Shown: piece after piece, positions 1-46,749 of the stretch
Layout of the letters: every line of letters starts with the position of its first letter
Numbering within the stretch: position 1 is the stretch's first letter
IMG/VR virus record: IMGVR_UViG_3300010362_000031
Location: 1-46,749 of that record
Length of the DNA: 46,749 bases
Reading direction: 5' to 3' (one strand)
DNA from: a virus
Lineage: Duplodnaviria; Caudoviricetes
The notes under the pieces: model-generated
The model's input: only the letters and a program-made list of their open reading frames with translations
Databases searched by the model: none
What the model was told of the DNA's origin: nothing
Program-made: the position numbers and the translations under genes

Positions 1-336
1 CACTTCTCCAGGTGGCTCCAGTCGGCCCTCATGCCGAGCCGCCGCAGTCGAGGAGCTGCTCGTTGCGGATGTCGCGCTCGATCTCCTCCAGGCAGGCGTT
101 GCAGATAAAGGTCGCGTCCACCAGCTCGCCGCTCTCCATGCGGCTCTCGCACAGCTCGCCCGACCCGCCGACGCGGTAGCAGTACTCGCAGCCTTCGGCG
201 CGACCACAGCGCTGCTGCGGCGGCAGCTCGCGCTCCAGCATCCGCGCAAGGCGCTGTGCGTCGGTCGGCATGCCGGGCCAGAGGTCAGAGATCATCATGC
301 CGGAGCCTCGCGCGGCGGCCAGACGACGCCCTTCCC
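1..336. repeat. Left copy of imperfect terminal repeat (allelic to 46444-46749)
   Basis: 1-105 identical to 46444-46548; 307-336 identical to 46720-46749; middle diverged with a net 30-nt in-frame length difference. Confidence 0.95.
29..298 (-). CDS. Small Cys-rich (CxxC...CxxC) phage protein, allele A
   Basis: MMISDLWP...CEYC...CNAC; ATGA overlaps with both neighbours; the other allele at 46472-46711 keeps the frame. Confidence 0.75.
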   Translation of the reverse strand: MMISDLWPGMPTDAQRLARMLERELPPQQRCGRAEGCEYCYRVGGSGELCESRMESGELVDATFICNACLEEIERDIRNEQLLDCGGSA

Positions 337-555
337 TGGCTCCCACTGGAAGACCGTGTCGTCGCCGCCATCGGTGATGATGACCTTCTCGACCGCGCGC
401 AGGTCGGGCGCGCGCTGGCTGAGCATCTCGTAGCCGCGCGTGACCCGGCGGGCCGCCCTGACCGCCGTCTCGCCGCGCACAAAGCGCAGGACCGGCTCGT
501 GGATGCCATCGACCCAGAAGACCCAGACGCTGAACTCGGGCCGGTCGTCGCTCAT
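295..555 (-). CDS. Conserved hypothetical phage protein
   Basis: MSDDRPEFSVW...KVIITDGGDDTVFQWEPGKGVVWP; coupled by ATGA overlaps. Confidence 0.7.
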   Translation of the reverse strand: MSDDRPEFSVWVFWVDGIHEPVLRFVRGETAVRAARRVTRGYEMLSQRAPDLRAVEKVIITDGGDDTVFQWEPGKGVVWPPREAPA

Positions 556-719
556 GGCTGGCGCACCTGTTTGCGCTCTTCGACGGTCAGGAAGCGCCAC
601 AACATGCGGCAGACCTCGACCGCCTCCGGCCGGTTGAGCCGCACGGCGATCACCTCGCCGCCCTGATCGGCGTCGCACATGATCACGCGGATCGTGTCGG
701 CGCGCCGCTCGTCGCTCAC
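552..719 (-). CDS. Small hypothetical protein (55 aa, below ORF-track cutoff)
   Basis: GTG start overlaps the upstream TGA; stop overlaps the next ATG; fills the gap in a coupled gene chain. Confidence 0.55.
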   Translation of the reverse strand: MSDERRADTIRVIMCDADQGGEVIAVRLNRPEAVEVCRMLWRFLTVEERKQVRQP

Positions 720-886
720 CGCGTCACCTCTTCAATCGCGGTGGCGATCAGCTTGGCCTGGGGCACCGGGATCAGCGCCCAGTAGACCTCGCGGCGCTGC
801 GGTGTCTCGATGCTGACGCGGATCTTGTCGCCGATGGCTCCGCGCACGATCAGGCGGGACGCGCCCAGGTCGAACTCGTGCGTCAT
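716..886 (-). CDS. Hypothetical protein
   Basis: MTHEFDLGASRLIVRG...; overlapping start/stop chain. Confidence 0.6.
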   Translation of the reverse strand: MTHEFDLGASRLIVRGAIGDKIRVSIETPQRREVYWALIPVPQAKLIATAIEEVTR

Positions 887-1110
887 CGCCGCGCCAGATC
901 GCCGCTGATCAGCGCGCCGACATCGTGGACAAAGCGCCTCACCTCTTGCGGGTATTTCTGCAGATAGAAGGCGGCCAGCACCGCGAGCGCATCGAGCATT
1001 TCGCGGTCGGTCGCGCCTTCCTTCTGGGCTAGCAGCGCTAGCTTGTCGGCGAGATCCATCTTGGCCGACGCGACCGCGTTGCGCAGCTCGATATGCGCGG
1101 TATGCGTCAC
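883..1110 (-). CDS. Hypothetical protein
   Basis: GTG start overlapping upstream TGA, GGAGG RBS; helical sequence. Confidence 0.6.
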   Translation of the reverse strand: MTHTAHIELRNAVASAKMDLADKLALLAQKEGATDREMLDALAVLAAFYLQKYPQEVRRFVHDVGALISGDLARR

Positions 1111-1346
1111 TGCCGCGCCTCCTTGGGCCATTGGGCTCCGGCGGAGAGGTCGATGGCGAGCTTGACCCGGCGGCGCATCCGGTCACGCCGCTCCTCGTCC
1201 TCGTAGGTCTCGATCAGCGAGGTGAGCGTCGCGCCGAGCACGGCAATCGCCTCGCCGCGCTGGATGTCGGGCACCTCGGCGCTGAGCCAGCCCAGCACGC
1301 CCATGACCAGCTTGTCCGCCTCCTCCTTGGTAAAGCGGGCTTTCAT
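1107..1346 (-). CDS. Hypothetical protein
   Basis: MKARFTKEEADKLVMG...; ATGA coupling. Confidence 0.6.
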   Translation of the reverse strand: MKARFTKEEADKLVMGVLGWLSAEVPDIQRGEAIAVLGATLTSLIETYEDEERRDRMRRRVKLAIDLSAGAQWPKEARQ

Positions 1347-1561
1347 GGCCGCGCACTCGACAGACCGCTGATCAGCGCGCGAAAAATCGCCTTCTGCTCG
1401 GGCTGCATCTCGTCGGCTGCCGCGCACCAGGGGCAGCCAAAGACGTTGGGCGACGGCAGGAACCAGCCGAGGCAGACCTCGCATTTGAGCGCGTCGATGC
1501 GGGCGGCGTCGGTCAGCGACGCCGCTTTGGACGGCAGGATGGCGCGCGGCGAGCTGGTCAT
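1343..1561 (-). CDS. Small zinc-finger-like protein
   Basis: CEVC...CPWC; ATGA coupling. Confidence 0.55.
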   Translation of the reverse strand: MTSSPRAILPSKAASLTDAARIDALKCEVCLGWFLPSPNVFGCPWCAAADEMQPEQKAIFRALISGLSSARP

Positions 1562-1734
1562 TCCGCGACCTCAAATTCGTGACGCGGATCGACCTTCCAC
1601 AAGCGCGTCCGGTGCCGGCCCGGTATCTGCAGGATCAGGTTGATGCGGTCGCCATCGCGCTCGGCGCTGAGAACCCGCTCCTTGCCGGGCAGCAGCTCGT
1701 CGCCGGGCAGCAGCAGGCTGGCGATGCGCCTCAT
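1558..1734 (-). CDS. Small hypothetical protein (58 aa)
   Basis: MRRIASLLLPGDELLPGKERVL...FEVAE; ATGA overlaps on both sides. Confidence 0.55.
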   Translation of the reverse strand: MRRIASLLLPGDELLPGKERVLSAERDGDRINLILQIPGRHRTRLWKVDPRHEFEVAE

Positions 1735-2093
1735 TCCGCGACCAGCTCAAAGACCGCGATGATGGTCTCGTTGATCTCGCGCTGCGCGGCGTCGGGCGGC
1801 ACGGTGACGTCGATCCGGCTGTAGCGCCAGTCGCTCAGCCGATAGCCGTGCTCCAGGTTGCGGTTGATGACCTCCTCGAACCGCTCGCTGAGCAGCCGGC
1901 GCATGCCGTTTGGCGCGTGGGTCGCGTCGGGATGCGCGCCCCAGAACGCCTCCTCCATCGCCGGCTCGGGCCAGTTCTTGGAGATCTCGGCGACGATAAA
2001 GCGCTGCGCGGTCATCGGACAGCCCGGCTCGTGGTGCCGGCCAAAGCCGGTGAAGCAATAGCAGCAGGCACCGCTGACATTGGTTTGGCTCAT
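1731..2093 (-). CDS. Hypothetical protein (start could be 2015)
   Basis: RFIVAEISKNW...RFEEVINRNLEHGYRLSDW...ETIIAVFE; first gene of the coupled chain. Confidence 0.6.
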   Translation of the reverse strand: MSQTNVSGACCYCFTGFGRHHEPGCPMTAQRFIVAEISKNWPEPAMEEAFWGAHPDATHAPNGMRRLLSERFEEVINRNLEHGYRLSDWRYSRIDVTVPPDAAQREINETIIAVFELVAE

Positions 2094-2483
2094 CTCGCTT
2101 TTTAAAGGGCGCGGCCGGTCAGGCGTGCCTATGGGGGACAGGGATAGCGCGACCGGCCGCAAGTTCACGTTGGAGACAGGCGACGGTCCCGCGCACGCAA
2201 AACCGCCACCAGACTGTCAGCCGCTTGTCAGCGAGTGGGTAAACCGTTTGAGAAGTGGCTGACGGCATCAGTTTACGAGCTGACGCGACGGTTTGTCCAA
2301 TCTGTTGCCCAACGATTAGTTAACATTTGATGGGTTGACGGCTGCAAAAAAATGTGACACGCGCGGGGGAGTACCCCAGGCCTGAGCCTCGGCGACCCCT
2401 TGCCCTACCTCCAGCGGACGGGTGCCCCCGGCCCCCACCCGGCCGGCCGCCGACCACCCTCTCTGTCCAAGCCTCCGTCTAAC

Positions 2484-2924
2484 CTATTGAGATCGCTTGC
2501 GTCTTGTAGTCCTCCGAGGACTAACCTCGATCGGCTCGTCCTCGATCAGCGCTGGGTGCTGCTCGATATTCTCGATTGTTATCATGGGCTTAGGTGCGTC
2601 GAGCGGCTCTGCGTCGGTGAACCGCAACACCTGGACCTGGATCGGCTGTCCCTCAGCCCCTGTAATCTCAAGGGCTTGCATGTCAGGCAGCACCTTCCTG
2701 AGCAGGGAGAGCGCTACCTGAGCCTGCGTTCTGGTCATCCTTGGCCCGGTCGGAGCATCGGGATCATCTAGTGCGAACGTCTGCAAACGGTTGATGAGCT
2801 GGCTGGTTCTGATCTTCTGACGCCACCCGCTGACCCAGCTTGGTGATGGTGCTCGGTTAGCGACTGCTCGGTTGCGCGCGTCGTTGAGCTGCTTGGGCTG
2901 CCGGATCGCAGCGTGCTTGGGCAT
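2484..2924 (-). CDS. terS: Probable terminase small subunit
   Basis: RQKIRTSQLINRLQTFAL...MTRTQAQVALSLLRKVLPD...EITGAEGQPIQVQV matches a recognisable phage TerS-like pattern, including the C-terminal beta-strand tail. Confidence 0.65.
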   Translation of the reverse strand: MPKHAAIRQPKQLNDARNRAVANRAPSPSWVSGWRQKIRTSQLINRLQTFALDDPDAPTGPRMTRTQAQVALSLLRKVLPDMQALEITGAEGQPIQVQVLRFTDAEPLDAPKPMITIENIEQHPALIEDEPIEVSPRRTTRRKRSQ

Positions 2925-2949
2925 CAGCAGCTCTCTGGTATGGTGATGG

Positions 2950-2960
2950 TGTTGCCAACA
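2950..2960. promoter_or_regulatory. Operator-like palindrome TGTTGCCAACA
   Basis: Perfect TGTTG-N-CAACA between divergent terS and HTH genes; the motif recurs at other intergenic sites. Confidence 0.6.
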
Positions 2961-2971
2961 GGGAGGGTGCG

Positions 2972-3310
2972 ATGGCGTGGGATGGTTCGCTGCTGCGGCA
3001 AGCCATGGCCGACAAGCGCGTCAATCAGTCTGAGCTGGGGCGGCGGGTGTACGGCGAAGAGCGCGCCGGCAGCAGGGTCGCGCGCAATCGTGGCGTCATC
3101 AGCCAGTGGGTCAGGGGCACCAAAGAGCCGCGCCTCGACAGCAAGTACGCGCTCGCCAAGGCCCTCGGCATCGATGTCCACGAGCTGCTCGGCGATGGGG
3201 CCGGCCTGTCGCAGACCGCGCTGCGCCAGCATGTGCTCGATGGCATGCGGCGGCTCAGCGCTGGTGACCGCGCCTGGGTGCTGATCGAGCTGCAGCTAGG
3301 AGAACGCTGA
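2972..3310 (+). CDS. XRE-family HTH regulator
   Basis: LRQAMADKRVNQSELGRRV...ISQWVRGTKEP...LAKALGIDVHELL; GGAGG RBS. Confidence 0.8.
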   Translation: MAWDGSLLRQAMADKRVNQSELGRRVYGEERAGSRVARNRGVISQWVRGTKEPRLDSKYALAKALGIDVHELLGDGAGLSQTALRQHVLDGMRRLSAGDRAWVLIELQLGER

Positions 3311-3519
3311 TGGCTGGGCGCTGGCTGATCTGGTCCGAGGAGCATGGCGCTTGGTGGGCACCAGGGCGCAGCGGCTACACGCGCTCGATGCGCAAGGCTG
3401 GGCGCTACCAGCGGGCTGAGGCGGTCGAGATCGTTGACAACGCGAACCGCTACCTGCCGGAGGGCGAGTTCAATGAGGTGCTGATGCCTGACCTCTGGCT
3501 CGGCGAGCCGCATGGCTGA
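3310..3519 (+). CDS. Conserved hypothetical phage protein
   Basis: WLIWSEEHGAWWAPGRSGYT...AGRY...EA motif typical of small phage proteins; TGATG coupling. Confidence 0.7.
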   Translation: MAGRWLIWSEEHGAWWAPGRSGYTRSMRKAGRYQRAEAVEIVDNANRYLPEGEFNEVLMPDLWLGEPHG

Positions 3520-3676
3520 GGCCTTTGCCCAGCAGCGCTGGCAGACCGATCCCAACAGGTTTTAGGCATTGGGGCTTGGCGTCTGGTCACGTTGGTCCTA
3601 CCATCAACACCCAAGCCCGATGAGCCGCCCAGGGCGGCTGCGCGCCCTATCACGCCCGATAAGAGGAGGCGCGCTC

Positions 3677-4066
3677 ATGACCTATGATGACATCCTTCCC
3701 CTGATCGGCCGCCTCGATGAGATCGAACGTTGCATGGCCGAGCTGCTCGGCAAGCTCAACGGCGCACACCGCTCGCCGGTCTCGGCGGCCCGCATCCTGA
3801 CCCTCATCGTCCTGCTCGATGGCCGCGTGCCCTGGTATCGCAAGGGCGATCTCGGCCGGCCCCAGCTCAGCAAGCTGCTCGGCTGCTCGGCCCAGACCTT
3901 TGACGTCGTGCTCTCCAAGTACGAGGCGCAGGGCCTGATCAAGAAGCGCATCGAGGTCGTGCCAGGGCAGAACCGGCAGCGGCCGAGCACCAACACGCTG
4001 ACCTATTACGACCCGCAGCCGCAGCTCAGGGCGATGGTGGTTGGGTGCTTTGCTCGTCGGCCTTAA
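3677..4066 (+). CDS. Putative winged-HTH DNA-binding protein
   Basis: GAGGAGG RBS; LGRPQLSKLLGCSAQTFDVVLSKYEAQGLIKK pattern. Confidence 0.6.
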   Translation: MTYDDILPLIGRLDEIERCMAELLGKLNGAHRSPVSAARILTLIVLLDGRVPWYRKGDLGRPQLSKLLGCSAQTFDVVLSKYEAQGLIKKRIEVVPGQNRQRPSTNTLTYYDPQPQLRAMVVGCFARRP

Positions 4067-4305
4067 CGACGGTCAGCGTCCAGCCGTTGGCCTGGGCGAC
4101 ACCGCGTAGCGTCGCGGCGTCGAGGCCGAGGAGATATCTGAGGATCGGCGCGGTGCGCATGACGCGGTCGCGGCCTGGGTCATAGAGCACGCCGGCACAA
4201 AAGCTTGTCCTGGCCTCGGGCGAGGAGCGCACACGCAGCAGCAGCCAGGACGCATCGTGCTTGCCGCGCCAGTCGAGGCGCATCCAGTCAGGCGTGCGGT
4301 GCGGC

Positions 4306-4599
4306 TCAGGCGGTGCTGCGGCCATGGTGCGAGACCGCCCAGAGGCTGTAGAGGTGCCGGTGCAGCTTGGCCTGGATCACCACCCGCACATGGCTCGCGT
4401 CGGAGTGCGTCGTCACGACGACGTCGAGCCGGTCGCGGTGGGGCATAAACTCAAGGAGGGCCGGGTGGCCCGCGAGCCAGGGCAGGCGACGGGCCAGCCG
4501 TGCCCAGGCCTGCATAAAGACGTCGCCAAAATCGCCCATCTGGTCAGCTAGCGCACAGGCCTCGACCTCGGACAGTTCGGTGGCTAGCCCTTCCAGCAT
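4306..4599 (-). CDS. Hypothetical protein
   Basis: GGGAGGAAG RBS before ATG; plausible composition. Confidence 0.45.
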   Translation of the reverse strand: MLEGLATELSEVEACALADQMGDFGDVFMQAWARLARRLPWLAGHPALLEFMPHRDRLDVVVTTHSDASHVRVVIQAKLHRHLYSLWAVSHHGRSTA

Positions 4600-4781
4600 C
4601 GCTTCCTCCCTGGTCTCGTTGGGAGGCGATTTAAGCGGGCTGTAATGTGGGCGTCAACATCACTTGGCGGGCGGTTGTGCGATGTACGTTAAGGTGCGCA
4701 ACCATGACGGGTGGATGACGGTCGCGTGACGGGAAATGTGTCTAACAGGCTGAAACATGTGGGCAGCACAAGCCCCAAACA

Positions 4782-4792
4782 TGTTGCCAACA
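4782..4792. promoter_or_regulatory. Operator-like palindrome TGTTGCCAACA
   Basis: Perfect copy in an AT-richer intergenic region upstream of 4861. Confidence 0.6.
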
Positions 4793-4860
4793 CCATCGGA
4801 CGTCCTTATATAGAGGGTGACGCCCACAAGGGCGCGGCACAAACACGTTTGGAGACTGAG

Positions 4861-5091
4861 ATGACCGAGACGACCCTGGCCTGGGTGAAGGGCGAGAACA
4901 TCAAGGCCGTTCGCAACCGCGACGGCGTCGAGCTGCTGATGGTGAATGACCTCATCATCCCCATCGGCAATGACAACCCGGTGCAGCATGTCATCGACTA
5001 CTGCGCGCTCGGCAAGCGGGACCAGAAGCTGCTCCGCCAGCAGTGGATGACGGCCTACTGGCAAGACCTCCGCGCCGGGCAGGAGGGCTGA
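4861..5091 (+). CDS. Hypothetical protein
   Basis: GGAG RBS, MTETTLAWVKGE..., GC-rich third codon positions. Confidence 0.6.
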   Translation: MTETTLAWVKGENIKAVRNRDGVELLMVNDLIIPIGNDNPVQHVIDYCALGKRDQKLLRQQWMTAYWQDLRAGQEG

Positions 5092-5094
5092 GCG

Positions 5095-5280
5095 ATGCAG
5101 GCATCCCGCACGAGCGACAAGGTGCGCTGGTGGCAGATGGGCCGCGCTGCGGTCGCCAACTATGGCCTGGAGCGCGCCCTGGAGATCGCGGCATCGATCA
5201 AGGTCGAGGGCATCCGCAATCTCTTCCTCGACGGCGTCCACGGCCGGCCCAGGCCCAGGGTCAGGCGGCCGATGGACTGA
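5095..5280 (+). CDS. Hypothetical protein
   Basis: GGAGG RBS; followed by a terminator. Confidence 0.55.
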   Translation: MQASRTSDKVRWWQMGRAAVANYGLERALEIAASIKVEGIRNLFLDGVHGRPRPRVRRPMD

Positions 5281-5300
5281 CCGCCCCGGCTCACCCTACC

Positions 5301-5324
5301 AGCCCCGCTCCGGCGGGGCTTTTT
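5301..5324 (+). terminator. Rho-independent terminator
   Basis: AGCCCCGC-TCCG-GCGGGGCT followed by TTTT. Confidence 0.8.
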
Positions 5325-5790
5325 GTTGCCTCCCGCGCGTGCCGGCGCTTCTTCTTCGCGTGCTTCTTGGGGTTGACGCCAGCCCCACCGACAAAGGGCC
5401 GCTCCCCAGGGCGACGCCCGGTGCGCCATCGCGGATTGACGGCGTACTTCTGTCCCTGGGCGCTGCTCATCGGGTGCCTCCAGCGTTGCATGACCGTCTA
5501 GAAACGCTTGTGGGCGAAACCCTCATAGAACGCTTCTGGAGGCCGCTGAGTGGGGGGAAGGTTTCTAGGTGAAATGATACCCGGCATTTTAGAGGCCCTC
5601 TGTGGGCCTCCACAACGCGGCAAACAGATAGCTCCACCGCTATCATATCGCTGGCTTACGATTTCTTTTACTTGCGGCGAATGCTTAGTGAATAGTCTAC
5701 CAGTCCCACCAAATACTCTTTCGGGCCGTGCCGCGGCCGCAACCGGGTGAGATGTACTCGAAACAGCCGATTGCAGTAGTTCGCCTGTTC

Positions 5791-6045
5791 TTAGTCTCCC
5801 GCAAGTATTGCTCGAAACGCCTTCCGAGCCTCCCCGAGCTTGCGGTTTCGATTGAGCTTAGGGGCACCCATTGGTCCGTGGAAGTGGATGCCGAGCCGGC
5901 CAGCCAGCCGCATGGTGCCGGCCCAGGAGCGGCCGAGCAGGACGCTGGCCTCGCGCATGCTGAGACCACGATCCGCGTACCAGCGGAGCCTGACGACCTC
6001 TCGTGGCGACCAGGGCGGCTGTCGCGGTTCGCCCCGCCGCGACAC
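5791..6045 (-). CDS. Small HTH protein (GcrA-N-like)
   Basis: WSPREVVRLRWYADRGLSMREASVLLGRS...GAPKLNRN. Confidence 0.55.
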   Translation of the reverse strand: MSRRGEPRQPPWSPREVVRLRWYADRGLSMREASVLLGRSWAGTMRLAGRLGIHFHGPMGAPKLNRNRKLGEARKAFRAILAGD

Positions 6046-6276
6046 CTAGCGATGCTTGCTGGAGTGCTTCGGCTCGCGGCCATGGATGTTCGCGCCCTTG
6101 AGCGACGAGTGGATGGCGAGACCGCCGGTCCCGGCCCCAAGGCCGTCTGTCGCGCCCGCCAGCGGCGTTGTAGGGGCCGCTACGGGTGCGGGCGCTGGGG
6201 TAGTAGCCGCCGGAGGCTCAACATCATCAGCGGGCACGGCAGGGGCGCTAGCGGGCATCGGCATCGGTGGCGGCAT
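6046..6276 (-). CDS. Pro/Ala-rich hypothetical protein
   Basis: MPPPMPMPASAP...; fits the gene chain but is low-complexity. Confidence 0.35.
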   Translation of the reverse strand: MPPPMPMPASAPAVPADDVEPPAATTPAPAPVAAPTTPLAGATDGLGAGTGGLAIHSSLKGANIHGREPKHSSKHR

Positions 6277-6308
6277 CTTGCGGCGACTGGCCGCGCCAGG
6301 ACGCGCCC

Positions 6309-6593
6309 TCACGACGCCTTGCCCTTCTCGTTCATGTAGCCCGACATCGAGCTGTCCCAGGCGAGACCGCCATTGCCGGTCATGCCCTTGTCGGTCGGCT
6401 GCGGCCGGTTGCCCGACTGATCCGCCATGCTCTGGCCGCCAGCCCTGGGCGAGCCGCGCCAACCGAGCATGCCGGCTTTGTAGCCGTCAGCGTTGGGCGC
6501 GCTATACGAGGACGAACTGTTGCCGGCGGTGCCGCCAAACGTGCGGCGCGGCCCTCGCTTGCCCGAGGACGGGAAGATGCCTTTGGATTTCAT
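6309..6593 (-). CDS. Gly/Ser-rich hypothetical protein
   Basis: GGAGG RBS; MKSKGIFPSSGK... Confidence 0.55.
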   Translation of the reverse strand: MKSKGIFPSSGKRGPRRTFGGTAGNSSSSYSAPNADGYKAGMLGWRGSPRAGGQSMADQSGNRPQPTDKGMTGNGGLAWDSSMSGYMNEKGKAS

Positions 6594-6792
6594 GAGGATG
6601 CCTCCGATCCGAGGCGCTGACGGCTCTCGCCGCTTACGTCAACGTTACGCTCGCCTGTTTCACGAGGCAACCGGCAACGTTGGCAACTGCGCCAGAAACG
6701 CCCATGCGGGCATGTCAGGTTGCGTTGGTCCTTGAACGGGACGGCTCGCTGCGTCGGCTGGGCGAGCTGCCAGGACCACATGCGCCGGCCCT

Positions 6793-7065
6793 TCATGGCT
6801 GCGCAGCCGGCCCGGCGGGTCGCAGGGCCTCGTAGACCCGGTCGCGCGGCGTGTAGCTCTGCTCGTCGCCGAATAGCCCATCCCTCCTGCCCCTGACCCA
6901 GCCGTTGCGGATCAGCTTCTCGGCGATCGGCACCGGCACCGTCTCGCCGCTCTGCAGGCTGTAGCGCGGCTGGCTGTCGCCCTGGACGTAGGTCTTCATC
7001 AGGGGGCTGTGCGCGATCCGGCGCAGCCACTGGGCCTGCGCCTCGGTGGGCTTGTGGGTCTTCAT
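6793..7065 (-). CDS. Hypothetical protein
   Basis: MKTHKPTEAQAQWLRRIA...; ATGA coupling, GGAGG RBS. Confidence 0.6.
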   Translation of the reverse strand: MKTHKPTEAQAQWLRRIAHSPLMKTYVQGDSQPRYSLQSGETVPVPIAEKLIRNGWVRGRRDGLFGDEQSYTPRDRVYEALRPAGPAAQP

Positions 7066-7562
7066 CGGCCGTCCTCCGGCAGGTCGTAGCAATCGGCGAG
7101 CGTGTCGAGGCCCAGCTTGACGATGCCGGCGATCTCCTGGCGATTGCGCCCGAGCATGCGAGCCAGCTCGGAGAACGTGACGTCGCCCGAGCCGAGCTGG
7201 CCGATGCAGATCGGCACCGTGTAGCGCCAGAGCGGCCCCAGGGCCTTGAGGGCGAGCTGGTAGCGCTCGACCGCGCGCAGACGCACCTCGGCGTAGTAGT
7301 AGCCGGCGACGCCGCCCGACCCGATGTCCTCCCTGGCTCCGGCGATCCCGACCTCGTAGTCGCTGCGGAAGCGCTCGCCGGCATCGTGCTGCCGAGGTCC
7401 GATCACGCCATCGCGCAGCAGCCGGTCGAGCGTCGAGAGCGCCCGGTACATGCGAGCACCGGCCCTGGCCGGCCCCTGGTCGGTGCTCAGCGCTGGCGCG
7501 GACAGGAACTCGCTGCGCCGCTGCCGCTCGGGGCTGGGCGCGTTGAGATCGGCGGCGCTCAT
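7062..7562 (-). CDS. DUF6456-like / Q-like late transcription regulator
   Basis: STLDRLLRDGVIGPRQHDAGERFRSDY plus C-terminal sigma4-like HTH (TFSELARMLG...LKLGLDTLADCY); located at the end of the replication operon. Confidence 0.65.
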   Translation of the reverse strand: MSAADLNAPSPERQRRSEFLSAPALSTDQGPARAGARMYRALSTLDRLLRDGVIGPRQHDAGERFRSDYEVGIAGAREDIGSGGVAGYYYAEVRLRAVERYQLALKALGPLWRYTVPICIGQLGSGDVTFSELARMLGRNRQEIAGIVKLGLDTLADCYDLPEDGR

Positions 7563-7915
7563 ACCTCGAACCCCTGGATCTGGGCGTTGTCAGGCTCGAC
7601 CGCCTCGCCGGTCACCTCGGCCTCGGCCGCCTTGAGTGCGTCCTCACCGATGGTCATGCGGGTGTTGGCGCGCTCGTAGTCCTCGTGCTCGGCTCGGCCG
7701 GCGATCTCGGGCTGATGCGGCGGCGGCGCTGGCGGGGCCTTCCACTGGTAGATCGCCGCCGTCGCCAGATCGATGCGCTCACGGCGCTTCTGCAGATCGA
7801 GCATGGCCTCGCGGATCGTGCCGCCGGCCGCCATGTACGTGTCGAAGTCCGAGTAGCCCTGTGAACGCGCCCAGCCGTTGAGGGCGCGGGTCGCCTCTTT
7901 CGCATCCACGGTCAT
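7559..7915 (-). CDS. Hypothetical protein
   Basis: MTVDAKEATRALNGW...; GGAGG RBS. Confidence 0.6.
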   Translation of the reverse strand: MTVDAKEATRALNGWARSQGYSDFDTYMAAGGTIREAMLDLQKRRERIDLATAAIYQWKAPPAPPPHQPEIAGRAEHEDYERANTRMTIGEDALKAAEAEVTGEAVEPDNAQIQGFEV

Positions 7916-7916
7916 G

Positions 7917-8657
7917 TCAGGCCTCCTGCTGCTGTTGGACCCAACGCATGCAGTTGCTGCAGGCGCAGGGCAGGGAATGACCAAGCCTCTTGGGATCGAT
8001 GGCTGGGCGCGGCGGCGCTGGGTCATGGCCGTTGAACAGCGGGCCAGCGCCGGCCGGCTGATCGAGCCAGCGCTGCTGGTGCAGCCATGTCGCGGGATTG
8101 CACCAGTTGTGGTCGTCGGGCTTGGTGCGCTTGTAGCGGCCGATGCCGTCGAGCAGCTCGGCCTGGGTCGCGCCGGCCTTGCGGGCGACGAGGTATTTGC
8201 GCTCAGCGTCGGCCTTCCCGACCTTGTGCGGGTAGGCCAGCCAGAATTCGGCAAAGTCTGTCTTGACCGACACACGACCCCCCTGGGGGGGATTAAGGGG
8301 GGGTTCTGACGGTTCTAATGACGGTTCTATTGGCTGTGATCCCGTGGTTACATCCGGATGTAACGCGGGGGTGACATCCGAATGAGTAGCTGCGTTACAT
8401 CGCAGAAAGTAATGGTTTGCCTGCTTGCCGTGCTTGCCGACGCGCTGTTCTGCGCGCAGTAGGTCGGCCTCGGCCAAAACCTTTAGCTGGTAGTTCACCG
8501 TCTTGCGGGTGACGCCGCAATCGGCCGCGATCCGCGCCTGCGAGGGCCAGCACTCGCCCTCCTCGTTCGCACAATCGGCCAGCTTGATCAGCACCAGTTT
8601 GGCGAGGGGCGTGGGGCACAGGGCGCTCAACGCCCAGGCGACGGCGCGGATGCTCAT
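7917..8657 (-). CDS. Phage replication initiator (N-terminal HTH)
   Basis: MSIRAVAWAL...KLVLIKLADCANEEGECWPSQARIA...; linker EPSLEPSE; C-terminal FAEFWLAYPHKVGK...NPATWLHQQRW. Confidence 0.85.
   Translation of the reverse strand: MSIRAVAWALSALCPTPLAKLVLIKLADCANEEGECWPSQARIAADCGVTRKTVNYQLKVLAEADLLRAEQRVGKHGKQANHYFLRCNAATHSDVTPALHPDVTTGSQPIEPSLEPSEPPLNPPQGGRVSVKTDFAEFWLAYPHKVGKADAERKYLVARKAGATQAELLDGIGRYKRTKPDDHNWCNPATWLHQQRWLDQPAGAGPLFNGHDPAPPRPAIDPKRLGHSLPCACSNCMRWVQQQQEA
8278..8402. other. Probable replication origin (iterons) within the initiator gene
   Basis: Perfect palindrome GTTACATCCGGATGTAAC (8347-8364), further GT(G/T)ACATC copies at 8371 and 8394, GGTTCT repeats; lambda O-like layout. 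Confidence 0.55.
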
Positions 8658-9013
8658 AGCCGGTCGCCCTTGCGGCTGTTGCATGGCTTGCAGGCCGCAA
8701 CGAGATTGCGCTCGACCGTTAGCCCGCCCCAGGCCTTGGGCAGGACATGGTCGACACAGGTTGCTGGATCTCCACAGTAGACACAGCGGTTCTGATCGCG
8801 CTCCAGAACCTCCCTTCGTAATTCCCTCCAGCCGCTCGGGCTGTAGGCGTAGTCGCCCATACCGTTGCCGATGGCGACGATGAAGCAGCCCTCTTCCAGC
8901 CGTGCAACGATCCAGCGAACCGGATGGAAGCGTCCATCGTCCTCTGGCAGCTCCCAGCTCTTCAGCTCGGCGAGCAGTCGCCCATGGCTGCCGGGGCGGA
9001 AGTAGCCAGTCAT
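8654..9013 (-). CDS. HNH endonuclease
   Basis: WRELRREVLERDQNRCVYCG...DHVLPKAWGG...NLVAACKPCNSRKG. Confidence 0.9.
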   Translation of the reverse strand: MTGYFRPGSHGRLLAELKSWELPEDDGRFHPVRWIVARLEEGCFIVAIGNGMGDYAYSPSGWRELRREVLERDQNRCVYCGDPATCVDHVLPKAWGGLTVERNLVAACKPCNSRKGDRL

Positions 9014-9207
9014 GCCGCCTGCCGGGTGCGGTCGAGAAGCTGGCGATGCGCCGCAGCGAGGTGATCGAGGACGAGCCGGTCACTGGGCGCGAGCACCGCG
9101 CGCACGCCGATGGACGCCAGGATCTCGTCGTTGGTGAACCCCTGCGAGCGCGCCCAGAGCAGATGCTCCAGGGCAACGTCGCGACTATCGCCACCAGGGT
9201 CGGGCAT
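9010..9207 (-). CDS. Hypothetical protein
   Basis: MPDPGGDSRDVALEHLLW...; coupled to the HNH gene. Confidence 0.5.
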   Translation of the reverse strand: MPDPGGDSRDVALEHLLWARSQGFTNDEILASIGVRAVLAPSDRLVLDHLAAAHRQLLDRTRQAA

Positions 9208-9208
9208 C

Positions 9209-9646
9209 TCACGCGACCCTCCTGGCCTCGGGTTCCATCCAGCCCTCGGGCAGCCGGCCCCAGCTCTTGAGCAGCTCGCGGGCCTGGGGCCAGGACATGA
9301 CGACCTCGTACGCCACGCCCAGGTCGGCGCAGCGGTCACGGAAGCGCTTCTGCTCGTCGCTCAGCTCGCCGGCCCGCTGCTTGCCGATCAGCGTCTTCTC
9401 GGCCGGGCGCTTCAGCTCCATGCAGCCGCAGCCGGTGCCCCACAGGATCAGCAGGTCAGGCGCGCCGGGCAGCAGCGAGCCGCCGAGCTTGAGCTGATGG
9501 ACGATCCGGCGCGCGAGATCGCGTTCAACCGGGGAGCGGGTCGGGAGAAAGATGCCGTTCGGGCTGGGAACAACGATGGCAGACAACGGCGCAAACCTCA
9601 GCCGCGTCGTGATCTCCCGCTGGAGGAGACGCTCGGCCTGCCGCAT
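9209..9646 (-). CDS. VRR-NUC / PD-(D/E)XK nuclease
   Basis: E..LQ, PNG, GAPDLLI, MELKRP, GELSDEQKRF motifs. Confidence 0.8.
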   Translation of the reverse strand: MRQAERLLQREITTRLRFAPLSAIVVPSPNGIFLPTRSPVERDLARRIVHQLKLGGSLLPGAPDLLILWGTGCGCMELKRPAEKTLIGKQRAGELSDEQKRFRDRCADLGVAYEVVMSWPQARELLKSWGRLPEGWMEPEARRVA

Positions 9647-9760
9647 CGACGTGCCCCTCCCTCCGGTTGCAAAGTGTTTATGTCAAATGCTTTTGCGCTG
9701 TGTCTGGAACCATTGCGGTAAGGATGCCGTTACCAACATGCCCCTTGCGCGAGAGGCCAG

Positions 9761-9994
9761 TTATGCGGTAACGCGCTCGTGAGTTTGGGCCTCCTCGGGG
9801 GCCGGCCACAGATCTGGGCGGATCTCGTGCAACGGGATATCGAGAGCCTCGCTGATGACCCGCGCGTGATGCGGCGGGATCAGCGCGGCCCTCGTGCGCT
9901 TAAATCCGCACACCGTGGACCAGTGAACACCGAGCAGCTCGGCAAGCCTGCCGATGCCGCCGGCCCGTTCGGCGATTTGATCGATTGACAACAT
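9761..9994 (-). CDS. cro: Cro/YdaS-like regulator
   Basis: GGIGRLAELLGVHWSTV...IPLHEIRPDLW; divergent from the repressor. Confidence 0.8.
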   Translation of the reverse strand: MLSIDQIAERAGGIGRLAELLGVHWSTVCGFKRTRAALIPPHHARVISEALDIPLHEIRPDLWPAPEEAQTHERVTA

Positions 9995-10078
9995 GTCGCA
10001 CATCGTTGGCTTACCCCTCATCAACGTCAAGCGGCAAAACGGCGGGTGCAGCACATTCAACTGGGAGAGGCTCGGACC

Positions 10079-10603
10079 ATGATGACGAGTAACTCAGACG
10101 ATGACTTTACGAGGCCGGAGCAGCTCTCCGACGACGACATGCCGTTCGACCTCGCGATGGAGGACAACCCCGATCTCCGGCTGAAGCTGGGTCGCTACCT
10201 GGGCGGTGTGCGGAAGCTGAAGAAGATCAGCCAGGACGAGGCCGCCAGGAGCCTGGGGCTGAGCCGGCCGCATCTCAGCAACATCGAGCAAGGCCGCAGC
10301 AGGACTGGCTGGAAGAGCATCCGCGCGATGGCGCGATACTATGGCTATGGCATCCGCGCGCTGATCGAGGAGGCCTCGGCCGCGACGTTGCCCGAGCTGA
10401 CGCCCGACGCCATCCACGGCGACGACGCCCTGCGGCACAGCGCTCGCGGCGGCGCGGCGCACGACCAGCCGGCCGGGCTGTCCGATGACGAGGCGTTTAT
10501 CGTGGGCCTCTTCCGCACGCTCAGCGTCGAGGATCGGAAATTTATTGCCAAGCAAATTTTGCAACTTGTTCAGGCGCGTACGAACCGGATCGGCGGTTCG
10601 TAA
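10079..10603 (+). CDS. CI-like XRE repressor
   Basis: LGGVRKLKKISQDEAARSLGLSRPHLSNIEQGRS; C-terminal LSDDEAFIVGLFRTLS..DR; no S24 peptidase domain. Confidence 0.8.
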   Translation: MMTSNSDDDFTRPEQLSDDDMPFDLAMEDNPDLRLKLGRYLGGVRKLKKISQDEAARSLGLSRPHLSNIEQGRSRTGWKSIRAMARYYGYGIRALIEEASAATLPELTPDAIHGDDALRHSARGGAAHDQPAGLSDDEAFIVGLFRTLSVEDRKFIAKQILQLVQARTNRIGGS

Positions 10604-10609
10604 GAAAAT

Positions 10610-10655
10610 TGTTGCCAACGGCCCTTGACGACCCCCCTGTGGGCTGCGCCATCAT
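10610..10655 (+). promoter_or_regulatory. Operator TGTTGCCAACG plus putative early promoter
   Basis: Operator copy at 10610-10620, TTGACG -35-like box at 10625; heads the recombination/RAMP operon. Confidence 0.5.
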
Positions 10656-10684
10656 GACGCAGGCCCCATACCAGGGAGGGCGTC

Positions 10685-10822
10685 ATGCACCGGGTCGGCC
10701 TGAGCAACCTCTTTCAAAACATAGGTAAAACGGCCCGCCGTAAGGCCGGGATCTTTGAGGCCTGGGCGGCCAGCATCCTGCTGCTCTGGGTTGTCATCGC
10801 TATCGCGTGCTGGTCGCTATGA
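10685..10822 (+). CDS. Small membrane protein (45 aa)
   Basis: GGAGGG RBS; C-terminal hydrophobic stretch AWAASILLLWVVIAIACW; ATGA overlap with ERF. Confidence 0.5.
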   Translation: MHRVGLSNLFQNIGKTARRKAGIFEAWAASILLLWVVIAIACWSL

Positions 10823-11571
10823 GCGGCGAGCTGATCGAGCAACAGCCCGGCAACGGTCTGCCCACGCGCCGCGACGCCGACACAACGCTGCTCGACATCA
10901 TCGCCAAGGCGGCGTCCGACCCAAACGTGGACGTTGAGAAGCTGGAACGGCTCACGGCGCTCTACGAACGTCACATGGAGCGCGAGGCACATGCCGCCTA
11001 TACAGCGGCCCTGGCCGAGATGCAGCCCGAGCTGCCGGAGATTGAAGAACGCGGCGAGATCCTCGACAAGGCCGGCGAGGTGCAGAGCACCTATGCCCTT
11101 TGGGAGGACGTCCAGGCCAAGATCAAGCCGATCCTGGCGCGGCACGGATTTGCCCTCACCTTCGCCATCGGCAAGGAGGAGGGCCAGCTCAGCGTCACCG
11201 GCAAGCTCAGCCACCGCCAGGGCCATGTCGAGCAGACGACCATCCATCTGCCGCTCGATACCAGCGGGTCGAAGAACACGGTCCAGAGCTATGGCAGCAG
11301 CACCAGCTACGGCATGCGCTACACGGCGCGCGCTCTGCTCAACCTGACCAGCCGGGGCGAGGACGACGACGGCGTTGCCGGCGGGACCAAGTACATCAAC
11401 CCCGGTCAGGTCGAGGCGCTGACGCTGCTCGCCGAGCGCGCCCAGGTCGAGATGGTCCGCTACTGCGCGCATCTCGGCGTGCCCAGCCTCGACCAGCTCC
11501 CGGCGCGTCAGTACCGGGCCGCCGAGAAATCGCTGCAGGAGGCGATCACCAAGCGGGAGGCGAGGCGATGA
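10819..11571 (+). CDS. erf: ERF-family single-strand annealing protein
   Basis: DVEKLERL...ALAEMQPELP...YALWEDV...IKPILARHGFAL...LSHRQGH...QSYGSSTSYGMRY...EDDDG. Confidence 0.9.
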   Translation: MSGELIEQQPGNGLPTRRDADTTLLDIIAKAASDPNVDVEKLERLTALYERHMEREAHAAYTAALAEMQPELPEIEERGEILDKAGEVQSTYALWEDVQAKIKPILARHGFALTFAIGKEEGQLSVTGKLSHRQGHVEQTTIHLPLDTSGSKNTVQSYGSSTSYGMRYTARALLNLTSRGEDDDGVAGGTKYINPGQVEALTLLAERAQVEMVRYCAHLGVPSLDQLPARQYRAAEKSLQEAITKREARR

Positions 11572-12080
11572 GCCAGCCAATTCGCAAGCAGCACCGACAG
11601 CTCGTTCCCTTTGGCGAGCTGGAGATCGCGATCAAGGAGCTGCGCCGGCATTTCGACTGCAACAACGCCGACGCGCTGCGGCTGATCGGCTATTCCGGCG
11701 GGACGGGCTGGGCCGACTGGCGGCGCTATGGCGCGCCGGCCGTGGCGCTCAATGCCGCCAAGGCCATTCTCAATGACCTGCGCGGCTCGACCATGCTGCG
11801 ACCGCCAGGAACGCCGGCACCAGAGCTGCCGCTGACCGCGCCGCCAGCGCCGGCCACGAATGGCGTGGATCACCCGCCCGGCCTGCTGACGGTTGCCGAG
11901 CCGGAGCCGGAGGCGCGGGCGCTGCTGCTGGAGCACGATGAGCCGCCGGAGCCGCTCTTCACGTTCGATGAGTTGGAGGCGCTATTCGCGCTGCTGCACA
12001 CGCGCGGCGGCCAGTTGCCGACCGAGGAGACGCGCCGCTGCCTGCTGCGCAAGGTCGCCCAGCTCATGGCGGCGACATGA
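11568..12080 (+). CDS. Hypothetical protein (possible N-terminal HTH)
   Basis: MSQPIRKQ...; ATGA coupling on both sides. Confidence 0.6.
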   Translation: MSQPIRKQHRQLVPFGELEIAIKELRRHFDCNNADALRLIGYSGGTGWADWRRYGAPAVALNAAKAILNDLRGSTMLRPPGTPAPELPLTAPPAPATNGVDHPPGLLTVAEPEPEARALLLEHDEPPEPLFTFDELEALFALLHTRGGQLPTEETRRCLLRKVAQLMAAT

Positions 12081-12724
12081 TCGAGATCCTCGATTGCGCC
12101 CAGGGCAGCCCCGAATGGTTTGAGACCCGGCGCGGCCTGCCGACCGCCAGCGAGTTCAAGTCGATCATGGCTGACAGCCGCCAGCGCAAGATGCGGACGG
12201 GCTATCTGCACCGGCTGGCGGCCGAGCTGATTACAGGCACGGTCACGCCGACCTACCAGAGCGCGGACATGCGGCGCGGCAAGGCGCTGGAGGCCGAGGC
12301 GCGCATGGTCTACGCCATCGCGCACGGGGTCGAACTGCGGCTCGTCGGGTTCATCCGCGACGCCGATCTCTGCTGCGGCTGCAGTCCCGACGCGCTGATC
12401 GGCGAGCTGGGCATGGCCGAGATCAAGACGCGCAACCCGGCGCTGATGGTCGAGGTGATGACGACCGGCGGCTGCCCGGCCGAGTACCGGGCGCAGATCC
12501 AGGGCAACCTCTGGGTCGCCAACCGGCAATGGTGCGACCTCGTCTGCTATCACCCAGACATGCCGCTCTATGTCCACCGGGTCGAGCGGGACGAGGAGTT
12601 CATCGCCGAGCTGGCGGCCGAGGTCGGCAAGTTCGCCGCCGAGCTGCGCGAGATCGTGCTGCGCATCCAGGGCGGCCCCAGCGCAATCCTGCGCGATCAG
12701 CTCGAAAGGAGTTTGGCTCAATGA
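12077..12724 (+). CDS. YqaJ / lambda-exonuclease family recombinase
   Basis: QGSPEWFETRRGLPTASEF...MRRGKALEAEAR...CSPDALI...EIKT...QIQGNLWV. Confidence 0.92.
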   Translation: MIEILDCAQGSPEWFETRRGLPTASEFKSIMADSRQRKMRTGYLHRLAAELITGTVTPTYQSADMRRGKALEAEARMVYAIAHGVELRLVGFIRDADLCCGCSPDALIGELGMAEIKTRNPALMVEVMTTGGCPAEYRAQIQGNLWVANRQWCDLVCYHPDMPLYVHRVERDEEFIAELAAEVGKFAAELREIVLRIQGGPSAILRDQLERSLAQ

Positions 12725-13419
12725 CGCAGAGCAATGGCATCGAACGCCTCATCTCGGGCGATGCGACGCCCGGCATGCTGACGGCGGCCCTGACGGCGGC
12801 CGAGGGCCTGACGCAGGTCGTTATCCGACCGCCCAACACGCAGTACGCGACGGTCCACATTATCGGGACCAGCCCCTACGTACAGCATGCCTTCAGCCAA
12901 AAGGCGCAGGCGCAGATGGAGGAGACCCAGCGCGCCGGCACCCAGGCAAGGAGCCGCAAGAAGCGCGAGGCGCGCGATTTCGAGGCCGACTACCGTGCCG
13001 CGATGCACCTCAGCGAGGAGGGCTGGAACGGCATCCCAGCGCCGGCCTTCCGTAACGCGGCCATCGCTACCTGCAGGCTGGTGGGGTTCGTGATGGCCCG
13101 CGCCAAGCTGAGCATCTTTGTCGAGGCCGATGGCTACGATGCGGTTGATGGCACACCGCTGGTACGCATCCAGGGCGAGCCAGAAATCCATAAGGGCTGG
13201 GGTCGCAATGACAACGGCAGCGCTGACCTGCGTTGGCGGCCAATGTGGAGGGAATGGGAGGCCCTTGTGCGCGTCCGCTGGGACGGCGACCAGTTCTCGG
13301 CCGGCGACGTGTTCAACCTTTTCGCCCGCGCCGGCCTCCAGGTCGGGATCGGCGAGGGCCGAGCGTCCAGCCCGAATAGCAACGGCCTCGGTTGGGGTTT
13401 TTGGAGGATCGGCGAATGA
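12721..13419 (+). CDS. Solo RAMP/Cas7-like RNA-binding protein
   Basis: AAGGAG RBS, ATGA overlap; RAMP-like motifs VHIIGTSPYVQH, IPAPAFRNAAI, RPMWREW, and C-terminal G-loop AGLQVGIGEGRASSPNSNGLGWGFWRI. Confidence 0.75.
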   Translation: MTQSNGIERLISGDATPGMLTAALTAAEGLTQVVIRPPNTQYATVHIIGTSPYVQHAFSQKAQAQMEETQRAGTQARSRKKREARDFEADYRAAMHLSEEGWNGIPAPAFRNAAIATCRLVGFVMARAKLSIFVEADGYDAVDGTPLVRIQGEPEIHKGWGRNDNGSADLRWRPMWREWEALVRVRWDGDQFSAGDVFNLFARAGLQVGIGEGRASSPNSNGLGWGFWRIGE

Positions 13420-13850
13420 CCAAGGTCGGCGAGGAGCTGGTCGCGCTGCGCGACGGCGACGGCATCATCTACCCGGCAACCGTCGTTGACTGGGCGCGCG
13501 ATCATCCTGAGAGCGCGCTGCACCGACAATTCGAGTGGGATCTCGAAAGGGCGGCGCGCGAGCACTGGCTCTACCGAGCGAGGCAGCTTATCAGCGTTCA
13601 CGTTCGCTCCGATGACGGGCACCGAACGACGATTGCGCTGCAGATCGACGCCAGCCATGGCGGCGGCTACCGCCAGCTCGATGACGTGCTGAGCAGCGCC
13701 GAGTTGCGCCGGGCAGCGGTCGAGCAGGCGGTCGGCGAGCTGGTCCGATGGAAGGACCGCAACAGCCATCTGCGGCAGGAGCTGCACGGCATCTTCCGCT
13801 CCATCGACCGCGTCGAGCGCGTCGTGCTGGCGCGCGACGAGGCTGCGTAA
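13416..13850 (+). CDS. Partner protein of the RAMP/array locus, function unknown
   Basis: GGAGG RBS, ATGA overlap; GIIYPATVVDWARDHPESALHRQFEWD..AAREHWLYRARQLI motif. Confidence 0.75.
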   Translation: MTKVGEELVALRDGDGIIYPATVVDWARDHPESALHRQFEWDLERAAREHWLYRARQLISVHVRSDDGHRTTIALQIDASHGGGYRQLDDVLSSAELRRAAVEQAVGELVRWKDRNSHLRQELHGIFRSIDRVERVVLARDEAA

Positions 13851-13861
13851 AAAGGGGTTTG

Positions 13862-14343
13862 GGCAAGGCGGGGCTTCGCGGGGCGCGGCAAGGCCCGGCA
13901 GGGCAGGCTTGGGCATGGCAGGCTCGGCACGGTCGGTCAGGGATGGGCATGGCGGGTCTGGTCTCGGCAGGCAAGGACTGGCATGGCATGGCTGGGCACG
14001 GAGTGCCATGACGGGGCACGGCAGGCGGGGCTTGGGTTGGCGCGGTCAGGCACCGCCCGGCCCGGCGCGGCAAGGCAGGCGAGGCTCGGGTTGGCGTGGA
14101 TCGGCCGGTCTCGGCATCGCAGGGCGCGGCAGGCCCGGCTCGGCGAGCTAGGGCACCGCCGGTCCCGGCGCGGCAAGGCAGGCTTGGCCGGTCAGGGCTG
14201 GGCACCGCTAGGCGGGGCGCGGAGCGGAGCGGCCGGCTCGGCAGCTCAGGGCTTGGTTTGGTTTGGCGCGGCAGGGCATGGCAATGGCAGGCCAGGATTG
14301 GCTCGGGCCGGCAAGGCACGGCTGAGCAGGGCGGGGCAAGGCA
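13862..14343 (+). ncRNA. GGY-NN pentamer array of 9 units (candidate guide-RNA array)
   Basis: 89 pentamers in 5-nt phase. Units 13862-13920, 13921-13969, 13970-14023, 14024-14077, 14078-14131, 14132-14180, 14181-14234, 14235-14289, 14290-14343. Each is closed by GGCA (once GGCC, once TGGCA). The array fills the space between a stop codon and the next RBS. Confidence 0.8.
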
Positions 14344-14358
14344 GGCGTGGAGGTCGGG

Positions 14359-14853
14359 ATGGCTGAGGTGTTTTGGGCACGATGGAACGGAGCGACGTTT
14401 GTGCCGCTGCGGCCAGAGCTGTGCGAGCGCCAATTCTATCCCGACCAGCGCGTGCTGCTGGAGGCGCACCACGAGCGCAGCTACCAGCGCCACAAGGCCT
14501 ATTTCGCCAGCTTGGCCGACGCATGGCAGTCGCTCGCCAGCGACCGGTGGCCGACGCCGGAGCACCTCCGCAAGTTCGCGCTCATCAGGACCGGCTGGCG
14601 TGACGAACGGATCTTCCCCTGCGACAGCCCCGAGCAGGCCGAGCGCATGGCGGTCTGGCTGAAGCCGTTCGACCAGTTCGCGGTGATCGCGACCGAGGGC
14701 ACGCTGGTGCGCGCCTGGACGGCCCGCAGCCAGTCCTACAAGGCCATGGGCCGCGATGAGTTCAACCGCAGCATGGACGACGTCCTCGATTACGTCGCCG
14801 GGCTGCTCGGCATCCCGAAAGACGTCCTCGCAGCACAGGGAGAGCTGGCATGA
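14359..14853 (+). CDS. DUF1367/NinB-like recombination-associated protein
   Basis: GGAGG RBS; RSYQRHKAYFASLADAW...EHLRKFALIRTG...SQSYKAMGRDEF. Confidence 0.65.
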   Translation: MAEVFWARWNGATFVPLRPELCERQFYPDQRVLLEAHHERSYQRHKAYFASLADAWQSLASDRWPTPEHLRKFALIRTGWRDERIFPCDSPEQAERMAVWLKPFDQFAVIATEGTLVRAWTARSQSYKAMGRDEFNRSMDDVLDYVAGLLGIPKDVLAAQGELA

Positions 14854-15368
14854 AGATCTGCATGAACCCGACGACCCGCATCAGCCGCTCGCCGATGGGG
14901 ATCGGCCGGGTCTGGGAGGGCCAGACCGAGCAGGGCACGCCGGTCAAGGTGCTGGTCTCGGGCCTTGCCGCCGGCAGCGACGATCCCGCCCTGGCGGCGC
15001 AGTTCGACCGCGAGCACGAGGAGCTGCCAGTCGAGGACGGGCCGAAATGCCCCGATTGCGGTGAGCCGCTGGAGTATCACGTCGCCGAGGTCGGGGGTGA
15101 GGCCGAGATGCGGCGGGCCGAGGTCGATCTCTACGAGGTCGTCGCCCGCTGGCTCATGGCGAGCGACAACGAGCTGGCCCCGCCGGGCGTGACCGAGGCC
15201 GGCGTCGCCGAGCACTTCCGCAACAAGCTGGAGGCGCTCGATCCCGGCGCGCACAAGCGGCTGATGAAGGCCGCCGGGGTCGTGACGCGCTACGTCGCCG
15301 AGCAGATCCTCGGCGCGGCCGAGCCGGTGCCGTCGATCCACACGCACCACAGGCCCGGTCATGCCTGA
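14850..15368 (+). CDS. Hypothetical protein with a CPDC motif
   Basis: ATGA coupling; RVWEGQTEQGTPV...CPDCG. Confidence 0.6.
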   Translation: MKICMNPTTRISRSPMGIGRVWEGQTEQGTPVKVLVSGLAAGSDDPALAAQFDREHEELPVEDGPKCPDCGEPLEYHVAEVGGEAEMRRAEVDLYEVVARWLMASDNELAPPGVTEAGVAEHFRNKLEALDPGAHKRLMKAAGVVTRYVAEQILGAAEPVPSIHTHHRPGHA

Positions 15369-15570
15369 GCTGCTGCAGAGCTGGCGGGTCGGCCCGCCCA
15401 GGCCGGCGAAGGCGCGCCGGCATCCCTACTTCCCGCTGCCGGGTCACCGCTCGATGGGCGAGGTCATGCGCGAAGAGGAGCGGATCGTCGCGGAACGCGG
15501 GGTGACAGTGCTGTCGCCTGTCCGCAAGCGTAAGGAGACCAACGATGGGCAGAGGCCCTCTGAATTTTAG
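15361..15570 (+). CDS. Hypothetical protein
   Basis: Fits the operon chain between 15368 and 15545. Confidence 0.45.
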   Translation: MPELLQSWRVGPPRPAKARRHPYFPLPGHRSMGEVMREEERIVAERGVTVLSPVRKRKETNDGQRPSEF

Positions 15571-15790
15571 ACAGCGCGACCTCAAGGCAGCCGCCAAAGC
15601 CCTAGAGGATGCTGGGCTTAAGGTCTCAAAAGTAGAGCTTGATAAAGCGGGCGGCGTTGCGATATATGTTGGTGGCAGCAACATTGCTGCGGCCAAGGTT
15701 GCCAGCACTAGGCAGCCGAGCGAGTGGGAAAGACGAGCAGATGAAGACCTCGAAAAAGCCAGAACGCGACAGCGTCAAAAGCTGGGTTAG
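15545..15790 (+). CDS. Excisionase-like protein
   Basis: AAGGAG RBS; FRQRDLKAAAKALEDAGLKVSKVEL pattern typical of small genes preceding alphaproteobacterial phage integrases. Confidence 0.6.
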   Translation: MGRGPLNFRQRDLKAAAKALEDAGLKVSKVELDKAGGVAIYVGGSNIAAAKVASTRQPSEWERRADEDLEKARTRQRQKLG

Positions 15791-16883
15791 TAACGGCACT
15801 CGGTATAATCGCCTCCGCTACCGGGGCCAGAAAGAAGTCAAGCTGCCCAACGGTGACCGCTATTCGCGGGAGGTGCAGGAAGCGGCGCGGGAGGCCCGCA
15901 GGGCCATCGATCTGGTGCTGGACGCCCAGCCGGCACAGGACAAAAAAAAGAGGGGCGACACGCTGGGTGCCGCCCTCTCCCGGTATTTCGATACACCCGC
16001 CTTCCAAGTCATGCGGGCGAGCACGCGCGAGAAGCGCCGCTACATCCTCAACGCCCTCGGCAAGCGGTATGGCGATTGCGTGCTGTCCGAGCTGACCGAC
16101 GAGACCATCGAGAAATGGCTCGCGGCGCGCGAGGCGACGCCGGCAGCGGCCCGCAACCTCCTCGTTGCCCTCCAGCACTTTTTTTCCGAGCGCGTCGGGG
16201 CGGGCCTCTTGAAGAAGCGGAACAACCCGGTCCTCGGCGTTCGGCTGGTCAAGCGGGTCGCGCGCAAGGTCGGCAAGGGCCACTACAAGACTTGGAAGCA
16301 GGCGCACGTTGACCAGTTCCGCGCGTACTGGCCGATGGGCACGATGGAGCGGTTGGCGTTTGAGCTGATGCTGCTGACGGGCATGAGCGCGGCCGACGTT
16401 ATCCGGTTCAGCCGGTCCTGGGTCGGCGCGGACAGCCTCATCCGCTACAAGCGGCGCAAGACCAGCACCGAGGCAATCCTGTTCTTCAGCAAGGAGCTGC
16501 GGGCGGCTATCGCGGCCTGTCCGCTGGCGACGCCGGCCGACCGGCCGTTTGAGCCTATCCTGCGCGGCCCTACCGGCCGGGTCTGGTACAAAGACGGGCA
16601 GGTCTGCGCAGATCCTGATGACGAGACCGACGAGGGCTGGCGCAATCAGCACTTTAGCCAATGGTTCACCAAAGCGGCCCGTGCCGCCGGGCTGCCCGAG
16701 GGGATCTCGGCGCATGGCGTGCGCAAGCGGGCGGCCTGCGACGATTGTCTCAAGCACTGGCCCCAGGCGAAGCTGATGAGCAAGTTTGGCTGGTCAGACC
16801 CGAAAGAGGTCGTGCTCTACACGCTGGAGGCCGAAAAGGAGCTGTTCATGCTCGCCGAGGCCGCCAAAGAGGCTGCCGATTAG
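15741..16883 (+). CDS. int: Tyrosine recombinase/integrase
   Basis: TW...VDQFRAYWP.GT.ERLAFELMLLTG; KT; SAHGVRK; FGW; LYT. The first catalytic Arg position appears to be Ser. Confidence 0.85.
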   Translation: MKTSKKPERDSVKSWVSNGTRYNRLRYRGQKEVKLPNGDRYSREVQEAAREARRAIDLVLDAQPAQDKKKRGDTLGAALSRYFDTPAFQVMRASTREKRRYILNALGKRYGDCVLSELTDETIEKWLAAREATPAAARNLLVALQHFFSERVGAGLLKKRNNPVLGVRLVKRVARKVGKGHYKTWKQAHVDQFRAYWPMGTMERLAFELMLLTGMSAADVIRFSRSWVGADSLIRYKRRKTSTEAILFFSKELRAAIAACPLATPADRPFEPILRGPTGRVWYKDGQVCADPDDETDEGWRNQHFSQWFTKAARAAGLPEGISAHGVRKRAACDDCLKHWPQAKLMSKFGWSDPKEVVLYTLEAEKELFMLAEAAKEAAD

Positions 16884-17040
16884 GCCCCTGTCTAAGAATT
16901 GTCAAAACGAGGCTCAAATGTGTCTAACTGGCAGAAACCCTCGACAAACGGGCCTAAAATTAGTCATGCCCGTATTAGAGACGCCCTGCAAAATCAAAGC
17001 TTGAGACAACCCGTTTAGACTATTGGCACGAAAAAGCCAA
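16884..17040. other. Candidate attP region
   Basis: AT-richer non-coding stretch after int with repeated TGTCTAA-like motifs in both orientations (16889, 16900, 16921; inverted near 17001 and 17014). Confidence 0.45.
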
Positions 17041-17041
17041 C

Positions 17042-17076
17042 GAGGCCCCGCCGGACGGACGGGGCCTCTCTTTTTT
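17042..17076 (+). terminator. Rho-independent terminator
   Basis: GAGGCCCCG...CGGGGCCTC stem followed by TCTTTTTT. Confidence 0.75.
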
Positions 17077-17298
17077 GGCGGCTCGCTCACGGCTATATGT
17101 GGGGATGCGCAACAAGGAGATGGGCGATGAGCGACGACGAGGCATTTAGAAACTGGGACAAAGCCATCGAGGCGGAAGAGCGCAGGATGCGCGCGCTCAG
17201 CGACGAAGAGCTGGAGCGGGAGCCACCGAGCTGGGCCAAATCTCTTGAGCTGAAGGCCAGACAGCATCTCGCTCGTCAGGCGGCAGCCCTGCGCAGGG

Positions 17299-17499
17299 CT
17301 ACTTCTCGACCAAACAATGGTCCAGCACCTTCATCAGCATCTGCATCCGCACGCCCAGCTCGTGATCGAGGAACCACATGACCAGCGAGATGAAGGCGAT
17401 GTTCATCAGCACCAGCATCAGGAAGACCGGCGGCAGCGCGCCGATCAGCGAGCGGCCGAGATCGAACAGGCTGGTATGCGCGGGTTGATCGTCTGCCAT
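17299..17499 (-). CDS. Small membrane protein (holin-like candidate)
   Basis: One long hydrophobic segment LPPVFLMLVLMNIAFISLVMWFL; lies at the distal end of the late strand. Confidence 0.5.
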   Translation of the reverse strand: MADDQPAHTSLFDLGRSLIGALPPVFLMLVLMNIAFISLVMWFLDHELGVRMQMLMKVLDHCLVEK

Positions 17500-17525
17500 C
17501 GTTTGCCTATGTTGGTGCTGACATC

Positions 17526-17726
17526 ATGAACACCCTCGACGTCGCCCGCACACCGTTTTGGCTCCCCCTGGGCGGCATCGCCATCTTGCTCTTGATCGCG
17601 GCCATATTTATCGCCGCGATCGTTTCTGATCATCGTAGGAGAATGCAGGGATTACGGCAGCGCCACATGAGCATGGCCGACCGGATGTGCGCGCTGGGCC
17701 GCAAGCTCGGCGACCCGATGGATTGA
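17526..17726 (+). CDS. Small membrane protein
   Basis: N-terminal TM FWLPLGGIAILLLIAAIFIAAIV. Confidence 0.5.
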   Translation: MNTLDVARTPFWLPLGGIAILLLIAAIFIAAIVSDHRRRMQGLRQRHMSMADRMCALGRKLGDPMD

Positions 17727-17730
17727 CGCG

Positions 17731-17997
17731 ATGAAGCTGCCCTGGACATACAAGCGCCCCGAGAACCCCTGGAACGAGGAGGTCGGCCTATCCGGCTGGC
17801 ATCCCGGTCAGGCCGGGCCGTCGCTCGATCTGCTCGCCTGCATGGCGAGCTTGGCCCGCAACCAGTGGGATCTGAACGAGGCCCAGGCGCTCATGTGGCG
17901 CGCGATGAAGTGGACGAACCGGGTCAATGCGATTGCTTGGCTCATCGTGATGGCGAGCACGTTGGTCGGGCTGGCCGCGCAAAAGGGATGGTGGTGA
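17731..17997 (+). CDS. Small membrane protein
   Basis: C-terminal TM AIAWLIVMASTLVGLAA. Confidence 0.5.
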   Translation: MKLPWTYKRPENPWNEEVGLSGWHPGQAGPSLDLLACMASLARNQWDLNEAQALMWRAMKWTNRVNAIAWLIVMASTLVGLAAQKGWW

Positions 17998-18233
17998 TGG
18001 TTGAGAGCTTGCTGATCTGCGTGGCGCTGTTGTGGATCTTTAAGCAGGTCCGAGCGGAGGAGCGCGCCAACCCGCGCGTCGATATGAGCGGGATCGACGC
18101 CGCTATCGAGCGGGCGGGGAAGGCGCTGCCGATCAAGCCAAAACCGCCCAAGCTGGCCGTCCCGCGCGCGGCGGCCTGGGCGCTGTTCATCGCGATCTGC
18201 GCGGGGATGATCGCACTAAGCCCGCCCCTCTAG
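17997..18233 (+). CDS. Small membrane protein
   Basis: Two hydrophobic segments; TGATG coupling. Confidence 0.5.
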   Translation: MVESLLICVALLWIFKQVRAEERANPRVDMSGIDAAIERAGKALPIKPKPPKLAVPRAAAWALFIAICAGMIALSPPL

Positions 18234-19622
18234 CTGCCACCATGGTATCGGCCGGTCCTGGTTTGGGGTTAGCAAGCCCGGCGGGATCAATCGGCCACTT
18301 CCCCACGGCGAGATCAGTTGCGGCCGGCCCGGCGAGTACGGCGACGCTGATGGGTATGGCTGGCCTGGGAGCCAGGGTGCTCCCGCAGGAGGCTGCGCGA
18401 CCTCGCGACCAAGCGGCGTGTTCTGCCGCACCAGCTCATCGACCTTCTCCAGCCCACGCCGAGCAACGCCGGCCTCCAGCCCCTTGAACAGCCGGGCGAG
18501 ACCCTGGCCGCCGACGACGCCCAGGGCGCTTTCGGCACCGCCGCTGCCAAAGAGCGCACCGATGGCCGACATGATGCTACCTCTGTTGCCGAGGTAGCGG
18601 AGCGCGTCCTGATAGCTGCTGCCGTTGGCGACCGCGCGGAGCGCCGCGATCTCCTCCGGCGAATAGCCCTTGAGATTGTCCTCGTTCGCCAGGAAGGAGG
18701 CGATCCGCTGCCGGACGAGGTTGCCCTCGTTCTGGCCGGAATTGGTCACGGCGGCGCGGGTCTCGGCCCGCTGGAGCATGCCGGTGTCGCCTCTGCCCAG
18801 GCCGCCGGCCAGCTCATCAGACTTGAACGAGCCGGCATAATTGCCCCGCGCGTCCTTGAAGAGCTGCGCGGCCTCCTGGCCGGTCATGGTCGGCTGGCCG
18901 AGCAGGGTTCCCTGCTGCATCTGGCTGTCTTGGAGGTTCTCCAGAAAGGTGTCGAGTTGCCCGCGAGCGATGCCGGCCGCCTTACCTTCCGCGCCTCCCG
19001 ACAGCGTCAGATCGCTGAGACGCTCCCGCAGCTTCATGAGCTGGGGATATGACATGTAGCCGCCCTGCGGGCCGCTCAGGCCGCCGACAAGCTTGTGGGT
19101 CTGCGGTGCGGCCTCAGCGTCGATGAACTCCTTGCCAAGCAGGTTCTGAGTGATGTCGGTGCCGAGGGTGCCCAGCTCGGAGCTTTTGACCGCGATGTTG
19201 GAGTTGTTCAGCGCCTCGTAACCCGCCTTGCCGGCGGTCCTCAGCTCCTGACCGGTCGGCGCTACCGTGCGCGGGAGCTGCGGGGCAATCGCGTCCGGCA
19301 TGATGGTCGAGGCGAGGCCAACGGTGCGCGGCATGAGGTCTGGGTCCGTCTGACCCGTCGAGCTGTACGGCGTCTGCACCTTGCCGGTGAACACGTCGCC
19401 GGGCAGCGTGAACGCCGAGGTCAGCGCGCCAGGGATGCCGGCGCTCCAATCCAAGTGGGGCTTGCCCTGGGCATCGGTCGAGAACGGCCAGATCGGGCTG
19501 TGGTAGTTGGCACCCGGCACGGGCGGTTGGGTGTCGAGCTGGCCGGTGAAGGGCCGCCCTGGCGGATTGTTCGGGTCATCGAGCTGGCCGGTGAAGGGCT
19601 GGCCCGGCAATTCGTCAGCCAT
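18216..19622 (-). CDS. Probable internal virion / DNA ejection protein
   Basis: 468 aa, G/A/L-rich, last of the large late genes after the tail genes, as in podoviral layouts. Confidence 0.55.
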   Translation of the reverse strand: MADELPGQPFTGQLDDPNNPPGRPFTGQLDTQPPVPGANYHSPIWPFSTDAQGKPHLDWSAGIPGALTSAFTLPGDVFTGKVQTPYSSTGQTDPDLMPRTVGLASTIMPDAIAPQLPRTVAPTGQELRTAGKAGYEALNNSNIAVKSSELGTLGTDITQNLLGKEFIDAEAAPQTHKLVGGLSGPQGGYMSYPQLMKLRERLSDLTLSGGAEGKAAGIARGQLDTFLENLQDSQMQQGTLLGQPTMTGQEAAQLFKDARGNYAGSFKSDELAGGLGRGDTGMLQRAETRAAVTNSGQNEGNLVRQRIASFLANEDNLKGYSPEEIAALRAVANGSSYQDALRYLGNRGSIMSAIGALFGSGGAESALGVVGGQGLARLFKGLEAGVARRGLEKVDELVRQNTPLGREVAQPPAGAPWLPGQPYPSASPYSPGRPQLISPWGSGRLIPPGLLTPNQDRPIPWWQLEGRA

Positions 19623-19625
19623 GGA

Positions 19626-22256
19626 TCACCACCTCGTCTCGCCGCTGGGCAATTGGTAGACGGGCTTGCCGTTGCTGGTGCCGATCTGCTTGGTGCCGGC
19701 CGGGTAGCCCTGCGGGATCGCGCCTTGCATGCCGGCGAGCGGGCCGATCTCCTTTCTGACGCCATCGACAATGGGTGCCAGCGGGTTCTCGCGCAGCCAC
19801 TTGGTCTGGAAGATCTCGGGGTCTTGCTTGCCGCCGATCCGCGCCTCGACCCAGTCGTGCGCCAGCCCTTGCAACTGCCGCAGTTGCCCAATGTCCTCGG
19901 ACAGCATCGTCAGGTTCGCCTCGGGCTGGATGTTCGCGCTCTCCGACGTCTCGGCGCTGACCTTGAACTCGTTGTTGGTGAAGCGGCTGTTGACCGCCTT
20001 CAGCGACTGCAAGGTCTGCTTGTAGTTCTCGTGCAGCGCCTCCTGCACCTTGGCCGGGTCGGTCGCAAAGACCAGGGGCGTGTCCTTGCCAAAGAGGCCT
20101 TGCAGCGCGGCGTTGAAGGCGGCCTTTTCGTTGGTCCATGCGCCGGTCTGGACCATCTTGAAGGCGTTGGCGATGCTCTGCAGGCGCTGCTCGGCCCTCT
20201 GCGCGTCGCCGACAACCGAGATCAGTTCGGTGTTCGCCTTGGCCCAGGCCGGCTGGTACGTCTTGAGTTGGTCGGCCGTGTAAGACGGCTCCTGGTAGCT
20301 CGGCATCTTGCTCATCATCGGCGACCCGCCCTGGGGCACAGCGAGCCGCGTGCCAGGGTACTGCGGTGCGCCTGGGCCGGCACCCGGCGGTGCGGTGTTC
20401 GGTGCGGGCAATGGCGTGTTGCCGGCCTGGGCGGTGCCGATGCCGGTGCCGAAAGCGGTCTCCTGCGGCGTTCGGCCGGTCGCGCCCAGATCCTGCAGTT
20501 GGCCGCCGGGCGGCAGGAAGTACTGATGCTCGCGACCATCGGGGCCGAGGGCCTTGTAGTTGCCGGTCATCTGCCCGCTCGTCGGATCGACGTGCAGCGT
20601 GTTCTCGCGCAGATCGTAGGGCGCGACCCGCTGCTTGTTGATATCGAGCTGGCTCTGGTACGCCGCGCTGCGGTCCTTGTAGTAGGCCTCCAGCCGGATC
20701 TTCTGCTCCTCCTTCGCCATGTCGGTGTCGAGCGTCGCGAGCGCGGCGATATCAGGCGGCACCGGGATGCCGCCGACCGTCGCCAGACCCGCCATCTTCT
20801 TCGCCCACAGAACCTCGGCGTTGGAGATCTTGCGGCTGAACGTCGGCGGCAACGGCGGCGGCGCGGGCACCGATGGCGCTGCGGGCGCGCTGGGAGCCGC
20901 TGGAGCGCCTGGAGCCGGCGCAGGTACGGGTGCAGCGGCCGGAGGCATTACAGGCCCTCCTGGGCCTCCAGCGGGCGGCGCTGGGGCAGGCGCGGGCATG
21001 GGTGCCGGCGGCGGTCCCGCAGGCGGCTGGTTGAGGAGGCCCTGCAGCTCGGCAGCGCCGGCCTGTCCGGTCTGCGCCGGCACGCCGGGCACGGAGATCG
21101 GCGGCGCGGCCGACGCACCCTGCGCCAGGAGGCTGGGCGGCATGGCGGGTAGGGGAGTTGCCGGCCCTGGAGGGCCAGGAGGGCCTGCGGCACCCGAGGG
21201 ACCGGCAGGCGGCGGCGCGAGCTGCGGCGGTGCGGCCGAGATGTCGGGCGACGGGTTCTGCGGCGTGAAGAGGCCCGGCGGCGCTTGCGGCGGCGCCATC
21301 GGCGGGCTGGCGTCGGTGACGGTCGGCGGCGCGGCCGAGGCGACCTGGGTCGGGCGGGCAGCCGGCGGCGTGTTCCAGTACTCGGTGGTCGAGGCGAGCC
21401 GCTGAGCGCGGTTGCCGCCGGCAATCTTGAGGTCCGGCCGCTCAAAGGCGAGCTGGCCCTCCACGAGCTGCTCGGGGTTGGTCGCGGCGTCGATCATCGC
21501 GCCGGCCTTGCGCTCGGGACCGTCCAGCTCCGAGTTGGCAAAGAGCACCTGCTTCTGCCAGGGCACCGGGTCATTCGGCCCGACGCCGGCAAACTTGCGC
21601 ATGTTGGCGAGGCGGTCGGTGTTGTGACCAAAGAGGCCATAACCGATGCCGCCGTCGTGCGTGATGTCGGGCCGGAAGCTGCTTTCGGAGTTGGCGGCCG
21701 AGGTGAGGAAGACGGCGCGGTTGCGCGAGATCCCGTTGTCGAGGGCGAACTGGTAGATCTCGCCAGCGCTGGGACCGCCGCCGCTCGACAGGATCTTCGC
21801 CGGCCCGGTCAGCGGGCCGCCGGCCGTGCTCGCGCCACCCGTGCCGGTGCCGGGACCGCCGCCCTCGCCGGTCGGCCGGTTCTGCATGCCCTCCAGAAAG
21901 GCGCGCCGCACCAGCCCCAGGGCCTCGGCGTTGCCGGCGTTGGCGAGCGCGAGCGTCGTCTGCGCCGCCTTCAGCCGCGCCTCGATGAGGCTGTCGCCGG
22001 CCGTCGTCGCGGCAGCGCCGGCCTTGCCCAACGTCGCGCCGATGGGGATGCCGCCCTTGTACGGCACCGGCATCGCGCCCTCGGCGAACGCGCCGGCCGC
22101 CGCGCCCAACGAGCGCTGCCGCAGCTCGCGCGCAACGTCGGGATCGCTGAGTGGCCCGCCATATGCCTTCGCCGGGTCGGTAGGGCTGAACAGGCTCAGC
22201 AGGCCGCCAAAGATGCCATTGCCGCCGCCGCTGTCGGGCGTGTCTAGGAGGCCCAT
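19626..22256 (-). CDS. Internal virion/ejection protein with phage tail-lysozyme-like domain
   Basis: SESSFRP...GYGLFGH...RL...QVLFANSEL...FERP motif set; long Pro-rich linker; helical C-terminus. Confidence 0.7.
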   Translation of the reverse strand: MGLLDTPDSGGGNGIFGGLLSLFSPTDPAKAYGGPLSDPDVARELRQRSLGAAAGAFAEGAMPVPYKGGIPIGATLGKAGAAATTAGDSLIEARLKAAQTTLALANAGNAEALGLVRRAFLEGMQNRPTGEGGGPGTGTGGASTAGGPLTGPAKILSSGGGPSAGEIYQFALDNGISRNRAVFLTSAANSESSFRPDITHDGGIGYGLFGHNTDRLANMRKFAGVGPNDPVPWQKQVLFANSELDGPERKAGAMIDAATNPEQLVEGQLAFERPDLKIAGGNRAQRLASTTEYWNTPPAARPTQVASAAPPTVTDASPPMAPPQAPPGLFTPQNPSPDISAAPPQLAPPPAGPSGAAGPPGPPGPATPLPAMPPSLLAQGASAAPPISVPGVPAQTGQAGAAELQGLLNQPPAGPPPAPMPAPAPAPPAGGPGGPVMPPAAAPVPAPAPGAPAAPSAPAAPSVPAPPPLPPTFSRKISNAEVLWAKKMAGLATVGGIPVPPDIAALATLDTDMAKEEQKIRLEAYYKDRSAAYQSQLDINKQRVAPYDLRENTLHVDPTSGQMTGNYKALGPDGREHQYFLPPGGQLQDLGATGRTPQETAFGTGIGTAQAGNTPLPAPNTAPPGAGPGAPQYPGTRLAVPQGGSPMMSKMPSYQEPSYTADQLKTYQPAWAKANTELISVVGDAQRAEQRLQSIANAFKMVQTGAWTNEKAAFNAALQGLFGKDTPLVFATDPAKVQEALHENYKQTLQSLKAVNSRFTNNEFKVSAETSESANIQPEANLTMLSEDIGQLRQLQGLAHDWVEARIGGKQDPEIFQTKWLRENPLAPIVDGVRKEIGPLAGMQGAIPQGYPAGTKQIGTSNGKPVYQLPSGETRW

Positions 22257-22723
22257 CAATACCCCCTCTGGAAGCGCTGCAGCGCCAGTTTCGGGTCGAG
22301 AGCGTTTGGCGTGAAGAGGTTGTGGTACGGGTTCTGGCCGAGCAGGCCGGCCGGCGGCCTCGTCGGCGTCATCGGCTGCTGGCCGCCGCGCGGCTGCGGC
22401 GTCAGCCCGCCGACCGCTTTCTGGAGATCGGCCACGCCGCTAGAGCCGGCCAGATCCTTGAGCTTGCCGAGGAGACCCTCGGGCTGCTGCGCGTCGGGGT
22501 TGCTGAAGTAGCCGAGCTGGTTCTGCGTGGAGATCTGCGCGGGCGTGAGGTTGCTGTAGCCCGGCGGCTGCGCCCAGTTCGTGCCGTTGGGCAGGACCAT
22601 GTCGGGCCGAGGGAACCAGCCCTGCTGCTGCAGCAGGTTCGACTGATCGGGCGTGAGGCCGCTGTAGCCCTCCGTCCCGCCGCCGGTAAACATGCCGCCG
22701 AGCCAGTCAAACAAGCCGTCCAT
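22256..22723 (-). CDS. Probable virion-associated protein
   Basis: Q/G/P-rich, coupled within the ejection gene block. Confidence 0.5.
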   Translation of the reverse strand: MDGLFDWLGGMFTGGGTEGYSGLTPDQSNLLQQQGWFPRPDMVLPNGTNWAQPPGYSNLTPAQISTQNQLGYFSNPDAQQPEGLLGKLKDLAGSSGVADLQKAVGGLTPQPRGGQQPMTPTRPPAGLLGQNPYHNLFTPNALDPKLALQRFQRGY

Positions 22724-22733
22724 GGCCGTTCCC

Positions 22734-24245
22734 CTAGATCTTTGAGGCGAGTGCGGCGATGCCGGTCAGCCCGCTGAGGAGGCTGCTGCCGACATTGCTG
22801 TAGTACGGCTGGGTCTGCTGCGTGACCGTGTTGCCGCCGAGCGGCTGGCCGAGCAGCGCGCCATAGTTCTGGATCGGTGCCCAGCCCGAGTTGTAGGCCG
22901 TGCTGAGCTGCGACAGCGGGTAGTTCGCGAGATCCGGCGTCATCTGGGCGATGCCGCCCAGGTTCAAGAGACCGCTGTTGGCGAGGTTGCCGCCCTGGGC
23001 CAGGGCCGTCGCGCCCGTGCCATAGCCGGCGTTCGCCGCGCCCGCGCCGTAGTTGAGGCCCTGCATCATGCTGTTGAGCGCCGAGAGGCTGAGCTGGCCG
23101 CCCGTGCTGTAGTTGCTCGACGCGCCGCCAAGGCCGGTGCCGGCGAGGCTGTTCAGCGCCGACGCGCCCGCGCCGTACATGCTGCCGGCGTTGCCATAGC
23201 CGGTCTGCAGCGCCTGCCCGCCAGCGCCGATGAGCTGGCCGGCGTTGGTCACGCCCGACTGGGCGAGCTGGCCGGCGTTGGAGAGCGCGCCCGTGACATT
23301 GCCGACGCCCGTGTTGTAGGCCGAGCCGAGCGCGGTCCCGGCCCCGAGCATGCTGTTGAGGCCGGTGTTGTAGGCGTTGTTGACGATGCTCGATGTCGCG
23401 TCGCCAATCGCCCGGCCGAGCGCGGTCTGGTTGTTGCCGACCGCGTTGGTCCAAGCCCCCGAGCCATAGCGCCCGCCGAGCGAGAAATTGCTGTCGGTCT
23501 GCGGCGCGACGGCGGTCTGGTACTGGCGCACGAGCGGATCGGTCGCGGCGCTGATCGTGCCGGCGAGGGCCGGGTTGCGGCTCGGGTCCACGTAGTCGCC
23601 GCGCGCCATGCCGGTGAGGCTGTCGTAAATCGGGTTGCCCGAGATCCCCATGCCGGCGTTGGCGTAGAGCGCGTTGATGCTCGGGTTGGCCGCGCCCATG
23701 GCGGCACCGGAGAGACCCATCAGCGCGCCGCCCGTGCCCTGGCCGGCAGCCGCCGCCTGATTGCCGAAATTGTTGAGCGCGCCAAAGGAGCCGTAGCCCG
23801 CGCCGGTCAGGCCGCCGTACTGGCCGGCGAGGCTGGTGAGCGCCCCGGTGTAGGGCGAGACCGTGCCTGGGGCGGCGAAGGCCGCGCCGGTCAGATTGTT
23901 GGCAAAGCCTTGCCCCACGGCCGGCGCACCCGAGGCGATGCCATTGAGGTCGGCGATCTGGCTGGCGGCCGGTTGGTAGCCGCCGGCATTGCCGCGTAGC
24001 GCCGCGTTGACAAAGTCCATGCCACCAGGGACGAGGTTTTGCGCGTCGCCCTGGAGGTTGTTGAACTGGTTGCCGGCGTAGTTGCGCAGCCGGTCGAGGT
24101 ATTCAAACCCGTACGCGGTCTCGGGGCCGCCGACGCCGCCCATCCGGCTGGCCTGATCCCACAGCCCGCCCAGATAGCCGGCCTGGAGCTGACCGACCGG
24201 ATTGGAGACCGTCTGGGTGCTGGTCGAGGGCGTGCTCTTGGTCAT
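22734..24245 (-). CDS. Probable DNA transfer/ejection protein
   Basis: MTKSTPSTSTQT start; G/A/N-rich; GRYGSG motif; C-terminal LLSGLTGIAALAS. Confidence 0.6.
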   Translation of the reverse strand: MTKSTPSTSTQTVSNPVGQLQAGYLGGLWDQASRMGGVGGPETAYGFEYLDRLRNYAGNQFNNLQGDAQNLVPGGMDFVNAALRGNAGGYQPAASQIADLNGIASGAPAVGQGFANNLTGAAFAAPGTVSPYTGALTSLAGQYGGLTGAGYGSFGALNNFGNQAAAAGQGTGGALMGLSGAAMGAANPSINALYANAGMGISGNPIYDSLTGMARGDYVDPSRNPALAGTISAATDPLVRQYQTAVAPQTDSNFSLGGRYGSGAWTNAVGNNQTALGRAIGDATSSIVNNAYNTGLNSMLGAGTALGSAYNTGVGNVTGALSNAGQLAQSGVTNAGQLIGAGGQALQTGYGNAGSMYGAGASALNSLAGTGLGGASSNYSTGGQLSLSALNSMMQGLNYGAGAANAGYGTGATALAQGGNLANSGLLNLGGIAQMTPDLANYPLSQLSTAYNSGWAPIQNYGALLGQPLGGNTVTQQTQPYYSNVGSSLLSGLTGIAALASKI

Positions 24246-24700
24246 GGCTTGATCCTTCGCACCAGGGCGACGCCTGCGATCTCGAAACCGAAATGCGCCC
24301 AGCCCTTGCGGTCCCAGCCGCAGAGATCGACGCAGCCCAGCGCCTCGGCCTGGGCGTCGAGCGCATCGAGCACCGGCCGGAACCAGCGGCGCACGCCGCT
24401 CCCGGCGATAAACGGCACCTCCAGCACCCGGCAGCGCGGGAACTCGCGCACCTCGGTGACGACGACCGCGACCAGCCGGCCCAGGTCGCGCACCAGGAAC
24501 ATGCTCTGCCGGCCCAGCATGACGAGCTGCAGGATGTCGATGGGTTCGTAGCCCCTGATCCGGCGCGTGGCGCGCTCAAGGATCGGCTCGATGATGGGCC
24601 AGCACTGGGCGATCTCGTTGAGGGGCGGCAGAACGACCGAGATGCCCTCAGCCGAGCAGGACGGCGACAAAAGCGAGGTCGGTATAGGGCACGAGGGCAT
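24242..24700 (-). CDS. GNAT-like virion morphogenesis protein (start uncertain)
   Basis: CWPIIEPILERA...VVTEVREFP..RVLEV..IAG...AEALGC...RKGW, in the usual position after the tail genes. Confidence 0.6.
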   Translation of the reverse strand: MPSCPIPTSLLSPSCSAEGISVVLPPLNEIAQCWPIIEPILERATRRIRGYEPIDILQLVMLGRQSMFLVRDLGRLVAVVVTEVREFPRCRVLEVPFIAGSGVRRWFRPVLDALDAQAEALGCVDLCGWDRKGWAHFGFEIAGVALVRRIKP

Positions 24701-24992
24701 GATGGATCGTGCAGCTCCCCTTGGTCGTCTCGACCCAGATCGAGGGCAGGATGTCCACCGCATGCGCCGAGGCCGGCTGCAGGCCGACCTGGGTGTAGGG
24801 GCCGATCCGGCTGTCGCTGAAGGTCGAGCTGGTCGCGTTGGCGGCGAGCGTGACGCCCATGTTCGCGCCGATCCCGCCCTGCATGATCTTGTTGATCGCG
24901 GTGGCGAACCGGACATTGGTCGCCCTGGCGCTGCCCAGCTCGGACGGGACGGCCGGGATGACCGGCGGCCGGTCGAGGAGCGCGTCCGCCAT
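24648..24992 (-). CDS. Small tail-associated protein
   Basis: AINKIMQG...VTLAANATSSTFSDSRI...TIHHA; coupled to the upstream tail gene. Confidence 0.6.
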   Translation of the reverse strand: MADALLDRPPVIPAVPSELGSARATNVRFATAINKIMQGGIGANMGVTLAANATSSTFSDSRIGPYTQVGLQPASAHAVDILPSIWVETTKGSCTIHHALVPYTDLAFVAVLLG

Positions 24993-26566
24993 CAGGCGGC
25001 AAAGCCCATCGTGCGCGTGCCCTCGGGCCGGGCCGTGACATCGACGCCCTGGAGGAACTGGAAGCCCGAGCCGGCCGGCAGCCGCACCTGATAGCGCGTC
25101 ATCCGCCCGGTCGTGCGCTGCGGGCACTCGCCGAGGACGTTCTCGGCGACAGCGGCCCGGTAGACGACCGGCTGGCGCGTGGTCTCGCGCACACCGACCG
25201 CGACCTGGGCGGCGACCTGGGCGTCATGCAGCGGCCGGCTGTTGATGACGCGCGTGCGCTTGCCGGGGAACATCTGCAGCTCCGGCGTGTCGATGATCGG
25301 GGCCAGGGCCGGGCCGGTCGTGTAGTTCTGCGTGTGGCTGCTGTCGAACCAGCCGAGGAGCGGGTTGCCCTTGGTCCAGGCCCGGCTGTCGAGCGAGTAC
25401 TTGAGCTGCTCCAGGTTGCCGAGCGGGTCCATCTGGTCGAGGTTGTAGCCGGCGGTCGAGTAGGTCGCGCTCTCCACCCATTCCACCGGGGCCGGCGTCA
25501 GGTCGAGCAGCGACCAGCGGCCGAGTTCCCAGTTGAACACGAGCACCCGGTTGAACCAGCCGTTGTTCTGACGGCCATGGTAGAACCAGAAGATCAGCTT
25601 GCGGCTCGGGTCGTAGGTGCCCATGACCTGCCTCAGGTAGTCGGGGTCGAGGTCATCGAAGAAGAAGCGGTCCACCTTCTGGCCGCCGATCCCGGCCGAG
25701 CCGCTGCCGTCGAAGGCGTAGAACCCGTCGCTGCCCAGGTAGAAGCAGGTCGAGCGCGCGACGCCGCTGCCGTCGCTCAGCCGGCGGGTCACGACCGAGA
25801 GCGAGGCGTCGGTGCCGGCCGCGCCCTCGGCGACCTGGAAGTAGAAGATCTTGGGCGAGCCGCTGTACTGGATGCGGTAGATCCCGCGCTCGCAGAAGGC
25901 CGCGCCATCGGCCGCCGAGAGATGCCCGCCGATGAGCTGGGTGATCCCGCCCAGGTCGGTCTGCACCAGATCCTGGTAGTCGCTCTGCAGCTCGATGGCG
26001 GCGTTGCTGCCCCAGACCGGCCAGTTGGTCGGGTCGCCGATGGCCGGCCAGCCGAGGCGGAACTGCGACGCGCCGTCGAGGCTGTCCACGATGTTGCCGA
26101 GCATCAGGAAGTCGCGGATGACGGCGCAGAAGCGGGCCTTGGGCGCGTTGGCCGACAGGTTGTGGAACGCGCTGTCGGTGCCGGCGAGATAGGTCTGCAC
26201 CGGGTCCACATAGTTCGTCGCGATGATCCGCTTGCCGAAAGAGGTCATCTGCCAGAACCCGTCTGGCGGCGGCTCCGTGTTGAAGGGCGCGCCGGCCCCC
26301 GAGACATCGACAAAATTCGTCGCGCCGGTCTGCTGCAGGTAGATGCGGCTCGCGGTCGCAGCGAAGTTAAAGACGATGCCGGCGGCATCGCGATACCCAT
26401 ATGATCCGCACACCCGGTTGGGGAGCGCTGCCACATAGGGCACCGGCCCCGGCATCGGCCCGTAGGCCGCCTGGGTGCGAGGGACGACGTTGAGCGCGGT
26501 GACGGTGCCGGGATTGCCAAACGCAGGGCCATCCGGCAGCCACTCGCCGAAAGGGAGCACGGGCAT
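24992..26566 (-). CDS. Tail nozzle / packaged-DNA stabilization protein (P22 gp10/T7 gp12-like)
   Basis: MPVLPFGEWLPD start; beta-propeller-like; FYLGSDGFYAFDG...IGGQKVDRFF. Confidence 0.7.
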   Translation of the reverse strand: MPVLPFGEWLPDGPAFGNPGTVTALNVVPRTQAAYGPMPGPVPYVAALPNRVCGSYGYRDAAGIVFNFAATASRIYLQQTGATNFVDVSGAGAPFNTEPPPDGFWQMTSFGKRIIATNYVDPVQTYLAGTDSAFHNLSANAPKARFCAVIRDFLMLGNIVDSLDGASQFRLGWPAIGDPTNWPVWGSNAAIELQSDYQDLVQTDLGGITQLIGGHLSAADGAAFCERGIYRIQYSGSPKIFYFQVAEGAAGTDASLSVVTRRLSDGSGVARSTCFYLGSDGFYAFDGSGSAGIGGQKVDRFFFDDLDPDYLRQVMGTYDPSRKLIFWFYHGRQNNGWFNRVLVFNWELGRWSLLDLTPAPVEWVESATYSTAGYNLDQMDPLGNLEQLKYSLDSRAWTKGNPLLGWFDSSHTQNYTTGPALAPIIDTPELQMFPGKRTRVINSRPLHDAQVAAQVAVGVRETTRQPVVYRAAVAENVLGECPQRTTGRMTRYQVRLPAGSGFQFLQGVDVTARPEGTRTMGFAA

Positions 26567-26771
26567 GCTGGAGATCTCGACCGTGGATGAGGCGGTGGCG
26601 GCGATCAGGGAGCGCGGCTACCTGAACTCGTTCCTGTCGCAGCGCGATGGATGGTTTGTCGCGCATGTCGTGCCCGGCGGTATGTCCGAGGACTGCGCGG
26701 TCATCGAGACCAGCATCGCCGACGAGCTGATCGGCGACGGTCTGGTCGAGGAGGTCGGGCGGGGTCGCGAT

Positions 26772-27944
26772 CTAGCGGACCCGACTTGTCATGTCGTCTG
26801 GTTCCGGCTGAGCCAAGAGGCCGAGCGGATCGGGGCCGCTCGATAGCAGCCGGGTCTCACCTCGGATAAAGCGGTCGCGCACGAGGCGCGGGTCTTCGCC
26901 GGTCCTGGCGGCGGTCAGACGGATGCGGTCCTCGATCTGCTGCGCCAGGGTCGCCTGCTCGGCCTTGGGAACCATCGTCACCCAACCCGAGGCCTGATAT
27001 TGCGCGGGCGACATGCCCAGGCGCTCCGCGCCCTCCTGCCCGAGGCCTTCCAGATAGCTGTACCAGGGCTGCTTGGGTGCGCTGATCTCGTTGCCCTTGG
27101 CGTTCGCCAAGCCGTAGAGCCGCGACATCCAGGTGTCCCAGGTGAACGGCTGGTAGTTGCCCATCATGTTCTGGCTGAACGAGGCGATCTTGGGGTTCTG
27201 CAGCGGGTCGAGCAGCGGGTTGTCGCGCAGGAACTGGTTGTTGCCGAGGTGAGCGATGCGCGCGATGTGCCCATAGGGGCTGGGGATCTCGGCGGCGTCC
27301 AGCGGCAGATCCAGGCCCTGGCGCTTGAGCGAATAGTAATAGCTGGCGTTGCGGATGTTCTCCGGCACCTTGGAGAGGTTGCTCGATGCTCCGAGGGCGT
27401 TGAGATAGTCGAGCAATGCCTGATCGCCAGCGCCGCCGAGCTGCTCGCCAAAGGCCGCGCGCAGCGGGCCGGGGTGATACCACTCCAGGCCGCCCAGCTC
27501 CGAGCCGCGCTTCACCGCCTCGTCCACCCGAGCGAGGTTCGCGGGGTCGCTCAGGCGCTGCACATAATCGGGGATGCCCTTGGGTGGCGGGGCCATCCGC
27601 TCCAGCGAGAATTGCGGGACGCTCGGCACGTCGCTGCCGGCAAGGCTGTGCTCGAATAGCGGCGCGGCGCTGCCCTGGCCGATATTGGGTCTCGGCAGAT
27701 CCGAGGCGGCGGTCGGCAACCGCATGCCCGAGCTGAGCGAACCGCCGGGTGCGCCGCCCGCGATATAGGGCGCGATCACGGAGGCGAGATCCTGCAGCGA
27801 CTGCGTCCACGGGATCGGCTGGTCGCGCGGCGCTGGGTCTGGCAGGTCACGGGCCAACATCATCCGGTCGAGAGCCGGGTTGTTGCTCTTGAACGGCTGG
27901 CCCTCGCTGAGCCAGGGCGCGACGTAATCGTCCCAGAGGCCCAT
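26772..27944 (-). CDS. Protein with a DUF7178-like, possibly glycosylase-fold, domain
   Basis: EWY...S....V..N...PKIASFSQNMMGN...TWDTW...Y...AERLGMSPAQYQASGW. Confidence 0.55.
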   Translation of the reverse strand: MGLWDDYVAPWLSEGQPFKSNNPALDRMMLARDLPDPAPRDQPIPWTQSLQDLASVIAPYIAGGAPGGSLSSGMRLPTAASDLPRPNIGQGSAAPLFEHSLAGSDVPSVPQFSLERMAPPPKGIPDYVQRLSDPANLARVDEAVKRGSELGGLEWYHPGPLRAAFGEQLGGAGDQALLDYLNALGASSNLSKVPENIRNASYYYSLKRQGLDLPLDAAEIPSPYGHIARIAHLGNNQFLRDNPLLDPLQNPKIASFSQNMMGNYQPFTWDTWMSRLYGLANAKGNEISAPKQPWYSYLEGLGQEGAERLGMSPAQYQASGWVTMVPKAEQATLAQQIEDRIRLTAARTGEDPRLVRDRFIRGETRLLSSGPDPLGLLAQPEPDDMTSRVR

Positions 27945-28579
27945 TACGGGTTCCTCACGTCCGTCTGGATGACGAGACCGGCGGGGTATTTGGCCTGCCG
28001 GTCGGCGAGCTTGATCTGCTCGATCCGCTCCTCGCGCGCGGCCAGCCAGATCGCGATGCGCGGGTCGTCGCCGATATACGGCTCGGCCAGGGAGAGCGTG
28101 CCCCAGAGGTAGGCGCTCGGGTAATTCGTCAGCAGCCAATTGGTCGGGACGGTGGCGCTGAGGCCGGTGAGGCCCGAGAGATAGTCGAGGTGGATCGGCG
28201 TCGGGTCGTCGCCCGTGTTGCCGGTGATCCGCAGGTTGAGGCCTTCGATGGTGTACGCGGCCGGCCAGCCGCTGATCAGGCGCAGGTTGGTGTCCATGTT
28301 GACCGGCGTCTGGTAGGTGAAATGCCGGCGACCCTCGGCCGTGTCGGTCCACATAGTCCGCAGCTCGCCGTAGTCGAGCGGCAGCGGGATCGTGTCGGTG
28401 TTGGCGGGCGGCGTGATCGAGACGGTCTTCTCGACAAACCGGGTGCGCAGCCGGTCGCGCGCCATCTCCTCAAAAAGCAAAACCATGTCAGCGATGGCCG
28501 GCATCAGCAGCGGATCGTCGGGCCTAGCAAGCCAGTCCGCGACACTCTTCTGCAGGTTGGCGTAGCTGTCGAGCGGCAT
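27944..28579 (-). CDS. Head-tail adaptor / tail tubular protein A-like
   Basis: MPLDSYANLQKSVADWLAR...FEEMARDRLR...LPLDY...TNWLLTNYPSAYLWGTL. Confidence 0.75.
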   Translation of the reverse strand: MPLDSYANLQKSVADWLARPDDPLLMPAIADMVLLFEEMARDRLRTRFVEKTVSITPPANTDTIPLPLDYGELRTMWTDTAEGRRHFTYQTPVNMDTNLRLISGWPAAYTIEGLNLRITGNTGDDPTPIHLDYLSGLTGLSATVPTNWLLTNYPSAYLWGTLSLAEPYIGDDPRIAIWLAAREERIEQIKLADRQAKYPAGLVIQTDVRNP

Positions 28580-28710
28580 GGTAGGCCTCAGTCATGTTGC
28601 CTTGAGCAACGACGGGTGATACCGCTGGAACCGGCGTGGATCGGCTCGTTAAGGCATCGCGTGGTATGGCATGCCTCGGCGGGTCATGGCAGGCATGGGC
28701 GGCAGGCGCG

Positions 28711-29037
28711 TCAGATGATGAAGCGCCTGCCGTAGCGCAGATGCTGCCACTCAACGTCGTTCAGCAGCCGGAGCACCGCCGGCCGGTGGTTGCGGTCCCA
28801 AGCTCTAATCCCGTATCGCTGCAGCCACTCGTACTGCACATCGGCCGGGATGCGCGCGGCCAGCCGCATCGAGCGGTCGCGGTTCCAGCCGCTCTCCTCG
28901 TGGCTGCGCTTGTTGGCCTCGACCACCGACGTGACATCGAACGTGCGACGCACGATGCAGCGGTCCTCGGCCTCGTCGTAGCCATAGTGCTCGACCGCGC
29001 CGGTCGTCGGATCGCGGCTGAGAAAGCGCCACTGCAT
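28711..29037 (-). CDS. Conserved hypothetical virion-cluster protein
   Basis: DVTSVVEANK...RLAARIPADVQYEWL pattern. Confidence 0.6.
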   Translation of the reverse strand: MQWRFLSRDPTTGAVEHYGYDEAEDRCIVRRTFDVTSVVEANKRSHEESGWNRDRSMRLAARIPADVQYEWLQRYGIRAWDRNHRPAVLRLLNDVEWQHLRYGRRFII

Positions 29038-29280
29038 TTAGCCGGCCCGGTTCTGCGCCAGCCACGCCTCGCCAGCATCGGCCCCGTTTGGCTTGGTAGG
29101 CTCGATGGCAGGCAACGGTGCCGTATCGAAGGCGTGCGGGTGCTGCTGGAGGACCTGCTGCTTGAGCGTCTCGATGATCGGCGCGACGACGCGCCAGGGC
29201 TGCTCGCCCAGGCTGCGCATGACGACATCGAAGAGGCCGGCAGGGATCGAGAAGTGCAGGGTTGTATTGGGATCAAGCAC
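29038..29280 (-). CDS. Small protein downstream of tail fibre
   Basis: LGEQPWRVVAPIIETLKQQ motif; overlaps the fibre stop. Confidence 0.55.
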   Translation of the reverse strand: MLDPNTTLHFSIPAGLFDVVMRSLGEQPWRVVAPIIETLKQQVLQQHPHAFDTAPLPAIEPTKPNGADAGEAWLAQNRAG

Positions 29281-31027
29281 GAGAGGCCTCCAGGGCGATG
29301 ATGCGGTCGCACAGTTCCTGCACCGCGTTGACGAGCGCGCAGACGATGACGTGGCTGTCGAGCCTCAGGAGATCGCGGACCTCGCTGACCGCCTCGGGCA
29401 GGATCTCGCCGACGCTCTGGGCAGCAAAGCTGACATGCCTGAGGCTGTCGGGGCGCAGCTCGCCAGCCCACTCAAAGCTGATCGGCCGCAGCAGCCGGAT
29501 GGCGTCGAGGCCCTGCTCCCAGGACTTGACCTTGGTCTTGAGCCGGATGTCGCTGGAGAGGTTGAAGCCGGAGGCGGTCACGCCGCCATTGGTCACATTG
29601 ATCGCGGCGTTGCCGGCTCCGACGACGGTGAGCGCGGTCGCGTTGGACTTGCCGAAATATCCAGACCCGGCATCGGAGACGATGTCGCCGGCCAAGAGGT
29701 GGAGCGCGGTGCCACCGCCGTTGATCTGAATAAAGCCGTTGGTGCCGATGTTGCCGCCGACGCTGAAGCCGCCGTTGACCGTCCCGTTGCCGTTGATCTG
29801 GAGCGTCTGCGCGGTCGCGGTGCCGCTGGCCGTCAGGTTGGTGGTGGTGATGCCGCCGTTGAACGTCGAGCTGCCGGCGACGGTGATGCCGCCGTTTGGC
29901 ACGTTGAGGACAGCCGCGCCGCCGCCGCTGAGCGTGAGGCTGGGGAAGGTCGAGGCACCGGCAACGCTGATCCCGCCGCTCGTCACGTTCAGCACTGAGG
30001 AGCCGCCGCCGCTGAGGGTCAGGCTGGTGCCCGTCATGCCGAGCGCCTGGAGGCCGCCGCCGGTCACGTTCAGCCCACCCGACATGATGACGCCGCCGGT
30101 AAAGGTGTTGGCCCCGGTGCCGCTCTGGGTGTAGCCGCCGGTCACGGTGAGCGCGCCAAAGCTGGCCGGCTGGCTGAGGAACGCCAGCGCCCCGACGTTA
30201 TTGCAGTCCACGTAGCTGTAGAGGTTCGTGCCGTTCCACTGGTAGGCGATGTTGTGACCGCCAAAGGCCGGGTAGGCGATGCCGCAGGGGCCGAGCTGAT
30301 GGCCGTTGATGAGGCCGCCGACCGTGAGCGCTTGACCAACGCTCAGCCCGCCGGCAATCGAGCCGCCGCCGCTGGTGACGTTCAGCGCCGCAGCACCGCC
30401 GCCATTGACCTGGAGCGTGCCGTTGAGGCCGGTCGCGCCACCGACGACCAGCGAGCTGTCGAGCGTTGTCGCGCCGACCGTGTGGAGCTGGCCGGAGAGG
30501 GTCGTGTTGCCGGTGACGCCGAGGTTGCCCGGCACGCTGAGGCCGGTGGCGTCGCCCTGCAGATAGAGGAACGGGTTGACCAGGACGAACGCGCCAGCGC
30601 CGGCATTGAGGCTGCTCTGGTAGATCAGCGTCACGTAGGTCTGGTTGACGATGTCGCCGACGACGACCGGCCCCCAGTAGGGCGAGACGGGGAGGCGCTT
30701 GTAGATCGGTTTGGCCCCGAGCGCGTTGACCTGGAAGCTCGCGCCGGCTGCGTTATCCGCCCCCGCGCGAAAGCGGAAGATCTCGCCCTCGACATAGGCG
30801 GTCGGGTAGGTCGGGTTGCCGGTCGTGAAGGTCCAGACGTTGCCGGCCGGCGTGATCTGCTGCACCGGGTTCGCCCGGTTCCAGAAGCGCTTGAGCGCGC
30901 CCTTGTCGTTGCGCGCGCTGTCGTTGACGCCGGACGGCATCATCCCTTCGGGCCAGCCGTTCGGGCTGGCGAGGTTGTTGCTGGCGTCGATCTCGGACCA
31001 GTTGGTGCTGCTGGAAAGGTCGGCCAT
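29273..31027 (-). CDS. Tail fibre 1 with C-terminal S74 intramolecular chaperone
   Basis: N-terminal NWSEIDASN..PNGWPEGMMPSGVNDSAR anchor; G/T-rich repeats; SSDIRLK...LRPISFEW...AQSV.EILPEAV...LVNAVQEL. Confidence 0.85.
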   Translation of the reverse strand: MADLSSSTNWSEIDASNNLASPNGWPEGMMPSGVNDSARNDKGALKRFWNRANPVQQITPAGNVWTFTTGNPTYPTAYVEGEIFRFRAGADNAAGASFQVNALGAKPIYKRLPVSPYWGPVVVGDIVNQTYVTLIYQSSLNAGAGAFVLVNPFLYLQGDATGLSVPGNLGVTGNTTLSGQLHTVGATTLDSSLVVGGATGLNGTLQVNGGGAAALNVTSGGGSIAGGLSVGQALTVGGLINGHQLGPCGIAYPAFGGHNIAYQWNGTNLYSYVDCNNVGALAFLSQPASFGALTVTGGYTQSGTGANTFTGGVIMSGGLNVTGGGLQALGMTGTSLTLSGGGSSVLNVTSGGISVAGASTFPSLTLSGGGAAVLNVPNGGITVAGSSTFNGGITTTNLTASGTATAQTLQINGNGTVNGGFSVGGNIGTNGFIQINGGGTALHLLAGDIVSDAGSGYFGKSNATALTVVGAGNAAINVTNGGVTASGFNLSSDIRLKTKVKSWEQGLDAIRLLRPISFEWAGELRPDSLRHVSFAAQSVGEILPEAVSEVRDLLRLDSHVIVCALVNAVQELCDRIIALEASRA

Positions 31028-31150
31028 GGCGCTCCCCCGAGGGAAAGACGGCGACCCGCTCAACCGCCACACTCCAGGGAGGAGGTTGACGCGGGGCAGG
31101 AACGGGTCGCCTAGCCTCGCGCTGCCACCCAGCGGCGCGAGGGGTCGCGG

Positions 31151-32101
31151 TTAGGTCAGGTCGAAGACGCCGCCCGACCCGGCCTCGTTGCGCGAGGTCA
31201 GCGCGTACTCACCCAGCAACATCTTCTTGGTGTTGTCGCCAGTCTTCGCCAAGTCCGTCAAACTAATCGGCCGGAGCCACGCCAGCGCCCAGAGGTCAGT
31301 ATTGAGGATCAGGGCATCCCGCTGCCGCATAAAGCGGTCGGGCTTCACCTCAATGCTGCCAAAGTCGTAGACGTAGACGTCGATGCTGTTCACCAGCTTT
31401 TGCTCGTCCGCGTTGATGTAGCGGGTGTTGTTGCCGGTGAAGGCCGAGACCTTGATCTTCTGCGAGCTGTTGACCAGGAGGATGTCGGGTTCGTCGCCCG
31501 AGTTGGTCCACACGCTCGACAGCGCGGTCTGCAGCATGACCTCGGTGAAGGCCGCCTGGGTGCCATCGGTGCGGGTGTTGGTCCCGTCGCCAATGGGGTT
31601 GGCCGCCGCGCCAGTGCCCATCTGGACATTGGTCTTGATGTACGCCAAGACGGACGCCGTCTTGGCCGCAGTCGCGCCGACCGCACCAGCGGTCCTGGCT
31701 TGGTTCTGGAGCAGGATCGTCTCCAGATCGCGCTTGAGGCTCTTGCCCTTCTTGGCGACCTGATAGCCGATCTCGCTCTTGCGGCCGGCCTTATCGACGG
31801 CCTCTTCGGTCCCGGCAATGATCACGGTCTTGCGCGAGATCTGGGTGTAGTTGCCCAGGCGCACGGTCGGGACCACGGGGTCGAAGGTGCTGATGTCGTC
31901 GCCCTGGATCTGGGCGTTGTTGCCGTTGGGCGCTTCCAGCGCATCGGTCTGCCATTCGTGATAGACCGCCGTCGCCTTTTCGCGGGCGATGGAAGTCATG
32001 AACGGCGTCTCGGTTGGGCTAATATTGTAGATGATGTCGCCCAAATCTTCCCGCAGACCTTTGGCATCAAAGGTCGTGAAGGTATTGCCAACAAAAGCCA
32101 T
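31151..32101 (-). CDS. Major capsid protein (DUF5309/SU10-like)
   Basis: GLREDLGDIIYNISPTETPF...HEWQTDAL...NYTQISRK...LKRDLE...LAKTGD. Confidence 0.92.
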   Translation of the reverse strand: MAFVGNTFTTFDAKGLREDLGDIIYNISPTETPFMTSIAREKATAVYHEWQTDALEAPNGNNAQIQGDDISTFDPVVPTVRLGNYTQISRKTVIIAGTEEAVDKAGRKSEIGYQVAKKGKSLKRDLETILLQNQARTAGAVGATAAKTASVLAYIKTNVQMGTGAAANPIGDGTNTRTDGTQAAFTEVMLQTALSSVWTNSGDEPDILLVNSSQKIKVSAFTGNNTRYINADEQKLVNSIDVYVYDFGSIEVKPDRFMRQRDALILNTDLWALAWLRPISLTDLAKTGDNTKKMLLGEYALTSRNEAGSGGVFDLT

Positions 32102-32141
32102 GGTGATTACTCCGAGCTAAGAAGCCCGGCGCGAACGGGGA

Positions 32142-33233
32142 TTAGAGGAGTTCTGCAATCAGTGACCCGGCGTCGCGCACGTCGTGCGTCCGACCCAGGC
32201 GATTGGCCCTCTGCTGGAGGCGGGTCTGCGGCGCGCTGCGGTCACCGCTCTGGCTGACGCCAGGGCGCTGGACCTGGGGCGCGACGTTGTTCCGCTTGGC
32301 GTCTGCAGCCGCCGCGTTGGCGATCTGCCGGTCGTACAGCATGGCCTTGTGGGCCATGACGATGAGCCGGTGATCGTACGCTTGGTTGATCTCATCGAGG
32401 CTGAAGCGCCCCGTGTCCTGCAGATAGGTGCTCAGATCCTTGCGGATCGCGGCACCCTTTACCGGGTCGGCCATGTCGGGCATGGCGGCGTTGAGCGCCG
32501 CGTGCTCCCTGGTGACCAGCTCGCCAAGCGCCTGCTGCTGTTCCTGCTGCTGCTGCAGGGCGAAGGCCTGCTGCCGCTGCTGGAACTCTTGCTCGATGAC
32601 GCCCAGGCGGCCCCGCAGGGCCTCCCGAGCCGCGTGCAACCGGGTGTACTCGGCAGGCGACGCTGCCTGCACGGCGACCCAGTCAACGTTGTTGAACGCT
32701 GCGGCCTCGGGAGCCGCTAACGCCATCATCTTTTGCAGGCCGTTGAGGTACTCAATCCTCTGGTTCGTGGCTGCCTGCTGCACCTCGCCAAAAGCGCGGC
32801 GGGCCTCGGCAGCCTCCTGACTGCGTTGGGTGAGCACCGCCTCACGCTGGCTCTCGCGCCGGACAACGGCTTGTTGCAGGGCGCGTGGGAGCTTCGCGAA
32901 CTCGGCTCGCTCGTCGGTGTTCCACGACTGGGGCGGCTCGATGGCCGGCTCTGCAGCCGGTTCGCCCTGGCCCTTGTCGTCCTCTTCCCCGGTGGGCCGA
33001 TCATCATCGGCTCCGGTATCAGGCGGCTCATCGTCGCCAGATCTCTGGTCTTGCGCATCGCGCGCCGGCTGCTGCGGCTGCTGCGGCTGCTTGTCGTCGT
33101 CGCCAAACAAAAGGCCGGCAATCGCGTCGCCGGCCGTGCGGACATCATCAACGACGTATGACTGGTCCTGGCCGTTGGGCGCAGGCGTAGGGGCCGCGCT
33201 GCCGGGTTCGGCAGCGGCGTTCGTGCCACTCAT
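32142..33233 (-). CDS. Capsid scaffolding protein
   Basis: Acidic N-terminus, Q-rich coiled coil, YDHRLI..AHKAMLYD; directly upstream of the capsid gene. Confidence 0.8.
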   Translation of the reverse strand: MSGTNAAAEPGSAAPTPAPNGQDQSYVVDDVRTAGDAIAGLLFGDDDKQPQQPQQPARDAQDQRSGDDEPPDTGADDDRPTGEEDDKGQGEPAAEPAIEPPQSWNTDERAEFAKLPRALQQAVVRRESQREAVLTQRSQEAAEARRAFGEVQQAATNQRIEYLNGLQKMMALAAPEAAAFNNVDWVAVQAASPAEYTRLHAAREALRGRLGVIEQEFQQRQQAFALQQQQEQQQALGELVTREHAALNAAMPDMADPVKGAAIRKDLSTYLQDTGRFSLDEINQAYDHRLIVMAHKAMLYDRQIANAAAADAKRNNVAPQVQRPGVSQSGDRSAPQTRLQQRANRLGRTHDVRDAGSLIAELL

Positions 33234-33365
33234 GGGAACCTCAATGGAGGGGAAGCGATTTGATTGATGTTGCTGGCGGCAACTTGGTCTGGTTAACCTG
33301 TGTTGCCGCACAGCGGCGGCAGAGGAGGCGCAGAACCTTTCGCCAGATTGACCAGGGAGGACCGG

Positions 33366-34238
33366 ATGAACGACATCGCGCCAAGACCAAACCCGCCCGT
33401 GTCGCCAACCGTTTTGACCACCGCCGGCCTACGCAGAGGCGGGCGTTGGCAACAAGTCTTCGTGCCGGTGAAGAACGAGCCGGGCGAGCTGCTCAAGATC
33501 GACAAGCACCTGCTCCGCGTCGATCACGACTACCAGCGCCGTCTCGATAACGTGCGGATCGCGCGCTACGCGGCGAACTGGTCGTGGGTCTCCTGCGGGT
33601 CGCTCCTGGTCTCGCGGCGGGACCAGAACCGCTACGCGATCATCGACGGGCAGCACCGCTGGGAGGCGGCCAAGCTGCGCGACGACATCCGCGATCTGCC
33701 TTGCATTGCCTTCGCGCTCGACCAGATCCGCGATGAGGCCATTGGCTTCCTGGCGGCCAACACCGAGCGCAAGATCCCGAGCCTCGCCGACCAGTTCAAC
33801 GCACTGATGGTCGCCGGCAACGAGGATGCGCTGATCGCCGACAGGCTTGCCAAACTCGCCGGGCGGCGCATCTCGGCACCGGCCAGCCCGGTCACGATCT
33901 CCTGCGTCGCCGAGTTCCTGCGCCTAATCCAGCAGAACCGGCAGGCGGTCGAGGATTGCTGGCCGGCGTTGGTCAAGATGTGCCAGGGCCAAACCATGAG
34001 CGCGCGGATATTGCGCGGCGTCGTCGGTCTGCAGCGCCGCATGCCCAAGGGGCACAGCTTTAAGGAGGAGCGCTTTGGCGACCGCCTCGACCAAGTCGGC
34101 TGGAACGCCGTCAGCGACGAGATCGTCAGGGTCGGCATGCTCAACCACAATTTCAGCGAGCGGGCGTGCGCCGAGGGCGTGCTGCGGGCGGTCAACAAGG
34201 GCCTGCGCCTGCCGCTGCAGCTCGACCTGTCGCGCTAG
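33366..34238 (+). CDS. ParB-like N-terminal domain protein (DUF6551-like)
   Basis: GGAGG RBS; LRVDHDYQR...LLVSRR...IIDGQHRWEAA...EAIGF..N. Confidence 0.75.
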   Translation: MNDIAPRPNPPVSPTVLTTAGLRRGGRWQQVFVPVKNEPGELLKIDKHLLRVDHDYQRRLDNVRIARYAANWSWVSCGSLLVSRRDQNRYAIIDGQHRWEAAKLRDDIRDLPCIAFALDQIRDEAIGFLAANTERKIPSLADQFNALMVAGNEDALIADRLAKLAGRRISAPASPVTISCVAEFLRLIQQNRQAVEDCWPALVKMCQGQTMSARILRGVVGLQRRMPKGHSFKEERFGDRLDQVGWNAVSDEIVRVGMLNHNFSERACAEGVLRAVNKGLRLPLQLDLSR

Positions 34239-34579
34239 GCGGCCTCCTGGTCCTGGCGCAGATCCTCCCGCAGGCGGGCGGTGTCGCGGTAGTGGATCAG
34301 CTTCTGCCGCACCAGCTCCAGGGCCTGGATGATCCGGTAGACCTCCTCCCGCCGCGCGGCCTCGGTGGGCTTGCTGCCGACAAAGTCCTGGTAGGCCTCG
34401 GCGCGGATCTCCTTGAACGCCTCGGCCAGGGTCGGGTCGCCGAGGAGCCGCGTCGCCGCCATGCCGCGTTGGATGACATCGCCCAACGGTGGCGGCTCAT
34501 GTTCGGGATCGTAGGCCGGCGGTGCCGGTGTTGGCTCCTCCGGCGGGCCGTAGAGGAAATTTGCTACAAAACGCCACAT
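34235..34579 (-). CDS. Small head protein downstream of portal
   Basis: RGMAATRLLGDPTLAEAF...ARREEVY pattern in the usual position. Confidence 0.6.
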   Translation of the reverse strand: MWRFVANFLYGPPEEPTPAPPAYDPEHEPPPLGDVIQRGMAATRLLGDPTLAEAFKEIRAEAYQDFVGSKPTEAARREEVYRIIQALELVRQKLIHYRDTARLREDLRQDQEAA

Positions 34580-34590
34580 TGTTGGCAACG
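34580..34590. promoter_or_regulatory. Operator-like TGTTGGCAACG
   Basis: One mismatch to the palindrome; abuts the start at 34579. Confidence 0.45.
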
Positions 34591-34787
34591 CCCTCAGACT
34601 GGGGTTGTTGGCTGTTTGACGGCGATGGGTGGGGGATCTTCCAGCGGACAGGATGAAACCCGATGGGCGGGCTGCTGCTCGTCGTCGTCACGCCGCATGC
34701 CCTCGCAGCAGTGCGCGAAGCCGGTCCCGCCGCAATGCGGACAGATGCGGCCGATGGCTATTTCCGGCCGCCAGCGGCAGATACAGA

Positions 34788-37184
34788 TCACTCGCCCGCC
34801 TGAGGCTGCGAGGTCATGTTGACCTTGTGCATGGCGACGGTCGCGGCGTTCTCGGCCTTCATGCGCTCGATCTCCATGTCGTTCGCGGCCCGCAGCTTCT
34901 CGATCTCCATGTCGTTGTTGGCCTTGAGCTGGGCCATCGCGAAGTCGTGCGCCAGCTTCTGCCGGTCGAGCGTCTGCTGGTGCTCGGCGGTCTGCTGGTT
35001 GAGCTGCATCTCTTGGCTGGCCTTCTGGTTGGCGAGGTTGGCCTGATGCCCGGCCTTCTGCTCGTTGAGCTGGGCGTCGGTCTGGGCCTTCTGCTTGTTG
35101 ATCTCGATCTCGGCCTGGGCGAGCGCCATGGCCTGGGCGGCCTGGGGATCGGGCTTGGGCGGCTTGGGAGGCCCGGTCACGCTCGGCGGCGGCGGGACGG
35201 TCGGGTCTTGCACCGCCCAGTTCGACTTGAAGCCCGCGTTCTCCGAGAGCTTGGTGACCGTGTCGTAGATGTTCTTGCCAAAGACCAGCGGGCCATCGAT
35301 CCCGCCCTGGGCCATGACGATCTGCTGCTGCACGTTCAGCAGCGCCATGAGGTGGCTCATGATCTGGTCGCGATTGCCGGTGCCCAGGCCGACGCTGACC
35401 GAGACGGTCATGTCGTTCTTCCACTGCGCCGGGTCGGTCTGCAGCGGCGCGCCGGAGACCCTGATGATGCGCTCCTGCTGGGCGTGCTTCTTGATCAGGC
35501 CGAGGATGCCTCGGACCATTTTCTGCACCGAGAAGGCGAAGATCCTGGCGATCAGCTCGACCCGCTGCGCGGCGGCCTGCTGGATCAGGTTGACGCCGGT
35601 CGCGGTCTTGTTGAGGTCGTCGGGATCGAGGCCCTGGTTGTGCCGCGAGATGCCGGTGCGGACCTCGGCGGTCTGGTCCATGTACTCAACGAGGCCCTGC
35701 GCCTTCTCGGCGACAAAGGGCGTCACCAGCGGGACGACGCCGTCAGCCTGCCGGCTGCGGACGATGCCGCCGGGCTTTGACGTCAGCAGGTCGTCGTAGG
35801 TCTCGTCGGTCGCCGCGCCCTCGACCACGAGGTGGCGCGGGTTGTTGGTCAGGTAGATGTTGTCGAGCATCTGGCGGATCAGCGTGCTCTTGATCCGCTG
35901 CAGGTCCATCACGAGGTCGGCGACCGACATCCCGACCAGTTTGTGCGGCATCGGCACCGGGCAGAGGTAGTCGAACGGGATCTCGTCCACCTCCTCGATG
36001 TCGGGCTTGCCGTTCTTGCGCAGGATCGTCGCGGCCTTGTTGACCGTCGTGACCTTCAGCAGCTCGGCGACGCCATCGCCGTCGTAGTCGGCCATGACGT
36101 AGTTCTCTTCGCGCCACAGCGTCCGCATCGGCTTGTCGGTGCGGTCGCCCGCGAACGGCATGTCATCGTCGGGCGCGTAGCGCTGCAGGCGCTCGGAGTT
36201 GTAGTCGTCGCTGTCGGCCCAGCCGATCTCCTCCAGGCACTCGCGGTCGTAGCCTTCCTGCAGGAGCTGGCTCTGGGTGACCGGAGAGCGGTGGCAGAGG
36301 AACGGGATATCGTCGCGGGTCGAGCGCCGGCTGAACAGGATCTCCTCCGGCGGCACGTTACGCACCATGATCCGGCCCTGCTTGCGGGTCACGCGGATCT
36401 TGCAGTCGTAGAGCTTGGGGCGCTGCTGGCCGGGTATGTCGGGGATCGGCTGCGGCGCGTCCTCGCCCATGCCCGAGGGCGTCGGGGCCGGGTAGCTGGT
36501 CTCCTCGATGATCTCGACCTCGGCCGAGCTGTTCGGGTCGCCGAGATCGCGCAGCTTGGCCGCGTACTCCTCCTCGGTCAGCCCGGTGAAGCTGTTGGTC
36601 TCGCGGACCTTCTCCTCGCTCCACCAGCGCTTGATCCAGCCGACCTTCTGCAGCAGGCCGTCCTTGAACCAGTCGTGCAGGATGAGGAACCCGTCATTGT
36701 CCACGTTGAACACATGGTTTGTGTACACAGTGGCCTGCCGGGCGGCCTCCTCGGGGTCCATCGGCGGCGGCATGCCGGGCGCGGTCGGTGGCGGCGTCAT
36801 CGAGGTGCGCACCGGGGCCAGCTCGGCGATCTGATCGCTGGCGGTGAAGATCCTCAAGAGGGCCGGCAGCACCCACTCGACCGTCTCCAGCACCGTCAGC
36901 ATGACGACCCGCGAGCGGTTCTGCCCTGGCGGCGGGTTGGCGAACTCCTCGCCCTGGTAATAGGACATCAGCTCTTGCCGGTCCTGGGCGAGCTTGCCGT
37001 CCTCCGCGCCGACAGCGGTGCTCATCTCCTTGGCGATGATCACCTTCAGCTCGTCGGCCGGCATCATGCGCTTGGCGTCGCGGCGCGGCGTGCGGCCGAT
37101 CACGGCGTTCGCCCGAGCGAACGGGTCGTCGCTAAAGATCTGGGTCGGCGCGCTGCTATCCAGTGGCGGCATCGGCCTCACCAT
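34788..37184 (-). CDS. Portal protein
   Basis: YYQGE...SRVV..VLETVEWVLPALLRIF...DWFKDGLLQKVG...VPPEE...DLQRIKSTLIRQMLDN...TATG; long Q/A-rich barrel. Confidence 0.92.
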   Translation of the reverse strand: MVRPMPPLDSSAPTQIFSDDPFARANAVIGRTPRRDAKRMMPADELKVIIAKEMSTAVGAEDGKLAQDRQELMSYYQGEEFANPPPGQNRSRVVMLTVLETVEWVLPALLRIFTASDQIAELAPVRTSMTPPPTAPGMPPPMDPEEAARQATVYTNHVFNVDNDGFLILHDWFKDGLLQKVGWIKRWWSEEKVRETNSFTGLTEEEYAAKLRDLGDPNSSAEVEIIEETSYPAPTPSGMGEDAPQPIPDIPGQQRPKLYDCKIRVTRKQGRIMVRNVPPEEILFSRRSTRDDIPFLCHRSPVTQSQLLQEGYDRECLEEIGWADSDDYNSERLQRYAPDDDMPFAGDRTDKPMRTLWREENYVMADYDGDGVAELLKVTTVNKAATILRKNGKPDIEEVDEIPFDYLCPVPMPHKLVGMSVADLVMDLQRIKSTLIRQMLDNIYLTNNPRHLVVEGAATDETYDDLLTSKPGGIVRSRQADGVVPLVTPFVAEKAQGLVEYMDQTAEVRTGISRHNQGLDPDDLNKTATGVNLIQQAAAQRVELIARIFAFSVQKMVRGILGLIKKHAQQERIIRVSGAPLQTDPAQWKNDMTVSVSVGLGTGNRDQIMSHLMALLNVQQQIVMAQGGIDGPLVFGKNIYDTVTKLSENAGFKSNWAVQDPTVPPPPSVTGPPKPPKPDPQAAQAMALAQAEIEINKQKAQTDAQLNEQKAGHQANLANQKASQEMQLNQQTAEHQQTLDRQKLAHDFAMAQLKANNDMEIEKLRAANDMEIERMKAENAATVAMHKVNMTSQPQAGE

Positions 37185-37398
37185 GGGTGTTGGCTGGCGC
37201 GTCAGGCAGCGTTTCGGGATCTGGCGGTCGGCCCTGGCGCAGGGCGTTGAGCTGGCCCTGGAGGCCGCCGATCCGCATCTTGAGCATGGCGATCTCGGCG
37301 CGCAGGTCTTTGCTGGCCTGCAGCGCCTCGATCATCGTTTCGAGCCGGCCGACCCGCTCCTTCAACTCGAGGAACAGGACGACGTCGTGGCTGCTCAC
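37156..37398 (-). CDS. Small coiled-coil protein
   Basis: LKERVGRLETMIEAL...; GTGA coupling. Confidence 0.55.
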   Translation of the reverse strand: MSSHDVVLFLELKERVGRLETMIEALQASKDLRAEIAMLKMRIGGLQGQLNALRQGRPPDPETLPDAPANTHGEADAATG

Positions 37399-37586
37399 TT
37401 CTTTTCGCGGGTCTCGCGGTGCTCGTGATCGCGGTCAGCGCGAAGTCCCGCAGGCGCGGCCTTCGCGGCGGCCTTCTCGGCCTCGGCGAGCTGCTCGGCG
37501 AGCGGAGGCGGTGCCCGGCCGGTGATGTCCTCGGGCGTTGCGCCGCCCGCCAGGGCCATCTCCATGAGGCGTGCAAAGTCGCTCAT
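37395..37586 (-). CDS. Small hypothetical protein
   Basis: AAGGAG RBS; MSDFARLME. Confidence 0.6.
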   Translation of the reverse strand: MSDFARLMEMALAGGATPEDITGRAPPPLAEQLAEAEKAAAKAAPAGLRADRDHEHRETREKK

Positions 37587-37596
37587 GCTCTCCTCC

Positions 37597-37929
37597 TTAC
37601 GATGCGGTGATGGTCAACGAATTGCTCGCCGGAGCGGCGGTCGCGCCGCCGAGGTTGCGAGCGGTCACGATGCAGTCGATAGCGACGCCGACATGGGCCG
37701 CCAGGGGCGTGAAGGTCGGGAAGGTCGCGCCTCTGATCGCGGCGGCGGCGGCCCGCCACTGGTAGCTGTAGGAGCTAGCGATCTCGCTGCCCATGTTGTT
37801 CCAGTTGCCGTTTGTCACGGCCAGCTCCTGGCCGCACTTGGCGCTGCCGGTCACCGCCGGCACTGACGTGTTCACCGGGAGCGGCGTGTTGGTCCGGCCG
37901 CTCTCCATCAGTCGCGAGAAGTCGCTCAT
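37597..37929 (-). CDS. Stand-alone Ig-like domain protein
   Basis: PVNTSVPAVTG...G..L....G.W...YSYQWR...I.GAT...I.C.VTA.N. Confidence 0.7.
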   Translation of the reverse strand: MSDFSRLMESGRTNTPLPVNTSVPAVTGSAKCGQELAVTNGNWNNMGSEIASSYSYQWRAAAAAIRGATFPTFTPLAAHVGVAIDCIVTARNLGGATAAPASNSLTITAS

Positions 37930-37965
37930 TGCGCTCCCTCCTTCGCTGATCGTTAAACCAGGGCA

Positions 37966-38445
37966 TCACCGGCTCTTCAGCTCGCGGAATTTTTCGTTGT
38001 GGACGTAGATCACCGGCTCGATGTCGTTGACGCTTTTGACGATGCGCGAGCAGCCGGCGATGCGGTGCTGGCTCGCATCAACCTCGGTGAGCGGCACCCA
38101 CCACACGCCGTCGTCAAACCGCACGACAAAGACCGCCGGCACGCGCAAGCCCATGCTCGCCATGGTCAGAGCGAGCCATTTGCGGACGTTGAGGAAGACG
38201 CCAGGGTATTTCTCGCGGCGGTGATGCCGGCTCTTCAGCTCCAGCACGCCGATCAGGCGTCCGTGGCGCTCGGCGTACCAGTCAACTGGCGCGAGCGCCC
38301 CGAATGATCGCACCCGACAGTCCCAATGGCCGCTCACCAGGGCGGCGACATCGGCCTCGTTGGCCTGATCCTCTCGCGTCTGAAAGATCGGCGTGCCGTC
38401 AATGTGGACGACGTTTTGCCGGTCGTAATAGGCAGGCTCGCTCAT
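37966..38445 (-). CDS. PD-(D/E)XK-family nuclease-like protein
   Basis: E...VDW...LELKSR...K...VVRFDDG; ATGA overlap with terL. Confidence 0.6.
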   Translation of the reverse strand: MSEPAYYDRQNVVHIDGTPIFQTREDQANEADVAALVSGHWDCRVRSFGALAPVDWYAERHGRLIGVLELKSRHHRREKYPGVFLNVRKWLALTMASMGLRVPAVFVVRFDDGVWWVPLTEVDASQHRIAGCSRIVKSVNDIEPVIYVHNEKFRELKSR

Positions 38446-39767
38446 ACAACCGCCAAGTCCGGATATTTGATCGGCCGGGCCATGCCGGCGTTGCGCAGGT
38501 TGCCGAGCGCGAGGTAGCGGAAGGCGTCGGCGGCGTGGCTGGTCCAGTCGTGCAGCGGCCGGTCGCTGTAGGTGCGCAGCGCCTCGTTCCAGCTCCGGCG
38601 GTAGTTCTGCAGCGCCGAGATCCCGCGCTGACACTTCTCGGCGTCGAAGAAGCACCTGGGCAGCATCATCCGCACCGCGTTGATGCCGTCCTCGATCCTT
38701 TGGTTCGGCAGCACCTGGGCGCGGCCCAGGCCGAGGCTGCGCAGCGTCTCCAGCCGGCTGCGCCCGGTGCCCAGCTCGCGCGCCTCGGCGTCGTGCGGCA
38801 GGACGTGCTCGCCCCATTTCCAGGGCCGGCGGTCCAGCTCGCGCACATACCAGTCGAGACCGACGCCGCTGTTCTCGATGTAGTCGATCAGCCGGACCTC
38901 CTGGCCGACGAGCTGCACGCACCAGATCGCGGTCGCGTCGCCGATCCCGAGATCCCAGGCCGTGTGAACCGGGATCGTCGGCTCGTGGAGCACCTTGGTG
39001 ATCCGGCGCTCCTTCTCGACCGCCTCCATCAGGCCGCCGTAGTAGCTGCCCATCACGCCGGCATCGAACGAGACCAGATACTCCTGGCGGAACCGCGCCT
39101 CGCCGTCGTCGGGGCCGTACTCGCGGATCAGCTCGGTGCGCTCGACCTGGAGCTGCTCGGCGGTGAAGACCGTCGTCTCGGTCGCCGGGAGCTGCTCGGC
39201 GAACCATGTCTTGTCCTGGCGCGCGGCCTCGTAGAACGTCGAGGCGTGATTGCGACCGCGCGGCGTCGTGATGAAGAGCGCCCAGCCGCCATTCTCGGCG
39301 AGGATCGGCCGCAGGTAGCCCCAGGCCGAGGGGTCGGCGAGGGCGAACTCGGAGAAGACGACGCCGACCGGCGGCGAGCCGACCAACGAGTTGTAATTGT
39401 CCGAGCCGACGAGCTGCCAGTGCGAGCCGTTTCTGAAGCGGATCGCCATGTCGGTCTCGCGCGTGCTCTCGCGCAGCTCGCGCGGGAAGGCCTCGTTGAC
39501 CCGGCGCAGCCCGGTGTGCGGGTTGACGGCGTCCCAGACCGCCTTCCTGGCCTGATTGGCCTCCGGCAGCATGTGCCAGTAGACGCCGACGCGCATCGTC
39601 GCGGCGACCATGGTCCAGTGCAGGCAGACCTCATCCTTCCCTGCCCGGCGGTGCCATATGGCGACGGCGCGCTTGCCGCCTCTCTCCAGGTAAGCCCAGA
39701 GATCTCTCTGATAGGGCCGAGGTCGCCAGCCGTTGGCCGGAACCTGGATCGGCCCCTTCTGGTCCAG
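38442..39767 (-). CDS. terL: Terminase large subunit (non-canonical start; frame open to 39782)
   Basis: In-frame RPYQ and Walker A WHRRAGKD lie upstream of the called ATG (39611); VVFSE, FITTPRGRN, AWDLGIGDAT, HDWTSHAADAFRY. Confidence 0.9.
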   Translation of the reverse strand: MDQKGPIQVPANGWRPRPYQRDLWAYLERGGKRAVAIWHRRAGKDEVCLHWTMVAATMRVGVYWHMLPEANQARKAVWDAVNPHTGLRRVNEAFPRELRESTRETDMAIRFRNGSHWQLVGSDNYNSLVGSPPVGVVFSEFALADPSAWGYLRPILAENGGWALFITTPRGRNHASTFYEAARQDKTWFAEQLPATETTVFTAEQLQVERTELIREYGPDDGEARFRQEYLVSFDAGVMGSYYGGLMEAVEKERRITKVLHEPTIPVHTAWDLGIGDATAIWCVQLVGQEVRLIDYIENSGVGLDWYVRELDRRPWKWGEHVLPHDAEARELGTGRSRLETLRSLGLGRAQVLPNQRIEDGINAVRMMLPRCFFDAEKCQRGISALQNYRRSWNEALRTYSDRPLHDWTSHAADAFRYLALGNLRNAGMARPIKYPDLAVV

Positions 39768-39774
39768 GGGCGTG

Positions 39775-40215
39775 TCAGAAACCTATGGGTGGAGTGATCC
39801 CGTCAGGCAGCGGGTAGCCGTTCTTCTCGCACCAGTTCGCCACGTCCTGGTCGCTGACCATCGCCTCGGCGAATTTGGGCATGATCACCGCGAGGCCGGC
39901 GTCGATCTCACCGACCAGCGTCGTCTCGGTCGCCTCGTCGTTGTAGGCGTTGAGGTGGCTGCGGACGTCGTCGGTGACGTTCGGCACCTCCAAGAGGTAC
40001 GGCATGACCTGGGACACGTAGGTGCCGCTGTAGAGCGGCAGACGCTCGGCCAGGACGCGCTGGCGCACCCAGTCGGGGTCGGGTGCGGTGTCAGTCGGCG
40101 GCAGCGGCAGGCTGGTGGTGTAGCTCGCCCAGGCGATGAGCCGCGAATAGGTGCGGTCCTGGCAGACCTGGGAGCGCGGGAAGGCGGCGATGCACTCGTC
40201 CTTGCTAGCGGCCAT
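39775..40215 (-). CDS. Hypothetical protein associated with tail fibre 2
   Basis: GGAG RBS, overlaps the fibre stop. Confidence 0.6.
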   Translation of the reverse strand: MAASKDECIAAFPRSQVCQDRTYSRLIAWASYTTSLPLPPTDTAPDPDWVRQRVLAERLPLYSGTYVSQVMPYLLEVPNVTDDVRSHLNAYNDEATETTLVGEIDAGLAVIMPKFAEAMVSDQDVANWCEKNGYPLPDGITPPIGF

Positions 40216-42328
40216 GCTGCAGCTCCTCGACCTGTTCTGAAAGCTCCTGCACGGCCTTCCACAGGACAGCGGTCAGCTCGTGATAGGCGAGGCCGTGCCG
40301 GTCGCGGCTGACGACATGTCCGCCAAAGTCATGGCCGGCGCTCGCCATGGCCGCGCCGACCTCCTGGGCAACAAAGCCCCAATGCTGGCGGCCTCGGTCG
40401 TGCCGGGCCGGCTTCGCCCAGCGGTAGCGCTGCGGGTTGATCGCGCGCACCAGGGCGAGGCAATCGGGCAGCCCCTCGATGTCGGTCTTGTCGCGCCGGT
40501 CGCTGGCGTTGGTGAAGGCGTAGGAGGTGCAGTTGCTCCAGGCGAAGCCCGCCGCACCGCACTGAAAGAGATTGTTCTGCATCGAGCCAAAGAGCGTGTC
40601 ATTCCACGCAAAGCGGTTGCCGACGCGGTAGAGGACCGCCGATGGCCCCCAGCCGCCGCCGGGGTCGGTGCCGTACAAGACCCAGGTGTAACCGCTCGTG
40701 CCCCGGTCGCCAAACGTATAGCCCGCGCTTGCGCCGGTTGAAGTGATGGAGGTGGCGGTAATCGCCCCGACGAAGAGATTGTCGTAAATCTGGACGGTGC
40801 GGTTGCCGCTCGCCGTCCCAGCCCCGATGATCGAGAGCGCGCCACTATTTGCTACGCGGTAGTCGATGCGACCGGCGCTCGCCTCGTCGCCCGAGACCTG
40901 CTTGAAGCGCCAGACCGTGCTGCTGAAAAAGGCGCGGTCGGTCTGCCCTCCGATGTCGCCGGACGGATAGACAACGAGGCCTTGGCCGGTGATCCACGCC
41001 ATCTCGGGCGATGCGGCGATGCCTTGAAAGCGGTGCCCGGTGTTGCGGTAGTAGTTGGTCTTGTCGGCCCCGCCGCCGAGGAGGAGACCTTGGTTCGCCG
41101 CGCTGTCATAGACGATGACGTAGCTGCTGTTCGCCCACGCCACAGCGACGCTATTTGAGTAATACGTGCCGCTGCTGGCGATGTGCGCGAAGTTGCTACC
41201 GCTATAGCTCTGGAAGAGTACGTTGGCGTTGCCGGAACCGAGCTTGATGGCGGTGTTGCCGGTGTCGGCGTAGATAAACGGCCCGCCCGTGCCGTTGATC
41301 GTGCCGGTGCTGTTGCCAAAGTAGTGATACTGCCCGCCGTGGGTCAGGTTGGCAGTGGTGCCCGACAGCAGCATCAATTGGGTGCCGTCGTTCTTGTACC
41401 ACGCGAAGGCGCCATTCCCCGTCCCGAGCTGCCACGCGATGTTGGTCGTGTCGCCGTACATCCTGGGGCCAGCGCCCGAGGTAACCCCCGCGAAATAGAG
41501 GTTGTTGCCGGCGAGCGACATGATACCGCCAGCAATCGTGACGGCAGTAGCCCCGCTGTTCGTCAGGTAGAGCACGCTGCCGCCGACGGAGAACGGCTGG
41601 TATGAGGCAAACCCAGTGTTATCGACGCCCTCAAGGGTCGTTCCGCTCGCATTGGTGAAGAGCCGCGCGCCCTTGGTGGTGCCACCAATGACCAGATGCG
41701 GCGACGAGGCGTCGCCAAGCGAGATCGTCAGCCTGCCGGTCAGCGTCCCGCCGGTCAGCGGCAGGTAGCCGGCGAGTTGCGCCGTCGTCGCATAACCCTT
41801 CGCCGTCACCCAGGCGGTCGTCGCGACGTTCGTGCTGTTGTCGGCGGCGGCAGGCGAGGCGGCGAGGGTCAGCGCGGTCGGCGTCAGGGTCGCCGCCGTG
41901 GCGAGCGCGCCGTTCGTCGCGAGATTGATCAGCAATTGCCCGGTGCGGGTCGCGTCGGTCGTGTTGGTCAGGCCGGCGCGCAACAGCGCGACGGAACGCG
42001 CCTGCGTCGTCGTCCAATCCGCCAGATCGATGCTCGCAAAATTGCCGGTGCTGGCCGGCGCGGTGTTCTCGACGCGGATGGTTGCCGCCCCAGCGCTGTT
42101 CTGCACCAGGAGCGGGTTGGCGACGGTCGCGCCGTTGTTGACGGTCAGCGCGCCGGTCATCGTGTCGCCGGCCGTCTTGACGTACGGCCCACCGCTCGGC
42201 GGCGCGGTCAGCCAGGGCGCGACATTCCTCCAGGTCGCGCCGGCATCATCCCAGGAGACGACCGCATCGGTCGCCTGCACCGTGTAGAGCGGCGTGACCG
42301 CCAGCGAGCCGGCGACGGGTGTGCTCAC
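40205..42328 (-). CDS. Tail fibre 2 with C-terminal S74 chaperone
   Basis: YVKTAGDTMTGAL and YLPLTGGTLTG repeats; ASDRRDKTDI...INPQRYRW...GFVAQEV...LWKAVQEL. Confidence 0.85.
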   Translation of the reverse strand: MSTPVAGSLAVTPLYTVQATDAVVSWDDAGATWRNVAPWLTAPPSGGPYVKTAGDTMTGALTVNNGATVANPLLVQNSAGAATIRVENTAPASTGNFASIDLADWTTTQARSVALLRAGLTNTTDATRTGQLLINLATNGALATAATLTPTALTLAASPAAADNSTNVATTAWVTAKGYATTAQLAGYLPLTGGTLTGRLTISLGDASSPHLVIGGTTKGARLFTNASGTTLEGVDNTGFASYQPFSVGGSVLYLTNSGATAVTIAGGIMSLAGNNLYFAGVTSGAGPRMYGDTTNIAWQLGTGNGAFAWYKNDGTQLMLLSGTTANLTHGGQYHYFGNSTGTINGTGGPFIYADTGNTAIKLGSGNANVLFQSYSGSNFAHIASSGTYYSNSVAVAWANSSYVIVYDSAANQGLLLGGGADKTNYYRNTGHRFQGIAASPEMAWITGQGLVVYPSGDIGGQTDRAFFSSTVWRFKQVSGDEASAGRIDYRVANSGALSIIGAGTASGNRTVQIYDNLFVGAITATSITSTGASAGYTFGDRGTSGYTWVLYGTDPGGGWGPSAVLYRVGNRFAWNDTLFGSMQNNLFQCGAAGFAWSNCTSYAFTNASDRRDKTDIEGLPDCLALVRAINPQRYRWAKPARHDRGRQHWGFVAQEVGAAMASAGHDFGGHVVSRDRHGLAYHELTAVLWKAVQELSEQVEELQHGR

Positions 42329-42360
42329 CGGCCGCCGTTAACTATTTTGCATGCCAGCAT

Positions 42361-42396
42361 TTGACGGGTTGCCCGTTGCTGTGGGTGTTGGCAACA
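42361..42396 (+). promoter_or_regulatory. Putative promoter with operator TGTTGGCAACA
   Basis: TTGACG at 42361; perfect palindrome at 42386-42396 upstream of the + strand island. Confidence 0.55.
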
Positions 42397-42431
42397 TGGG
42401 TCAAACGGGAGGGCAACGTTGGAACGCGATC

Positions 42432-42635
42432 ATGGACAATGACGACGCGAAGCGGACGCTGTTGGAGATCCGGTCTGTCGTGGCGCGGATCTATCCCTTT
42501 GGTGACGACGACACGGTCGATGCGCGCTACGCGATGGCGTTCGGCCTGATCGCCGGGATCGCCACCGAGGCGCTGATGGCGGTGCGCAGCAACCGGCCGA
42601 TGAAGATCAACCTCAAGGAGCCGCCGCATGCCTGA
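42432..42635 (+). CDS. Hypothetical protein
   Basis: MDNDDAKRTLL...; first gene of an overlapping + strand chain. Confidence 0.55.
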   Translation: MDNDDAKRTLLEIRSVVARIYPFGDDDTVDARYAMAFGLIAGIATEALMAVRSNRPMKINLKEPPHA

Positions 42636-42885
42636 CATGGAGCAGCTCTACGCCTGGACCGAGATCGAGGACGGCTACGAGGCGATCATCGTGACGACCT
42701 TCCCAGGCCGCTCGATTGTGCGCGGCAGCCGCGACATGCCGCTGCAGCACAACCGGCTCGATGCCTGCGAGCGGTTTCGCGAGATCGCGCTCGACCATGG
42801 CCGCAAGACCGGGCACCGCGTGCGCCTTGTCCGGTTTGACCGGGCACGCGTTGTTGAAGAACACAACCCAGGGGAGGAGAGCTGA
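42628..42885 (+). CDS. Hypothetical protein
   Basis: AAGGAG RBS; LYAW...RVRLVRF. Confidence 0.6.
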   Translation: MPDMEQLYAWTEIEDGYEAIIVTTFPGRSIVRGSRDMPLQHNRLDACERFREIALDHGRKTGHRVRLVRFDRARVVEEHNPGEES

Positions 42886-43181
42886 TGTCGATAGCCGTCC
42901 TTGAGACCGCCAGGGCCTACAACCAGCGCACCGATGGCCGCCGGCTGGAGCACCGCCGGGCGGTCGGCTGTGTCGCCGAGGTCGCCGGCCAGCTCGCGCA
43001 GAACGCCGAGATCATCGCGAGCGCGGCCGAGAAGGTGCTCGCGACCGGCGGGCGGCTTGAGGTCGCGCCGCAGATGCATTTCCTCGTCGGTGCGCTGATG
43101 CGGCTGGTCAAGGACATCGCGGTCGTGGAGCACCTGCAGAAGCTGCACACCGCGCAGCGCCGGCCAATGGCGGTGAAGTGA
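42885..43181 (+). CDS. Hypothetical protein
   Basis: GAGGAG RBS, TGATG coupling. Confidence 0.6.
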   Translation: MSIAVLETARAYNQRTDGRRLEHRRAVGCVAEVAGQLAQNAEIIASAAEKVLATGGRLEVAPQMHFLVGALMRLVKDIAVVEHLQKLHTAQRRPMAVK

Positions 43182-43366
43182 TGACCGGCGAAGAGTTCCG
43201 CGCCATCGCGGAGGTGGCGATCCCTCAGGTTGCTGCATTTCTCGACCGCTTCCCCGACATGCTCTGCGTGATGCGGATCACCGGCAAATTCGGCTCGGTC
43301 GTCATCGGGCTAGAGGAGGACAACGATGACCAAGGATCAGGCAACGACGGTGCGCGTGCGGGTTGA
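43178..43366 (+). CDS. Hypothetical protein
   Basis: Coupled start. Confidence 0.5.
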   Translation: MMTGEEFRAIAEVAIPQVAAFLDRFPDMLCVMRITGKFGSVVIGLEEDNDDQGSGNDGARAG

Positions 43367-43523
43367 GACCGCGCTCCTCGGCCTCAAGGAGGCGATCAGC
43401 GCCATGCCGGCCATCCAGGCCGGCGAGGGCAGCGTCGATGAGGAGATCGCCGAGAGCCTGGAGGAGGCGCTGCAGGCCGCCGAGACCGCCCAGGCGGCGC
43501 TGAAGAACATCATCGGGTTCTGA
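43326..43523 (+). CDS. Small acidic helical protein
   Basis: GAGGAGG RBS; IAESLEEALQAAE. Confidence 0.6.
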   Translation: MTKDQATTVRVRVETALLGLKEAISAMPAIQAGEGSVDEEIAESLEEALQAAETAQAALKNIIGF

Positions 43524-43602
43524 TGGACCGGACGGACTGGGCCTGGATCGCCCTCCTGTGCTCCTGCTTCATCCTCGGCTGGGTGATCCGAAAGATGGGC
43601 CG

Positions 43603-43764
43603 GTGATCAACCTGGAGACGCTCTACTGGCTCAATCTGATGACCGCCGGGGCGCTGCTGGCGGTCATGATCGTGGCGAAGCACCCGCTCCTGCTGGCGGC
43701 CCTGGCGCTCGCCCAGACCGGGTGCGTCGCGCTGGCGATCTGGATGCTCGCTATCGCCTCCTAG
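43603..43764 (+). CDS. Small two-TM membrane protein
   Basis: Hydrophobic LYWLNLMTAGALLAVMIV and LLLAALALAQ segments. Confidence 0.4.
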   Translation: MINLETLYWLNLMTAGALLAVMIVAKHPLLLAALALAQTGCVALAIWMLAIAS

Positions 43765-43909
43765 AGGCCTTCTGCAGCCCCTTTTTGGTCGGCTTGTTGC
43801 CGCGCATCAGCCCGGCCTTGTTGAGCGTGCCGTAGACCGCGCCGGGGTTACCGGGGTATTCGCGCTTCAGCTTGGTCTCGACCTGGGCGACCTTGGAGCC
43901 TTTTGGCAT
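43751..43909 (-). CDS. Small basic protein (52 aa, not in ORF track)
   Basis: GAGGAGG RBS; MPKGSKVAQVETKLKREYPGNPGAVYGTLNKAGLMRGNKPTKKGLQKASRRR. Confidence 0.6.
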   Translation of the reverse strand: MPKGSKVAQVETKLKREYPGNPGAVYGTLNKAGLMRGNKPTKKGLQKASRRR

Positions 43910-44477
43910 CGCGCGCCTCCTCAAGGATCAGCCGGTGCCGGCGGTGCAGGCAGCCGCTCATTGTCATGACATGGACGTCGCCATGCTCGCGGCAGCGGGT
44001 GGCGGCCTCGCGGAACCGGGTCGGGCCGCTCAGCATCTCAAGCACGACGGCGTTGCCGATCCGCGCCTGGACAATGAGCGGCTCGGACGGCAGGGAGGCC
44101 GCCAGGGCCTCGGTCTTGCTCTCGACATAGCCGAGGATGCGGCTGAGCTGCTCCTCGGTCGGCTCGGCCTGCAGCAGCTCGATGTCGCGCCGGCTGGCGA
44201 TCAGGATGCCGGCGAAGAAGCGGCCGATCAGGAGGCCGTGCTCGCCCAGCTCGGGCAGCCCGGTGCCGTGCGAGACCCATAGGGCCGTCTTGGGGTGCTC
44301 GGGATTGACGAGGGCTGCGTATTGCGCGGCGATGTCGCAGAGCGGCTCGCGGTCGGTCGCGGTCAGCGGCGTGCAGCGCGCCGCCAGTCGCGAAAATTGA
44401 GGTCGGTCTTGAGGAGGGGCATGCGACGCAAGAACTGCGGCTGCAGCGAGGGCTTCAAGACCCATTCCTCCCCCCAC
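43848..44477 (-). CDS. Hypothetical protein
   Basis: Long ORF with GC-rich third positions; start uncertain. Confidence 0.5.
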   Translation of the reverse strand: MGGGMGLEALAAAAVLASHAPPQDRPQFSRLAARCTPLTATDREPLCDIAAQYAALVNPEHPKTALWVSHGTGLPELGEHGLLIGRFFAGILIASRRDIELLQAEPTEEQLSRILGYVESKTEALAASLPSEPLIVQARIGNAVVLEMLSGPTRFREAATRCREHGDVHVMTMSGCLHRRHRLILEEARDAKRLQGRPGRDQAEARIPR

Positions 44478-44689
44478 TGGTTGCCGCCCCAGCGCTCGTA
44501 GACGCTGCGGGCGTCGTGGACGGCCATCTTCTCGGCCATGGCCTCGTGCATCGCCTGCGGCGTGACCTTGCCCCAGTAGCGCCGGCCCCAGTCGATCATC
44601 AGGACCGGGATCAGCCCGTCATCCTGCGGCAGCTCGCGCAGCCGGCGCTTGATCGCCCTGGCGCTCTTGCGCCGGCTGAGGCCTCTCAC
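44363..44689 (-). CDS. Hypothetical protein
   Basis: In the minus-strand gene chain. Confidence 0.4.
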   Translation of the reverse strand: MRGLSRRKSARAIKRRLRELPQDDGLIPVLMIDWGRRYWGKVTPQAMHEAMAEKMAVHDARSVYERWGGNQWGEEWVLKPSLQPQFLRRMPLLKTDLNFRDWRRAARR

Positions 44690-44920
44690 CTATTCGCCGG
44701 TCTCGACAAAACGCCAGTAGGTGCGGGCGCGCTCGATCACCTCGGCGAGCGGCGGCGGCTGCGCGCCGTCAGGCACGACCAGGGCCATCGAGAGGCAATT
44801 GAGGCGCATGCTCATCCGCTCGTAGTCGCGAGCGCGCTGCTGCTGGGCCAGCGCGTTGTTGTCGGTGGTGTCGGCCTGGGCCTCGGCCCACGGGTCGCGG
44901 GGCTGTCTTTCGTCGCTCAT
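44690..44920 (-). CDS. Hypothetical protein
   Basis: GAGG RBS; RLNCLSMA...VIERARTYWRFV. Confidence 0.6.
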   Translation of the reverse strand: MSDERQPRDPWAEAQADTTDNNALAQQQRARDYERMSMRLNCLSMALVVPDGAQPPPLAEVIERARTYWRFVETGE

Positions 44921-45255
44921 GGTGTCCTCTTCTGCCAGATCTCGATGTCGGGCGCGCTGCCTCCGCAGTCGAGGCATTCGACGCCGATGGAGCTGCGCGG
45001 GTCGGCCCGGCCGCCGCAGAACGGGCAACGGGCCAATTTGATGATGCCGCCGTAGTCGCTGGTGTGGCCGAGGTAGAGCGCGGCGATCAGATCCTTCTTG
45101 CTCGGCGCGTCGATGCTGGCTGGCGGCAGCCAGTTGTTGTTCTTGGTCACCGTGTAGCCGCGCCGCTCCAGGTAGTCGTAGGCCTGCTCGGGGTCGGCGA
45201 AATAGCTCTCGCCCTCGGGCGGCGGCGGTGGACCGGAGGGGCGGCGCGTCGGCAT
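44917..45255 (-). CDS. Protein with Lar-like (restriction alleviation) zinc ribbon
   Basis: C-terminal LARCPFCGG...VECLDCG...WQKR. Confidence 0.55.
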   Translation of the reverse strand: MPTRRPSGPPPPPEGESYFADPEQAYDYLERRGYTVTKNNNWLPPASIDAPSKKDLIAALYLGHTSDYGGIIKLARCPFCGGRADPRSSIGVECLDCGGSAPDIEIWQKRTP

Positions 45256-45545
45256 TACCAGCTCAGCCGGTCGATGCGCCGCTTTACCTCCTCGTCGCCC
45301 AGCCAGAGCCAGCCGGCGTCGCCAAAGGCGTGGACGGCAAAGGCCGCCTTGGCATGGTTGAGCGCGTCCAGGTAGCTCCAGCCCATCGTGCAGCGGCGCT
45401 CCAGCGCCACATTCTTGCAGGCCGGCCAGAGGATCTGCAGGTCGATCCGCCGGGTGATCGCGTACCAGCCGGCGAGCGGCAGGCTGACGAGCTGGCCGGC
45501 GCGCTTGACCATCCAGCGGGCGAAGGCGGCGAAGAACGCCGTCAC
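45255..45545 (-). CDS. Hypothetical protein
   Basis: RRIDLQILWPACK...AKAAFAVHA...W; coupled. Confidence 0.55.
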   Translation of the reverse strand: MTAFFAAFARWMVKRAGQLVSLPLAGWYAITRRIDLQILWPACKNVALERRCTMGWSYLDALNHAKAAFAVHAFGDAGWLWLGDEEVKRRIDRLSW

Positions 45546-45946
45546 GCCTCGCCCCTCTCGCGCACCGCGCGCATCGAGATCCGCGCCGAGGCGCGCCTGC
45601 GGTCGCAGTACACGCACTGGCCGGGCGGCGCGTAAAACCGGGCGGGCTTCCTTACGTAATCGGCGATCTCGGTCGGCTCGCCCGCGCTGTCGGTGTCGTC
45701 GTGCCAGCGGCGCTTGACCGCCGGGTAGTTGTCGAGCGCGTCCTTGATCGGGCGCTTTGGCCCCGGTGCGGTTCCATCGTCGCCGGATGGCAGGTTCACC
45801 GGGGCCGTCGCCTCGGGCGCGCTTGGGGGAACGCGTCCAAGCTTCTTCACCCGCTGCTGCTCGGCGACCTGCTGGGCCGGCGTCCCGCCCGTGCAGCGGT
45901 GGTTATGTTCGCGCATGCCGCAGATGCGGCATTTCGGCGGGGTCAT
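45542..45946 (-). CDS. Cys-motif hypothetical protein
   Basis: CRICG..EH..C and CVYC motifs; coupled. Confidence 0.55.
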   Translation of the reverse strand: MTPPKCRICGMREHNHRCTGGTPAQQVAEQQRVKKLGRVPPSAPEATAPVNLPSGDDGTAPGPKRPIKDALDNYPAVKRRWHDDTDSAGEPTEIADYVRKPARFYAPPGQCVYCDRRRASARISMRAVRERGEA

Positions 45947-46110
45947 TCGAGCGGCTCCGTCGCGAGCCACAGATCCTCGTAGAGCAGCTCCTCGCAGTGC
46001 CGCTTGATCCAGCCGCAGTAGAGCCAGGAGAGGTGCTCCTCGCTCATCACCGCATGGTGCATCGCGAGCTGCGCGCCGCGCCGGATCTTGTCGAGATCCG
46101 GCGGGGTCAT
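45943..46110 (-). CDS. Small hypothetical protein
   Basis: ATGA coupling on both sides. Confidence 0.5.
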   Translation of the reverse strand: MTPPDLDKIRRGAQLAMHHAVMSEEHLSWLYCGWIKRHCEELLYEDLWLATEPLE

Positions 46111-46475
46111 GCCGCCACCGCGTAGTTGGGCGGGCGCGGGATCTCGGCGTTCGTCGGTCGCCACAGGTGAAGGCAGTACGGGTGGTGGTTCTTGTGCTCG
46201 GCGTCGGGCACGTGGAGCTGCATGACGGTCTCGTCCGGCCCCCAGAAGAGGCTTTTGACGTAGCTCATCTCGGCCCAGGTCGGGCAGCGGTCGGCGAGGC
46301 TGACCGAGACATGCTCCCACGGCACCTCCTCGTCGCCCTCACTCGCCAGCATGCGCAATTGGCCGGTCGCCTTGGGGATGATGAACGCGCCAAAGCGGTC
46401 GCCCTTGTCGGTCGCCCACGGGTCGCTCTGCGCGACGACCCGCCACTTCTCCAGGTGGCTCCAGTCGGCCCTCAT
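46107..46475 (-). CDS. Conserved phage protein (DUF7694-like)
   Basis: WEHVSVS..RCPTWAEM..VK.LFW...VMQLH..H.N.HPYCLHLWRP. Confidence 0.7.
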   Translation of the reverse strand: MRADWSHLEKWRVVAQSDPWATDKGDRFGAFIIPKATGQLRMLASEGDEEVPWEHVSVSLADRCPTWAEMSYVKSLFWGPDETVMQLHVPDAEHKNHHPYCLHLWRPTNAEIPRPPNYAVAA

Positions 46476-46749
46476 GCCGAGCCGCCGCAGTCGAGGAGCT
46501 GCTCGTTGCGGATGTCGCGCTCGATCTCCTCCAGGCAGGCGTTGCAGACAAAGGTCACGTCCACCAGCTCGCCGCTCTCCATGCGGCTCTCGCACAGGTC
46601 GCCCGGCACGTTGAGGCAGCCGCAATACTCACAGGTCTCGGCGCGACCACAGCGGCGCTCCTTGGGCATATCGCGGTCGCGCAGGTCGGGCCAGAAGTCG
46701 GTGACCATCATGCCGGCTGCTCGCGCGGCGGCCAGACGACGCCCTTCCC
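46444..46749. repeat. Right copy of imperfect terminal repeat
   Basis: Aligns to 1-336. Confidence 0.95.
46472..46711 (-). CDS. Small Cys-rich phage protein, allele B
   Basis: 79-aa homologue of 29-298 with an almost identical C-terminal half. Confidence 0.75.
   Translation of the reverse strand: MMVTDFWPDLRDRDMPKERRCGRAETCEYCGCLNVPGDLCESRMESGELVDVTFVCNACLEEIERDIRNEQLLDCGGSA

Follow-up and report, generated by a model that had tools for sequence, protein, structure and literature searches.

The virus record IMGVR_UViG_3300010362_000031, 46,749 nt of a soil phage, is called the window here. Scans against Pfam and PHROGs revealed portal, capsid, tail-fiber, replication-initiator, repressor-like, and integrase genes. 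Together these genes indicate a temperate tailed phage, and weak similarities tentatively point to an alphaproteobacterial host. The locus described below lies in an early/recombination block, presumably lambdoid, with the following features.

10082..16883, + strand: early/recombination block with HTH repressor-like, ERF, YqaJ, vipr, vap, array, NinB-like, small ORF, and integrase (Pfam, PHROGs)
12721..13419, + strand: vipr, predicted to encode a 232-aa single-RRM RAMP protein, Vipr (phrog_4652, profile match to PDB 36pp, structure model)
13416..13850, + strand: vap-like accessory gene, 144 aa, phrog_15946, ATGA-coupled to vipr
13857..14343, + strand: putative GGY/NN guide array, staggered and tail-less, its nine units joined at GGCA (pentamer register, statistics)
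13857..13920, + strand: U1, perhaps a pair of units; no target found
13921..13969, + strand: U2; no target in the fetched loci
13970..14023, + strand: U3; no target found
14024..14077, + strand: U4; predicted to target CBASS CapV-type phospholipase genes at their DGGVWANNP catalytic motif
14078..14131, + strand: U5; chance-level matches only
14132..14180, + strand: U6; no target in the fetched loci
14181..14234, + strand: U7; rival vipr genes are a weak lead
14235..14289, + strand: U8, with an extra base at its junction; no target found
14290..14343, + strand: U9; no target found

The 232-aa frame carries the motifs VHIIGTSPYVQH, IPAPAFRNAAI, and GIGEGR..GLGWGFW and is followed by the ATGA-coupled 144-aa gene, both as described in a first-pass annotation of the sequence. 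The start ATG of vipr overlaps the stop codon of the YqaJ gene; a start at the alternative in-frame ATG at 12529, which is within YqaJ, would lengthen the protein to 296 aa. The gene order around vipr is identical in the related locus L001. An HNH gene is found at 8657-9013, on the strand opposite to vipr.

We then analyzed the sequence of Vipr. The protein falls into phrog_4652 (E 4.7e-13), the family that also contains the Vipr of SUSP1, and 1029 of 1565 candidates proved to be its relatives. With a profile built from 120 of these relatives, the sole significant PDB chain was SUSP1 Vipr (36pp; E 1e-5). A direct hhalign comparison of the two proteins gave a 92% probability over 173 columns and aligned H17, R138, D177, and R179 of SUSP1 with H56, R173, E212, and R214 of the window protein, while W178 of SUSP1 is replaced by Gly (the functional roles of the SUSP1 residues are those given in the text of 10.64898/2026.04.26.720927). 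The structure model (pLDDT 85.7) found its best structural match in a Cmr-beta chain (Z 10.1, rmsd 3.3, 147 residues); the best 30 fold matches were all CRISPR entries and Foldseek concurred, SUSP1 Vipr being absent from matches in libraries reaching up to April 2026. The 232-aa protein is thus modeled with a RAMP fold composed of a single RRM, a thumb, and a G-loop, which bears out the Cas7-like fold that had been proposed from its motifs.

The RRM core, thumb, and G-loop are shared with class 1 Cas7-group RAMPs (Csm3, Cmr4/6; Z 8-10). In contrast to class 1 CRISPR systems, we noticed no CRISPR-like tandem array in the window and, in line with the first-pass annotation, saw no cas genes in Pfam scans of 10 proteins and PHROGs scans of 30. 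The combination that defines class 1 CRISPR-Cas (a CRISPR array with cas1/cas5/cas6 and a large subunit) was absent among the scanned proteins, the neighbors being recombination genes, and pairing would be gapped rather than contiguous. An Rfam search returned no match at the locus or the array. Arrays next to vipr homologs, which the first-pass annotation had named as a check, were found in 22 of the first 25 loci. A GGY/NN array lay within 1.5 kb of vipr in 140 of 174 sequences, a set that leaves out SUSP1, the record of the window itself, and 17 contained loci, with counts that include the window and near-duplicate records. We conclude that the locus is almost certainly a VIPR, a member of the published family (10.64898/2026.04.26.720920), to which the first-pass annotation had likened it.

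As far as the texts on the SUSP1 and Pseudomonas fulva type II systems (PDB 36pp) describe them, the window shares with VIPR a phrog_4652 Vipr RAMP in a two-gene phage locus. Further likenesses are GGY/NN repeats of ∼9 to 12 pentamers (criterion, ∼9 to 16), a 1-nt wobble skip, and guides directed at conserved protein motifs and against rival vipr genes. The accessory gene, on the other hand, belongs to phrog_15946, and that of SUSP1 (Vap1) to phrog_5926. The phrog_15946 gene adjoins vipr in 122 of the 174 sequences; its product gave no match to Vap1 by BLAST or hhalign and no family in Pfam, NCBIfam, PADLOC, PDB, or the ESM Atlas. By sequence, the accessory gene differs from Vap1.

Evaluation of the array confirmed that the tract recognized earlier at 13862-14343 (13857-14343 with a degenerate first pentamer) is real: it contains 41 GGYnnGGY pairs, whereas 2000 dinucleotide shuffles gave 5.5 ± 2.3 (maximum, 15). 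The best 500-nt segment holds 37 such pairs and the best unrelated one 8. The array is the sole tract of this kind in the window. Its autocorrelation reaches 0.565 at lag 5 and 0.564 at lag 54. The triplets of the pentamers are GGY in 71 of 102 cases, the remainder being GGA, GTC, CGC, GGG, and others, so that ∼30% depart from GGY, a difference from SUSP1. A strict 5-nt register divides the array into units of 49 to 64 nt, each closing with a 4-mer, mostly GGCA. The junctions are the 4-nt GGCA, save one GGCC, and one has an extra base; the segmentation favors GGCA junctions, and U8 and U9 were split by hand at the extra-base junction. The array letters match contigs of one DNA run, which may be the window's own source, with a gap between pieces at 14140-14167.

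The units abut at GGCA with no sequence between them, unlike those of the SUSP1 locus, and the array lacks the conserved structured 3′ tail and inter-unit spacer of SUSP1 and type II systems. Folding of the unit RNAs was no better than that of shuffles for eight of the nine units, the exception being U3 (z −2.2). The junctions fit the staggered vrRNA arrays described in a figure legend (fig. S18) of 10.64898/2026.04.26.720920, in which units overlap by 1 nt and the end of one is the start of the next, here read as GGCA|G; the text of that paper gives neither targets nor small-RNA data for such arrays. Copied pieces are common to several units, and 27 of the last 29 nt of U6 are identical to U4. 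Open frames cross the array on both strands.

In SUSP1, one Vipr binds each GGY/NN pentamer, as the cryo-EM account in 10.64898/2026.04.26.720927 describes and as the first-pass annotation had proposed for each GGY. According to the available text of the SUSP1 papers, the NN bases pair with double-stranded DNA, every third base of which is skipped, and transcription is blocked without cutting on either strand. We compared 507 distinct guides of 9 to 13 NN from the clade with 1.85 Mb of array-masked loci. With a skip of one base, 10 of the 507 guides matched at ≥90% and 4 at ≥95%, versus 3, 3, and 0 at ≥90% with skips of 0, 2, and 3; four shuffles gave 1 to 2 guides at ≥90% and none at ≥95%. 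The strong skip-1 matches fall on protein motifs, with the skipped base at the wobble position. They include PYVQHAFSA (18/18) and TDAEDGSQLV (19/20) in vipr and the phage Walker-A motif YGQPGVGKTT (20/20), these three in sense orientation, and an antisense match (19/20) in the accessory gene. On this evidence from sequence, the published 1-nt-skip code holds in the clade. In addition, for 10 of 13 GGCA-junction guides, some chance-level matches included, the last NN is followed in the target by an A (background, 0.20), and the junction A may therefore pair too.

Read with this code, U4 matches the DGGVWANNP motif of CapV-type phospholipase genes at 18 of 20 bases with the wobble skipped; the match is antisense, so the guide would pair with the coding strand. 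Its first 16 bases are a perfect match, and the mismatches are one each at NN9 and NN10, that at NN9 falling in the codon of the catalytic Asp; a full match was never seen. Scanning IMG/VR for exact occurrences of the first eight NN returned 26 matches, 11 of them (9 distinct) in patatin genes, where they lie at DGGVWANNP, antisense and in frame. All nine distinct viral patatins correspond to the PADLOC "Effector phospholipase." An SMODS cyclase is encoded in six of the nine records; of the three without it, two are near-complete.

We then searched bacterial genomes with the full U4 pattern, allowing ≤2 mismatches and using the reversed pattern as a control. U4 matched 9 of 130 genomes from the family of a Vineibacter MAG and 7 of 101 from the genus of a Bradyrhizobium lablabi genome, and the reversed control none in either set. 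Patatins account for 13 of these 16 matches (7/9 and 6/7), the other three being unrelated genes; one locus, with an identical cyclase, is common to both sets. In the first set, all six fetched loci are operons of a cyclase and a phospholipase, four with an E2, and NCBIfam models applied to four of the six placed three above the CBASS-lipase cut-off and one as DS2. In the second set, each of the six patatin matches has a cyclase neighbor. Only 14 of the 130 genomes contain such genes, in total 15 PADLOC-positive phospholipase genes of the family, 14 of which have a cyclase neighbor; U4 scores 18/20 in seven of them, 17 in five, 16 in two, and 15 in one. HTH and IrrE-like peptidase genes flank the three CBASS operons that we examined (3/3).

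Guides of related phages provided a further comparison. When 510 guides were run over 423 kb of CapV loci and flanks, a skip of one base gave 63 matches from 6 guides, other skips none, and ten shuffles 0 to 2 guides. Of these six, four are guides to CapV, and the other two gave single chance-level matches. The CapV guides are present in four phages, the window included, and all four are antisense to the gene. Guides L129:11491 and L149:11744 score 21/22 on GTSTGG, the motif of the catalytic serine, and L122:11264 up to 18/18 on DGG.WANNP. The scores of U4 and L122 on this set are not independent of it, because the CapV loci were gathered using U4; the L129 and L149 guides, from two related phages (Vipr, 77%), had no role in the choice of loci. 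When 15,000 random guides were tried on a CapV set of 84 kb, not one reached 90%; the four real guides have 12 to 28 sites each. The two guide sites on capV coincide with G-x-S-x-G and D-G-[A/G], which are the catalytic motifs of CapV in the consulted part of PMC9095652. Taken together, U4 has very probably been selected against CapV-family genes.

We also searched for targets of the other units and assigned one to none of the eight. No window guide reaches 80% within the window at skip 1. Against 1.85 Mb of VIPR-neighbor DNA, the best score of the window guides was 16/20, equal to that under other skip rules. U2 and U6 had no target in the fetched loci. In the 130 genomes, the matches and those of the control were 14 and 11 for U1, 3 and 1 for U3, 1 and 0 for U5, and 10 and 7 for U8, all read as chance. 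In IMG/VR, U3 (18 bases) had no match, and the 15 matches of U9 showed no recurring family. U5 had 14 matches there, two at 19/20 in unrelated genes, one of them a phage dNMP kinase gene, and was rejected. U7 gave no IMG/VR match with 16 bases; a 14-base core gave 105, 21 of them in vipr genes (GTAPYVQLRF, 16/20). This core was picked after the likeness to vipr had been noticed, and a score of 16/20 on vipr/vap genes is attained by 6 of 30 shuffles, so that the U7 match is not above the null and stays a lead.

We propose that the phage carries a VIPR whose U4 matches catalytic codons of CBASS phospholipases and which is likely an RNA-guided silencer of anti-phage immunity. The array would be transcribed together with the early recombination operon; no promoter or terminator consensus was seen on the + strand within 9600-17500. 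By a one-base shift of the register, each GGCA junction would delimit one guide, and a Vipr filament loaded with U4 would sit on capV and block its transcription. Escape from U4 would need a codon change in the catalytic motif, and one guide could therefore cover many CBASS variants. The HTH and IrrE-like genes at the CBASS operons resemble the CapH/CapP switch, which raises CBASS expression upon DNA damage according to the consulted part of 10.1101/2022.04.27.489752. Silencing would be most useful upon induction of CBASS, for instance through the same DNA damage that induces a prophage; the presence of CapH/CapP-like genes may explain why a transcription block could help an induced prophage. 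CapV that has already been made would not be removed by a transcription block. On balance, U4 probably works as an anti-CBASS silencer.

The proposed role of U4 has to be weighed against a conflict between phages, in which the target of U4 would be patatin or CBASS genes carried by rival prophages, or a phage patatin standing alone, instead of chromosomal host immunity. The published targets of VIPR are rival phages, satellites, and other VIPRs, guides of the clade match vipr, vap, and a phage Walker-A gene, and the U4 site occurs in the nine distinct viral records, including the three without a cyclase. However, six of these nine records hold a cyclase too, so that most prophage-borne targets remain CBASS, and the cyclase neighbors of 14 of the 15 genomic phospholipases point the same way; we consider this reading unlikely. 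Host and prophage copies of capV are indistinguishable to the guide code.

It is less likely still that U4 is a decayed anti-CapV guide that has lost silencing in a system acting via other guides. The U4 mismatches NN9 and NN10 sit at the 3′ end of the guide, the end at which SUSP1 pairing begins. This end is nearly identical in U4 and U6 and may therefore have been overwritten, and the junctions at U7 and U8 are odd. However, a last-NN mismatch is also seen in other guides of the clade (L050, L151, L160), 18/20 satisfies the 80% rule of 10.64898/2026.04.26.720920, and the first 16 bases are perfect.

Antisense block of translation, with the complex acting on mRNA rather than DNA, would be compatible with the shared antisense orientation of the four CapV guides and with the duplex that SUSP1 Vipr makes with single-stranded RNA. 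It is very improbable, as the sense-orientation matches of the clade (PYVQHAFSA, TDAEDGSQLV, and YGQPGVGKTT) require DNA, and RNA-bound SUSP1 complexes were mostly incomplete (both SUSP1 observations from the text of 10.64898/2026.04.26.720927). Finally, a reading of the array as low-complexity sequence or a coding repeat without a guide role, its CapV match being chance, is hardly credible in spite of the open frames and copied pieces, since the period of 5 with 4-nt junctions, the absence of any open frame, in all six frames, from 49 of 95 long arrays of relatives, the varying position of the array (before, between, or after the genes), and above all the skip-1-specific matches and their nulls largely refute it.

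The family and its architecture are thus already known, the staggered form of the array is less studied, and the predicted target class is new and statistically strong; beyond the first-pass annotation, the 1-nt-skip code and a concrete target are new. In the text of the three VIPR papers (10.64898/2026.04.26.720920, 10.64898/2026.04.26.720927, and 10.64898/2026.10.15.759431), a guide on a bacterial defense effector such as that of the window is absent. The reported targets there and in 10.64898/2026.10.21.760802, as far as their texts go, are satellites, prophages, other VIPRs, and REP decoys. The text of 10.64898/2026.10.15.759431 contains no mention of CBASS or patatin, and 18 of 66 P. fulva VIPR targets are without description in the text. 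We found no report of VIPR directed at CBASS in the literature searched, and the published figures and data S3/S4 may list such targets. No patatin gene was found in the window or in the VIPR loci.

Phage counter-defense against CBASS is known from Acb1, Acb2, and Acb5, which, in the part of PMC13728456 consulted, destroy or sequester the signal molecule, whereas the system of the window would silence the effector gene by means of an RNA guide that can be reprogrammed. If true, this would be an RNA-programmed anti-CBASS activity, unlike the protein sponges and nucleases so far described, and would extend VIPR to counter-defense. The sequence evidence indicates that the 1-nt-skip code is valid in tail-less staggered arrays, which, with one guide per ∼54 nt, would lend themselves to compact multiplex silencing. 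We lean toward viewing the staggered-array VIPRs as a widespread clade and a programmable anti-defense weapon, whose guides, by lying on the catalytic codons of immune effectors, would each silence a whole enzyme family in many hosts and make synonymous escape impossible. As the guides spell conserved protein motifs, the remaining ones could reveal defense genes that are not yet known.

Comparison of the guides of related phages with other VIPR loci revealed that several of them match the vipr (RAMP) or accessory genes of other phages. This was the case for L082:977 (18 of 18 NN bases matching), L050:11186 (19/20), L129:11162 (20/22), and L132:11303 (19/20), each guide being named by its locus and position. 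Separately, the window's own vipr gene was seen by eye to have a predicted 16/18 match to the L082 guide.

We also found a single guide core common to the arrays of seven phages (L012, L019, L099, L100, L110, L112, and L172). Since Vipr identity among these phages falls as low as 51%, the retention of this core points to a conserved target. Closer to the window, the decoded peptide of array unit U2 (positions 13921 to 13969) overlaps by four codons, as judged by eye, with that of L113:3492, a guide of the closest relative, as if the two guides were directed at adjacent sites in one gene.

Decoding of other guides yielded protein motifs. L129:11432 and L149:11290 are convergent guides whose antisense decoding gave a DPPW motif, which we take to be methyltransferase-like and which was found in 4 guides (null mean, 0.7). 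The decoded peptides of L157:7460 and L160:11277 are Walker-A motifs, and the L157 guide matches L168 at 20/20. The CBASS operons matched by unit U4 (L364, L365, and L366) carry divergent genes for an HTH protein and an IrrE-like peptidase. An HNH endonuclease gene lies 3.7 kb upstream on the opposite strand, and we saw no tie between it and the VIPR locus:

8657-9013, minus strand, HNH endonuclease gene

Within the array, 27 of the last 29 nucleotides are identical between U4 (14049-14077) and U6 (14152-14180), a sign that guides evolve through unit-to-unit copying. Clade-wide, 10 of 13 guides with a GGCA junction have an A as the target base just past the last NN (background A, 0.20; some chance-level hits are included), so the junction A may pair with the target or serve as a site rule.

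Finally, Vipr homologues, annotated as hypothetical, were found among INPHARED hits (H1 to H31) in cultured Mycobacterium and Gordonia phages and in one cyanophage, all of which are possible test systems.
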